A stretch of DNA of 63,995 nucleotides, counting the filler, from Lenisia limosa (lineage: Eukaryota > Protista > Breviatea), in the NCBI GenBank assembly GCA_001655205.1. It is 10 parts of 10 records of this genome, joined end to end, with 100 filler letters (N's around TTAATTAATTAA, not from the genome) between each part and the next. Parts side by side here need not be neighbours in the genome. Positions count along the whole stretch, not along the records: positions 38,254 to 46,642 come from LPNZ01010634.1; 9 more parts are not named here. One strand, given 5' to 3'. Numbering within the stretch: the first letter of the stretch is position 1; the number at the start of each line of letters is the position of its first letter. The notes under the pieces are model-generated. The model made no database searches and was not told where the DNA came from. It worked only from the letters and a program-made list of their open reading frames with translations. Below, in pieces: positions 1 through 63,995 of this stretch. Both the position numbers and the translations under genes were made by a program.

Positions 1-2196
1 ACCCCGGGTACCCCCCTAGTCCCTACCAGGTGCCGTTCTCCCCCCAGCAGCCCCAGTTTAACCCGGCCCAGACTACCCCATCAGCTCCGCAAATGAGCAG
101 TAACGTATGATGGATTAATGATATAACGATCAATTGATCTGAAATTGGTACCTTGTTGACAGTTTAGAAATATTGCCACTTTAATCCCCCACTGTCCTGG
201 GCTTTGTTTTGTTGTTCGTAACCCTCGTGTGTTGTCAGCCAACAAAGCTGATTTTGGGCTTTTTTTGTTTTATATATTTTCCAAATTTACCCAGTCGCCT
301 CAGATGCCGCAACAGCCTCCTGTGCCCCAACCAAAGTCAACTTCTGAGCCGGCACCCCAACCTTCAACATTCCCACAACACTCAACCACCCATCACACAC
401 CACAACCACCTGCAGAACCCCAGCCTGCGATACCGCAATATCCAGTACCACAACCTCCTCTTCCACTGCCTACAACTCGCCAGCATTCAGAGCCCCAACC
501 AATTCCCTCCCATCCTCCTGCACCTTTGCAACTCCCTTCAGCTCCTCAAGCTGAACAAGTATGCTGTACATTTAATATTAGTACATATTATGCAGTGACC
601 GGGATAAGTTCCCAAAGAAAATCGGTCAAGACTTATCCCGGTCACTGTGTATCATAACCACTGTCTTTAATGATATATTATACGCTATAGCATAAGCTAC
701 AAATGTATGATACTCGTTTTCTCATCCGACTCCCAGGCACACCAGACACCAGAGCCCCCTAAAGCGACCCAGTTCTCCAACCCTCCTCAGATCCCTACGC
801 AGATCCCCTTCAAAGTTTGAGAGATTCGAACCAAAAACTATGTTGTTTCCGCATATAGGGCTCTGCCCATTCTCTTTTTTGGTTTCTGATCGAAAGGTAG
901 TATTTATCGAGAATATATCGAACAATTCAGACAACAGTAGATTTCATAACCTAATATCACCAGCCTCCTGTCACGAAACAATTGCCGCCATCACCCCCCA
1001 AAATGATCCCTCTGTCCCCTCGAAAGTCCCCGAGTTTCAAGCCCCTTCCTCCGCCACCGGGCCGGGCCAAAAACGTCAAGCTCCCGCCGTCCATGCCGCC
1101 GCCCAAAATGTCTCCAAGAGTATGCTGAGGAGGGGTTGATGCAACTTCTGTTTTCTGTCTTACTTTGTGGCAACAAGTACCTCTTCATTTTTCAGACAAC
1201 CGTGGAGCCGCTTTTACCATCAGTGTCAGTTGAATCTGAGGTTTGTTACAATGGCTCATCGGCAATCAGTGTTCTGCTGAACTTGGCTAAAACAGTCTTT
1301 TACCCTGTAGTCCCCAAAAAGACGAATTCTTCGATAAAGTCCAGATATGTTTAGGATAAAAGACTTTGTTACTTTTATAGATATTAACACCTTTATAATA
1401 TGTTCAGAGTATTGCATAATATACATGTAGTATATATAATATATATATATATATATATATCATATAATGATATATAATCTATGATATATAATCTATATAT
1501 ATTCAGACCCAGCTGATTACACTCTCAAGTCACAACGGATCTTCTAACCTCGCAGCCTATGTCCCCTGATGAGACATCCTCTTTAGCGAAGAACCTCTTG
1601 GTTTCTCCAGCATATGGTTTGCCAGGTTTGCCTCTCCTTTGAAACAATTTACGCAGAATTGTTCCCTACGTGTAATAATATTATTATATTCCAGAGCAGA
1701 CACTAAGCTAACAATATTATCCCCCTTAGTAAAGGCAAGCAAAAACGAGTAATTTTACTCAATGTACCTGATGAAACATGAATACAACATCCTCTTATGT
1801 TAATGGTGTAATTTCCTAAGTGTAAATCAACTTCACCGCTTTACCCGTCAGCACGGTCCCCAAAGCCCCGGCGACTCAGCGATTTGGCCCTCTCAAGACA
1901 AGACTCCGAAGAACTTGTGGGTCGACAGGGAACAAGGAGGGTACTTCAGCTCAAAATGCTGTCGTTATTGTCGTTGACGTTCTAGCTCCTTCTGGAGGAT
2001 CTTCTTTCAAGCCAGGAAAGCCTGCTATCAGCACCGCAGAGAAGACGAAGACGCAGAAAGAAGAGAACTTCTTCAGGTATAACGGATAATTGCTCAATCT
2101 CTGTTAAGAGCATAATTCATTGTTTCGAAAGGCAGAATTTTGTTGGCTGATGATTTAGGGCTTTCTGAAGCGGAACTCACGGATTTTGAAATGTGA
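1..2196 (+). CDS. 5'-partial multi-exon Pro/Gln/Ser-rich hypothetical protein (could be two genes)
   Basis: Open Pro-rich segments (PGYPPSPYQVPFSPQQ; SPQMPQQPPVPQPK 295-558; LLLEDLLSSQESLLSAPQRRRRRRKKR about 1985-2076; GLSEAELTDFEM stop at 2196) bounded by GT..AG; no recognisable domain. Confidence 0.5.
203..294 (+). repeat. Repeat family D copy forming the 3' end of intron 105-294
   Basis: TTTGTTTTGTTGTTC..TCGTGTGTTGTCAGCCAAC..TGATTTTGGGCTTTTTTTGTTT..ATTTTCC matches 60826-60912 and 60612-60668. Confidence 0.8.
593..647. mobile_element. MITE family A, internally deleted copy
   Basis: CAGTGACCGGGATAAGT ... ACTTATCCCGGTCACTG terminal inverted repeat, same ends as 28823-28900. Confidence 0.75.
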
Positions 2197-2358
2197 CTGA
2201 TGTTTTATGTTTTTGTAAAGATGCTTGTGTATTCGTAATTGTGTTTCTTGATGTATTTTGTATAATGATGGTCTATTGCTGAGGGTTGAATAGTGCCAGA
2301 AGAGAGGGACTAATAAAATTGCATTACACATAAACAATAACATGAAATAATAACTAGA

Positions 2359-3976
2359 CTAAACAGCAGTAGGAGGAGCAGATATTGGGACCGAAGGAGG
2401 AACAAAAAGTTTAAATAAGGCATAGAGAAGACATATGACAGCCGCAAATACCAAGGCGCCAACAATGGACAAGAAGTAGACGAAGAACTGGACTGAAGCA
2501 TTGGTGCAGGACACGCCGTCCTTGAAGCGATACTCAATGAAGTCGCAATGGTAGGTTTGGTTCAGGGCATGGTGGCTAAGAGCGTCCTCTTTCGAATGAT
2601 CGGAATACGTTTCTTGACACTCATGATACTTCGTGGTCCCTACGTCTGTGGCGTGAGCTGTTTTCAAAAAAATGTTGAATTGAAATCAGAAGAAAGCCAG
2701 CCCAATCTGTAAGAAGCATCAAAATATTACTCTCAAAACAAAACACACCATGCAATACAAAGCCGTCATGACTTCAGTAAAACAAGGATAATTAAAGAGG
2801 CTCCAATATTGAATTATCACAATAACAAAAACCGGTTGTCCTTTTGCCACCTCCTCTCAAATGTCCCCCCTACCGCTCTCTTCTTTAAATAGTCGGACGT
2901 CGTAGAATGACCGCAACGTTGCACTGTCATCTGTGGACCATTTTGTGTCTACATTATATGCCACACAGAAGCCGTAACATTCCTCAACAAAAACTGGGAC
3001 TGTGCCCTGAAGTATCAGACTCTGAAGACAAGTTGATATATATGATATACTATACTACATATCATCCTGCACAACAACCCAGGTAGGAACTCCTAAATCC
3101 GTCTTATGCCACAGATTCAGGAGGCGCCAGAGAAATACAATAAATTTATATTATATAAGTTCCCATCTTATTGCCTTATGGCAGTATCTGCCAAGCGATT
3201 CAAGCATACCTGTGCCAAAGTAAAAACCAACGCTGCAGCTAGGAGGAAAACGAAACCCAAAATGCCAGTCAGGATGGCAGCTTTCTGGTCTGAAAGCCTT
3301 TGAAGAAACGGGCCTTTGTTGTGATGATCAAAAAAGGAAACTATCACTTTGTTTGAATTAAACCTCCAATTCAATTCTGAATATCTGTGTGATTGAAATG
3401 GATGCAGTTAGAAATAAACCCCACCAACTCGGTTGAGCATTCCTTCTTCGTCCATTTCCAACGGTTTGAAAGTGAGTGAGAAAATCAATCTTCGGTGCTA
3501 CAAACGTCATGTACACAGCAACAACAACATCTTGATTCAATTACCCTCCCTGTAATTCAAACATAGCAAACCTTCTTTTTCTTCCTCAGCCTTTGTCTGA
3601 AGCTCAACACCATCAATTTCTTCCTGCACAACCGGGTCAGCCTCGTGTTGGATTGCTGATTGGTCGGCTTCGACTGACTTGAGCTGCGGATCCGCCATGA
3701 TTGCGGTAGAGGGAGCTTCGTATCACTTATGTGATGTTCTTTTTCATAATTTGTTCTAAATGCTTGTTGATAAAGGTGGAGGAGGCTGTTCTCCCTGTGC
3801 TGATAGAGATGTGGAGAGATGAGAGGGAAATAGGGGGTAAAGGAAAAAAGGAAAATACTGGCAAAATATGAATGAAAATATTGCAACAAATCCAACCACA
3901 AAGGTGAAGAAGAATTGAAAATTGAAAATAGATAAAAATTCTTGTGGCCGAGCCATTGCCACCGCAGCTTGTCCAT
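2359..3976 (-). CDS. Multi-exon hypothetical membrane protein, two predicted TM segments around a Cys-containing loop
   Basis: Hydrophobic AAILTGILGFVFLLAAALVFTLAQ (about 3210-3280) and FFVYFLSIVGALVFAAVICLLYALF (about 2410-2485); open exon SLILQGTVPVFVEECYGFC..RWQKDNR (about 2833-3020). The 5' limit is uncertain. Confidence 0.4.
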
Positions 3977-4925
3977 TTCTTTTCGCCGCCTCTCGGGTTC
4001 TCTTTTGAGGATTTGAGATTATTTTTCACTATGATAATAAAGCGAAGCATTTAGATAGGTTCCGAACATCCCTTTTCTCTCCCCCTTTGATGTAGACCCA
4101 ATAGTTGACGTAGTCAGGACAAGACAAATTGAAGCATAATTCCATTACATCTTACGTGACAGACTGCCTCTCAGCGCTTATTGAGCAATGGAGAGTCAAT
4201 CGAGTATGTCTTGGCAGCAGTATCTTTTGCTGTTTGAGGGTGCATTTGTTGGGCTATTGAATGTAGTTTACTTAAATTTGATCATTGAATATGACATGAG
4301 ATTTGTAGAAATGAAGAAACCTTGTGTAACCATTCAGGTCCCGTATTTTGTGCTTTTTTCGGTGACATTGGAAAAGATTTGTTTCTTGTTCTGCTTCCTC
4401 CTGATGCCTATTGAGGTGTGCACGAGCTGCTGTGCAGCTTCCATAAATGACATTCGAGTCTCTCTGGAGCTTGACAGAGAAACCACCACAATGAGTAAGT
4501 TTCAATTCGTACCTTAGTTGTTTTCTGTTCTTGACTGCTCAGCATCGTTGGCAAACGGTCTGATTCTCAGACACCTGGCCAAGGCGGTACAATCTGGACT
4601 GCCTCTCGGCTCGCTTTCAACTAAATATGCTTCTCATTTTTAAGGTTTGTCAGTTATTTTACTGAAATCACCAACTCTGTTTCACCAAATGTATACAGGT
4701 TGAATTTCAAAACGTGTTCTCCAATGTTGAGATGCTGAACTGTCTCCATGTGTTGTCTTCTGCCTTTGATCGCATTCTGGATGACTGTAATATGTTGGTT
4801 TTTGCCACGTCAAAGGTACAAAATTGAGCAGAGGGGTCTTGGAAGACAAAACCAATTAAATAATAAAACACCTATTCATGTTGTTTGAGGGTTCCAATCT
4901 TTTGGAGTAAAAACCGTGTTTCATC

Positions 4926-7816
4926 CTAAACAATTAGACCCCATCCCAAAGGAGGACAACTAACCTGCACCGCTTTAGTCCAGGCCTCAGCTTCTTCATC
5001 GGTCTTGAAACGGAAGAGTATCGACCCTATTTCGCCTGTCAAGAGAACCATATTACCACCATTGGGCTGTGCTTGCATGTCTTTGAGGAATATAAACTCG
5101 ACCTGCTTGAAGAGATCCTTCTTGCTCTTTGCTGTAAACGCGCTGGACTTCTTGGGTTTTGCTACGAGGATTGCGTCATTGAAGAGAACCACCTTTCGAA
5201 GTTGCATGTTATCTGAAGTGTCACCTGGGAAAGCCGTGCGCCTTTGTGGCCACAATTGTCAAAAGGTCAAAAAGTTGATAAGTTCGGATACAAATTGGCG
5301 ATAGTGCAGAATGCCAAAATGAAAACAACAACCAACCAGGTGAGACCGCCGGTGACGATTTGTCACTCTAAAGCTGTTATAATCGGATACAGTATGATAA
5401 TATAAGACTGAAGCCGACCATCACGGAGGGGCGGCATGGGGTTACCATTTGGCATATGATACTATAGCTAAATATATATATATATATGACATGTAATATA
5501 TATTATAGCTCTATAACAACGAGTTCAATCCTTCAATGTTCATGGAATCAATATACTATAAGATATATTAGTATTATGATTTTTATTATACTACATAAGT
5601 ATGCATATGATATTGTGAAAAGTTGTTCAAGAAAACAAACTTTTTTCAAGATGGAGGTTTCCAAGACATTTTCCGAAACAAATCTACGAGTCGGTTGCAG
5701 CAGGTTCTACTCAGTCAGTACTCATAATCATGATTGTCTATTTCAACAAAATAGTACCATCACTTCTATGAAATATATCATATGCAATAAATGAACGGAG
5801 AAACCGTAACAACAAATCATATGACATATAGTATAGCATGGCTCACATCAGTTCCTTGGACTTCAAGTTGTATTCTTGACACTTCAATTTGGCTCTCGAA
5901 AATTCCCTTGGAAGCGTTGACATCGTCTGCAACAGCCTATAGAGTGAGCAAGGAAAGATTCACCTCGTTTGGGAAAGATTATCATAAATCCATGAAAAAT
6001 ACACATCATATACTATTGTAAATTGTAAAGTCTTTTTCGAATCGAAATAATCAACGAACGAAAAGATCAAAATGATACACAAAACTGTCAATATGGGCAA
6101 GATTACTCTCAAATTCCTCAAATCGAGAGGTCCGCACTTACTTTCATTTTCTCGAGTGCTTCAGCCAGAAATTTGGAATCAGGGTGCATGGATGGGGTTT
6201 TCTTTGACAGTTCCTGAGAAGTGAGAAAATTAGCTAAGCCGAAACTTTCTTTTGTATCTATTTCCCAAGAACACTAGATCACCCAACAGACTTGGAGAAG
6301 GAGAACGTAGCGAGGGATTCTCTGAATCGGCTTGATAATTTGACTCATGGGGTCCAAATTACCACTACGGGCGTTCTTCATGATTTCCTACAACTGTCAA
6401 TTTTCTTCAAATCCATCCATAATGCTTCTATCACTCCCCCATTTATTGGGCTCTTGGGGGTACAAAAACTCTTTCAAGCAAAGAGAACCCACATCAACAG
6501 CCTTTTTGTATTTGGGGGACTTTGAGCATTTTTGGATTTGCTCACGGGCAGAGTCGAAGTTGTTGGTATATGAACGATAAACCTTGAAAAAGGCAGTCTA
6601 TTTTTGTTAGTTCCAAGTTATTACAAACCAAAGGCATCAAGAAGGCTTCTCCAATGAGATTGGGCGAATCTGTGTGCCAATGTTCAATCCTGATAAATGA
6701 ATGACTACCCTCATGTGAAGTACCTTTGTTTGAGTTCGTCATAGAAATGGTGGTTATAAGCAGAGATGACACCAACAACTAAATCGTAAATTTGGCAATG
6801 TGTAGTTTTGTATGATGAAGCGATTCTTAATACCCCACGGTTGAAAAGCTGTGTCACGTCGCGGTCATTATCAACACCCGCCATGAGAGGTGTGCGGTAT
6901 ACCTGTGTTGTCATTGGTCTTGAAATAAACACCACACAATTAGACACAGGCGATGGAATAAATACCACCAGAGAGCAAGCGTAAGCGGCTCAGAGAAAAC
7001 ATGTTTAGCGAACCTCAGCCAAAACGACAAGGTCAGAACAGTAGTTCTTTTCGGTTTGAAGGAGCTCCTCAGCCACAGCCCTCCTCTTCTCTGTTTTGTT
7101 ACAATAAACAGTTCATTTCAAACGCCAACATGATCTTTCTCTTCCCACCTTCCAACGCTTCATCGAAAACATAGGTCTTGGCCCCAGCAGTCGGAGTTTC
7201 AACATCAAGAGGGAGCGATGTGAGGGTACCTGAAGCCGCGCTTTCAGAACTGAATTCATCAGCAGAGGCGAATTCTTGGTCGGGTTGGTCGAGAAGGTCA
7301 ATGGGTCGGAGAACGAACTTCGGCATTTCCTTCTCCACAAGACGTTTGTAGGTTCTGACATTTCCATTTTCATCTTCTGACTCAAAATCTTCATCAACTG
7401 TGGTCAGCTCAACCTCCTCAACATATCGATAGGTCTTAGAGGAAAGTATCCCTTTGATGCCTTCAGCTTTAATACGGAGACCAATATTTTCAGCATATTC
7501 TAAGTATATAACAAGGGAAAGAGGGCGTCGGCAATTTAGGGAAACATAACAAACCGTAAATAGGTGAAAGTCGCTGCAAATGCGCCTTTACAAATGATGG
7601 TCGAGTGTAAAATACGATCAGGGCACTCGTAGCTATCAGTGCAGTGGCATATGGAAAGACATCCATTGCTCGCATTGAAATGCAGCCAAAATATTCTAAA
7701 TTACTAATGTATACGGTCCGTAATGCTATGTGCTTTCCACTTTCCACTTTCTCAAATATACCTAAATACCAATAATGGGTAAATTAATCCCCCAAGTAAC
7801 AATAAAGGTTATTCAT
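4926..7816 (-). CDS. Rho guanine-nucleotide exchange factor (DH-PH), multi-exon; 3' end may extend to about 4650
   Basis: DH motifs KRRAVAEELLQTEKNYCSDL, FFKVYRSYTNNFDSA, QIIKPIQRIPRYVLLLQELSKKTPSMHPD; PH segment RKVVLFNDAILVAK..LFRFKTDEEAEAWTKAVQ; GT-AG introns; probable ATG at 7816. Confidence 0.88.
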
Positions 7817-8022
7817 TTTAATCCCGGGGGCGCCATTTTCCGAGAATATACCCGCCGGCGTCCAGGCAGGTCCAGGGAAAGGAAAAAGCAAAAAAGTTGG
7901 GAAAAAGTGCAAAAAAGGACAAGCAACATTTATAGATTTGTATGTTATAGAAGATAAAAAATAGGAATACTGAAACTAGTCTTGAAATACAACCTTTGGA
8001 ATGTGACTCTTTTTACAGGACA

Positions 8023-11000
8023 ATGGAGGCCTCTACTCCATTCTCAATTACTCCAAATGGGGAGCTTTCATTTCAAAATCACAGGAGTATTGGCTCTATT
8101 TTCCGACTGGTTTGCTCCCGAACCTTTGTTTCTGACTGCTTTCAGCGTGAATTGGCCGAGACCTCAGTCCAAGAACTTCAGCAAGAACTACCCGTATTTT
8201 CAAAAGTTACAACAACCAAATTTGTTGTCGAAGAAGATGTCCAGCCACCCAGTCCCCCTCAATTACCAGCACAGTCTTCTGCCCTCTCCGCCTCCATACA
8301 ACGTACCCTCGAAACAACCACACAGCCCTCCGTCATCCCCTATTCATATTCAACACCCTCCGTCTCACCAGCACCATCCTCCCTCTCGGAATTCTCCATG
8401 TTATCAGATGATGATGAGCCAAGTCGGCTCCCGTATCACACCCCAACTGTAGGGTGGGAAAGTGTTCTTGAATAAATTGTGGAGGGAGGGGAAAAGATTG
8501 AGAAAATCCTTGGAGTGTACTGAATTGAATTGAGGGTTGTAAAAGGGAGGTGGTGTTCTTCCTCTTTTGGGAATTTCTGTTTGTACAACCGAATTCAATT
8601 CAATTCTGTCCCTCTTCACATTCCTTTTTGAAATATTTTGTAAGCACTAAAGTGATGAGTACCTATTTCTTGACGTACCCCCAACAGTCCCCCCATTTAT
8701 CCCCCCAGGAACTACCTCGAGCGCTTATGGACGAAATGGCACTTTTTACCTTCAACGTCGCAATGACCACCAAAAGGAGCATTCTCAGGACTCTCGGTGT
8801 TGCTCCTATTATCGCTTTTGCTCCGCAGTATCACAACACTGAACACTGTGATCCTTCTGTGAGTGGGTATTTGAGGTCTGATGATGTCTCTTTTTCTGCC
8901 TTGTTCTTCCCTTGTTCTTCTTCTTCTTCAGCCAAAGCCACGTCATCTGGTCACCTGATTTCATTGTCCTTAGGAACTTAGCTGTAGTGTTTGTGTTGAT
9001 GATTTCTTTTCCTCGGACCGGTTCTTTGGAATGGCACGTGTCCACCCTGAACTACGAATCACCCCAGCTCGTGATGCAGTCGAAAAGGTTGGTAATGATG
9101 CCCCAATGACTTACACTGTAGACCCAGGGGAGGCTCTACCGTTCTGCTGTTGCGTCCTACCCCGTGATACCTTTCAAGCCTTGTTACTTTGAGTTTCTCA
9201 TTGAGGCTGCAGGGGTTTGTAGGGGAATGAGCCGTGGTGAAATGGGGGATCCATTTACTCTTTCAGGAAGGGAGAGGAGGTGCTTCATTTGGCTTGTCTT
9301 CATTTTGCCATCCCTTGGAGGTATTAGGGGTCGAAGCTTTTTTTTTTTGGACACTATCAAATAAGTACTTCCGTAAGTCCCAACAATACCTTTTTTTTTG
9401 TTTTGTTTTTAATTAATCATTTATAATATCGAGACTTCACCATTCTCTTCGAAACCTAAAAAAGCAAAACACGTTCATGATACAGGTGATGGTCGGAGCA
9501 ACAGGCGCCTCCATTGGACTGCATACATTTGGCTCGGTAGCTCATTCTGACTCTATGACAGCTTACACTAATAACCCCTTTATTTCCCCAGCAATGCCAC
9601 CGTTGTGTTCAAGGTTTGCATGTACTATTGTGCCAAGTTGTTCATTATACCCATTATATACATATACTATATATATATATATACTATATATATATATATC
9701 TGGTGGCCTGGGGATGGATTTTGATGCGGCGGCGGGGGAGCATCTTTTTTTACCACCAAAACTTCACGCCACAGCCCGTGCCTCCAACCGCCCTTGACTG
9801 CAGCCGAAGTCACAGCGTCCATAGCTTCCCCGACATGGAGTCGAGGGAGTCGCTCATCGTAAGTGTGGCTCTTTTCTACATCTCATCATCATACATATAT
9901 AATAGAGTTTTTTCCACAAGTGATAGGGGGCAGCGATACTGACAAACTGACACTTCAGACGACGTACTGCTGCCAGTAGTGTTTCGGTGTCTGAGACAGC
10001 CTTACCTATTGGAACCGTCATTGGAACACTTGCCATGCAAGTCATGCTGCCTTCAAAGGGTTGGTTATGGAGCATATCATTTTATATAATATAGCAATAA
10101 GAAATAAAAAAACAAGGTTGTGTCTGGCCGAAGCCGATACCAGCATGTTTATAAGATATTGAATTATAATATAATATTAATTCACCCAATCATTTGCCTG
10201 ACAACTCTGTGCACACAGCTTTCTGCGTGCCTCTCCAGCGTATTATATGATTGTAAGAGTATAGAAGTTTACTTTCACATACCATATCATAATTAAATAT
10301 CAAATGTCTTGTGGTTCCAAATACAGCACTCTTTGAGGTCCAGTTTTGGAATGCACCATTTCTTAGCACTCCTTGTTGGCCATAATGCTTGTAGACGGCA
10401 AGCTAATCAGCATTATCTTGGTGTCGTACTCTTTGAATGGCCGAACATTAATCCCACCTGAACAATCGGTGGGAGGGGTGGGTACTTCATTACATGTCTT
10501 CTTTGAATATTGCCAGCACGTTAACATCACAGGTAACTACCAAAGAAGGTCTTGACGAGTTACTGAATGACGTTGATCTTGACGGCTTTCTTCCCATGCA
10601 AACCCCGTCCCTCCCCTCACCACACGCGACAACCCAACACCCCCCTCCCCATGGCCGAAGAGGCACTCTGACATCGCTTGTCAATCCTCATGTTTGCTGA
10701 ATGATAAAGTCTATTTTGCTCTCCTCCATGCTACTTTATGTAGCTATGTACATACCTTTTTGCGCTGCATTATACTAACAGTTTGCGTATACGTTGCTCA
10801 TCCTCAGTTTGAACTTCATTATTAACGCCCAATCAGGAGGTTGAGTTCCATCCACTGACCAGAGAAACCCTTGATTTTGCTGGTATGCTAAAGGTTTCAT
10901 TGACTTTGTCCGTTGTAAAGTAGTGAATTTTCTTTCTGAAATTATAGAGATCTTGTCTTTTTAGCAAAGTCTGATTAAGAGGCCTGATTTAATTCTATTC

Positions 11001-11450
11001 AGCAAAGGGACCTGTGGACCGAAGCGGAAAGTTCAAACGAGGCCAGCCGTCTCAAGACCGTCCACCAACCCGTCCCTTTTTCTCATCTTCAACGGCCTAT
11101 TCCATTCCGCAGACATCCGCAAGTAACCATCCACATACGGTAGTCATTTCACATTTCCGCCTATTGCTGATTGCTCAGACTCGTGATGTGACATCCTTGT
11201 TATATGATCTCCTTGGTGATCCTAATAATGGTTTTTCCGCTTTCCAAACAGTTAACAAAGGCATGCTTCGACCTGCATTGTCAATTTACAAGGTATCTCA
11301 ATCAACATTTCTTGGCCTCCTGATTTTTTTTAGAATGGAATGCGAGTGCGGTCACTTTTGGAACCTGATGAGATAATGGTATGGCAGGAAGAGGAATGCT
11401 CTTGTGTATTGGCTTGCTTACAGTCCAGTTTACGTCACATCTTGGTGTGA
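8023..11450 (+). CDS. Multi-exon protein with a SPRY-like region
   Basis: Exon chain with GT-AG ends; YRSAVASYPVIPFKPCYFEFLIEAAG (about 9122-9214) and GSIFFYHQN resemble SPRY strands; last exon ends ..SLRHILV stop near 11450. May be more than one gene. Confidence 0.45.
10094..10240 (+). repeat. Dispersed repeat family C (about 150 bp)
   Basis: GCAAT..AAACAAGGTTGT.TCTGGCCGAAGCCG..ATTGAATT..AATTCACCCAATCATTTGCC.TACAACTCTGTGCACAC..TTCTGCGTGCCTC.CCAGC, near-identical to 13047-13195; TA-rich flanks. Confidence 0.9.
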
Positions 11451-14400
11451 GGGCGTGGACTGTTGGGGGAACACAGCTGGTGTCTCCTTTGACAAACAAG
11501 GAATCTAAGCACCCTTTGGCAAGGGCAATTTTCATGTCTCAGTCGTAAGATGGGAGAATTGCTATCAGATGAAAGGATCTAACCATATTCTTTTTGACAT
11601 CTCAGAGCGGTAGAGCCGCAGATTCAGTTACGGTTACCGCAGCAATTTGTGAAACAAAACTATGATCTTCCCGCTCTTACTCTTTAATGTTTTCCTTTTC
11701 TTTACTTTCTTTAAGGTGTCTACAGTTCTACTAATTTGTTTCTTTTGGGGTATGGTGATGTTGATGTATCACGTTTTATCATAGGAGAAACATTTTATCA
11801 ACATCACAAAAATAATACAAACAATATGGCTAGAAAACAGAAACAGAAATAAATAATAAATAACTACTAATAAGCCTAAGTAAATTGAAACAAGCAGATA
11901 AAAGGAAAAAGTCTGAATATGTAAAATAAAAAGAGAAAGCAAACGTTGCACAACTTCCAGTTTTCAGTTTTTTTATTGTACTGTCAAGATAAACACACAT
12001 ATTCGGTCCACGAACGGGGTTTCCTGATTCCCACCTGTGGAAGTTATTCAACGAGTGATTTGGAATGGGATAGTTCTGAAATAAGTTGAGTAATATTGAT
12101 ATGGCAGTTACAACATAAACACAGGAACTAGTAGAGATATCATGTGGATTACCACTCTCACCCATGAGGTCCTACTCCATCTGCAAGATCTCCAAGGTCA
12201 TCTCCTTCTGTGGAAAAAAACTAGAGTGTGACAAACTATAGTGACAATACACTCGTACAGAGGATACACAATCATGATATACCATACTATATACTGTACA
12301 TGTAATATATCATATGTAGTACTATGTTGAAAACTAGTAGTATATGTTATATCATACGTATTATGTACTATTATACATAATACGTATGATATCCTCACCT
12401 TTCCTTGAATATTGTCATACACAATACCAATCCAGTAGTCAACATTGGAAGAAAATGGGAAATCTGATGGTGTGTAAAGCCGACCCTAGATTTATGACAA
12501 CAATCAGGAAGGAAAAAATGTATTAAAATCATATTTTGTGAGTGTTTCATTTTGGTTTCTCAAAAAAAAAAGTAATGGGAAGTTGTAAGAGATGTAACAC
12601 CATCAAACGATAAAAAGTTTACACTTTTTGTCACAACTACAATAATAATAATTACACTGTATATTACATAAAATATTGATAGAAGCAGCAAAATGGAATT
12701 AATGAGTGTTCCAATTTTCTTCTCCGTCAAATAGCAATTTCTTTAGCAAAAAGAAAAAGAGTTGCTTCATTAAAGAACACATCACAACTATATTCTATTT
12801 TATATGTACATAATCCAGTATCTCTTCTAAGCGTGATGGTGTGAACGGCTTCGTTCACTACCGGTTGGTATTTCTTATCTCTACATATTAAGGATAATAT
12901 TAATTATAGAAGTCAAATTTCTCGAAATTCATGAACGTGGGGTCTTTCACGAGTAAAAACACTTTTGAAACGTGAAGGTACAATATCCCATTTCCCTTCA
13001 TCAGGACTTATCGCGTTCAGTGTATAATACATCTACATATAGTATAGCAATGGGAAATAAAACAAAAGGTTGTATCTGGTCGAAGCCGTCCACACCACCA
13101 CGCTTATAAGAGATATTGAATTTGAGTATAATATTAATTCACCCAATCATTTGCCTTACAACTCTGTGCACACTTTCTGCGTGCCTCCCCAGCATACTAT
13201 ACATCTAATAGTCTATGATATGTACATATGATATGTATAATAGTATATTATATAATATTACATATATAATAAAGATGACAATTATATACTTGAATTAGTT
13301 CATAAACATCATAAGAGCTTCCCAACTATCCCAAAATTAACAGGCATTTTAATAATCCTCAATGCTTTGAGTTTTTGTGTTAAATGCGGCCCTCCTACTG
13401 AGTAAACAGTTCTGCAATAATTATTTGCATCTTCAAGAGAATATGCAAAATTGATAAACTGCCCACAAAAATCGTTTTTGTTCCTGAATAGTCAAATATA
13501 ATAGGAATCCACAAACATGCCATTGAAAACTTGTTTGCAGATCACCCCCTTCTTTGCACTCAAGAAAGAAGTAGATGGGAGTAAGTTTCGTAAAGATGAA
13601 ATAGAATTCTCTAAATCTGAAATCTGACGTTCATTAGATGGTAAGCAACATCTAACCTGTGCTAGAAGTGCATCAACATTCTGCAACACGCGTGTGAATT
13701 CATCTTCAACTGTCAGAAACCTTGAATAAAGTGTATTATTCAATGCCAAACAGTTACTAATCTTAGCGTCTATGCCATTCATCTGAAAATAAGTCGAAAT
13801 CTAGTTGGGCTTACAATGGAAATAAAATTATCACATTCACAAGAGGGGATGTCGACATCTGTCATATTCTAAACACGTAAACTATCCAAATGACAAACAA
13901 ACCAGATTTTCAAAGCCTTGAACAATCATCTACATATGTTATGAAGACAAATTAAAGACTCACCTCATCCAACCGACTTGATATTGCAACACCATCCATT
14001 TTTAAAGGGTCAATAACCTCAACGCTTTCCCCAAGCCTGAATAATTTTGACATCCAAAATAAGAAAATTAATTCCAAAAGTCGCTTCGTAGAAAATACTT
14101 GATACGAAATGTTAGGACCCCTTATCCTTATGACGTTTACTTTTTTTTTGCTTTATTGATAAAAAGGAAAGCAAACCCATTATACGAAAGCATAACCCAA
14201 CGTCGACATACTCACCTGACTGCAGATGAATTCGCAATGGCCTATCAAGTTAAAAGTGAAATTAATCAAATGAATGCGTTTCAAATATTCATTGATTCTT
14301 TTTATGTAGATTCGTACCTACCAAGATGAACAAGAAACACGCTCGGATGATCTTCCATGTCACGAAGAGAGGGAGGGGGGCCATCACAATTCTCTATTTT

Positions 14401-14500
14401 GAAACAACAACAGAGACAATCGACAGACAACCTAATAATTAATAAAATAAGTCTGCGCTGAAAGGGAGATTCAGATGAGACCAAGCAAGCGCTATCCAAC
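11430..14500 (-). CDS. Putative multi-exon hypothetical gene divergent from calmodulin
   Basis: Spliceable open segments AIANSSAVR / LGESVEVIDPLKMDGVAISSRLDE / MNGIDAKISNCLAL.. (13492-13782, coiled-coil-like) / GRLYTPSDFPFSSNVDYWIGIVYDNIQGK; ends not resolved. Confidence 0.35.
12800..12880 (-). repeat. Repeat family C, partial inverted copy
   Basis: Reverse complement reads GAAGCCGTTCACACCATCACGCTTAGAAGAGATACTGGATTA, matching 48551-48590. Confidence 0.7.
13047..13195 (+). repeat. Repeat family C copy
   Basis: Colinear with 10094-10240. Confidence 0.9.
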
Positions 14501-14577
14501 TGCAATATTTGTCAATTCACGGAAGTTCAGTTTATTCCCTTTTCTCCAATTTTTTTCATGAAATTATCATCCTCAAA

Positions 14578-15381
<804 letters not shown>

Positions 15382-15866
15382 ATTTAGTGGTTGTATTTAT
15401 CCCTGCCTAGTTTGTAGTATTTAATAAATGTGGAGTATTCCTTTTATTGAGGTGTTTCAATATTTCCCTCTCTTCTACCATCCCCTTTGTGTCCTTTGTT
15501 TCATAATCTTTAAACTCCAACTACTACAGATGATTTGTATATCCTTTCTTCCCCTTTTATTATCATCTCCCTTTTCAGCATTGGGTTAGTTAAGTGTTAA
15601 CCCCTGACCTAAGTAACTAAGTATATACGTCCTGTTCTTTTGGGGGACTACAATAAGGTCTTGGAGAAGAGGGAGTGAGTGAATTGTTTTCAGTACACTA
15701 CGTTCTTAGGTGCACCAAATTAAAAATACAAATCTCAATACATCACGGCAATCAAAACCATACAACCGTTTTCAATCAACTAGTATTGGGGGGGGGGGGG
15801 NNNNNNNNNNNNNNNNNNNNNNNNNNNNNNNNNNNNNNNNNNNNNNNNNNNNNNNNNNNNNNNNNN

Positions 15867-16815
15867 TACAACGTGACCTTGGGAAATATGAACCTCACCT
15901 TAGTCCAAACTTCAGCAGTCTGTCTTGTTGCAAGAGTGATTGGGGAGAAGTCAAGAGTTTTCAAATTCGGAAACATTGCCACAATACGCCTAGTATATTA
16001 ACATGGTGAGAATTCACAAAGTTAAATCATTCTTCCCCCTGACAAGTGGTACACTTGTATATTTGTTTTGCTATTTATGTTATTGGATCCATTTTTTCAG
16101 CCAAATCATTGTTCTACATTTTCAATAAACTGTGTTTCACAAATCACCCTAAAAAAAACTCACCCACATTCTGTAATTTGGAGTTGACTCAATTGGGTTT
16201 CCGTGCAAAGTCAGGGAACGCAACTTGAGGGTTCGAAGAACCTCCAACTTAACAATGTCAGTCAATTGTCTCACCAATTTCCATAGCCATCTCGCCCGCC
16301 CAGGCTCACCTCTTGGATATTGGAAATTTCATTGGCATGGAGGTAAACTGTTGTTAAATGGGAGAACTGGGCTATCTCCTAAATTATCATTATCTACAAT
16401 TTAAACAACATACCTCACCAAGGCTTGAAATTTTATTAAAAGAAAGATCAGCCCACGCAAGGTTTTCAACAGGGTCATTCATTACAGCCTCAACGGCGGA
16501 ATAGATGCCAGTTAAGGAAGTAAACTGATTATTAGCCAGTTTCAACGCAACTGTTTGGACTTTGCTCACTTTTTTAGTGATTACCTAGGCATTTGTAAGC
16601 CTACTAGCAGGCCAACCTTTCCATCAGTGCCCACGACCTGAGCAGCAGCAGGTTCGTCTGGCTTGGGCTTTCGTATTCCTCCTCGAGGAATCTCTTCAAT
16701 AATTTCTGCAACATAAATCCAATCACAACTATCTACCATGAAAGTTTTCCAATTCAAGGAAAGAGTAGTCCAATGGTTCGCCTTTTACAAGTCCAACTTT
16801 ATAGCGTGAGGCCAT
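15867..16815 (-). CDS. LRRC51: LRRC51-like leucine-rich repeat protein; 3' end runs into a gap
   Basis: MASRYKVGLVKGEPLDYSF, PVENLAWADLSFNKI, VYLHANEI, LRSLTLHGNPIE, LKTLDFSPITLATRQTAEVW all match LRRC51 motifs in order. Confidence 0.88.
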
Positions 16816-16999
16816 GATGGGGAGGGGGGGGGGTAAACAAATGTATCAAGCTCTGGCTGGAGTTCAGTTCTCTCTCCAACCAATAGGCCAATCAATTTTT
16901 AATGCTTCAATAAACCACTTCAAAAAATAATCAAAAAAAAAAAAATTTGGATGAGGGCGCTCACGGTCCGGGAAGGTTTTTGAAAAAAAAAAACGAACG

Positions 17000-18081
17000 A
17001 TGAAAAACAACATAAATGAGTAAATTAGTAAATAAATTTGTAAATTAGTGATTATATAACAGTGTTAATAACAAAACTGTGGGTAGAGTTTGATAAATTT
17101 AATTCCCTTGAGGTACGGGTGCTTCGGAAAGAACTACGTTTACAAGCAACCAGCGCATATGGCAGAGTTCCACTCACACAAACCAAAAAAACGGAAGATG
17201 TCCACAGGTAAAGATTTTTTGAGTGTGTGTGTTTTGTTTTGTCTGATTACATTCAGATGAGAGCTCGGAAGATGCCTCCCCCTCTTTTGATGCACCACCT
17301 TCCATAATATCATCTCCCCTCTCTGCTTATTGCTCACCATTGTTGTCCCACAACCCTTCCGTGGCAGCACTAGTTGATGTCGATCCCTTTTTCAAGAAGC
17401 TTGAAAAGTGCCCTTCTATTCCTAATATTGTTTCTGCAGAAGAAGCAGAGGCTGCGTTAGGTGAAGATGGGGGAGTCCACACCCCACAGTTCACCCAGCC
17501 CCCAACCCCCCCTTTCATGAAGTCCAACCGAACATTATCAAATATGTTTGTCCGTGTCTTACTCCCATCGTTTTCCCCCTTTTTCAACAACNNNNNNNNN
17601 NNNNNNNNNNNNNNNNNNNNNNNNNNNNNNNNNNNNNNNNNNNNNNNNNNNNNNNNNNNNNNNNNNNNNNNNNNTGCGTCAACCGCAACGGATAGTAGTA
17701 GCATGTCGCCCAATCTCTTTGCAAGCCCTCCATCTGGCATCACACATCAAGCCCATTTCTTTAGAGAGAACTCGCCAAAGTAAGTTGTTACTCTTTGTTC
17801 AGTCTCAAAGGTACATAGTTTTTAATTTTTAATTTTTTTTTTTAGCCAACCATCCCTTCCACTGCCTATCTTTGACTTGCCTCGTCAACATCTCAGAGAA
17901 TGTGAAGTGAGTAAAGATGGTGAGGACGTCCCTCGTCCACCACCTTCTGCTCCTTCGCAGTCACTTTTTGGGTGAGCTTGATGATATATTATTTCTTTAT
18001 ATCTCATAAATATTTAACCCTCTGTCTTCTTTCCTCATTAACTATCCAGTTTTTCAGCCGAATAGGGCGGTCGGGTGTTAG
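17000..18081 (+). CDS. Ser/Pro-rich hypothetical protein, multi-exon, spans a gap
   Basis: ATG at 17000, exons VRVLRKELRLQATSAYGRVP.. and DASPSFDAPPSIISSPLS..LVDVDPFFKKLEKCPSIP with GT-AG ends; stop near 18081. Confidence 0.5.
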
Positions 18082-18186
18082 GTATTTAATTATTTGTGTA
18101 ATAGTTCCATCTGTCTGTATTATATTATCAACGTGACTAAGTTGAAAAAATTCTCTCTGAATTAAATAGGTGTACATTAAAATAGT

Positions 18187-19528
18187 TTACAAGATAGAGC
18201 ATCCACCCTTCTTCTTCTTGGGGACAGGAATATTAGCTCTCAGTGCACCAGCAAAGACATCTTCCACTCCATGGTTAGTTAAGGCACTGCATTCAAAATA
18301 AGGCACCTTCATCTGTCGTCCCATAGATTCAGCCTGTAGGATTAAAGGAATAATAATAAAAGAGCGCGCGGGGGGGGGGGGGAGANNNNNNNNNNNNNNN
18401 NNNNNNNNNNNNNNNNNNNNNNNNNNNNNNNNNNNNNNNNNNNNNNNNNNNNNNNNNNNNNAACCAGTTGTTTGACAACACAAGAGGGTTGATAACAACA
18501 AAACAAACAAATCCCAGACCAGTCGCTTCTGCAGCACCGCAACCCATCACTCCAGTGACTTGTTATATCGCTTTTAAGAAAAAAAGAACTCACAAGCCCC
18601 CCCAACCTCAGCGTATGTGATTGGGCTTTGATTCCTTGTTGATTGAAGCTTTTCGATTTCCTCCTTCAGAATAAGTAAGAAAAACATGTTTCCTGATATT
18701 CACAATAGAGTATTCTGAACGAAGTTAACCAAATCACATATTTCACTAAGACACCATCTTTAATAGTTAAGGACACTGTTGTTACTGTTTTCAAAAATAA
18801 ATATGTTGCTTGATCCATATCACGAAATCTCGACATATTAGTAGATTAGAAGGATTGAAATATTGCGCACCCTCCCTCTCCCACTCACAGTGTTATCTCT
18901 CAGGTCAATTTGTGTTCCCACAAGTATAAACGAAGCTTCAGGGGCGTAGTGGGAGGCTTCTGGTAACCACTGGTATGGTGAGGTTCAACATGATCTTCTC
19001 TCACCTTGTGTTTGATGTTTGAAAGGCTGTCAGGGGAGAGGACTGAGAAACACATCAAAATCATATTTGAGTCCGGATAAGACAGCGGTCTAAGCCTGTC
19101 ATAGTCTTCTTGGCCAGCTATACAGTGAGCGCCTTCAGTAAACACTTTCCAAATACAAACAATATTTTAACCCTTTACCTGTGTCCCAGCAATCCACTCT
19201 GTAATCCACTCCATCAACAGTTACATCTTTCACCTGCAAGAGGTAAGTCTAATTCAAGATCTGAGACACCACTACAAACCGAATTTTCAAAAATAGTTGG
19301 AACATAATCTTCGGGAAATTCATTCTTTCTCCACCTCATAAGAAGACAGGTCTTCCCAACTGCACCATCTAAAAAAAGTGAAACAAATCAGCTCAGCAAA
19401 TCCAACGAGGTGGATAAAAATCTGAAAATATACACTTTAAATGGACCAAATTGTAATAAAGGAACCAAGGAAAGCACCCCTACCTCCAATCACAACAAGT
19501 TTTTTGTTTACCGGGCCACCAGGCGCCA
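18187..19528 (-). CDS. Rho-family small GTPase, 5'-partial, spans a gap
   Basis: [64 protein letters not shown], polybasic KKKKGG plus CAAX CSIL stop. Confidence 0.96.
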
Positions 19529-19572
19529 NNNNNNNNNNNNNNNNNNNNNNNNNNNNNNNNNNNNNNNNNNNN

Positions 19573-19584
19573 TTAATTAATTAA
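19573..19584. other. Artificial scaffold-joining linker; also at 38198, 46687, 48226, 50898, 54402, 57850, 59741, 61021
   Basis: TTAATTAATTAA (stops in all six frames) flanked by 44 N on each side, nine times. Confidence 0.97.
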
Positions 19585-19829
19585 NNNNNNNNNNNNNNNN
19601 NNNNNNNNNNNNNNNNNNNNNNNNNNNNTTATTTCCCCCCCTCCCCAAGCCTACTCCGCACACCAACAAAACAGGTGCGTTGAGAGTGGTCTTGTTTAGA
19701 ATTCCATTTTGTGTTTTCTTCTGAAAACGAATTTTGGACAAAATAGCGTAGACTCTTTTGGTATGATTCAATGTATAAGTACATGTAATTTGTGGACGAC
19801 ATACAATATCACTCTTTATATAATGACGA

Positions 19830-22800
19830 AACTGTAGGACTCCCGTCCGTGGCCAATATAACGGGCCCTTCACGCAATCTATGTCCCAATTCCCCAACAT
19901 CATCCCTTCACCACACTCCATGGCCAACCCACGCAACCTGCATGTCACTACACCGAGTGGCCACGTGCCTGCCTTGACGCTCCATTCACATCCCCATAAG
20001 ACGCCGCATTTACGGCCACCTTCGGACCATTTGCATCCGAAGGTTTCTTTGGGTACCCAGAACCCCCCGTTGCTTATGAACATGCCTCCTGGTAAGCCAT
20101 AAGATTAATATTCGTAACTTTTATCAAAATGTGTTTTTTTTAGAATACTCTGATTAAAACTTTTTTAGAAACAACTTATCACAGATAAAGCTGATTCTTC
20201 AGGCTTCCACCCCAACCTGCCGCCCCCACGCCCCGTGCCAATTAGCCATGTAAGCTTTTATCACTGGTTTCTATTTGATACTACATATTACTGTTCAATT
20301 CTCTCATACTTCGCTCAAATGTATTCCTAATACAGACTTGAACATCCATTTGACCTGGTTCCATTAAGGTCCCCATACCCCATGGCGACACACTGCTTAT
20401 ACCTCCTGCCACACCTTCCAGTCCCTCCAAGCTGAAAAGCAACGAAAGTGTCTTTGTCAAACCCATCCGTAGCCGAACATTCAATGTATTTTGGGGGAGT
20501 CTACCGACTGTACCACAGGACATGACAGGCGGGCTCCATTTGGAAAATCAGTGCCGAATGTGACATTATTACATGTTTAACTGGTGATTTTTTTGACTGT
20601 TGTAGCGCAAAATTTCCTCATGCGATGCGTATGACGCTCTCATGTCAACAACGGACAACACCATGCTGCAGGAGTTGGCACTGGCATATAGGTCTGCTCT
20701 ATTATGATAGGCCTGTATGGACTGGAAATACATATGATATGATATCTGCATTGCTTCTTGGTAAATTCTGTATTGAAGAAGGACTAACCTTGTTATAGGA
20801 AGCATATCGATGACGATGAACCCAACCTATCCTCTTTGGGGCAGCCAATCGTATCAACGCAACCAGACAACTCACCAGTTGCACCGAAAGCCGGCAATCC
20901 TGAGATTCCCCGGGTGCCACCGCCGGAACTTTTCAATTCGTTCTACAAGCAGTACCTCGAGATGCTGTCCGACGACTTGGAGAAACCGCTTAATAGCTTC
21001 ACGCCTCCCCAGGTAGGTGCTTTTGTGGATTTCTATGATAGTATTTTCTCTAATATCGATACTTATTATTGAGTTTTTATTTGTCTTTTTTTATTATTAT
21101 TATTCACAATTCCCATTAATCTGATGTGCGTGTTCATATTGCTGCTCTTCCTCTCGAGTGACCCCCTTAGGAGCTGCGGCCCCCCTCCAAAGACCTCCCC
21201 AAGCAGTCAACATCCCTCCCGGGGCCAAAGGCTGTAGATCAAAGGTCAAAACCTCGGGCGAAGCGTGTTAGAGAGCCAGTTGCTATTGCCGACCGCCCGG
21301 CATGGAGGGGCTCAGTGGCACCCCGGGGGATCGATCGCGACCGGCTGTCGGCTCGGAAGCACTGCACCGACACTAACCGAGGCTTGAAAAACGAGGCCCC
21401 TCCGCCGCACGTGGTGAGTTGGAGCGTGACATGAGGAGAGCAGTATGAGTACGGTTAATTTATATGAACAGTATTCATCGTCTAGGTTGACAACCAAAGG
21501 GGACAGAAGATGGCGAAAGCAAGACGAGAAGCTTCTTCACATTCATCTGCAAACAGGGTAGGCTGACTTTTATGTTCTTGGTGTGTTATCAGAAGCACTT
21601 TGTATAATCTGTCTGTATGAGCCACGTCATTGAACAAATACGAACTTCGACCATGTATAACATTGGGTGTTTCTGATAATCTAGTCGACAACCGGAAGAA
21701 ACTTTACGCAGCCATCAGCAAGGTGGGTCAGGAGTATTACTGCCTGTTGATGTTTAACCCTGTTGACACAGTAGTATGTCGCAATCTCAACGCAAAACTG
21801 CGCGAACCCAGGATCTCCACAACCTCTTCAACAACCTGTACTCTTCACAGACTCGAACAGAGAAACCGACAAAACCCATGTCATCGTCAAAGGCAAGGTG
21901 AGGCCATGTGGTTACTTTTAAACTGCTTTATCTGGGATCACTTTTATTGTTTAAGCATCTGTTAATATACTTGGGGACTGAAACATTATCCCCACGCAAT
22001 GGTATTACAATTGGATAGTTCCTATATAGCCTCATGGACCAGAATGTCGATCAGTGATCTGCGGTCTTCAGCTCAGCCAATGCACACCCGATTGCGTAGA
22101 GTCCCATCATGGCGGAGAGAGCCTACAATCGTAACGCCTGCGGACGTGCTTTCACGTGACCCACCTCAAAAGGAGAGTCGCTCGCTGGCCAGACAGCCAG
22201 ACCCCCGAGACTATATAGAGAGTTCTTTCCAAGAAAACACGGTTAATGAGACAAGTTCGCCAGGTCATTCACACCGCGACCTCAACTCATCGGTTGAGGC
22301 ATCTACTCAGACAGCCAATGGGGAGGACTCTCCACCGGATAAGGAAGCTGTGACAAGCCCCGTTATTCCTCACAAGTCCTATGAGGTACGCAAGCCGCCA
22401 ATGTTCAAAAAAAGCAAGCAGCAGAATAGTGCAGTTTCCCTTTTGAGCACGGTTTACCACACAACATCCTCTGAAGGGGTTCAGGTGGGCAGAGAGGGGG
22501 GGCGGGCGGGGCNNNNNNNNNNNNNNNNNNNNNNNNNNNNNNNNNNNNNNNNNNNNNNNNNNNNNNNNNNNNNNNNNNNNNNNNNNNNNNNNNNNNTCAG
22601 AGATATTAATGCTGGTCTGATATTGATAGATGTGTTAATGTGACCTCTTAGGGACCAACAACTGTCAGGTCTGAAAGCCCCTATAAAGTGGAAATGCCCC
22701 CTGTAAACAAAAGCTCTTCCAAGGCTGTGAGCTGGGCTCTTATTATTTCCACAATAGCCATCTTAACTTATCAATACATGATATCTGGACTATTGCAATT

Positions 22801-24600
22801 TTGTGAGGCCTGTTGCCTTCAATAATTCCGCAGAAGAAAGTCCCTGACGCGTATCACAAACTGGCCTCTCATGCAGCCCTCCTGGCTGCCAACCTGTTTT
22901 CCGTCCCTGGATTCCATGAGCAGCTTCAAAAGTCATGCAAAAGCAAGGAAAACGTGGGAGCTTCAATGGGTGCACCGCAGGTATCATCAGGTCATTATTT
23001 AATGACTTTTATATTAATATTGATATTCTACCCCACACTTTCTGACCTGAGCCAGAATTCGAAGCAGGCGGATGGGCCCCCCAGGTTCTCGGAAATCGGT
23101 AGGGTTTTTTCAGTCATTGACACCTATTTGATGAGGTCATATCCCCGAAAGATTGCCTTTCACGCTCGATGTTGTAATAAATGTTGACTGGAAGAATTGA
23201 TTTTGCCACCCTGACCCCTTAGCGGACTTAGGACGAAGTGTACCTGAATGGCTCAAAGAATCAACGGCAAGGTAACCAGGGTTTTAGCTGCAATGCACTC
23301 ATCTAACACTCTGCAAACTGATAGTCTGACCTTTCAGCTTGCAATATTCCACAGACAATTCCAAAACCAGGTGGGTGTTATTTTTAGTCTATTTTTATCA
23401 TAACCTTAGGTCACCTATTGCTTTGACTCAGCTCACCCCCAAGTCCAAACCAGCTGTATGCCATATCCTATGTGGCTGAAATTGAATCCAATTTGATAGT
23501 GAAGGCCATGTAACAAGGTCAATGAATCGTCGTTGCCTAGCAATATCTTGATCTAACCTTGAAGTTGACAGCAGTTGCGACCCCCACATTGAATGACCCC
23601 GAAGCTGAAGCACAGTTTAGCTCGGTATACTACGAGGTTAGTGACATTGAGCTCGCTCATTGTTATTACTATACTATGATAAATGATAAATGATACTATT
23701 CAACATACAAGATGACTGATTCAATTTGAACAATTTGATAATAGAGTAGTATGCATACCTTCTCATTAGGTTTGCATTTTCCCATTCATTTCTGTTCTCA
23801 CTCCTCTCCAGATTGAGTATGAAGACTTTTCTTCGAAGTCTCTGGATGAACCCTCAAAAGAGTACGCTTGGTTACTTTTCGCCCATCATGCATCAGGACT
23901 GCCTTCCTTTAAAAAATGTAACTAATGTAAGCAGCCCCCAAGCTGGCACCCGCATTGACGGAGCCTTCTCTCACATCGAAGAATTGGCAGCTGAGGAGGA
24001 GACTATTGCAAAACCCGTTCCCAAGGTAACTAATAAAAAAAACTACATAAAATACATAATAACTTCATAATAAGTATCCTAAAAACAGATATTAATACAT
24101 GTACTGTTGATCATTGCTCGTTCTCACTCTGCAGTTTACGGGCATCCGAGAAAACGTAGACAAAATGCCGCAGGAGCTTTCAAAAGACTTCGCAGCGCTT
24201 GGTATGTCGGTTTTGTTCTTTGTTCTTTTGGGGGATTGCCCTTCATAGTTTATCTCTTCCGAATATTCCTCACCATGCAGGCTACATGGTGTACAATGAA
24301 ATGGCCCGAGAGGGAAATGAGCTGGTGGGTTCTCTTTTTAATGGACTAGCGTAATATGCATAAAGCCCTCCATCTCTCTCTTTCTGTGTCAGCTCATCTC
24401 TGTAGATGGATGATGATAACTTTACTCTCTAATTTTGTACAATACTTCTATTATGGTCTAGGTATTTTTGGTAAGTAAATTCAATGTATTATTGTACAAT
24501 ATCCCAGTATTACCTTGATAAAAACTATTTCACTAGTACCCCTATGTTCAAGCAACCGCTTCTGGAGGAATTACAATACATAAGAGTTCAATAAATAATA
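19830..24600 (+). CDS. Long multi-exon Pro/Ser-rich hypothetical gene(s)
   Basis: Chain of open GT-AG-bounded segments (e.g. KHIDDDEPNLSSLG..ELFNSFYKQYLEMLSDDLEKP; KKVPDAYHKLASHAALLAANLF; FTGIRENVDKMPQELSKDFAAL); no known domain; boundaries uncertain. Confidence 0.45.
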
Positions 24601-24626
24601 GTGATAATTACGGAGCAAATACAAGC

Positions 24627-27600
24627 CTACTTGACCCATACCCTGTGATGCATGTCTCTGCTTTCTCCACTTCCTGTGTTACAGTAAACGTTATTATCCG
24701 CAATATGCCAAAGGTTCAAATTGCTGTTCTGGCGGAAGGGACTGTAGAGCAAGGCTCGGTTTCCTGGTAGATGTGAGGAATAAGGGTGTCAAGACAAAGT
24801 CTCCTACCAATATCCCAGTTCTCAGCCCCCTTTGGCTAACCATGGTTGGGGCTGAAGTCGAGAGCAACGGCAGGGAGCTTGGCGGAATAGTGGCCGGTTA
24901 GTTCGGTGTAGCTACTTGCAAGCTGAAAGTAAGAAGAGTGAAAGTAAGGTGAATAAGAAAAGCAGGGGGAAAATACCCCCTTCCCACTCCACTGAAGCTT
25001 CCAGTGCCCGTTTTGATGTAAGAGACACCGATGGGAGTCTTGAAATGTATGTGTTGGTCGGCGTCATGCCCCTGGAATATGACGGTCTTGGACAGGAGTC
25101 ATACCTCGCAGAAGAAACGGATTTCCGTGAAAGGGATTTTGCTGAGTAGCTCGGATCTTGCAACACCCCTGTTAGCAGAGTCTCCTGGTAAGGTGACAAG
25201 GAGACAATAAATACCACAAAACACAATTCATGCCCCGAGTACACGGGCAAGACATCCCAACTCACCAAGAGTGCCTTCGTGCAAATTTGGAAACGTGTAA
25301 AGTTGCTGAAAAAAAAATGAACAATCGCCAAATGAAAGATGCATGTTGTATAATCATGGAATTTGCTTTATACTGATACTGAGCATGGGGGAGTAGATAA
25401 TTAGGAGTTAATGTTTTTGAAAAAAAAAAGGACTCGCTTACATTGACACTGATATCGTTGCCACCCTTGTGCCAACTCTCCAAAATGAGGGTCCACCCAC
25501 CCCCCTCATCAACGCTGCAATAGGCCTGTTGTGTCCCCTGGTCTCATCAGAATTATCAACGTTAAAAGCAATTTCAAGATTCAATGTGGGACAGAAGTCA
25601 CAAGTAGCCTACTCCTCCAGAGGGAGCAATCCAATAGAGTCCCGCGGACATAGAGGGGCCTGAATCGTGAACTTTCAGTAGCCAGATGGGTTTTGTCTTA
25701 TTATATCACAAATCCAATAAGGAATAAGGAAGGTAGTAGAAGCCAACCAATACACTGCCGAACGGCGTTGCATGACGTCGCTGCTTTGTCCGAAGTCAGG
25801 CCATTATTGCACTGCATCATTAAAAGGTGGCATATTGTGCCTAATACAAAAAATAATATGTATATCTTCACAATCCTCAAAGGCTTAAACCAAGATTGAA
25901 ATGGTCAGGGGAGGTAGCGATATAGCATGTTCCTTTAGCAGAATACAATTGCCCTCAGTGAAATACAGTCAGTAGACGTGGGAAGAAGAAAGAGAGGGAC
26001 TTCAAAAGAAGGCAAGGGGAGGCATAGTAACTCTTTGCTATACTGACATTTAAACTAGTTTAATCATTTAGTATTGAAGTAAATTGGATTAAGTTAAGGG
26101 ACATCGCACTAAAAGAGAACTCAATCCTCCAGAATCCAAACTATTCAAAGCAAGTTCTGCTACTCTGATCTTGGCAAGTTCTTGGCGTTTCAAAGCTTTG
26201 AACTCGCTTTGAACTTCATATTTATACGCAAACGATACTCAGACAGGCAGCTAATCTCCTTTTAATCTCCAAAAGCTAAACTAGAAGTGTTTTGCGGAGA
26301 AGAAAAAGCCTTTTAAGGGCCGACTCTAGTCTAACTGCCCTAAAATTTTATTCTAACTGCTCTTTTAATCTAATATAGCAAACCATAAGCAAAGCGAAAG
26401 GTGGTCAGATCAGGAACTGGGACACGTCATAATTTACCATTCCAATTTCGGTTTAATAGTATTGAAGCCTACAACATAACGGAAAACCTCCCCTGCTTAC
26501 AATTTTCCCGCAGTTGGGGTCCGCGAAATTGCCATCAGCCTGACACACTGACGGCATGTCCGGACCAGCCTCACAGTTGAACATGCAAGCGGTGTGTACG
26601 TTGACTGATTCGCCTAACGTACAGTTGGCAAGAGATGGCGCATAGGGGAATGACGCTGGAACCGTGCATTGCACTGGGGTGTCAAGGGAACGTCGAATAC
26701 TATAATGCAACGCTATTATATTCTGCTATTGATCTTAATATTACACTATGATATGATTTATAATAAAACATAATAAACACAAGTACATAAATCATATCTA
26801 GGATACTTGACAAATCCATGTTGCCAACCAGGGTCACACCGAGGCGCTACAGACCACCCTGTTTCGAGAGAACATGATGCTGCCGTGGGGGATGAAAGGC
26901 TTGCAGTGTAACCCGGGGCACAGGTCTAGAATAGAGTAAATTTGACCATTTAACAAAAGACCAATTGAACAATAATATCTCTTAATATTTGGTAACTAGC
27001 CTCAACATGATCTCACAATACCCATACAGAACCTCACTAAAACCTGCAATAAAACCCGTTGTAAAACCCGCATAATCTGACCCCCCACCAGTGTGAGAGT
27101 ACCCTCCAGGCCCAATGTTGTGAGTTGAATGGCCGAAACAGTGACGTCACCGCCATTGGTCGCCGAAGGGGCTCGGAGACAGTCAAAGCCTAGGGACATG
27201 GGTGATATGATATTTATATACTTCCTAAGGGTTTTATTCAGTCTGTAAATGTGTGTGTCTGTGGGGGNNNNNNNNNNNNNNNNNNNNNNNNNNNNNNNNN
27301 NNNNNNNNNNNNNNNNNNNNNNNNNNNNNNNNNNNNNNNNNNNNNNNNNNNNNNNNNNNNNNNNNNNNNNNNNNTCATGGATAACCATGTTATTATTATG
27401 AATAATTTCTTATCTTATGGTTACATCCCATTTCACAGAATACCAAAGCATTATTCGCCCCACCTTTCATCACAGGGTCGAAGACTGCCTATAAGGGTGA
27501 GGGGAGTAGACGTGAATAGGATTGTCAAGAGACAAGACTACCTTTGTAACAGGGTCAGAAGGCAGGACTGCAGGCTTGAAGGATCCGGTAAGCTGCTGGT

Positions 27601-27778
27601 CAGGGCCCATCCTGTGATGGGGAGGAAGTGAAGTGTTGAGTGGTGAGTGGTGATAATCTCCTTCAATTACGGAACAACGCTGAGAAAACACTCCTTACAG
27701 TAATTTGCCAATAGAATCTGGGATTTGCATCATGAGCAAATACAGTACGGCATACAGCGCCACGAGAGGTGACTTCAT
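24627..27778 (-). CDS. Secreted protein: signal peptide, sushi/CCP-like Cys repeats, C-terminal fibrinogen-related domain
   Basis: MKSPLVALYAVLYLLMM signal; TCAPGY..ASCSLETGWSVAPRC and CMFNCEAG..VCQADGNFADPNC; AATSCNAVRQ, AGLYWIAPSG, AYCSVDEGGGWTLILESWHKGG, FTEIRFFC, HIHFKT..YIKTGTGS, MHHRVWVK stop. Confidence 0.78.
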
Positions 27779-28181
27779 ACTTGGGTATTCGATAAAAAAG
27801 TTACTCTGTTTTGCACTGGCGTTGAATACTATCAAAAAATTCTGTTAAATACGACAAACAAATAATACTAAATCAACATAAACATGAACAGTGTCGAAAT
27901 ATGAAAAAACCAAAAATTGTTGGGGGTATAAATAGTGTATAGTTACTGGTACAACGCCTCTGTTGGATGTGAGGAGCAAGTGAGGAGAGCCCTTTCATAA
28001 CCACCCTTGTTGTCCTTTATGTGTAGCTCACTCTACTAATATAAAAAAACAGGAGAAGAGACAAAACCTGTTTACCTCTTCCACCTTCCACCCCCTTCGC
28101 CCTCGTCCTTTTCCACTCTTCATGCAATGCCAATGCTGACTCTCTGACAGCGATACAACACCAATCTACCCAGTTGCCATA

Positions 28182-31100
28182 ATGGCTTCTGGAGGGACAA
28201 CAGTTCCGCTATCTGAGGGTCAAGATCAATTGCCACAACAGTCTGAGACCAATGATGACCTTGGTTGGTGTTGGGGCATCTTTTAGGATTGTAGTCCTTT
28301 ATTCCTTTTTGATTTCTATTACCTTGATTTGTTCAAAACAGTTCTATGAAACATGCTGTTACTGATTGAGAAGATAGGTTGTTCTGTTTTCATCGTCTTG
28401 CTTGAGCTTTCACTTTGGTGAATGTTTCGTCATCCCCAATAAATGTTGATCAATTCTCTATACGTCCATTTCTTCAGCTACCTGCGCATACTGACGCAAC
28501 CAGGAAAAAGTCAGTCCATGCTCTCTGCAGGCTCCAGCGCCGGGCGGAGGTGCCAGCGTCAGTCCTCTAAGTCATCGTCCATATTCGACAGTGACCTCCC
28601 CATTGTGACGTCGGACGGCTCGGAGGCTCGCTATCTCCAGCCTGTACCGCCACGATGCCTTCTGGAGTCTTGCCGTAGCAGGATTCTTCGACCTGGTGGG
28701 GAGGGGTGAAAGTCAAGACAAATTTACGTTACTACTTTAGTGAACAGAATTTTTGGGCAGTTTGTTAAAAATAACTTTTCTTATTGAAGTATTTCCTTTT
28801 CAACACTAATATAACATATATACAGTGACCGGGATAAGTCTTAGCCGATTTGCTGTGTGATTTTCCAAGGAAAATCGGTCAAGACTTACCCCGGTCACTG
28901 TATATCATACTATTATATCGATGTCATATACTGTATCAGAAATTAGATATAATTCGATATGCATATGATATGTACATGAACTATTTTCTTCTAGGTTTTA
29001 TATTTCATAGTAATTACCATCATATGCAGCACTGACCCAAACAGTCGTATTGACCAGACCACCCTCTCTTTATGTCTACTACAAGGAAGCTGTTGTATGC
29101 TGGGATAGTCCATTACTGGTATATAGTATACTATGTAGCTATATGCAAATATAGATCATTTGATAAGTGATCAGGATAAGTCTTGACCGATTTTCCTTGT
29201 AAATTCAGACAGCAAGTCGGTCAAGACTTATCCCGGTAACTGAATATATGCATATGCATATATTATACTATACTATAATTATAATCCGTTTGGGCAAGAA
29301 AAGCTGGATATCCAATAAACAACATGATATAAATTTCGTTTTTTTCCTAACACACTCACAGAACGCGGGGTCCTCCGCTTTGAATCGAATTCGTGTGGAC
29401 CTTGCGGGTGCGCAAATCATGGCCCGAAGCCAACATGATCTTCGTGAAGCTCTGTCCTCTTTGCTGACGTGTAACATATCGCATTTCTCCGAGGGCCAAG
29501 ACAAACTGGCCTCTGTTCCCGTATTCTTCCTTGCATGCCGGCTGATGACAGCGTTGCGTGTGACACAGACGGCCCTCTCAGTGGTTGCGCTGACTGTGAC
29601 TGTGACCGCCGGCGTGAAGTCCAAGTCGGAGGACGCCATTGCTGCGTGTCAGACCCTGGTCAGCGCTGCCGAGCCGGACTTGTCTTCTCTTCACAGTGAT
29701 GTCATTGATTGCCTCGTCAATCTATCAATGATGACAGACATTTCCGAAAGTAGCCCGTTGGAACTGGCTGCAGTGAGCCGACGGTTAACGTCCGAGAACC
29801 AGGCTTCCGAGTTGGACTGTCTTCATGACTACGCTGATGATCTCCGAAACTCCCCAAATGATTTGGCCCTTCAGAACCTGCGTCACTTCTTCGCTGCTTG
29901 CACAGGGAAGTTGAAATGCAAAACACCAGTAGCTGTGGCTACGGAGTATGCCAATCTTGCATGCTCCGTTATGTTACGTGATGTTGTCGCGCAAATCCAT
30001 GACCTCGGCTTCTTCACAGACAATTTTGGTTGGTGAAAAGGGGAATGGCTCAGTATGCTTGATCATATCAGAAGTTTTGTTTTCACTATTTCGATGTTCT
30101 TCGGTTTCAATTGTTAGTATTGAATAATACGATGGAGTATTATTACTATAAATACAAGCATTTTCTTTTTGCTGATGTCATCACGACTCCCATATCCACT
30201 CACAAGACAGGTCTGCCCTATGATCCGAATGCGCTTGTGTCCTCCAAGCCTGCAGAAGCGGAACATAGTTTTACACAAATATTGATGTTGTGCGTTGTCA
30301 CGACTTACCTTCCTAATAAGGAAACCGAGGTTGCACACATGGCCCGCTCAACTGCCAAGGCTGCTTTAAAAGGAGTTCAAAAGTCACCCAAGCCTGTCAG
30401 CCAGACTGTTCTCTTAGAAGCGTTAGAACTGGCGGAAATAGCCATCTTCACTCCCGACCAATATGGAGACCCCCCAGAGTTAAGTACTATACACTCAGCT
30501 GCTCTGGAATCGGCAATCAATGGTAAGATGTCGGAAGCCATGTCGGAAGCAGCAGGTCACCCAGACACTTGCCTCCGAGCAATCTGCCAACTTGCCGCTT
30601 TCTCAATGACAACGTCCGACGGCTTTGAAGATGACCCTGTTTTCAAGGCGGCAGTTGTGATACTGAAACTCTCAAGAGACGCGTCAGCCTATCTCTTTTC
30701 GGTCTGCGGGAGGTTTACATTATTATCCCGGCCGTTTTCCCTTATGATTACCTTTCTTAAACATTTTGTTACCATTTCCTTTCATATTCTCTACCCTTGT
30801 GATCGTATAGAATGACATGCTACAAGCTGGCCAAGCCGTGCATGTGATGTGCCGACTGCTTCTAACGGTGTCTCCTATTGACCNNNNNNNNNNNNNNNNN
30901 NNNNNNNNNNNNNNNNNNNNNNNNNNNNNNNNNNNNNNNNNNNNNNNNNNNNNNNNNNNNNNNNNNNNNNNNNNNNNNNNNNNNNNNACTGCGCTGCACC
31001 CATTTGATTGATAGCGAGCCACAGGGAATCAGTATTCTGCACAGTCTCATTGACGCCCTTTTCGATGCAATTCATGCGGTAGGCAAAGAGCCTTTTAGCA

Positions 31101-34100
31101 TTTGCCTTCTTTACCAGAGACCTTCAATGGTTTCGTTTTGGTGATTAATTCTTCTTTAGGTTGTTCCAGCTCAAAGTGATCATATTTGTGGTGTCTTCAC
31201 CTCCATCACACCCCACATTGTGTCTGTTGATGGCCCGTCTCTTTTACCAGCTGAAATCTCCAGTTTATCGGAGGCGCTTCCAGGTGTGATGCTTGTACAT
31301 CTTATTATTTCTAAAAGTGTTTTTTGTTGTTACTTAGTGTTTTCCTCACTGAATTTTAAGGTTTGTTATCATGACCATGTTTAGGCCTAACAATGCCTTT
31401 TTTCGGTGAGAAGTCAGCAATTGAAATGACCATGTTTCTGGTTGCTGCTCTACTACCAGTACTTCCACAAGTAAAACGGTACGGAGTTCAGTTCAAAAAT
31501 TCATAGCGTAATATCCTGAGTTTTTATATCAATTGTATATATCATATATTATTTATAAAACTCATAATTGTTTAGCCTCGCGTTTCTCCAACTCTTCCAT
31601 CCCCTCCTCCGAGCCAAAGTCTCCATCAGCATTCTCCAAGCCAACCTTAGCCTCCCATCCTGCCCGCTCATTGCTGGCGGTGTCCGCCTCAACCGTGTCA
31701 TCGCAGCCCAAATCCTGAAAGCCTTGGCGAGTGAAGCCAATCTTCAGGCGGACTTTTCCGATATGGCAGTTCAATCCGAGGCCATATCCGCCGCCACTGA
31801 AGTTGCCGCGTTCAGTAACCTAACTGGCGTGGCGCCTCAGCGCAACTGTGTCGCCACCATGGCCCTCTCCATCCTTCTAGCCTCCCTCATCGACTGCACG
31901 ATTCTCTCAGAGCCAGCCGCCCTTAACCCTGCACCGCCTGCAGCCGACGTTGAAGCGTTCCAGAAGGCCATTGTCAACTGGGGGTGGGGCGCCATGCTTG
32001 CAGCTCGCTTCAGAGTCAATGACTCATCGGACTTACCGTCGTCAGAGGCACGACACTGGGCTACCATGTTTGCCGCAATGCACCATAGTTTCCTCGAAGC
32101 TGCTGAGAGGAACCAGCTTATTGATCCCAGTCCCTCCCCCGAACCAGATCTTCCCTCATCCGAAGAATCCGAAAAGTCTCCATCCACGCCTGGCATTTCT
32201 GTCACTCAGCCCTCCCCACCAATCCCCCGGCGACCGCCTTCGTTGGTCTCCAATCTCCGCACCGCCTCGTTCCACACCCTCCGAACCATCGGAATATCGG
32301 AAGCGCAAGTCACGCCCTCCACTCCAACGATTGAGAGCTCTCGCGAGCAGTTTGAGGAGAAGTCCGAGTTAGCCCCAGCACAGAGCAATACCTCAGATGA
32401 CGCGTCGTTCTGGGTGAGTCACGGCGCATGGCTTCCGCCATCGGAAGAGTCCTACACCTACGACCCCGAGGCCTGGCAGAAAGTCACCGAAAAGTCGCCG
32501 TTCCTCCGTGGCAGTGGTCCGCTCAAGTCCCGGGCCGCCCACTTGTGGTCGCTCATTACGGCCAAAAGACTGAAGACAGTGATGGCCGACTCTCTCCGTG
32601 CCGTCGATATTGTTTCTGCCTCGCTGGACCTGTCTAATAAGGACTGTCCGGGCTCCACCGCGGTGCTCCAGGCCCTTTTTGAACTTTCAATGCAAAACGC
32701 CTCTCGAGCAGTCCACGTGGCCGTCATGATTATTGAGGCCCTATCCGGAATGTCGGCCTATTTGTCGCTCACGGGACACTCCCGACCCACTTGCGACTCT
32801 GCTTCCGACACCTCTCATTGGGCCCTGACAGACATGGACCAGCTATACGCCACTCTCCCCGCCCCGTGCCAGCACCTGATGATAACGGCATTGGACGCCA
32901 CAACGCGCGCCCTCGCAAATGTATGAAACCTGTTTGACTCCAATTTGTCTATCCCTTCACCTTATATTTTATCTAATGATCATGGTTGTCTTGTGCTTGG
33001 ATTGTTATTACACTTAATCCATGATTTACCACACAAAGGAACTCTGAAATCTCACAATTCAGGCACGAGGATGGGCGCACGGGGTGTCCGCAGTTGCTGC
33101 CGGCCGCGGTGGCACTGCCGATAACGTTCTGAAGGATATTGCTGAGAGCAGCAGTCTGTGTATTACCCTTATCAACTGGCTGAAACCCAAGGTTGCTGGG
33201 TGAAATACATAGTATATATATCGAGATCAAAAGAGCATATTCCTAGAATTGTTGAGACACGTCTTTGATTATCTTTCGATGCAATTGAAGAATTTTATGA
33301 GTCACTCTACCATGATAAAACTATAATGCCTTTTATTTCTCGCCTCTACATATCAGATATAGTGCCAATCCTAACCCCACAGCCTTCGCACGCCTCTATC
33401 CATGCCATGGACATTCATTGGGCCCTCCGAGCCTTGACCTCTTGGACCGCTACGCCGCCAGACCAACTTCCACCCCTCCCCCCNNNNNNNNNNNNNNNNN
33501 NNNNNNNNNNNNNNNNNNNNNNNNNNNNNNNNNNNNNNNNNNNNNNNNNNNNNNNNNNACGCGCAAATCTGACACACAGCAATCAACGCCAGGCAGCACA
33601 CGCAAGGCTCGTGCGCGCAAGCCTTCTGCCACAGTTTCTGAAGCCGAAACGCCCAAGAAGCTGTCTCCTCTGGCACCATCTGGTGTGTTCGGATATTTTT
33701 GAATGGCTTGTATTACTTTGCTTGGTTTCNNNNNNNNNNNNNNNNNNNNNNNNNNNNNNNNNNNNNNNNNNNNNNNNNNNNNNNNNNNNNNNNNNNNNNN
33801 NNNNNNNNNNNNNNNNNNNNNNNNNNNNNNNCAAACGTTCTCTTATCACACTGTTTTCTTTGAGCAATACCCTCACGCGCTTTTCAAATTTGTTTCCCAC
33901 CCCCATCCCCTCGCTTCCAATAGGGACGTTTTTTGATGTGCATCGATATTAGTGGACTTTGTCTCACACCGGCAGCCACGCAGCTCTACGAGGCGCTGAC
34001 CACGGCCGCAGCCGCACGACGTCTCATGGGCCTCACCATCCGCAAATCCAAGAGGATGCCTTCAGGGCCGCTTGTCATTGGGACTTCCTCTGTAATGCTG

Positions 34101-37100
34101 GCTACTACGGGCCTGTCACTAGCCTTACGAAAGAACCGCACTGCGCCGGTTGACTGTTCTACCCCATCGGAAGAAGCGCTGCTCATATCGGAGGCACTTC
34201 CGATTGTCGGGCCCGTTCTGGCTACTTCCGCTGCTGTCGCCGCCGTGGCCCTTATTTCTGCTATGTCAACCTCAGGTAGTTATTGGGATTTAAATGTAAA
34301 ATTAACAAATATAAGTTTGTTGGCTACAATCGTCTCCTTCCCTATTATCATCAAATCACCCCCCCTCCAGGCCCCCCTGTGAACGCAATGTCTACTGTTA
34401 CGATTGCGTCGACGTCTTCATCTTCCGTTGCGCCAACAAGACCGTCCATGGCCGCTCTCCTCACAATGCGGCTGCGCCACTGCGTTGCTGGCATCATCAT
34501 GCAATGGAACATTCTCGAAGCTGGAGGGTCCACACCGGTGTCCTTCATGCCTGTCGCACCAGGACTTCTCCAGAGTCTCAACAGCGTGTTTTCACTCTTG
34601 ACGACAGCAACTGATATGATCGACGCCCGGGCTGCCAAGACTGGGTTCTGGTCCAAAGAGCTGACCCAGGCCAAATCCAGTCTGCTGAATGTGCACGCGG
34701 CCGCCTTATGCGCCGCCGACCTGCTACATGCCACCCAGGTGTCATGCTTCGGAGGCCTCCCAGTCAAGAAGCCAGTTCAACTCCAGATATCGTCGGCAGA
34801 GCTGGGTCTGTTGCAGAGAGTTATTGCTGGCGAATTGACCAGTCAGAATGGGAGTACGCCCGTCTTGAACCGGGGAACCTCCCAAATAAGGCAAGTCACT
34901 TCGCACAAACAGGCAATGGAGGCACTGGAAGCAGGTGCGGAGACCCTCCTCTCCATCCAAGCCATGTTGGCCCACCTTCCCACGCCGATTTGCGCGGCCA
35001 CAGATACCAGGCCGTTAGTTCGGTCATTAGGCCGGCTAGGGTCCACGATGGATGGTTGTGATGAGGCTGTCGCCGCTGTGGACGTTTTGAATGGTAGGAT
35101 TGGACTTATGAAATGACAACAGGCCGGGGGCAGAATCGAATAGACATTCTTGGCAAGACATTGACGCTTTAGATATGAGTGAAGCCGACCAAACTGCACT
35201 GAAGGTCGGCCTACCCCATGCACAAAACGCACTCAAAGAGGCAGGCCTTTCGGTGGTCACGTGAGATGGGGTCTGCACTTTGTGTCTTATTTTTTTTTTT
35301 TTTGATAAAAGCCTTGTTTTTACGATATTAGACTGACGGAGGCTGTGGCCAAATTAGCCGAGGCGAAGAAAAACGCGATTGCCCCTCTGCCGCAGCACAG
35401 CGGACTCACAGCCGGCGGCTCCTTCTTCATTCGGAAGGCTCCGGTTGCCAAGCCCTTCAAAGTGGGGTAAATATAGAGAATGCAGTAACAATCTTTACCA
35501 CATATTCATGAGTGAGGGACTCTGAAGATCCGGTGAATAGCTGTAACTATTCAGGTTGACAAGCTAACAGCCCGCGAGTTTGGACAGATCCAATCGTCAT
35601 TCCTCACCTCCTGTCGCCGCTTTAGCAAACACCTCGCTAACTGCTCTGTAAGCTGCGATCCGAGATACGTGTCAAAAACATCTTCCTTTTTGGTCTATTT
35701 TCCGTCCAATAATTATTACCACTGACAATTTAGTTTTTGGAGGGAGCTGGACGGGTGTATCCCGCGGACTTGTCGACAATGTTGAAATGGGCCGAAGCCG
35801 CCGCCTCCCTGGGCAAGGACCTTGCCACCGCCTGCCAATCTATGGCAGAGGTGAGGGGGGTAGGAAGGCACATATTAAGAAGAACCGTGCTTTTGAAGAA
35901 ACGGTCCATCGGTCGATTGGCCCCAGGTTGGGCCGCTGTGTCGTTTGTGTGATATGATATGTTGAAAAAGTGGAGTATTTTGGTATTTTTCGCGACCATT
36001 TGACGTTGTAGAGCATTCCATGGAGGGAGCCACGAGAGAATCTCCAAAGCCTCACGGGCCGAGTTGTGTCGGCCGCAGCACATCTTCTTCCTGTTGTCAG
36101 AGTTGCTGGCCCGTTGCTTACTAACCCCTCGATAATGGACAAAGTATGGGACGGCTTTTGTTATGACGGATTTATCAAGATTATCAGTGAGTATATAATA
36201 TTAGGTCAGAGAAGCTGTTATGGATGGGAACTGGTAGCTCGTACTATTAATACAATTTATTGTTTTCTTCCATGCTCAAAATATAGGCTGATACCGCTAT
36301 TTCGTATTTGATTGACCTCAGTAATAAGGCCGAAAACGCAGTTCCAGGTAAACACTCATGGAACTATTTTGGGTTTCTCCCAAGATTTTTTTTGTTCTGA
36401 TTTCATTCATACAAGTTGTACCATTTATATGAAGGAAATGTAGTAATATCATCTTAATTTAAATCACTTTTTGAGGCGTTTTTTCTAATTTTCTAATTTG
36501 TATGAAATGTCTCATTAACCGCACAGGGAGTCTGAAACAAGGAGGAAGTAGCAGCATCACCCCCGCCGCCGAGGCCTGTCGCAAGGCTTGTCATGACCTC
36601 AAGTCCTTCCTCGACCACATGGCTTCTGCAAAGTCTCCGAATGTGTGTTGACTTCTCACAGCCGCGGATGTTTCATATATGATATTTTATACCGTTACTT
36701 CACAGAAAATTGACTTCGTAGCTTTGATTTCTTACACCTTCAGAGCCCTCTGTCGCCACCCCAGGCAGGGTTCATGGCTCCTCCACCGCAACGGCACCAT
36801 ACCACAAGTTCTATCGCTATTCATGCGGTAAGCTAACAATTGGTCTCAAATAGCGCATAGTTTTATTTTTCCATCAGGTTCTTCCGCACTACACCCCCAT
36901 GACCCATCCCACTCACGGTCCAGGCCGAGGCCTTCATGTCTCCTGAGAAACAGCCGCCACCGGTCTCGGAAGCTGGTCGCGCTCTTCTTTCGTCCCTGCC
37001 TGACTTGGACCGTCCTGGCATGCAGTCCCCCGTACAGCCCTCGCGACGTGCTCGCTCCACGGCCTTCTCGCCGACGCTGCGCAGTCCGCCGCCGCAACGC

Positions 37101-38023
37101 CCGGGCTCACCAATGTTCTTCCAAAGCCCAGCCCGGCTCTCACGGAAGCCGTCGGAACCGGTACCAAGGTGGGATGTAGCTGATGTAACTGGTTTAATTG
37201 GTGTAACTCAATAGAAAGGAGAGGATGTTCTATTATCCCATTCTATTAGTTGATTCATCTAATTATAATTATCACCTCCACTTTTTCATACTAAGTTCAG
37301 AGGAGAAAATAACATAAGCGAGGACAGTTCCAACTGACACTCGAAATACTATTTATCATACTCATCACCCAGACCTGCCTCAATCCGAGACCCGTCGCTC
37401 CCATCAGAAGTGCCCGATTTCCCATCAAAACAACACCAAAGATCGAAGCCCTCCCTGAGAGCAGCACCCCTACCTTCCCTCGGCCCTCGCGGCCATCTTC
37501 CTCCCAACCCGCCGAGCCGCAGAAAACTGGCGCCACGTCATCGCAAGAAGGTTCTTACGTCCCCCCAAAGGACACCCCGCGAAAGAAAGCCCGAACCCCC
37601 AACTCAGGATTCTGAGGCTCCTGAGGTTTCAGATGACAAACCTGGCGCGGATCAGGATACCACAAGGCCTTCTGATGCGGAAACAGCCCAAGATATTGAG
37701 TCACTTCCTCAGAGCTCTCCAAACATCCATGAACAGCAGGAGGAAGTGCTTCAAACTGACTTGTCGGAACTCCCACACAGGAGCCCCACTCCACCCCCTT
37801 GTCCGGCGCCCCTGGTTGAAGAACCCAAATCTCCCGATTCAGAAACCACTGCTGTTCCCGAATGTTTGTTGGGGGAACAATTCGTTTTCGAGACACCTGT
37901 AATAACGATGATGTTATTGTTTTTATGATCGTTGAAATCTCTTTTCTCATATCGCCAGACCCCACAAAGACTGCAGAAGACCCACCTTCTCCAGTCACTC
38001 TATCACGTCATCCACCATCTTAG
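28182..38023 (+). CDS. Very large Ala/Leu-rich helical-bundle protein with Pro-rich linkers and tail (may be more than one gene; crosses three gaps)
   Basis: Long open exons 29248-30036, 30111-30815, 31568-32926, 34283-35116, 37410-37928, all on +, joined by GT-AG introns; ATG 28182; probable stop 38023. Confidence 0.6.
28823..28900. mobile_element. MITE family A (78 bp, Tc1/mariner-like ends)
   Basis: About 28-bp TIR CAGTGACCGGGATAAGTCTTAGCCGATT / AATCGGTCAAGACTTACCCCGGTCACTG with TA on both sides. Confidence 0.88.
29165..29242. mobile_element. MITE family A, diverged 78-bp copy
   Basis: AAGTGATCAGGATAAGTCTTGACCGATT ... GTCGGTCAAGACTTATCCCGGTAACTG. Confidence 0.8.
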
Positions 38024-38297
38024 TTGTATTGTAGTTTCTTTTAGTGGTGTAGTAGTTTTTTGTCATTTTGCTTGCAGTTTTATGTGTATATTTTTGATGG
38101 TTTACTTTCCCTTGGCCATGAATGTTGAAGAACCGTGTTAGTATTCGGGTATANNNNNNNNNNNNNNNNNNNNNNNNNNNNNNNNNNNNNNNNNNNNTTA
38201 ATTAATTAANNNNNNNNNNNNNNNNNNNNNNNNNNNNNNNNNNNNNNNNNNNNTATACATATCAAATAATATGCTCGTGCGCCAAAAACCCGTTGTT

Positions 38298-39400
38298 TTA
38301 GGGATAAAGAAAGGCAAAAAGAGAAAAGCGCTCATGACCACCAGACCGAACTTGGGCTAAATCTATAAGCTTTTTGGAACAGCATGGGTTCCGAAACAGG
38401 TTTTTTTTTAACAATTGAAAGTGAACAACACACATCCCTGAAAACATCAAGATTTTCTCTTTTGGGAGAGATTCTTCTTCTGCATCGCAACAGCAGATGG
38501 GTGTTGAGCAATTCGATGTAGTCAAATGTTATATACTATTTAAAGAAAAACCCGATTTAGTCAACCTTGAGGTGAGTGAGCTAGCATCCAAGTCAATGCC
38601 AAAATCTTTCTTTGGGCATTTTTCGAATTCCTTTTCAATATTAATATTGAAAAACACTCATCTCTCTTTGAAGCGCTTTCTCTCAATAGTTGACAAAAGC
38701 CAACTTTTCCTCAATACCTTCTGTCTTTGCCTTTTCCAGGACTTTCCAAATAGCCACTGCTTCAGGACACCGTATAATAAGAAGATTTTTAAAAAAACTT
38801 TATTAAATGTAGCTTCCTTTGGTTCAATTGCTTCGAATTGCACATTGATTATAATGGGCTGCAGTGTAAGCGTAAAACGCTATGTTTCATAACTAACTTC
38901 AAGAACTTTCACTGAAAAAGGATCCAAAGCCTTCTTTCCGTGTTAGGAAACGGCATTTGCTTTGCGTTTGCGAATAAGAACTCCCACTGAGGACAGTCCA
39001 AGCATGAATTTCGTCATCATGGAACAAAAATGTTATACCATGCGGAAGATGAGGATTTCTAGATGATATTATTAGAGTGGCTCACAAACGTTTCACCTTA
39101 CCTCAGCGGGTTTGACTTGTTGAAAACAACATCAGCAAAGCAGTTGGTCCTTCGCTCCTCATCATAATCCTCAAGGAATCGGCATTAAAGCGGAAATGAG
39201 TGCCCTTCCCTTCAACCCACCCACATCCAGAAGGGTGACAGTGCCGGAATAGACATTGTGGAAAAGTTTTGAATGAGCCTCCCGAATGGGTTTGGAACAT
39301 TGTCTGAAAATCTATTCGAAAAAGGCAGGGCTTGTATGGCGGGACCAGCTTTGGACGCTATGTGAGGGGGAAGGGAGTGAAAGAACGAGGGGAGTCATAC
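38298..39400 (-). CDS. Unresolved multi-exon gene(s) divergent from the PKA regulatory subunit
   Basis: Clear GTAAGG..TAG intron near 39060-39101 and several 30-60 codon open stretches; no single model closed. Confidence 0.3.
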
Positions 39401-39829
39401 AACTTGGGAAAAAGTTCTTTTAATCAAATCGCTTACATTTTAAGAACCTCAGAAGAGCAGAGGAAGGATGGGAGAACAGCTACCAAGAAGAATATGAGGT
39501 AATGTGGTAAAAATAAGGCCTGAATAAATATCAAGGCTCGAAAATGACCATATTTTGACGTTAGACTATGTCGATATTCGACAAATGTTGGCAGTGTCCC
39601 TTCCCCGTCTTTGCCGTTCTTCCTTCTTTAATAGCAATTCAAAAGAAAGAAGGAAAGAAAAGCAGCAGTAATTATCAGTCAGTTTCCGCTTTTACCAGCT
39701 TCAGAGGCTTTGCCGCCTGGGGTGGCGAAGCGTAGGAGTTTGTTCAGAGTGGTTTTGATCAACCACAGGCACACAGGATCAACATCAAAACACAATCAAA
39801 ACATTGTCAAAACATCAAAACTGCAAAAT

Positions 39830-40994
39830 ATGTCAATCTGTCAATACTTGGCTGAAAAAAGTGTTCATACTCTTTTAAAGAGTGCTCTAATCGAAGTTTG
39901 TCTTCACAAACCTGAAGACCCAATTGCATTTTTGGCACAGCATCTTGCTGCTTTAAATTCAAGTAAATCAAAACCACAAAGAAAGCGAAGAGGTGCTGTC
40001 AGTGCTGAACCTCTGAGATATGATGCGTCTGTTGTTTCTCCAGTAGTTATTCCTAAAGATGCTGAAACTGCAGCAAGGTTAAGACAGGTATTGTTCTTAT
40101 CAATTATGGTTTGTCATTAAGTAGGAATGTTTTATTCTCACATTTGGATGAATCTCAGCAGCAAGCTGTTTTTGATGCATTATTTGAGTGCAGTTTTTGT
40201 AAGAATGAAACAGTTATTTCCCAGGGAGATGAAGGTGATAATTTTTATATTGTTGAAGAAGGAACGCTGAATATTTTTGTAAAGAGACCTGGAACCCCAG
40301 CTGAAAAAGTAATGACAGTTTCGGATGGAGACTTTTTTGGGGAGTTGGCTTTAATATACGGATGCCCAAGAGCAGCTACTGTGATTGCTGTTTCAGAAGT
40401 TAAACTCTGGGCAATTGATAGAATCACTTATCGATCGATATTAATGTTTATGATTGATTTTTAATCAGGGAGACAACTATGAGAAAGCGCAAAATGTATG
40501 AGGGATGTTTAAGTCAAGTTCCCATTTTTAGTTTGCTTTTTGTCCTTATTTGAAAATCTTGATAAATATGAGAGATCTATTATTGCTGACGCAGTAGTTG
40601 AAGTATTGTTTCGTTGTTCATAAGGATTCATTTCAACCAAATGATATTATTGTTCAAGAAGGTGATTCAGGAGAGGAGTTCTATATTATTCTAAAAGGCG
40701 AAGTAACAGTAACTCAAGCAAATGGCGTGGAGGTTGGACATTTAAAAGAGATGGAGTTTTTTATTAAGGAACTTATTTGCTATTTTGGAGAGATATCTTT
40801 ACTCACTGCCAAGCCAAGAGTAGCTTCAGTAAATGCTTTAACGAGTGTTCAGTGCATCAAGCTTGACAGAGAAAGGGTTTTTCACTTTGAATAATTTGTT
40901 TACAAGATTACTAGGTCCTGTTGAGGACATCCTTCGAAGAAATATGGCAGATTATCGGAATTATCTCAATGAACCCTCAGTTGTTGGGCCCTGA
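39830..40994 (+). CDS. PKAR: cAMP-dependent protein kinase regulatory subunit; six introns of 22-26 nt (40088-40113, 40446-40468, 40531-40552, 40603-40624, 40756-40779, 40877-40898)
   Basis: D/D domain (YLAEKSVHTLLK..CLHKPEDPIAFL), pseudosubstrate RRGAVSAE, two cNMP domains with FGELALIYGCPRAATV and FGEISLLTAKPRVASV. Confidence 0.97.
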
Positions 40995-42470
40995 GCAAAG
41001 GTGTATTATTTTTGTCTTCGCTTTAGGCATGCATTTATATTTAGATTGTGAGTAATCTGGAGCTGGAACATGGGGTCGTAGAATTGGGAAATTTGAGGTA
41101 GTTCAGTTCTTTTTTTGATTTTGGAAAAAAAATAAAAAAAATGTACTTAAAAAGACCCTCCAGCGTAATTCCGCAGGAATAGTATTGAGTAGAAAAATGT
41201 AAAAATGCCCATTTTCCCGACTTCTGAGGTTGTTCTTAGACGTTTTGTGCTTCGCGTTTTTCACCTCTTTGGGATTTAAACACAATATTTGAGGAATTTG
41301 AAAAATTTAAGTGACTATGCACAACCAACACCAACTCATTGGAAAACTTTTCGCACCGTAAGCAACTGAAAGATACATTATTTGAATTGCTAATATCGAG
41401 AAAAAATCCAAAAGAGCCCATTTAACTTGAACTGTAATATTTTTAGCACCGCAGAAAGCGTGCCCCCCCCTCCCACCTTCATCCTCCTCTGAGAACCCAC
41501 CTCCTGTTAGTGGGTCAAAAAGGAATGGCATAGTTACTCTTTTTTGGGTACAAGAGTTATCGGATCATAGAGAGTATCCGAAATCAAGTATGAATAATGT
41601 TTCATCAAAGAGCCATTGATGGTGAAAAAAAATAATGTCAGTGCCTGTGTACTATATCACCCACGGACAACTTGAGTTTTCCATAAAAAAATCATCATAA
41701 ACCCTATTTTCCTTTTGTTTTCGAAAGTAATTTCAATCTTAATCAAATGATAAAATGACTACTTCAATTATTGTGGGGTCAAAACCAAATCAAATCCCTA
41801 AGCTGTATATTTACGGTCCAAATACTGTCATAAAATCGTTATAAAAGGCCACATTCAAGGAATAAATGGAAACTGTCCGGGAAAGTTCACCCTTGTAGAC
41901 AGTGATTTTTTTGAGCATTTTCCTCTCAAAATTCACCATTATATAGCCAAAGCAAAGGGGAACAACCAATTACTCCGATGGGTGCAAATTTTTGCTTCTT
42001 AACACTAAAAGAGGGTAAGATTCAGAAAAAAATCCAGTGAAAAGGCAAAAGAGGGACCCCCGGGAGACCAAATTCACGAAAATTTGATATTTGCTCAAAA
42101 TTGAAAAAAAAAAAAGTTGGGGAACATTAGAAGGTCCATTTCTCTATGTATCTGTCGAAGCAGATTTTTTAAAATAACACTAACATTGGCCTATAAAAGG
42201 TGACAACTTCAAGCTGTCCGGGAGTTTTTGATGTATCCGGTGAAATTGAATGATGTCCGGAGCGGAGCTTTGAGGACCCACATTACATAGGAAAATTTCA
42301 GTCAAATTTGGAAATAAAGTGATTATAACTCAAGGCTACCATTATATTTTTTTTACTAGAGGTTTTCAGGGTCTGCAAATCCAAATTACATGTCAAAAGT
42401 AGTTTAAGTGGGCAAAATGTACCTAAACCCTCAAAAAACCGACTTTTTAGGAAATACCTTGTGTCAATAT

Positions 42471-42543
42471 TGAAATACCTTCAGGCAAGAAAATCTCAAA
42501 ATAGATAATTTTACTTTCTAAAATTCGGTCATCTGAGGGGTTT
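42471..42543 (+). repeat. Direct repeat, copy 1 (copy 2 at 43416-43480)
   Basis: TGAAATACCTTCAGGCAAGAAAATCTCAAAATAGATAATTTTACTTTC..GGTCATCTGAGGGGTTT occurs twice with one short indel. Confidence 0.85.
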
Positions 42544-42749
42544 CCGGCGGGTTTCCAAAACTTTTTTCGGNNNNNNNNNNNNNNNNNNNNNNNNNGGTTT
42601 CCCCACCTGTCGGAGTTTTTCATCCCCACCTAGTATTAGAATGTTTGTTTGTTGTTTGTATGTAATTGTGTAATTATATGTAAGCTGTAAATATCTACAT
42701 TCTTGTGGTTATAAACATCCTACGTAACCAACAATATGAAAGGTGACAT

Positions 42750-43400
42750 TGAGTTTCAAAAGTTGATCGTGTCTTCAATGTTGTCAACTATACTTTTGCC
42801 CTTTTCCTCCGAGCTTGATACCCACTCTTCCCGTTCTCCACCCGCAACCATTTTGAATATCCTAAATAGTAAACAGGAAATAGAAAAGAATGCAACAGGT
42901 TAGCGCAAAAGGGTTGATGAGCTCACGTTAATTGGGAAGAATATTAAGGCTATCTAAAGTCGAAAAGACCAGAATTTGCCAGAACCATATAGTAAATAGG
43001 ACTTGTTTACAACGCGAAGAGAGGCAAAGGTGAAATGTTGAAGCAGTTGAAAAACACACTCAGAAGACTTAGTACATCTAGCCCAGTAGAATGAACTCCA
43101 ATTTCTCTTACAGAATGAGCGGGGGATTCTCTTGCACTTGCTTGAAATTTGAGAACGCGAAAAAGTCGGTTTGACTACTTTCCGGGTCTGGAACCAGATA
43201 GGAGGACCCGGCAGCGGATCGGTAAATACTACACATATAATGAAAAAATACTAGGACATGCTACCAAGTGGGTTTTGGGGTAATTTATTACACAGACGGG
43301 CTGTAAAAGCTTGGAGTGGACTGGTTGTTGAGCTGTTTTTGCTTTTGCTGCTGTCTAAGCTTCTTTTGTTATGGGGTCAAAGTGAAGAGTCAAGGTCGTC
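42750..43400 (-). CDS. Putative multi-exon hypothetical protein
   Basis: Open segments SLDSSKSKNSSTTSPLQAFTARLC.., VFTDPLPGPPIWFQTRKVVKP.., ..GEREEWVSSSEEKGKSIVDNIEDTINF stop with GT-AG flanks. Confidence 0.3.
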
Positions 43401-44063
43401 GTGATTATAAATATTTGAAATACCTTCAGGCAAGAAAATCTCAAAATAGATAATTTTACTTTCGGTCATCTGAGGGGTTTGAAGCCTGGGTAACCAGTTT
43501 CACTTAAAATGCTATTTAAATATAATCTAGCCCCAAAGACACAGGAGAACGCCCCTAGATAGAGAATCACAACACTATTTCGAAAAGACCACTCTACTCT
43601 AAGCGCCTTCTTACCTTTATTTACATGATTCAAAGTAAAGATTGTTGAGTTGAGTTATACCGCACTTCTCACAATATTCTTGAGAATAAGAAAGAGGCAT
43701 ATGAATACAATTTTTGTGATAATAAGCAAGAATACAAATCAGGCAAATAAACCACTTTTATACCGTTTCCTGGGGAGCTACTTAGGGGGTCATGGCCCTG
43801 GAAACAATAATAATGCTCTTTGCATAATTGATTGAAAATATATTTAAGATAAATTCATCTTCTTTCCCATGACCGGCTTTAACTACTCCGACTAGTTTTC
43901 AGACTTTCTTCAGACTATCTCTTTGCCCTCCATGCCTCCATGCCAAGGGCGGCCAAAACGTCAACACATTTGTTATGCCATCTGTCTCGCATCAGAATTG
44001 CACAAGAGCATCAGCAAACCCCAGTTGAAAGATTGAAACCATTAATCCAGTAATTGTATTCTA

Positions 44064-44643
44064 CTACCCTCTGATCAAATTTGATTGAAACCGCCTTCGA
44101 ATATCAAACAGCTCAATAAATAATTGATCGATTTGTCTTGACTTCGACCCTAAAATAAAATGAACAATAAGACCAGAAAACTGAATATACTCCTCAAAAA
44201 GGGCAGAAAGGGTCCACCCCTGGTGTTTTCTCAACAGCCCAACAATACAACCAGTGCGATGCTTATCAATACCAATCAAGAACTTTTCCTTTATTACAGT
44301 GGATCAAAATAGGATGAAACAGCTGATTACTTAATATTTCAAATATTTCCTTGATTACTCTATAATTCATAAAAATAAAAGGTTCCAAAGTTATTGAATA
44401 AACCTTACTTTATTTCCCATTAGAGGAAATTGAAACACCCTAATCTGAGAAAATTTAAAGGCTGACAGCAATGATTCATCATACTTCTCAGGACATAAAT
44501 AACTTGATCAACAACGCAATATACATAATTGATTTTATTGATAGTTCTTTAATAAACCCAAAATGATTTTTGCAGGGGAACCCAGAACGGTAAATACCTT
44601 CTGTAACTATTCCAAAATTTGGTGGTATAGAGTAGTACATCAT
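44064..44643 (-). CDS. SIW14: Siw14/PFA-DSP family phosphatase; introns 44503-44524, 44386-44408, 44262-44283, 44150-44173
   Basis: PPNFGIVTEGIYRSGFP, YLCPE, GNKEPF, catalytic HCNKGKHRTGC, WTLSALFEEY, DQLFIELFD. Confidence 0.95.
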
Positions 44644-45549
44644 GAGCCTGTCATGAGCTGATCATGGCTTTCAATGGCTTTCTAACACCTGCAGAAAAGG
44701 CTAGGAGGTGTTTTGTATATAAACATGGGGGTCACTGGTCCGCCTTTTTCGGATGTTGAATTGGACAGGCTCGCAACGTCATCGAATCGGAATTTTTCCA
44801 AACTTCTTCATTCGCACAGAGTAATTATTGTCTCAATTGCTTAAATATTGGGTATCTCAACTCAAGGGGGCGCCGATATCGATATAGTGACGATCTCCGA
44901 TCTCCGTCAATGCGCGACCTCAACAATAATATTTGGGTGTAAATGTGTAAATGATATTATACGATTACTGAGGATGAAAATATTTTTTTTGTTTGCATTG
45001 CTGCATGTACTGTTGTCTTTTTGTTTTCCCATTTTTCTTCCTCATATGATGTCACAAGGTCACAAGCGTGCAAGATCACAATAACATTTGCTTATAAAGG
45101 TTCTTCTTTTATATTTTCACTGTTAGAGGTAGCTAACAGTATGTATTATTTGTTGTTCTTTTAACGTCGTCAAGTAAGTCAGAACCGGGTGGCTTGCATG
45201 CAATACCGTGAGTGATGCGTCAGTCCCTCACTGTCTCAATCGGCATGAATAGTAGGTTCCAATAAGCGTGATGCTAAATTCCGAATTCAGCTAATAATCT
45301 CACGGAAACAATCAATCAAAATTATATATTTGTCCGCCCGAACAATAGTTAAGAAAAATTAAGCAGACTCCCGCTTTAAACGGCTTTGGCCAGAAACCAC
45401 CTATTTTTTTTTCTCATCTATTACATGATATACATTATGATGCATGTCATTATGATTTGATATGAAACATACATAGTATATGATATATTGTCAAGTATTC
45501 AGAGGATACTACAATAATAGTTCATGATTTTTTTAGGAATTTACGCATA

Positions 45550-46642
45550 GTAAAATGCCATTGCTTTCAGACTACCTTACTCTCAAGGCACAACGAGTAA
45601 ACGGGACTCCATCCGCCCTTAAATAGACAAATCTCAGTTCAGTTCAGTTCCGTGAATTTGTTGTCAAAATAAAAAATGTTAGAACAAATCTTAGCTATAG
45701 TTTAATGTTTACTAGGTTGATTTTGGTGCATTTTGGCAGGTTTTATCATGGTTTTAGTCAAGGAAAAAGTGAAAATCAAAACCGACACAGTTTCTCAAAA
45801 CCGACACGGTTTAGGCGCTTGAGCATATACATATCATATGATATATGATATATAGATATGATATACTACATATACTATACTTCTTCTGAGCTTCACGCTC
45901 GAACTGCTGATAAAATTGAGCAATCGGTTCGCAGACTACTTCTGAGGCTAAGTAGTTATACACACTTGTGGCCATTCATCTTTCCACAAAAACAAGAGAA
46001 CCCCACATACATGTACCTTTCAAATATTCTTGATCCATACACTATCTTGATGCTTCTATTATTCTTGCGGCTAAGGCCTCCATCGTTCAGGCAACATGAA
46101 ATGCGCGAATACCCGCCCGCTGCATAATGTCTTGGTTGACAGACCTCGAGTTAACCTCACGGCAATGTGACCAGATCCTTCTCCCACTGTTGAAGAGCCT
46201 GCCCATTTGAAGCACTTTCTCGGGCTTGACAGTTTAATATTGAGGGTTTCTTCTCTTCACCCATAATCCTTCTCGCAAGAGCGATTTTTTGATAATACAA
46301 TTGGATCTGTTTCTTGACAATCTTGGAATCTACTTTCACTCCCATCTACACAGTTAAAGTGTAAGTTGAAATATTACATACAATATTATACATGTACNNN
46401 NNNNNNNTTACGTATAATAATTGGATGTTTATCGATTTCAGAAAGAGCAATGCAACAAATCCCCCCACTCACTGCAATCATTCTTTGGACTGCTAATTTG
46501 CCCTCCTTGATTGTCGAGGGACCAGTTTTTCTTCCATGGAAAATTATGCTTTCGTCACTCTTTTGCTCTATTCTCCCTTTCTGAAGTTTCACCGCGTCAT
46601 TAATGGTCGATAGAGGTACTTTGATCGCATATCTGCTTGGCA
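45550..46642 (-). CDS. 5'-partial multi-exon hypothetical protein
   Basis: Exons ..KLAVQRMIA | MGVKVDSKIVKKQIQLYYQKIALARRI..KDLVTLP with GTGAGT/GTGAGG donors. Confidence 0.45.
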
Positions 46643-47448
46643 NNNNNNNNNNNNNNNNNNNNNNNNNNNNNNNNNNNNNNNNNNNNTTAATTAATTAANN
46701 NNNNNNNNNNNNNNNNNNNNNNNNNNNNNNNNNNNNNNNNNNGCCGGCCGCCTCCCCCGGCCTCACGACCCCGTCCGTCTGGGGCACCCTCACGGTACGG
46801 AGAATGGGTACACCATTAATGGCATAGCGTTGATTTAGGTTCTGGAAAGTTACCCAGGCTCTATTGTTTTCATTCAAAGCTAATATCTAACTCTATGAAT
46901 AAGATAGTGGTGTGTGTGTATAGGGGGGGGGGGGGTNNNNNNNNNNNNNNNNNNNNNNNNNNNNNNNNNNNNNNNNNNNNNNNNNNNNNNNNNNNNNNNN
47001 NNNNNNNNNNNNNNNNNNNNNNNNNNNNNNNNNNNNNNNNNNNNNNNNNNNNNNNNNNNNNNNNNNNNNNNNNNNNNNAGTTGGCTTAATGCAATTTTAA
47101 TGTTTAGGGTTTATGTATTGTCTTCTTCTTTTGTACATCACAGAATTCAATAACGCCTACTTATCTACATATTTCATACTTTTCAAAGGTGAAGAATAAG
47201 CAGATGGGAGATGTAAATATCAAAATCAGTATCAAGTGTGGACCAAAGAAAACACAAAAATACACACACACTCACATGCGCGCGCCTTTACTTGAGTCTG
47301 AGAAAGATAGAGGGTATAAATAGATAATCATTCCTTCGGATAAATGAACCATGAACAAATTATCCTCTCTTTTTCCATAAGAAGTGACCTAAATGAAACT
47401 CACACAGTTCCGTACATTGTCAAAAAGAACTAAGAAGACGTAAGGGGC

Positions 47449-47768
47449 TCAACCATCGCGCCACTGATGCGCGCATTTACAGCACTTATAGAACTCTGTC
47501 ATTGGTTCATCAGCAGAACGGATTTGAATTGTCAGGAAGAAGGCTGTAGGGTTTTGACACTCAGGACATTCACCTAGGTTAAAACAAAGAAATAACTGTT
47601 TGTTGTGTCAACATTATCCCAATTCGCTTGGGTCAGGATCAACTTGGCTGCCTTGGGGTGGCATATTGACGCGTCACGAAGGACCTGGTTTTGGAACTTA
47701 GAGCCGCACAGAGCACATGAGGTATTGAGGGACTCCAAATGAGACGAACACATTTGGCAAAACAACAT
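47449..47768 (-). CDS. RPC11: RNA polymerase III subunit C11 (RPC10/POLR3K); one 23-nt GT-AG intron at 47574-47596
   Basis: MLFCQMC..CALC, WDNVD, CPECQNPTAFFLTIQIRSADEPMTEFYKCCKCAHQWRD: two zinc ribbons with the TFIIS-type RSADEP loop. Confidence 0.94.
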
Positions 47769-48523
47769 CTAAATGATAGTGAGAATGGAAATTAATGTTA
47801 CAAATTAATCCTTGTAGGCTGAAAAATGAGAAACACAAGAGGACTTGAAACAACACGCCGGTTTGGTACTTAGTTTATTGGAAAATATAGAGATGAGAAA
47901 TAATCGATCCTGTTGATGTCCCCTAGCCGAAATACTCCACTGTTGAGAGCTTTTGCACAAGCAGGCGGGGACAAAGACAGGGAAAGGTATGTGGAAATGA
48001 GGATAACATGAACCGTTCTAAAGTGTTTCCCTTTACATAGCGGTATCATCAATGCTGGCTCCCCCAATAAATAAATTCTTTCAAAAGAAATAGAGGTCAG
48101 TTCAAAAGACACCAAGTGGATGAAACAAACCGATCGTGTTGCAGCACTGACCATATGCAACGGTGACATTAACCCCCCCCCNNNNNNNNNNNNNNNNNNN
48201 NNNNNNNNNNNNNNNNNNNNNNNNNTTAATTAATTAANNNNNNNNNNNNNNNNNNNNNNNNNNNNNNNNNNNNNNNNNNNNGCTTGTAAGTAGTTGTCTC
48301 TAGAATTGATGTACCACGAGATTGTATTTATTTAGTTTTTCTATATTTCATTTATTTATCTTTATTAAATATGCACTTTCAAACCTCACCTTTCACCTTT
48401 CAGAGTCTTACAAGGAGTCATGGTAGATGGTAGAAAGGTATCGCGGAATGTATTTATACTGATTTCGAAAGAGGTACACCGTCATCATCATGGTCATGAT
48501 TATCATAATATAGAGACAGATAT

Positions 48524-48680
48524 GAGAAATAAAACAAGGTTGTATCGGCCGAAGCCGTCCACACCATCACGTTTATTAGGGATACTGAATTATTGTATTA
48601 TTTAATTCACCCAAACAGTTGCCTTACAAATCTATGTACAGAGCTCTCTGCGCGCCTATTTTCATGCCATATTTTATGTG
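48524..48680 (+). repeat. Repeat family C, second subfamily (further copies 49390-49500, 50954-51010, 56160-56300)
   Basis: GAAATAAAACAAGGTTGTATCGGCCGAAGCCGTCCACACCATCACG..AATTCACCCAAACAGTTGCCTTACAAATCTATGTAC. Confidence 0.85.
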
Positions 48681-48689
48681 ACTAATTTT

Positions 48690-49275
48690 CTGAGGTATTA
48701 TTATTCTACACTTTTTTTGGCCAACTTTCTTGGGTTCTGACCAGATCTCCTTGATGACGTGGCAAATTGGACGGCGGCCGGGTTGGGGTGTCCATGGTAT
48801 GTTGCTTAAAAAGCTTGCACTCCTCAATAGTCGAAATCATCTACTCAGTGAAAACGAGCGAGCGTCTCGTCATCCTCTTCATTCTCCTCAACGGACACCT
48901 TACCAAAATTGTGACGGTGTGCAATTGTGTTCAACTCCGAAGGAGTCATGTCGGAGAGGAATGAGCTGATTGACGTCCAAGCCCGCTCAGTGTCTCGAGC
49001 GACACAAGTTTCGATCTCGGGAACTGTGAGGGAGATGGATGAGTTCGACAAGGTGAAAGTGGAAGCACGATTTATGTGCCGTCCATCCTTGAGAAGACCC
49101 TGTTGAATATATCATATAGCGGGGAGGGGGGCTATAATATGGTAAAAACAGTGCATCTAGTAAAAAATCTGCTGAAGAGCTTACACAATACTTAATCTCC
49201 CGAAGGACAATGTTCTTGCGGATCATCTGCCGGACCATCTCAAAAAAGACGGAACTCTCCTTCCGGGCTAAGGAA
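48690..49275 (-). CDS. Fragment of a hypothetical multi-exon gene
   Basis: KESSVFFEMVRQMIRKNIVLREIKYC|GTAAGC and GLLKDGRHINRASTF..SELNTIAHRHNFGK open segments. Confidence 0.35.
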
Positions 49276-49535
49276 ATGTTTCACACATATTTAATGTACA
49301 TGTACTCATTCAATCTATACCATATGATATGATATGATATGAAGAAATATATTATGTAGTATAATATATGCTACCGACANNNNNNNNNNTTTAGGGATAC
49401 TGAATTATTGTATTATTTAATTCACCCAAACAGTTGCGTTACAAATCTATGTACACAGCTCTCTGCGCGCCTATTTTCATGCCATATTTTATGTGAATAA
49501 TATTAATTCTCTCTCATATAGCTAGTATATACTTA

Positions 49536-49627
49536 GTGCTTCACTTCGGTTCGAAAAAGACTGTCTCGATAAATCCTCGAAAACTATCGATATTTTATCG
49601 ATTTTTGTTCGAACTGAAGTGAAACCC
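49536..49627. mobile_element. MITE family B copy
   Basis: GCTTCACTTCGGTTCGAA ... TTCGAACTGAAGTGAAAC inverted termini. Confidence 0.75.
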
Positions 49628-50402
49628 TACATATACTAAATAGGAAGGTTGAGTGTATGTGGGGTGGCTGGTATGGACATGCCTACACTCGACCCCCACA
49701 CACACTAATAATTAATATCATCATCATCATCACCACCGCCACCACCATCATCATTAGCATCACCACCACATCATCTTCAATGAAAAGCAATAAATAATAA
49801 TCACATCAACTAAAATCAAATCAGACCTACCATAACCAGACCATAAAACAAAATAAAACTAGAATTTAAACGTTCGCAATTCCTCCGAGAACAAAAAAGA
49901 ACCTGGCGGAGGGTAAATATAACTAAATTATGAAACACAAAAAAAAGTCCAAAAAACCTGTGGGAGGGAGGGGGAGTATAATTGGAAAATTTATGAAACA
50001 AAAAAGCCCAAAGAGTCAGACAATACATTAAATAAACTCTAGGGTACTTGGGGATACCAAAAACAAAAAAGCTGAATGGGGATTAATGGAGGGGGGGGGG
50101 GAAGCTCGCAAAAAATGAGTGTAAATAATTAAAGACATTAAAAAGAAAAATAAAATAATACCGAGGAGTCATGACATTTAGCAGCATACTTATGAAGCAA
50201 ATGGAATGAAACGAGTGCCTTGTTTGTGAGGGGATCTTCCCTGTTCGACTAAAATGTGAATGCATAGTTTTGTATTGTGTTGTGAATAAATACTATGATG
50301 ACTGAATAATTATTGTAATATTGTAAATAAACACAAATACATAATAATCTGAGAAAAATAAGTTCGTACTGTGATGTAAATGAGGGAAGAATATCGGACT
50401 TA

Positions 50403-50600
50403 CAGTGACAAAAGATAAAGCTCAACCATAAAAAGTCCTGACACGATTGACTAAAGATAAAGCTCAATATCCGTGATAAGTCTTGACCGATTTTCCTTGA
50501 GAAATCATATTGCAAATCAGTCAAGACATACCAACAGTTGCGATAAGTTCTAACACGGATATTGAGCTATATCTTCTGTCAATCGTGTCAGGACTAATCG
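50403..50600. mobile_element. Longer or rearranged member of MITE family A (related pieces 60072-60140, 62170-62226)
   Basis: TACAGTGAC start, GATAAGTCTTGACCGATTTTCC, and internal inverted block AGTCCTGACACGATTGAC / GTCAATCGTGTCAGGACT. Confidence 0.7.
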
Positions 50601-51041
50601 AGATCTGTGTAGATGCGAAAAAGCTTAATTTTTTCCTCACATCATCCTATACTCGTAACCGTAACGTTCACCCCTCCATCGAAATGACTCCCCTCCCCCA
50701 CTGAAATACTCCGGATAGCTCCCAGACTTCGGCCATATGATCGGAGGGCTAAAATCGTAAGATGATAGTATATTAGGTGGAAAGAATGTCAGGTAACCCC
50801 CGCCCCTTCCCGCACCCAAAAAATATACAAATTGTCGCAAATTGTCACCCCCCNNNNNNNNNNNNNNNNNNNNNNNNNNNNNNNNNNNNNNNNNNNNTTA
50901 ATTAATTAANNNNNNNNNNNNNNNNNNNNNNNNNNNNNNNNNNNNNNNNNNNNCAATCATTTGCCTTACAACTCTGTGCACACAGCTTTCTGCGTGCCTC
51001 CCCAGCATACATAATATCAAGGCGCCTATTAGAAAAAAGTT

Positions 51042-51192
51042 ACCTCATCACTATCCCCTCCCCACCGCTTGTCGACCATGGCAATAATGACCTCATCACT
51101 ATCCCCTCCCCACCGCTTGTCGACCATGGCAATGACCTCATCACTATCCCCTCCCCACCGCTTGTCGACCATGGCAATAATGACCTCATCAC
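51042..51192. repeat. Minisatellite, three units of 48/45/48 bp plus a partial unit
   Basis: ACCTCATCACTATCCCCTCCCCACCGCTTGTCGACCATGGCAATAATG repeated. Confidence 0.95.
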
Positions 51193-51284
51193 TCATTTCA
51201 GCGTAGATCTAAGTGGTAAGAATGGGTTAGAATTAAGAATAGAAAAAAATAAAAAGATTAACGAAACATCAAGCTTCCAACCTT

Positions 51285-52885
51285 AGCGACACGGTTGCAG
51301 TAGTAGTTCGCCATGCGGGTGTTCTTCTCCCAGTCGAAGTCGAAAGCGACATTGATGATGGGGAGGTTGGCATGGGCAATGCGGCTGGGCTGGGCTTGTT
51401 AACACATTCTTAATAATACGCAGTTTGCAGTGATCACCCCCTCCCCTTCTTACGATCTTGCCGGAGGGGCACTTTCCAAGAGCGGTGGTGAAGAGGAAGT
51501 CCTCAATGGCTCCTGCAGTGGCCTGGAGCGGTGAGGAGAACTGGTAAAACCGTTTCAATATTGCCTCAATGGGCATCTTAGAATCAAAGCAAGCCATAGC
51601 CTCACCTTGTCAGTGAAAGCCTCGGCGGTGCGCGCCTTCTCGTAGCCGTGGATGTGGAAGGAGACGATGGCCTGGTTGGACTCCTCGTACTCGAGTTCGG
51701 GGGCGGCGTCCATGGCGTCGGCTGAAACGACCTTGCCGAAGCGGAACTCGTCACGGAACTTGTCGGCAACCTAGACCGTGATTAACATTGACGTTTGAAG
51801 ATATGCTACCATGTAGAAAATGATAAGTGAAGCAAAATGGTCTCAGACTGACGCCGGCCGCTGTACCTCGTGGAACTTGCGAGCCATGCTGAAGCCCTCG
51901 TTGGTGATGTAGGCGACAAAAGCAACGTCATCGTCCTTGTTGACAAAAGCGTCAACTTCGTCAGCGGTAAGGGTGGTCACGGAGGGTCCAACCTAAGCTA
52001 TTAGAAATACAGTGGGTGAACGAAGGAAGGTTCAGTGTAATAAGGGTGATAAAAAAAACATCAAATAATACGACAAATAATAATTGAGAGGATGAGCAAG
52101 AATATTACCCAGTCTTGTCAAAGAGATCTCTTCCGACCTGTTTGCGCATGAAGTTGACGATTCCGTCCTTGTCGCGAGGGCCGTTGTAGTCCATGACATT
52201 GCCGTTGCGGAAGATCTTCATTGTGGGATATCTTGACAGAATTACAGGTTTCGGCTTATCACATTCGAATCGTTTCTATTAGCAGAAGACGCAATGAAAC
52301 AAGAAAGTATTACCCACTCACCCACGGACACCGAACTTAGAAGACACTGATCCGTGGGCCTAGTTCATGAGACAGAAATGATCAAATGACAGTAACCAGT
52401 AAGAGAGAAGGAGAGAATCAAATCTCCACAAAAACTCTCTGTTAGAACCCAAAAAAATAAACAGCAGGATATTCCAGCGCACGGTAGCATCGAGAGCTCC
52501 AAGGAGAATATTTTCTGATGTCAAAATTTCAGCGGCTTCGCCAAAAGGCTTGTCAAGAGACTTGCAGTGACCACACCAGGCTAAAAAGGCCAATTAGATG
52601 AAAAATCTTTTTGGGAGAATACAAAAGTTGAATGACATCTCTCTTACGGGCGTAGAAAACAACAAGTGAAAGCTCGTTGGCAACAAAGTCGTCAAAGTTA
52701 TCCTCTAAATAACAATAAATCATTCAGTGAAAACAGAAAAAATGAAACCATGCCAAAGCGCTTTAAGCATAGTTAATTCTTCAAAGCTTACCAGTAAGAG
52801 TGGTGATAGCATGGTTACTGAATTTGGCATCATCTGCTGAGACAAACGCCAGAACCAGGCAAAGTAGGAAGAAAAATCTATTCAT
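51285..52885 (-). CDS. PDI: Protein disulfide isomerase, ERp57/ERp72-like, 3'-partial
   Basis: Signal peptide MNRFFFLLCLVLAFVSA, FYAP|WCGHCK, KIFRNG..DYNGPRDKDGIVNFMRKQ, and FDFDWEKNTRMANYYCNRV b'-domain motif. Confidence 0.93.
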
Positions 52886-53167
52886 GATGGCAATTAGCTT
52901 TATATAAAACCAAAACTCTCCAGGGAAAAAAAAATAAAAAAATTTACTTATAAATTCGAAAATTTTCGAAATTGTTTTCGGTATACATTACTTTGAAAAT
53001 TCGAAAATTGGAAAGCAGGACTTTTACTGGCCAGGAGAGCAATCCTTTGCGTCAGTACAATAGCTAGACTTTAATATTTAGTAAAAATTCTTCTTGTGAA
53101 ATCAGTGAAGTGTGGGCGAAGAAGGCTAATAAGATCTGAGTACCATATTATTGATCCTGACGCAATA

Positions 53168-54357
53168 ATGAGTGAAGAAAAGAGCCCTCAATTGATTGAG
53201 GTGCAGCCCGAGGATTCACACAAAGAAAAGGTTGGTAGATTGAGAAGAACAGTGCTTAATGCTATTATTTAGGAAAACCAAGATGTTAATGAGAACGTTG
53301 ATGAGTCACTTGTTGCCTTGACAATCACAGTATGTTTGGAACTGTTGTGTAGAGTATTCGCCTGAATCTGTAGAGTTTATTGCAGGGTTAAAACAAAGTT
53401 TGGGGGGTGTTAAAAGTTGTTATAGAATGAAATTGGTATTTCCAGAACGGCCTAGTTGCCCCTTCGCTTTCTCTAAAGCTTCTTATATTAAATATCTTGG
53501 TCTGTGATTCACTTTCACTCCCCATTCTTTTTCGCAAATCATCCGGCAGTTAGGGATACATCTTTTCTATTGTGTCATATTATTGCTCTTGTTCAGATGA
53601 CTATGAGAGAAGCGTTGAGTTAAGGACTTTTAAAATAAGTTAATAAACCAAAAGACTCACCCCCATTGTGTATGATAATTCTGGGCTGTATTATTTGAGG
53701 TTCCTACTCGATTAACAATTGTTAACACACCTAGGAAGGCGATGCAGTTGACCAGGCTGCAAAAGACGCAGAGGCCGAGGCTGCGTTCCAAGAACAGGTC
53801 CAGAAAAACATTGTTTGCGGATTGGGCATTTCATAACACAATATTCGATTATACTAGTTTGGGGCCTTTATACTGGGCTAAGAGTACCAATATAATGTCC
53901 TTCGAATCCTCGCATACCTTATCAATGCTATATTGGTAATATGAGCAGCGCAGTTATGTTTTTTAAAAATTTAATAGCCACCTTTCTGACCATTCCGCAG
54001 GCAGAGCTCCGAGCCCTCCCAACACCCCGCACTGTGGTACTCGTAAACGGCAAATCTGGCGGCCAACAAGGTAAAGACGTCCTGAAGAAACTGCCCGATG
54101 TGCTGAAACCATGCCAGGTCTGAGATCTTGTAATTCATCTTCACCATTTTCATTAGTCCTGCTTCAAGCACTCTTTACACATTGAGGATCTTGCTTGTTC
54201 ATGAAAGGAACCACTTCTATACCCTCTCATCCCCCAGCTATACAACGTCATGGAGGGTGGCCCGCGAATGGGCGTTCTTGTGGCCTCCAGTGTTGATGAC
54301 GTGGCCATTGTGGTGGGCAGATTGCGTGTCTTCTTTTTATTGTTTGTCAAGGAATTG
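53168..54357 (+). CDS. Diacylglycerol kinase catalytic-domain protein, 3'-partial
   Basis: VVLVNGKSGGQQG..VLKPCQ | LYNVMEGGPRMG matches the DAGKc N-terminal motifs; the GGDG motif would fall past the scaffold end. Confidence 0.75.
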
Positions 54358-54457
54358 NNNNNNNNNNNNNNNNNNNNNNNNNNNNNNNNNNNNNNNNNNN
54401 NTTAATTAATTAANNNNNNNNNNNNNNNNNNNNNNNNNNNNNNNNNNNNNNNNNNNN

Positions 54458-56698
54458 ACCTGTGCAAAAGGATACGGTTGGCATCCGAGGCGGTCTTGAG
54501 TATCGCCGAACTCGCCGCCGGAAACCAGGCCCGTCGTTTCGGCAAAAAGCCAGGCCGCGTCCACGTGACCGCCTGGGAGAGAAAAATTGGAAATTTGAGT
54601 ACGTTTCGACCCCAAAAATTGCCTAACAAAAAACATGAAAACCATGTATTTTAGTGGATTTTCCATGTATTTTCTCATGAAGTCATTACGTCAGTAGAGT
54701 TGTGAGTAAGAANNNNNNNNNNNNNNNNNNNNNNNNNNNNNNNNNNNNNNNNNNNNNNNNNNNNNNNNNNNNNNNNNNNNNNNNNNNNNNNNNNNNNNNN
54801 NNNNNNNNNNNNNNNNNNNNNNNNNNNNNNNNNNNNNNNNNNNNNNNNNNNNNNGTGAATGAGGAGGGAGTTAAACGAAGGTAATTTCGATGAAGCATGA
54901 TGGCGTAAAGGTACTAATCACAAACCAAAGTTTTGAAAAATAAATAGGCAATAACAAACATGAGCAACAAATAGGGCTTCACTTCGTTCAAAAAAAAGCC
55001 TATTTCCGGTAAATCATCGAAAACTATCGATACTTTCCCGAACCGAAGTGAAGCCTGAGCAATATACCCCTCCCCCTCCATAATATGTATTATAACACAC
55101 CCGTACCGTGACAGCCATCCCAGGAGCCGACAACACATCCGAGACAACACGACATGATGTGCTTGGCGGACAGGTAAGGGGGCGTCGTGCCGGGCTTGGA
55201 GTGGATACAGAACCGGTCAGTCAACGTGCCGGCAAGGGAAACCGCCCAGCATCTGGAGAGGAAGTTTCGATAAATGCATGGGCTTCACATAGGTTAACAA
55301 TTATTAATGCGATATATTGTATACTATATAATATGATATACTATATTATATTTGATATATACACTATATGATATACTAGGCAGTTTGCACACCAGAATTT
55401 CAAATTCCAAATAATTTTGAAATAGTTTACAATTTTCTGAATTTTTCACTTCAATTTTCATCTGAAATCTGAAATCTTGGTTTCAATTTTTTAAAATATT
55501 GCGATTATTTGAAAATTGAAATTGAAGATCCGGTGTGCAAATTTTTATTTTATGATACTATATAGTAAATTATATGTAATATGTATAACAGTCCATTTTG
55601 GGACCTTTGGAAGCTCTCATTATGAGGTTTCCCTGCGGTCCCAAAAAAAGACTAAATTCCTTAATAAATATCAATATTGTCCCGGTCTGTTTCGGATTAC
55701 AGGGATGCCTTCATAATACCCCCCCCCCCTACNNNNNNNNNNNNNNNNNNNNNNNNNNNNNNNNNNNNNNNNNNNNNNNNNNNNNNNNNNNNNNNNNNNN
55801 NNNTTTGTTAATAGTGTAAGCATACTAAAAATGAGTGAAAGTTGTAAGTGTGTGATTGACGGGGATATTTTTTACTTATTTTTAATGAAAAATAAAAAGT
55901 AATAGCACCTACCCCGGATAGTGGTCGCGCGGGTTGTACTCTTCCGGGAGGTTTGCAGCAACTTCGTCAACAACACGGTAGTTCATCTTGAAGGTGAGAG
56001 CAGGGCGGAGTAAACATACTATATGGGGGGACACATCACCTCGGAGCATGGAGTATATATATGTATGTATATTTACTATGTTGTCCAGTGTATTAGATGT
56101 AAGGGTCATCACCACTCCCCACCATCGCCAGCATCATATCACCACCACCCATTTCCAAATGAGGGAAAAACTAAGATGTATCTGGCCGAAGTCGTCCACA
56201 TCATTACACAATTCAAAAGAAATTTTGGATCTGCATAACTTCCGTCAATTACGGGTCAATCATTTGCGTTACAGCCTTACAGCTCTGTACAACAAATGCC
56301 CAAATACAAGCTAGTTAATACTGCGACTTTCTCCCATCCTCCGACAGCTAGAATGTTGGAATGTTGGAATGTTGTTGGAGAAAAAACCCGCAAACCCTTC
56401 TCTCCTCAGGAATTGGCATGGTGCTAAACATCTTTTTTAACTAAACTGTAAGCGAGATGGAGAGGAGAGGCGGATAAGAGTGACAGCTCATCTGATTGCT
56501 TGCTCACCTCTTCGCGCGACTTGCCGTGGAACCTTTCGTTATGGGCCGCTTTCCATGACAGGTTCTAAATAATCAATACAGAATCGCCAAGAGTGATATG
56601 CAAACACTATTGTTGATATTTTCGGAAACGGTGTGGAGGTTAACCACATTTGCCGTTGCAAATGCGACAATCAAGCATAGAAGCAAGCACTTTAGCAT
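54458..56698 (-). CDS. CTSB: Cathepsin B-like cysteine protease (C1A), 3'-partial
   Basis: Signal MLKCLLLCLIVAFATA, propeptide SWKAAHNERF, LPEEYNPRDHYP, CWAVSLAGTLTDRFCIHS, LSAKHIMSCC, DGCHGG, TGLVSGG..GCQPYPF. Confidence 0.92.
54975..55055. mobile_element. MITE family B (81 bp)
   Basis: GGCTTCACTTCGTTC ... GAACCGAAGTGAAGCC; interior shares TCGAAAACTATCGATA with 49536-49627. Confidence 0.82.
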
Positions 56699-56827
56699 TC
56701 TAATCTTTAAAAATTGGTCTCTCGAAAAACGCTAAAATACTCTGATATAGCGCCGTAGTTATTTTTGTGAACAGTTTTCGAAATAATCGCTCTTTTGCAG
56801 CTCTTTTGTGCACTAAATTTCTTAATA

Positions 56828-57805
56828 ATGGAAGTGTTTGTTGTTAACAGAAAGGGAAAGGACCTTGGGTCCTTTGAAGTTGATGAAGAAATCTCTGTGG
56901 AGGACTTCAAGGCTGAGTTCCATAAGAAATGTGGGTTGTTTTTCTAGCTTACGTGGAAATGCTTACGTTTTTCAGTCAGCAAGTACTACCCAAGCCGCCA
57001 GTGGTTCACAGTTGAAACCGCGAAGGGAGCAGCTCTTAAGGACGGCAAGAAGCTTTCTGATTATGAAGTCTCCAACAGCAGTAAGATCCACCTTTTCCCT
57101 GAAGTCAACTCACCCCAACAGGTCTTCTCATCTTCAAAGATCTTGGTTGGATGGGGTGGAAGGGATAAGCTATGGAGGGAAAATGAATACAAGAGATAAT
57201 TTTGTTGTGTTTTAGTGAGATTAACAGAGAGACAAACGCGTTTTTTTTTTTGAATTCTCATACTATTTATACAAAATCCTCATAACCTGATTTACGAAAG
57301 CTTTTCTTTGTTTCATTCATTGTTTTCTATGTTTTCTTTCACAGAATTCCTTTCCTTTTCTTTTGTGTTTTGTCTTTAACCCCAGCAGGTCCTCAGATCT
57401 CATGGCGCACCGTCTTTGTTGTGGAGTATTCGGGGCCCCTCTTTATTCACATGATGCTCTATCTCCTCCAAGGCCTCTTCTACTACAGAACAGCTGAACA
57501 TTCTCTCATCCAAACGTGGGGGTAGTGTATGATATATTCTGATAATAAACTATGTCAACCAACAGAGTTGATTTTATGATTTTTTTTTTGTTTCATGAAT
57601 TTTCCATTTTTACACCCCCAGCATTGCATGTGTTCTATGCTCCCTCCATTATGCCAAGCGTATTTATGAGACCATTTTCGTCCATCGCTTCAGGTTGAAT
57701 GGGATTTACTGGAATGTTAATACCAGGGCTTTGTGATTCTAATCCTAGTTTCAATAGAGACGTTATCTTTTGATCCTAGTTTCAATAGAGACGTTATCTT
57801 TATGA
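56828..57805 (+). CDS. TECR: Very-long-chain trans-2,3-enoyl-CoA reductase (Tsc13), 3'-partial
   Basis: Ubiquitin-like N-terminus then FKDLGPQISWRTVFVVEYSGP and HYAKRIYETIFVHRFS. Confidence 0.95.
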
Positions 57806-57966
57806 NNNNNNNNNNNNNNNNNNNNNNNNNNNNNNNNNNNNNNNNNNNNTTAATTAATTAANNNNNNNNNNNNNNNNNNNNNNNNNNNNNNNNNNNNNNN
57901 NNNNNGCTTTTTTTCTGTTTCATCCATTGTCCATTTCACCCCCCCCCCCAGCTCAACGGCCACCAG

Positions 57967-59696
57967 CTGACAATGGACCGTTCGGCCGGCACGGAAGACA
58001 GACTCGCCTTCACCATCCGCCAGCCAACCGGTCCGGTCTTGGCTGTGTCCGCGTTCAACCATCCTGTCAACCTTATTGCTCACCAGGTGGGCATGCTGTG
58101 GTTATTGTCGGTTGTTCCATGCCAGTTCGCGAATTAATTACTGGAAAATATTTTCAATTTATTGCCTGCTTCACAAATATTGACAATTAATTGCCTCGAA
58201 AATATGCAATTATAGCGATTAATGGCGGTAATCAATTGCAAGGTGCCCTAGTCCTTTTGGATTCACTTTCATTTTGAGAATTTACATACGTATGCATCCC
58301 CACATTTGTTATATTGTTATAAAATGGCTTGTACATCCCATAATACTCTCCTCCAACTTGTTTTCGTGCCATTTTAGGTTAAATATTATGCTGAGCATTT
58401 AAGCTGTGTATATCATGACCTTCTGAGTATGACTCAATCATCCAATATCATATATTTACATACATTGTGCAAGGGAAGCCCTCTGTTAAATATTTTGATA
58501 CCAAGACCTCAGATTCCTCTATTATGTAGTACTCTATGATATGTAATGCTGGGGGGGCACATGAAAAGCTATCTGAACTGAGTTAAAAAGCGTGACTGTG
58601 TCGTGTTAGAATATCATATCATATGTACTACACTGCTAATCCTCAAGTTCTCATCAGGGTACTCACCGGTCAGGTTTGCACCGCATTTGCAGCCGGAAAT
58701 TCCGTTATTGTGAAGCCAGCATCTCAAACTCCCGTGTCTTGCTACAAAATGGCTGTAGGCCCCCGGTCGTATATCGTAATTTTAATCTATTTCTTTCTTT
58801 GTTTTTGAGCTTGCTATTGTCTTCATTGCTAAATCTCTTTTCTTCTTGTACTCTTGCTATCCCAATTTTTTCGAGAAAAAAAAACGATTATTAGATCCGA
58901 ATTGAAGACGTAGTATTATTTTTGAAGGAATTTTTCCGCGAAGCCGGCGCACCTGAGGGGTCCGTTAACGTCACGTATGCGGCCGGAGCCGAAACGGAGC
59001 ATCTTATCAAAGTCGGCTCAGTTTTAGCCTGAACATTTTTTTGTATCTTCAAGCCGGCTTAGTCTCACTACCCTGTAACCTTGCTCTCAGGACCCGCGTA
59101 TTCGGTTTATTTCCTTCATCGGAAGCGGACCAGTCGGATGGGGTCTCGGCAAAATTATCGCGCCAGGCGTCAGAATGGGTATGTAGTTCGATATGTTGGG
59201 CTTTATCGTTTGAAAGCCTGTGGTATATCGACATTTCGAGGTTTTATCGGGAAATTTGTCTTTTGGGACTGGAAAACATTTTGTTACTGATAAATAAACA
59301 TTTTCAGCCCTCATACCAAATGTCTTGGGTATGTCGCTTATCATCATGTATAAGGGGCTGAAAACGGCTATATCGTTTAACATCATTTATAATATATCAT
59401 ATTATATACTACCCCTGTTTCATCTACTTCCCTGTTTCTCATATTATTGTATGATTCGTATGATATTAAGTCAATTAAAACAGTGATATTTAAGTCAACA
59501 TTTGTACCGGTTTTTTTTTTTAGAATTTTCCAAAATATTCATCCATTATAATGAAGCTAATGGACGAAAAAACCTATGCATATACATATATACATTACCT
59601 CTGCAGCCCTGGAGCATGGTGGCACTGCCACTGCGATAGTTGACCGCGACGTTGACCTCAACACCGTGGTACCCAGTATTGTCAAGGGCGCCTTTT
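57967..59696 (+). CDS. Aldehyde dehydrogenase, internal fragment, five exons
   Basis: VLAVSAFNHPVNLIAHQ|VCTAFAAGNSVIVKPASQTP, EAGAPEG, SFIGSGPVGW, ALEHGG, IVKGAF; four GT-AG introns. Confidence 0.95.
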
Positions 59697-59865
59697 NNNN
59701 NNNNNNNNNNNNNNNNNNNNNNNNNNNNNNNNNNNNNNNNTTAATTAATTAANNNNNNNNNNNNNNNNNNNNNNNNNNNNNNNNNNNNNNNNNNNNATTT
59801 CTCATTGCCATATATTTTATAACTAATATACAGATTTTTAAAATGAATAATTATTAACCAACATT

Positions 59866-60976
59866 CAATCCTGACTATGACCTTCAATCTGGCCATTACC
59901 TTCAATGACAAGCTCAGGCCGACCGGATATGTGCTGGAAATTGACATGGTGTTCCTCAACTGCGAAGTGTCGTCATCCGTAAGGCGGAGGCGGAGATAGT
60001 TATATGAGCAAGAAAAACTTGCATTATGCCCCCTTTGATCAACAGAGCATATCGATATGTATATTATTATACAGTGACCGCGATAAGTCCTGACACGATT
60101 AACAAAAGATAAAGCTCAATATCCATGTCAGGATTTATCGTAGGTGTGTGGATATGAGTGTTAATATCGGAAAAATTGATATGGTGTGTAACAACACATT
60201 GATTTGAATACGTTTTTGTTTTTTTTTGATAATTTTTCATTCATACACCCCAGATCAATAACGACATAATGATCGACTCGAAAAGCCTGAGGGTCCACAT
60301 GGAAATGGACTACCCTCTCAAATTCAATAGCGTTTACAACTGGTGGGGGGCTCAAATTCAATAGCGTTTACAACTGGTGGGGGGCTCAAATTCAATAGAT
60401 GCAAGGAGTGGGGAATGTTGCTTTGTAGAGAAAGGGCACAAGTGAATAATCTGAACTTACCTTATTTAGGGAGTTCTTCATCAACTTTGACACTCCGACT
60501 ATTTACTACCTCTATCCACACGGCCAGTTCTTCGGGTATGTGGCCACATTTAAGGTTTTTGTTACCATTTGGAACAATATTTCAGCAGAAAGCAGGATGT
60601 TCCCTTGTTAGGTGTTAGCCAACAGAGTTGAATTTGGTCTTTTTGTTTCGTAAATTTTCCAATTCACCCCTCCCCCACAGGGATTTGGTTGCCGATTGGA
60701 TGGAAGGAGAATGGCCTGACCTCCAGCACTTTATGCCTTGTTGGGCGGGTGTAAAATAGACTCAATACCACCATTGATATTACACAGTAATGGGATGTGG
60801 TGTTGTCAGCCAACGGAGTTGTTGATTTGTTTTGTTGTTCTCAAACTTCGTGTGTTGTCAGCCAACGGAGTTGATTTGGGCTTTTTTGTTTCATAAATTT
60901 TCCCATTTAACGCCTTTCCTCTAGGTCTCTATGTGTACCATTTTGAGATGAAAGACGTCAATATCGCTCTTCACTG
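59866..60976 (+). CDS. Internal fragment of a beta-rich hypothetical protein (possibly ML/lipid-binding type)
   Basis: Five in-phase exons: ..YVLEIDMVFLNCEVSSS|INNDIMIDSK..FNSVYNW|EFFINFDTPTIYYLYPHGQFFG|DLVADWMEGEWPDLQHFMPCWA|GLYVYHFEMKD. Confidence 0.55.
60612..60912 (+). repeat. Repeat family D copies at the 3' ends of introns 60536-60680 and 60749-60924
   Basis: GTGTT(GTC)AGCCAAC.GAGTTGA.TTGG.CTTTTT.GTTTC.TAAATTTTCC twice, plus a partial copy near 60800-60830. Confidence 0.85.
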
Positions 60977-61303
60977 NNNNNNNNNNNNNNNNNNNNNNNN
61001 NNNNNNNNNNNNNNNNNNNNTTAATTAATTAANNNNNNNNNNNNNNNNNNNNNNNNNNNNNNNNNNNNNNNNNNNNATAGAAGTTTAGAAAGTGTAGCTG
61101 AATAATAGAAGTTTAGAAAGTGTAGCTGAATAATAGTTTACAATTTATATAGTAACACAATATGAATATCATAGCTTTGTATGGTAGTTGTAGTTTAACA
61201 TTTGATAGTTGAAATTTACACTATGATAGGTGGAACTTACCTCTGTGTAGATGGTTGTAACTTACCTCTGTGTAGCTGACCGAGCTAGTGTAACTTAATA
61301 TGA

Positions 61304-61397
61304 GAGCTTCACTTTCGGTTCCGAAACAGCTGTAAAATATCAATTTTTATCGGATTTATCGATAATTCAGTCTTTCTTGGAAATGAAAGTGAAGCTC
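61304..61397. mobile_element. MITE family B copy (decayed copy near 63598-63660)
   Basis: GAGCTTCACTTT ... AAAGTGAAGCTC inverted termini. Confidence 0.75.
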
Positions 61398-61499
61398 AAG
61401 TTAATATTGTGATAGCTTTGAAGTTTACAGTGTGACAATGTGAGAGTAGATACAACCTTGTTAATATTCATCATTCTTTTACCAATAACTTACCCTGTG

Positions 61500-62730
61500 T
61501 AGATGGTATGTCGGAGAGGCTGCTTTCCTTCCATATGCGTTGTACCAGGTGGGGGGGGTGAGTATAATATAGCTTTCTGTGTGCCTGCCAGTATTCATTC
61601 CATTTCATCTTACACTTTCCCAGTGTCTTACATTACATTCTCACAACACCTTGCATTTCATTACCTAGGGCCTCCCCTTTGCTATGCCAGTACAGTCAGC
61701 GTTGATGACAGGGTGTATACTCGTTATATTTCTTCAATACCTGGGATACTCAAAGTTNNNNNNNNNNNNNNNNNNNNNNNNNNNNNNNNNNNNNNNNNNN
61801 NNNNNNNNNNNNNNNNNNNNNNNNNNNNNNNNNNNNNNNNNNNNTGCCATCCCCCCTTACGCCAATATTCATCGAAATTTCCTTTGTTTCACTTTCAGAT
61901 TATACCGTTCGTGATTAGTACCTTTACGTCAATATTCTTCATCGAAATTTCCTTCATTTTACTCCCCCCCCCCCTGTAGAAAGTACTCCGCTTTATCAGT
62001 CACAATTTGGACTATTTGTGTGTTTACCTTCACTGCCCTTTATATGGCGGCTCTCTACCTGGTTATTGTGGTTTGCTGGGGCTTTGTTTCCTTTCGTCTG
62101 TACTTGGTTGTTGTGGTATTATTAGAGAAGGGGCTGGGGAGAAAGATGTTTTCTACTAACGTGATTAGTCCAAAACACGGATATTGTGCTTTTTCTTTGT
62201 CAATCGTGTCAGGACGCATCACGATATATTAAAGTACTTTTTTGGATACAGCATTGGTGACTTAATATTCAACTAGTCCAACATCTCTGATAAGCGTAAT
62301 GGAATGGACGGTTTCGGCCAGACACTTCCTTATTTCTCATCATAGTATGATACTTACACATAAATATGTAGAGAAATACAAAATAATGGATAAATTTTGA
62401 GTATGAAGAGAAATAAACAAATTATGGATGGATTGTATTCCTATTGACTTGCTCAGGAAACACAAGGAACAAACTTGGCTTTTCTCAAATTTGTTATCGG
62501 TTTGCTGGGAGGAAGGGGTGTGATAGAGGGTATGTGTATCCAACATTATTATTTTTTCGTTCCAGAACTTTTTCGCTTGGTTTTATTTTTTTTCACTTTA
62601 TATCCTTCCAAGATATGGTGTTTTTGGAAATGTCTTTTTGGTTATTTAACAGTACTTGTTTTGATGGGTGTCATTATCATTACGGTCAGAGAAATAGATA
62701 ACTCTGCTCATCTAAAATGTTATCAATAAC
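61500..62730 (+). CDS. Possible multi-exon polytopic membrane protein fragment
   Basis: Hydrophobic open segments GLPFAMPVQSALMTGCILVIFLQYLG, FTFTALYMAALYLVIV, FGYLTVLVLMGVIII; splicing not closed. Confidence 0.25.
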
Positions 62731-63410
62731 CAACTGACATTTGAATCATACCTCATTGTACCGATCTCTGGACATGATGGAGGCAAGGAAGGGCAAGATG
62801 CAGACCAATTTGAAGTGTTCCAAAGATTACGGATATCCGAATGAGGATTCACACCATTGCCAATAGTGATTGCCAACCACCTCTTCAGCAAAGTTTCTCG
62901 CCAACAGAGTTGATTTCTACTATTTCTGTCGCTGCCGTTTTCTTGCGACACGGATTACAATTATATTATGGTAAAAAGCAGGGGAAGAAAAACAACCTCA
63001 AAAACACTAAGAATTAGATCAATGACTGTCTATTCCTACCTCCAATTTAACGAGTTTTCCATTCCACAAAAAGCATCAAACTCGCGTTCCTTGAGAAAGT
63101 CTGTATTTCCGTTTCGAATGATTGATAGCTCTACTGCTTCCTTAGCAGCCTTCGCGCTGACTTTGCCGCCTTGGCTTGACGCCCTTTGGACGTTACTAAT
63201 ATGCCTTCCAGCGAGTCGCTAGTTAACCTGGTCCAAGCAACCCCGGTGAATCTCCAGTAGCAGAGGTACCCTTTACGGATCTGATTTAACCATGACTCAA
63301 CATGAAGCCTCACTCCATCCCATCTCACCTCAAACCACCACCAATAATTCCAGGTGTGAACGAACTGAATGGAATGAATCCTGCGACACTTTCATCACAG
63401 TGGCAAAGGT
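62712..63410 (-). CDS. Possible multi-exon hypothetical gene fragment
   Basis: Open segments AAKEAVELSIIRNGNTDFLKEREFDAFCGMENSLNW|GTAGGA and WRETLLKRWLAITIG..CPEIGTM|GTATGA. Confidence 0.3.
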
Positions 63411-63995
63411 GGCGGAGGTACATGTTATGAAAAGCCTTCTAGAACAAACCGTAACGTAATTGGAAACAAGTTATAGTGATGGACACCCCAGAAAACTCGA
63501 TCAACATCCCCCCCCCCTCACCCATCTTGGATTTGGGGCTCAGTGAAGATTACGTGTAAATCTGGTATACAAACCTGCTTTTAAACAAAAACACTTAGTC
63601 ACTTCGGTTTCGGTAAAATATCGATTTCTATTCAGACGCTATTTCTTGCTTTCACTATTTAGGATTCCTCCCGTCCTCGACAACACTACTTGGCTATGTG
63701 CCTCAAATTATCGAAATTCATAGTGAGAGATGCTTTAGAATACATTTATATATGATTTACTGAGGGGGGGGGGGGTAGTGGAAGGGGACTTTCTCATGCT
63801 CCAAATATCAGTGAAAGAATCAATTAACATTTCCTTTCCACTCAAATTGTCCTTTATTTTAATCAGTTCTCATTTACGCTCTAGAAAGCAAGTCGAACGA
63901 GGGTTACTCCATTGGAATGTGCCTAATTGACCTAATCGGAACGTCTCTCGCTACTACAGCGTTACTGCTTATGTCAACTTGGGATTATGTGGGGG

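Follow-up and report, generated by a model that had tools for sequence, protein, structure and literature searches.

We propose, at a probability of about 0.8, that a 23-nt segment in a phosphatase gene of Lenisia limosa is a constitutive spliceosomal intron that begins with GT and ends with TG, and that it is one instance of a rule for 3′ splice sites that this organism has relaxed. The RNA, as we infer, would be joined at 44409^44385 by the spliceosome, so that GGAAATAAA would stand directly on GAACCTTTT in the mRNA. This interpretation is supported by four independent lines of evidence, namely homology of the encoded protein, the coordinates of a curated profile, the positions of orthologous introns, and recurrence of the same ending in a second gene. 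All positions count along the window, the whole stretch of DNA presented (63,995 nt, filler included). The piece of it analyzed here spans 38,254-46,642 (~8.4 kb) and comes from record LPNZ01010634.1 of assembly GCA_001655205.1.

The segment interrupts a PFA-DSP/Siw14-type phosphatase gene, the parts of which are listed in Table 1 together with those of the second gene. The phosphatase gene opens with an ATG at 44643 and closes with a TAG at 44066..44064, immediately after which stands a second TAG. In structure searches with a profile containing the exon peptides, the matches included AtPFA-DSP1 (7mok, E 1e-65) and yeast Siw14 (6byf, E 5e-59). The catalytic loop HCNKGKHRTG, which conforms to the CX5R loop HCxxGxHRTG, is intact and spans exons 3 and 4. 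A second functional element lies at the segment itself: the WPD loop of AtPFA-DSP1 contacts the substrate and includes Gly118, Asn119, and Lys120 (PMC9038691), and these three residues correspond to the GNK of the GNKEPF motif. A representative search with the phosphatase returned distant relatives only, at identities of up to 66%.

Table 1. Positions of the two genes, their introns, the phosphatase exons, and the competing phosphatase intron, counted along the window.
Feature	Positions	Strand	Description	Further observation
PKA regulatory-subunit (PKA-R) gene	39830..40994	+	7 exons, 6 introns of 22-26 nt, 341 aa	TGA stop
PKA-R intron 1	40088..40113	+	26 nt, GT...GGTTTG	no indel at junction
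PKA-R intron 2	40446..40468	+	23 nt, GT-AG	
PKA-R intron 3	40531..40552	+	22 nt, GT...TATTTG, phase 1	matches GT-AG introns of loci L052 and L054
PKA-R intron 4	40603..40624	+	22 nt, GT-AG	
PKA-R intron 5	40756..40779	+	24 nt, GT...TATTTG	PF00027 contiguous across junction
PKA-R intron 6	40877..40898	+	22 nt, GT...AATTTG	
PFA-DSP/Siw14-type phosphatase gene	44064..44643	-	5 exons, 4 introns, 162 aa	PF03162
Phosphatase exon 1	44525..44643	-	119 nt	PF03162 positions 4-36
Phosphatase intron 1	44503..44524	-	22 nt, GT-AG, phase 2, SI|IYLCPE	Marchantia intron at same position and phase
Phosphatase exon 2	44409..44502	-	94 nt, ending ...LMGNK	
Phosphatase intron 2	44386..44408	-	23 nt, GTAAGG...CTTTG, phase 0, GNK|EPF	in-frame TAA
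Phosphatase exon 3	44284..44385	-	102 nt, EPFIFMNY...HCNKGK	residues 4-34 = PF03162 positions 72-102
Phosphatase intron 3	44262..44283	-	22 nt, GT-AG, phase 0, KGK|HRTG	position common to Marchantia and Acanthamoeba
Phosphatase exon 4	44174..44261	-	88 nt	PF03162 positions 103-131
Phosphatase intron 4	44150..44173	-	24 nt, GT-AG, phase 1	8 residues skipped by homologues
Phosphatase exon 5, with stop codon	44064..44149	-		
Rival phosphatase intron (considered below)	44360..44403	-	44 nt, GT-AG, in frame	donor AG|GTTTAT (5 nt downstream), acceptor TATAG

The 23-nt string has a single occurrence, on the minus strand at 44408..44386. A first-pass annotation had described it as a GT-TG segment with an in-frame stop and no AG near its end, and both its coordinates and its letters proved exact. 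The segment begins with GTAAGG at 44408, where the GT stands in a donor-like context, as at the 5′ end of U2-type introns, and it finishes with CTTTG in place of the terminal AG of that class. Its sole AG lies at positions 4-5, and it holds no usable AG acceptor. Were the segment retained, the frame would read GNKVRFIQ and then run into a TAA stop. A U12-type intron was also considered and rejected, as the donor GTAAGG is not RTATCCTT and the branch motif TCCTTAAC is absent.

Exact removal of the 23 nt restores the protein. Only then does the motif GNKEPF become contiguous, as the annotation had claimed, and the resulting model scores 199.4 bits, without a gap over 149 columns, against an HMM of 53 homologues from the representative search, with which two splice models were scored. 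The coordinates of Pfam PF03162 point the same way. Its positions 37-71 are exactly the 31 residues of exon 2 plus a split codon and EPF, and the TG junction is therefore free of gaps. A deletion of 23 nt preserves G-N-K-E-P in only three registers (AG..TT, GT..TG, and TA..GG); none of them ends in AG, and just one starts with GT. The motif GT-N16-20-TTTG by itself is within chance, being found at 47 places in the 8.4-kb piece, both strands counted. The significance of the segment therefore rests on its context, that is, on reading frame, gapless homology, and orthologous intron position.

Exact spliced maps were computed for the PFA-DSP genomic loci of Marchantia polymorpha (L081) and Acanthamoeba castellanii (L082), and both carry a phase-0 GT-AG intron at this point. 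It measures 191 nt at IEGNK|EPFVDI in Marchantia and 118 nt at INGNK|EPFVEI in Acanthamoeba. The comparison with orthologues that the annotation had suggested thus yielded introns of identical position and phase that end in AG, whereas the Lenisia intron is 23 nt long and ends in TG. Two more of the gene's intron positions recur in the orthologues, that of intron 1 (SV|IYLCPE in the orthologue) in Marchantia and that of intron 3 in both species; intron 4 has no counterpart in either of these orthologues. Because a land plant and an amoebozoan have a phase-0 intron at GNK|EPF, the 23-nt segment is, to judge by its position, the local copy of an ancient spliceosomal intron that has shrunk to the local size class, with TG replacing AG. 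More generally, the three PFA-DSP intron positions (IYLCPE, GNK|EPF, and KGK|HRTG) probably date to early eukaryotes.

The same ending recurs in the second gene, which lies on the opposite strand and encodes a PKA regulatory subunit with a Dpy-30/RIIa-like N-terminus, an RRGAVS inhibitor site, and two cNMP-binding domains. Aligned with five homologues that were intron-free or translated, the spliced PKA-R model showed no indel at any of its six junctions, and the indel-free 341-aa protein requires that all four TTTG introns be removed. A metagenome scan for close relatives of PKA-R gave best matches of 43-62% identity, too distant to count as close relatives in which intron ends could be compared gene by gene, and the loci found were used to compare intron positions. 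In two of them, the unrelated environmental loci L052 (GC 30%) and L054 (GC 54%), a GT-AG intron shares the position and phase of PKA-R intron 3, which falls between ...IF and NLDKYER. PKA-R intron 5 is unlike the other nine introns in that its length is a multiple of 3 and it has no in-frame stop; if retained, it would insert 8 residues immediately ahead of the YFGE in the second cNMP-binding domain without truncating the protein. Taken together, the two genes contain no in-frame TAA, TAG, or TGA in 503 codons, and all 21 of their Gln codons are CAA or CAG, which suggests that the genetic code is standard-like. Such a code would be uncommon for a ciliate with introns of this size, and it speaks against the ciliate lineages that read UAR as Gln.

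Our intron sample therefore consists of ten introns from two genes, half of which have non-AG ends (one of four in the phosphatase, four of six in PKA-R), and all five of these ends are TTTG. This is the proportion that the annotation had given; its claim that the other three phosphatase introns are 22-24 nt GT-AG introns likewise stood, at 22, 22, and 24 nt. Had AG decayed at random, the ends should vary; five identical TTTG ends do not fit that pattern. The ten introns are otherwise much alike. They are 22-26 nt long and 41-64% T, their donors are weak beyond the GT, and each has an adenosine 5-8 nt from its 3′ end, which is likely the branch point. None of the five TTTG introns offers an in-frame AG acceptor for the same donor. 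A rule framed post hoc, by which the acceptor is the first AG or TG that ends at least 22 nt from the donor, fits all ten acceptors, compared with 5 of 10 for the first AG alone. We offer this distance rule for acceptor choice as a hypothesis based on ten introns.

Two runs of one 2016 study contain the stretch, a DNA run (X1) and a poly(A) RNA run (X2), and X1 has been assembled independently by Logan. A single 1370-nt contig of X1 covers 43434-44800 at a depth of 43.3, with no differing letters, no gaps, and no variant contig. TTTG is therefore present in the reads and is not an artefact of the assembler or of polishing, although the DNA run is probably from the same sample as the genome assembly and so probably not independent of it.

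In the poly(A) RNA run, a share of 0.66 of the sampled 31-mers of 44050-44660 was present. The expected share is 0.64 with all four introns spliced, 0.60 with the 44-nt intron of Table 1, 0.73 with only intron 2 retained, and 1.0 for unspliced RNA or DNA. Because the observed share is so far from 1.0, the phosphatase gene is expressed and mostly spliced in poly(A) RNA; the share does not separate the splice models, among which log-likelihoods differ by less than 1. Contigs of both runs were placed on 39700-44800 at a likeness of at least 90%, a threshold that probably excluded RNA contigs with gaps of 22-24 nt; a filter also makes holes in the placement uninformative. A contig of two exons with a 23-nt gap, for example, would be ~89.5% alike. 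No RNA contig was colinear on the phosphatase gene, and the sole RNA contig placed covers an intron-free stretch within PKA-R exon 1. Since colinear contigs would have passed placement, the RNA contigs that carry the phosphatase 31-mers are probably spliced and fall below 90% likeness. Most of the PKA-R gene (39871-41067) had zero placed depth in both the DNA and the RNA run, although the DNA run should contain it; we ascribe this to the filter, which removes conserved sequence resembling human DNA, rather than to the biology.

Protein collections were searched for the spliced protein of the species itself with a profile of two homologues and the five exon peptides (lengths 83-264 aa), in which the own protein would score 281 bits and rank third, as well as with a junction profile (lengths 36-114 aa) and with PKA-R exon 2. 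None of these searches of the protein collections recovered it, no match exceeding 67% identity, because Lenisia limosa is absent from those collections.

The competing explanation that deserves most attention is that the phosphatase gene is spliced, solely or mainly, with the 44-nt GT-AG intron, the TG being unused or minor. The predicted junction (44404^44359) would join ...AAAGTAAG to AGTAATC, and the protein would read GNK-V-RVIKE. This is the precise form of the annotation's statement that use of the next AG deletes EPFIFMNY: it does so, by way of a donor that lies 5 nt further downstream. The 44-nt intron has canonical ends, preserves the frame, and is the only GT-AG alternative; its protein still scores 174.5 bits, its predicted 31-mer share is compatible with the observed 0.66, and human TG acceptors are always at most 28 nt from an AG, as would be the case here with an AG 26 nt downstream. 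However, that score is 25 bits below that of the 23-nt model, and the 7 profile columns it deletes are EPF and four more residues of the WPD loop. The 44-nt intron would also shift both splice sites off the position conserved in Marchantia and Acanthamoeba, lie far beyond the 22-26 nt class of all ten introns, and pass over the piece's best donor, GTAAG. For the four TTTG introns of PKA-R, an in-frame AG is lacking altogether, so that TG has to be used there in any case. We consider splicing by the 44-nt intron improbable. Removal of the TTTG segments by other than spliceosomal means, such as IES-like DNA elimination in an expressed nucleus with the assembly representing the unprocessed form, appears less probable again. 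The size class of the tiny introns is ciliate-like, ciliates excise short DNA segments, and the intergenic DNA here is repeat-rich, unlike that of typical streamlined somatic genomes. Yet DNA depth is flat across the phosphatase gene, at 43.3 in a single contig, and the segments match the adjoining GT-AG introns in size, U-richness, and position class, with two of them at ancient spliceosomal intron positions. Flanking direct repeats are 1 nt at most, and ciliate IESs in particular were rejected as candidates because the segments have GT/TG ends and are not TA-bounded, and because DNA depth is neither reduced nor split.

Two further explanations were weighed. If the gene were a decaying or non-functional copy in which the acceptor had mutated from AG to TG, the segment would be retained and transcripts would end at the in-frame TAA. 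Retention does give a premature stop, and no junction read was seen among RNA contigs at ≥90% likeness, a set from which gapped contigs are probably excluded. By contrast, the catalytic motifs (HCNKGKHRTG and the WPD loop) and the whole reading frame are intact after removal, phosphatase exons are present in poly(A) RNA, and TTTG also ends four introns of the equally intact neighboring PKA-R gene; the annotation had already argued against decay, and the integrity of both genes and the uniformity of the five ends bear it out. Decay is accordingly very unlikely in our view. Least likely of all is an error or heterogeneity in sequence or assembly that conceals a true TTAG. A single base separates TTTG from TTAG, and the DNA run is probably the assembly's own. 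However, the independently assembled Logan contig repeats the TTTG without a difference or a variant, and the ending is found in five separate introns on both strands. The annotation's case against sequencing error therefore holds as far as contigs show, and the genomic TTAG that it named as grounds for abandoning a GT-TG intron was not found, the DNA run (probably of the assembly's own sample) showing TTTG.

The surroundings of the two genes are sparse. Across the rest of the 8.4-kb piece, Rfam, Pfam applied to ten other ORFs, and a protein atlas revealed no additional genes and no RNAs, which leaves a density of only two genes in 8.4 kb. An interspersed repeat occupies 41581-42264, with a summed k-mer depth of ~10,000 in the DNA run vs. 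~43 in the unique flanks, and with many variant contigs and internal joints in that run. An exact 49-nt direct repeat stands at 42470-42518 and 43415-43463, at a spacing of 945 nt; by eye, the likeness resumes past a 7-nt indel into ...GGTCATCTGAGGGGTTT, and they probably represent one small dispersed element in two copies. A low-complexity tract of degenerate ATATGATATA-like units lies at 45810-45885, upstream of the region of the phosphatase gene. For an organism whose introns are so tiny, the genome, with its repeat and its two genes in 8.4 kb, appears rich in repeats and poor in genes.

Under our preferred interpretation of a GT-TG intron, the segment would be removed from the pre-mRNA at a UG 3′ splice site rather than at an AG. 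In spliceosome structures, the first and last G of the intron pair with each other, and the branch adenosine is touched by the A at -2. Here the last G would keep its usual contact with the first, and U would replace A at -2. The 3′ end could be set mainly by distance: it would fall at the first A/U-G that lies ~22 nt from the donor and follows the branch point by a few nucleotides, the choice being made by a spliceosome that works mainly by geometry and accepts either U or A at -2. Because the branch point is so close to the 3′ end, second-step fidelity (control of the Prp18/Slu7/Prp22 type) may be relaxed. A broader claim is one toward which we lean only slightly: that U2-type introns of this organism are not bound by the AG rule, that a large share of its tiny introns, about half of those sampled, is constitutively spliced at UG, with the 3′ site chosen by a distance ruler, and that even introns passed down from the eukaryotic ancestor have come under this regime.

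Few features of spliceosomal introns are as constant as the terminal AG. If confirmed, a lineage with UG at the end of half of its introns, ancient copies included, would be a natural experiment on how the 3′ end is recognized in the second step, and on the extent to which distance, as opposed to sequence, guides it. The parts played by Prp18, Slu7, Prp22, and U2AF35 would become directly testable through their loss or change in this genome. There would also be a practical consequence, as gene predictors and splice-aware mappers, where they demand AG, would mis-annotate about half of the introns and produce frameshifted or truncated models.

Tiny introns are described from ciliates. Introns of 20-33 nt in Paramecium and 21-29 nt in Nyctotherus are bounded by GT-AG (PMC2633312), those of Loxodes average 19 nt (PMC11441545), and those of other litostome ciliates are reported to be GT-AG bounded. 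The Lenisia introns resemble them in their size class of 22-26 nt, their GT donor, their U/A-rich body, and a likely branch A a few nucleotides from the 3′ end, and also in that retention would shift the frame or introduce an in-frame stop (with the exception of PKA-R intron 5). By contrast, ciliate tiny introns have AG acceptors as described, whereas here five of ten are ordinary GT-AG introns and five end in UG.

Diplonemids, euglenids, Amoebophrya, and Fritillaria have longer introns, with ends that are diverse or transposon-derived or with termini that are base-paired. The likeness to Lenisia is that many of their introns lack GT-AG (PMC12621601, PMC7789003). The difference is that Lenisia departs only at position -2 of the acceptor, in introns whose positions are ancient.

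Human TG 3′ splice sites are rare alternatives that lie within 28 nt of an AG and are never the sole acceptor, with ~0.01% of candidate TGs used (Szafranski et al. 2007, PMC2374985). They are comparable to the sites described here in that U2-type GT introns are ligated at TG, with a pyrimidine at -3 and an AG no more than 28 nt downstream (at +26 in the phosphatase gene). However, in five of our ten introns, TG is the only acceptor that preserves the frame with the same donor; the AG 26 nt downstream of the phosphatase TG is out of frame with that donor and needs another one.

A mechanistic parallel, with which the distance rule agrees, comes from yeast, which can dispense with Prp18 and Slu7 if the branch point lies close to the 3′ end, and where Prp18 acts as a ruler that enforces at least 10 nt, its loss activating branch-proximal non-YAG sites, including B-G ends (PMC10711555). 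Yeast lacking Prp18 is a mutant with low-level aberrant junctions, whereas in Lenisia such junctions would be the normal constitutive state. If the broader claim above is right, this organism would be a natural counterpart of the relaxed second-step fidelity known only from yeast prp18 mutants. No precedent was found in the literature on GT-TG or other non-AG acceptors in ciliates and other protists. Tiny introns were already known, and what would be new here is tiny spliceosomal introns with a constitutive UG acceptor.
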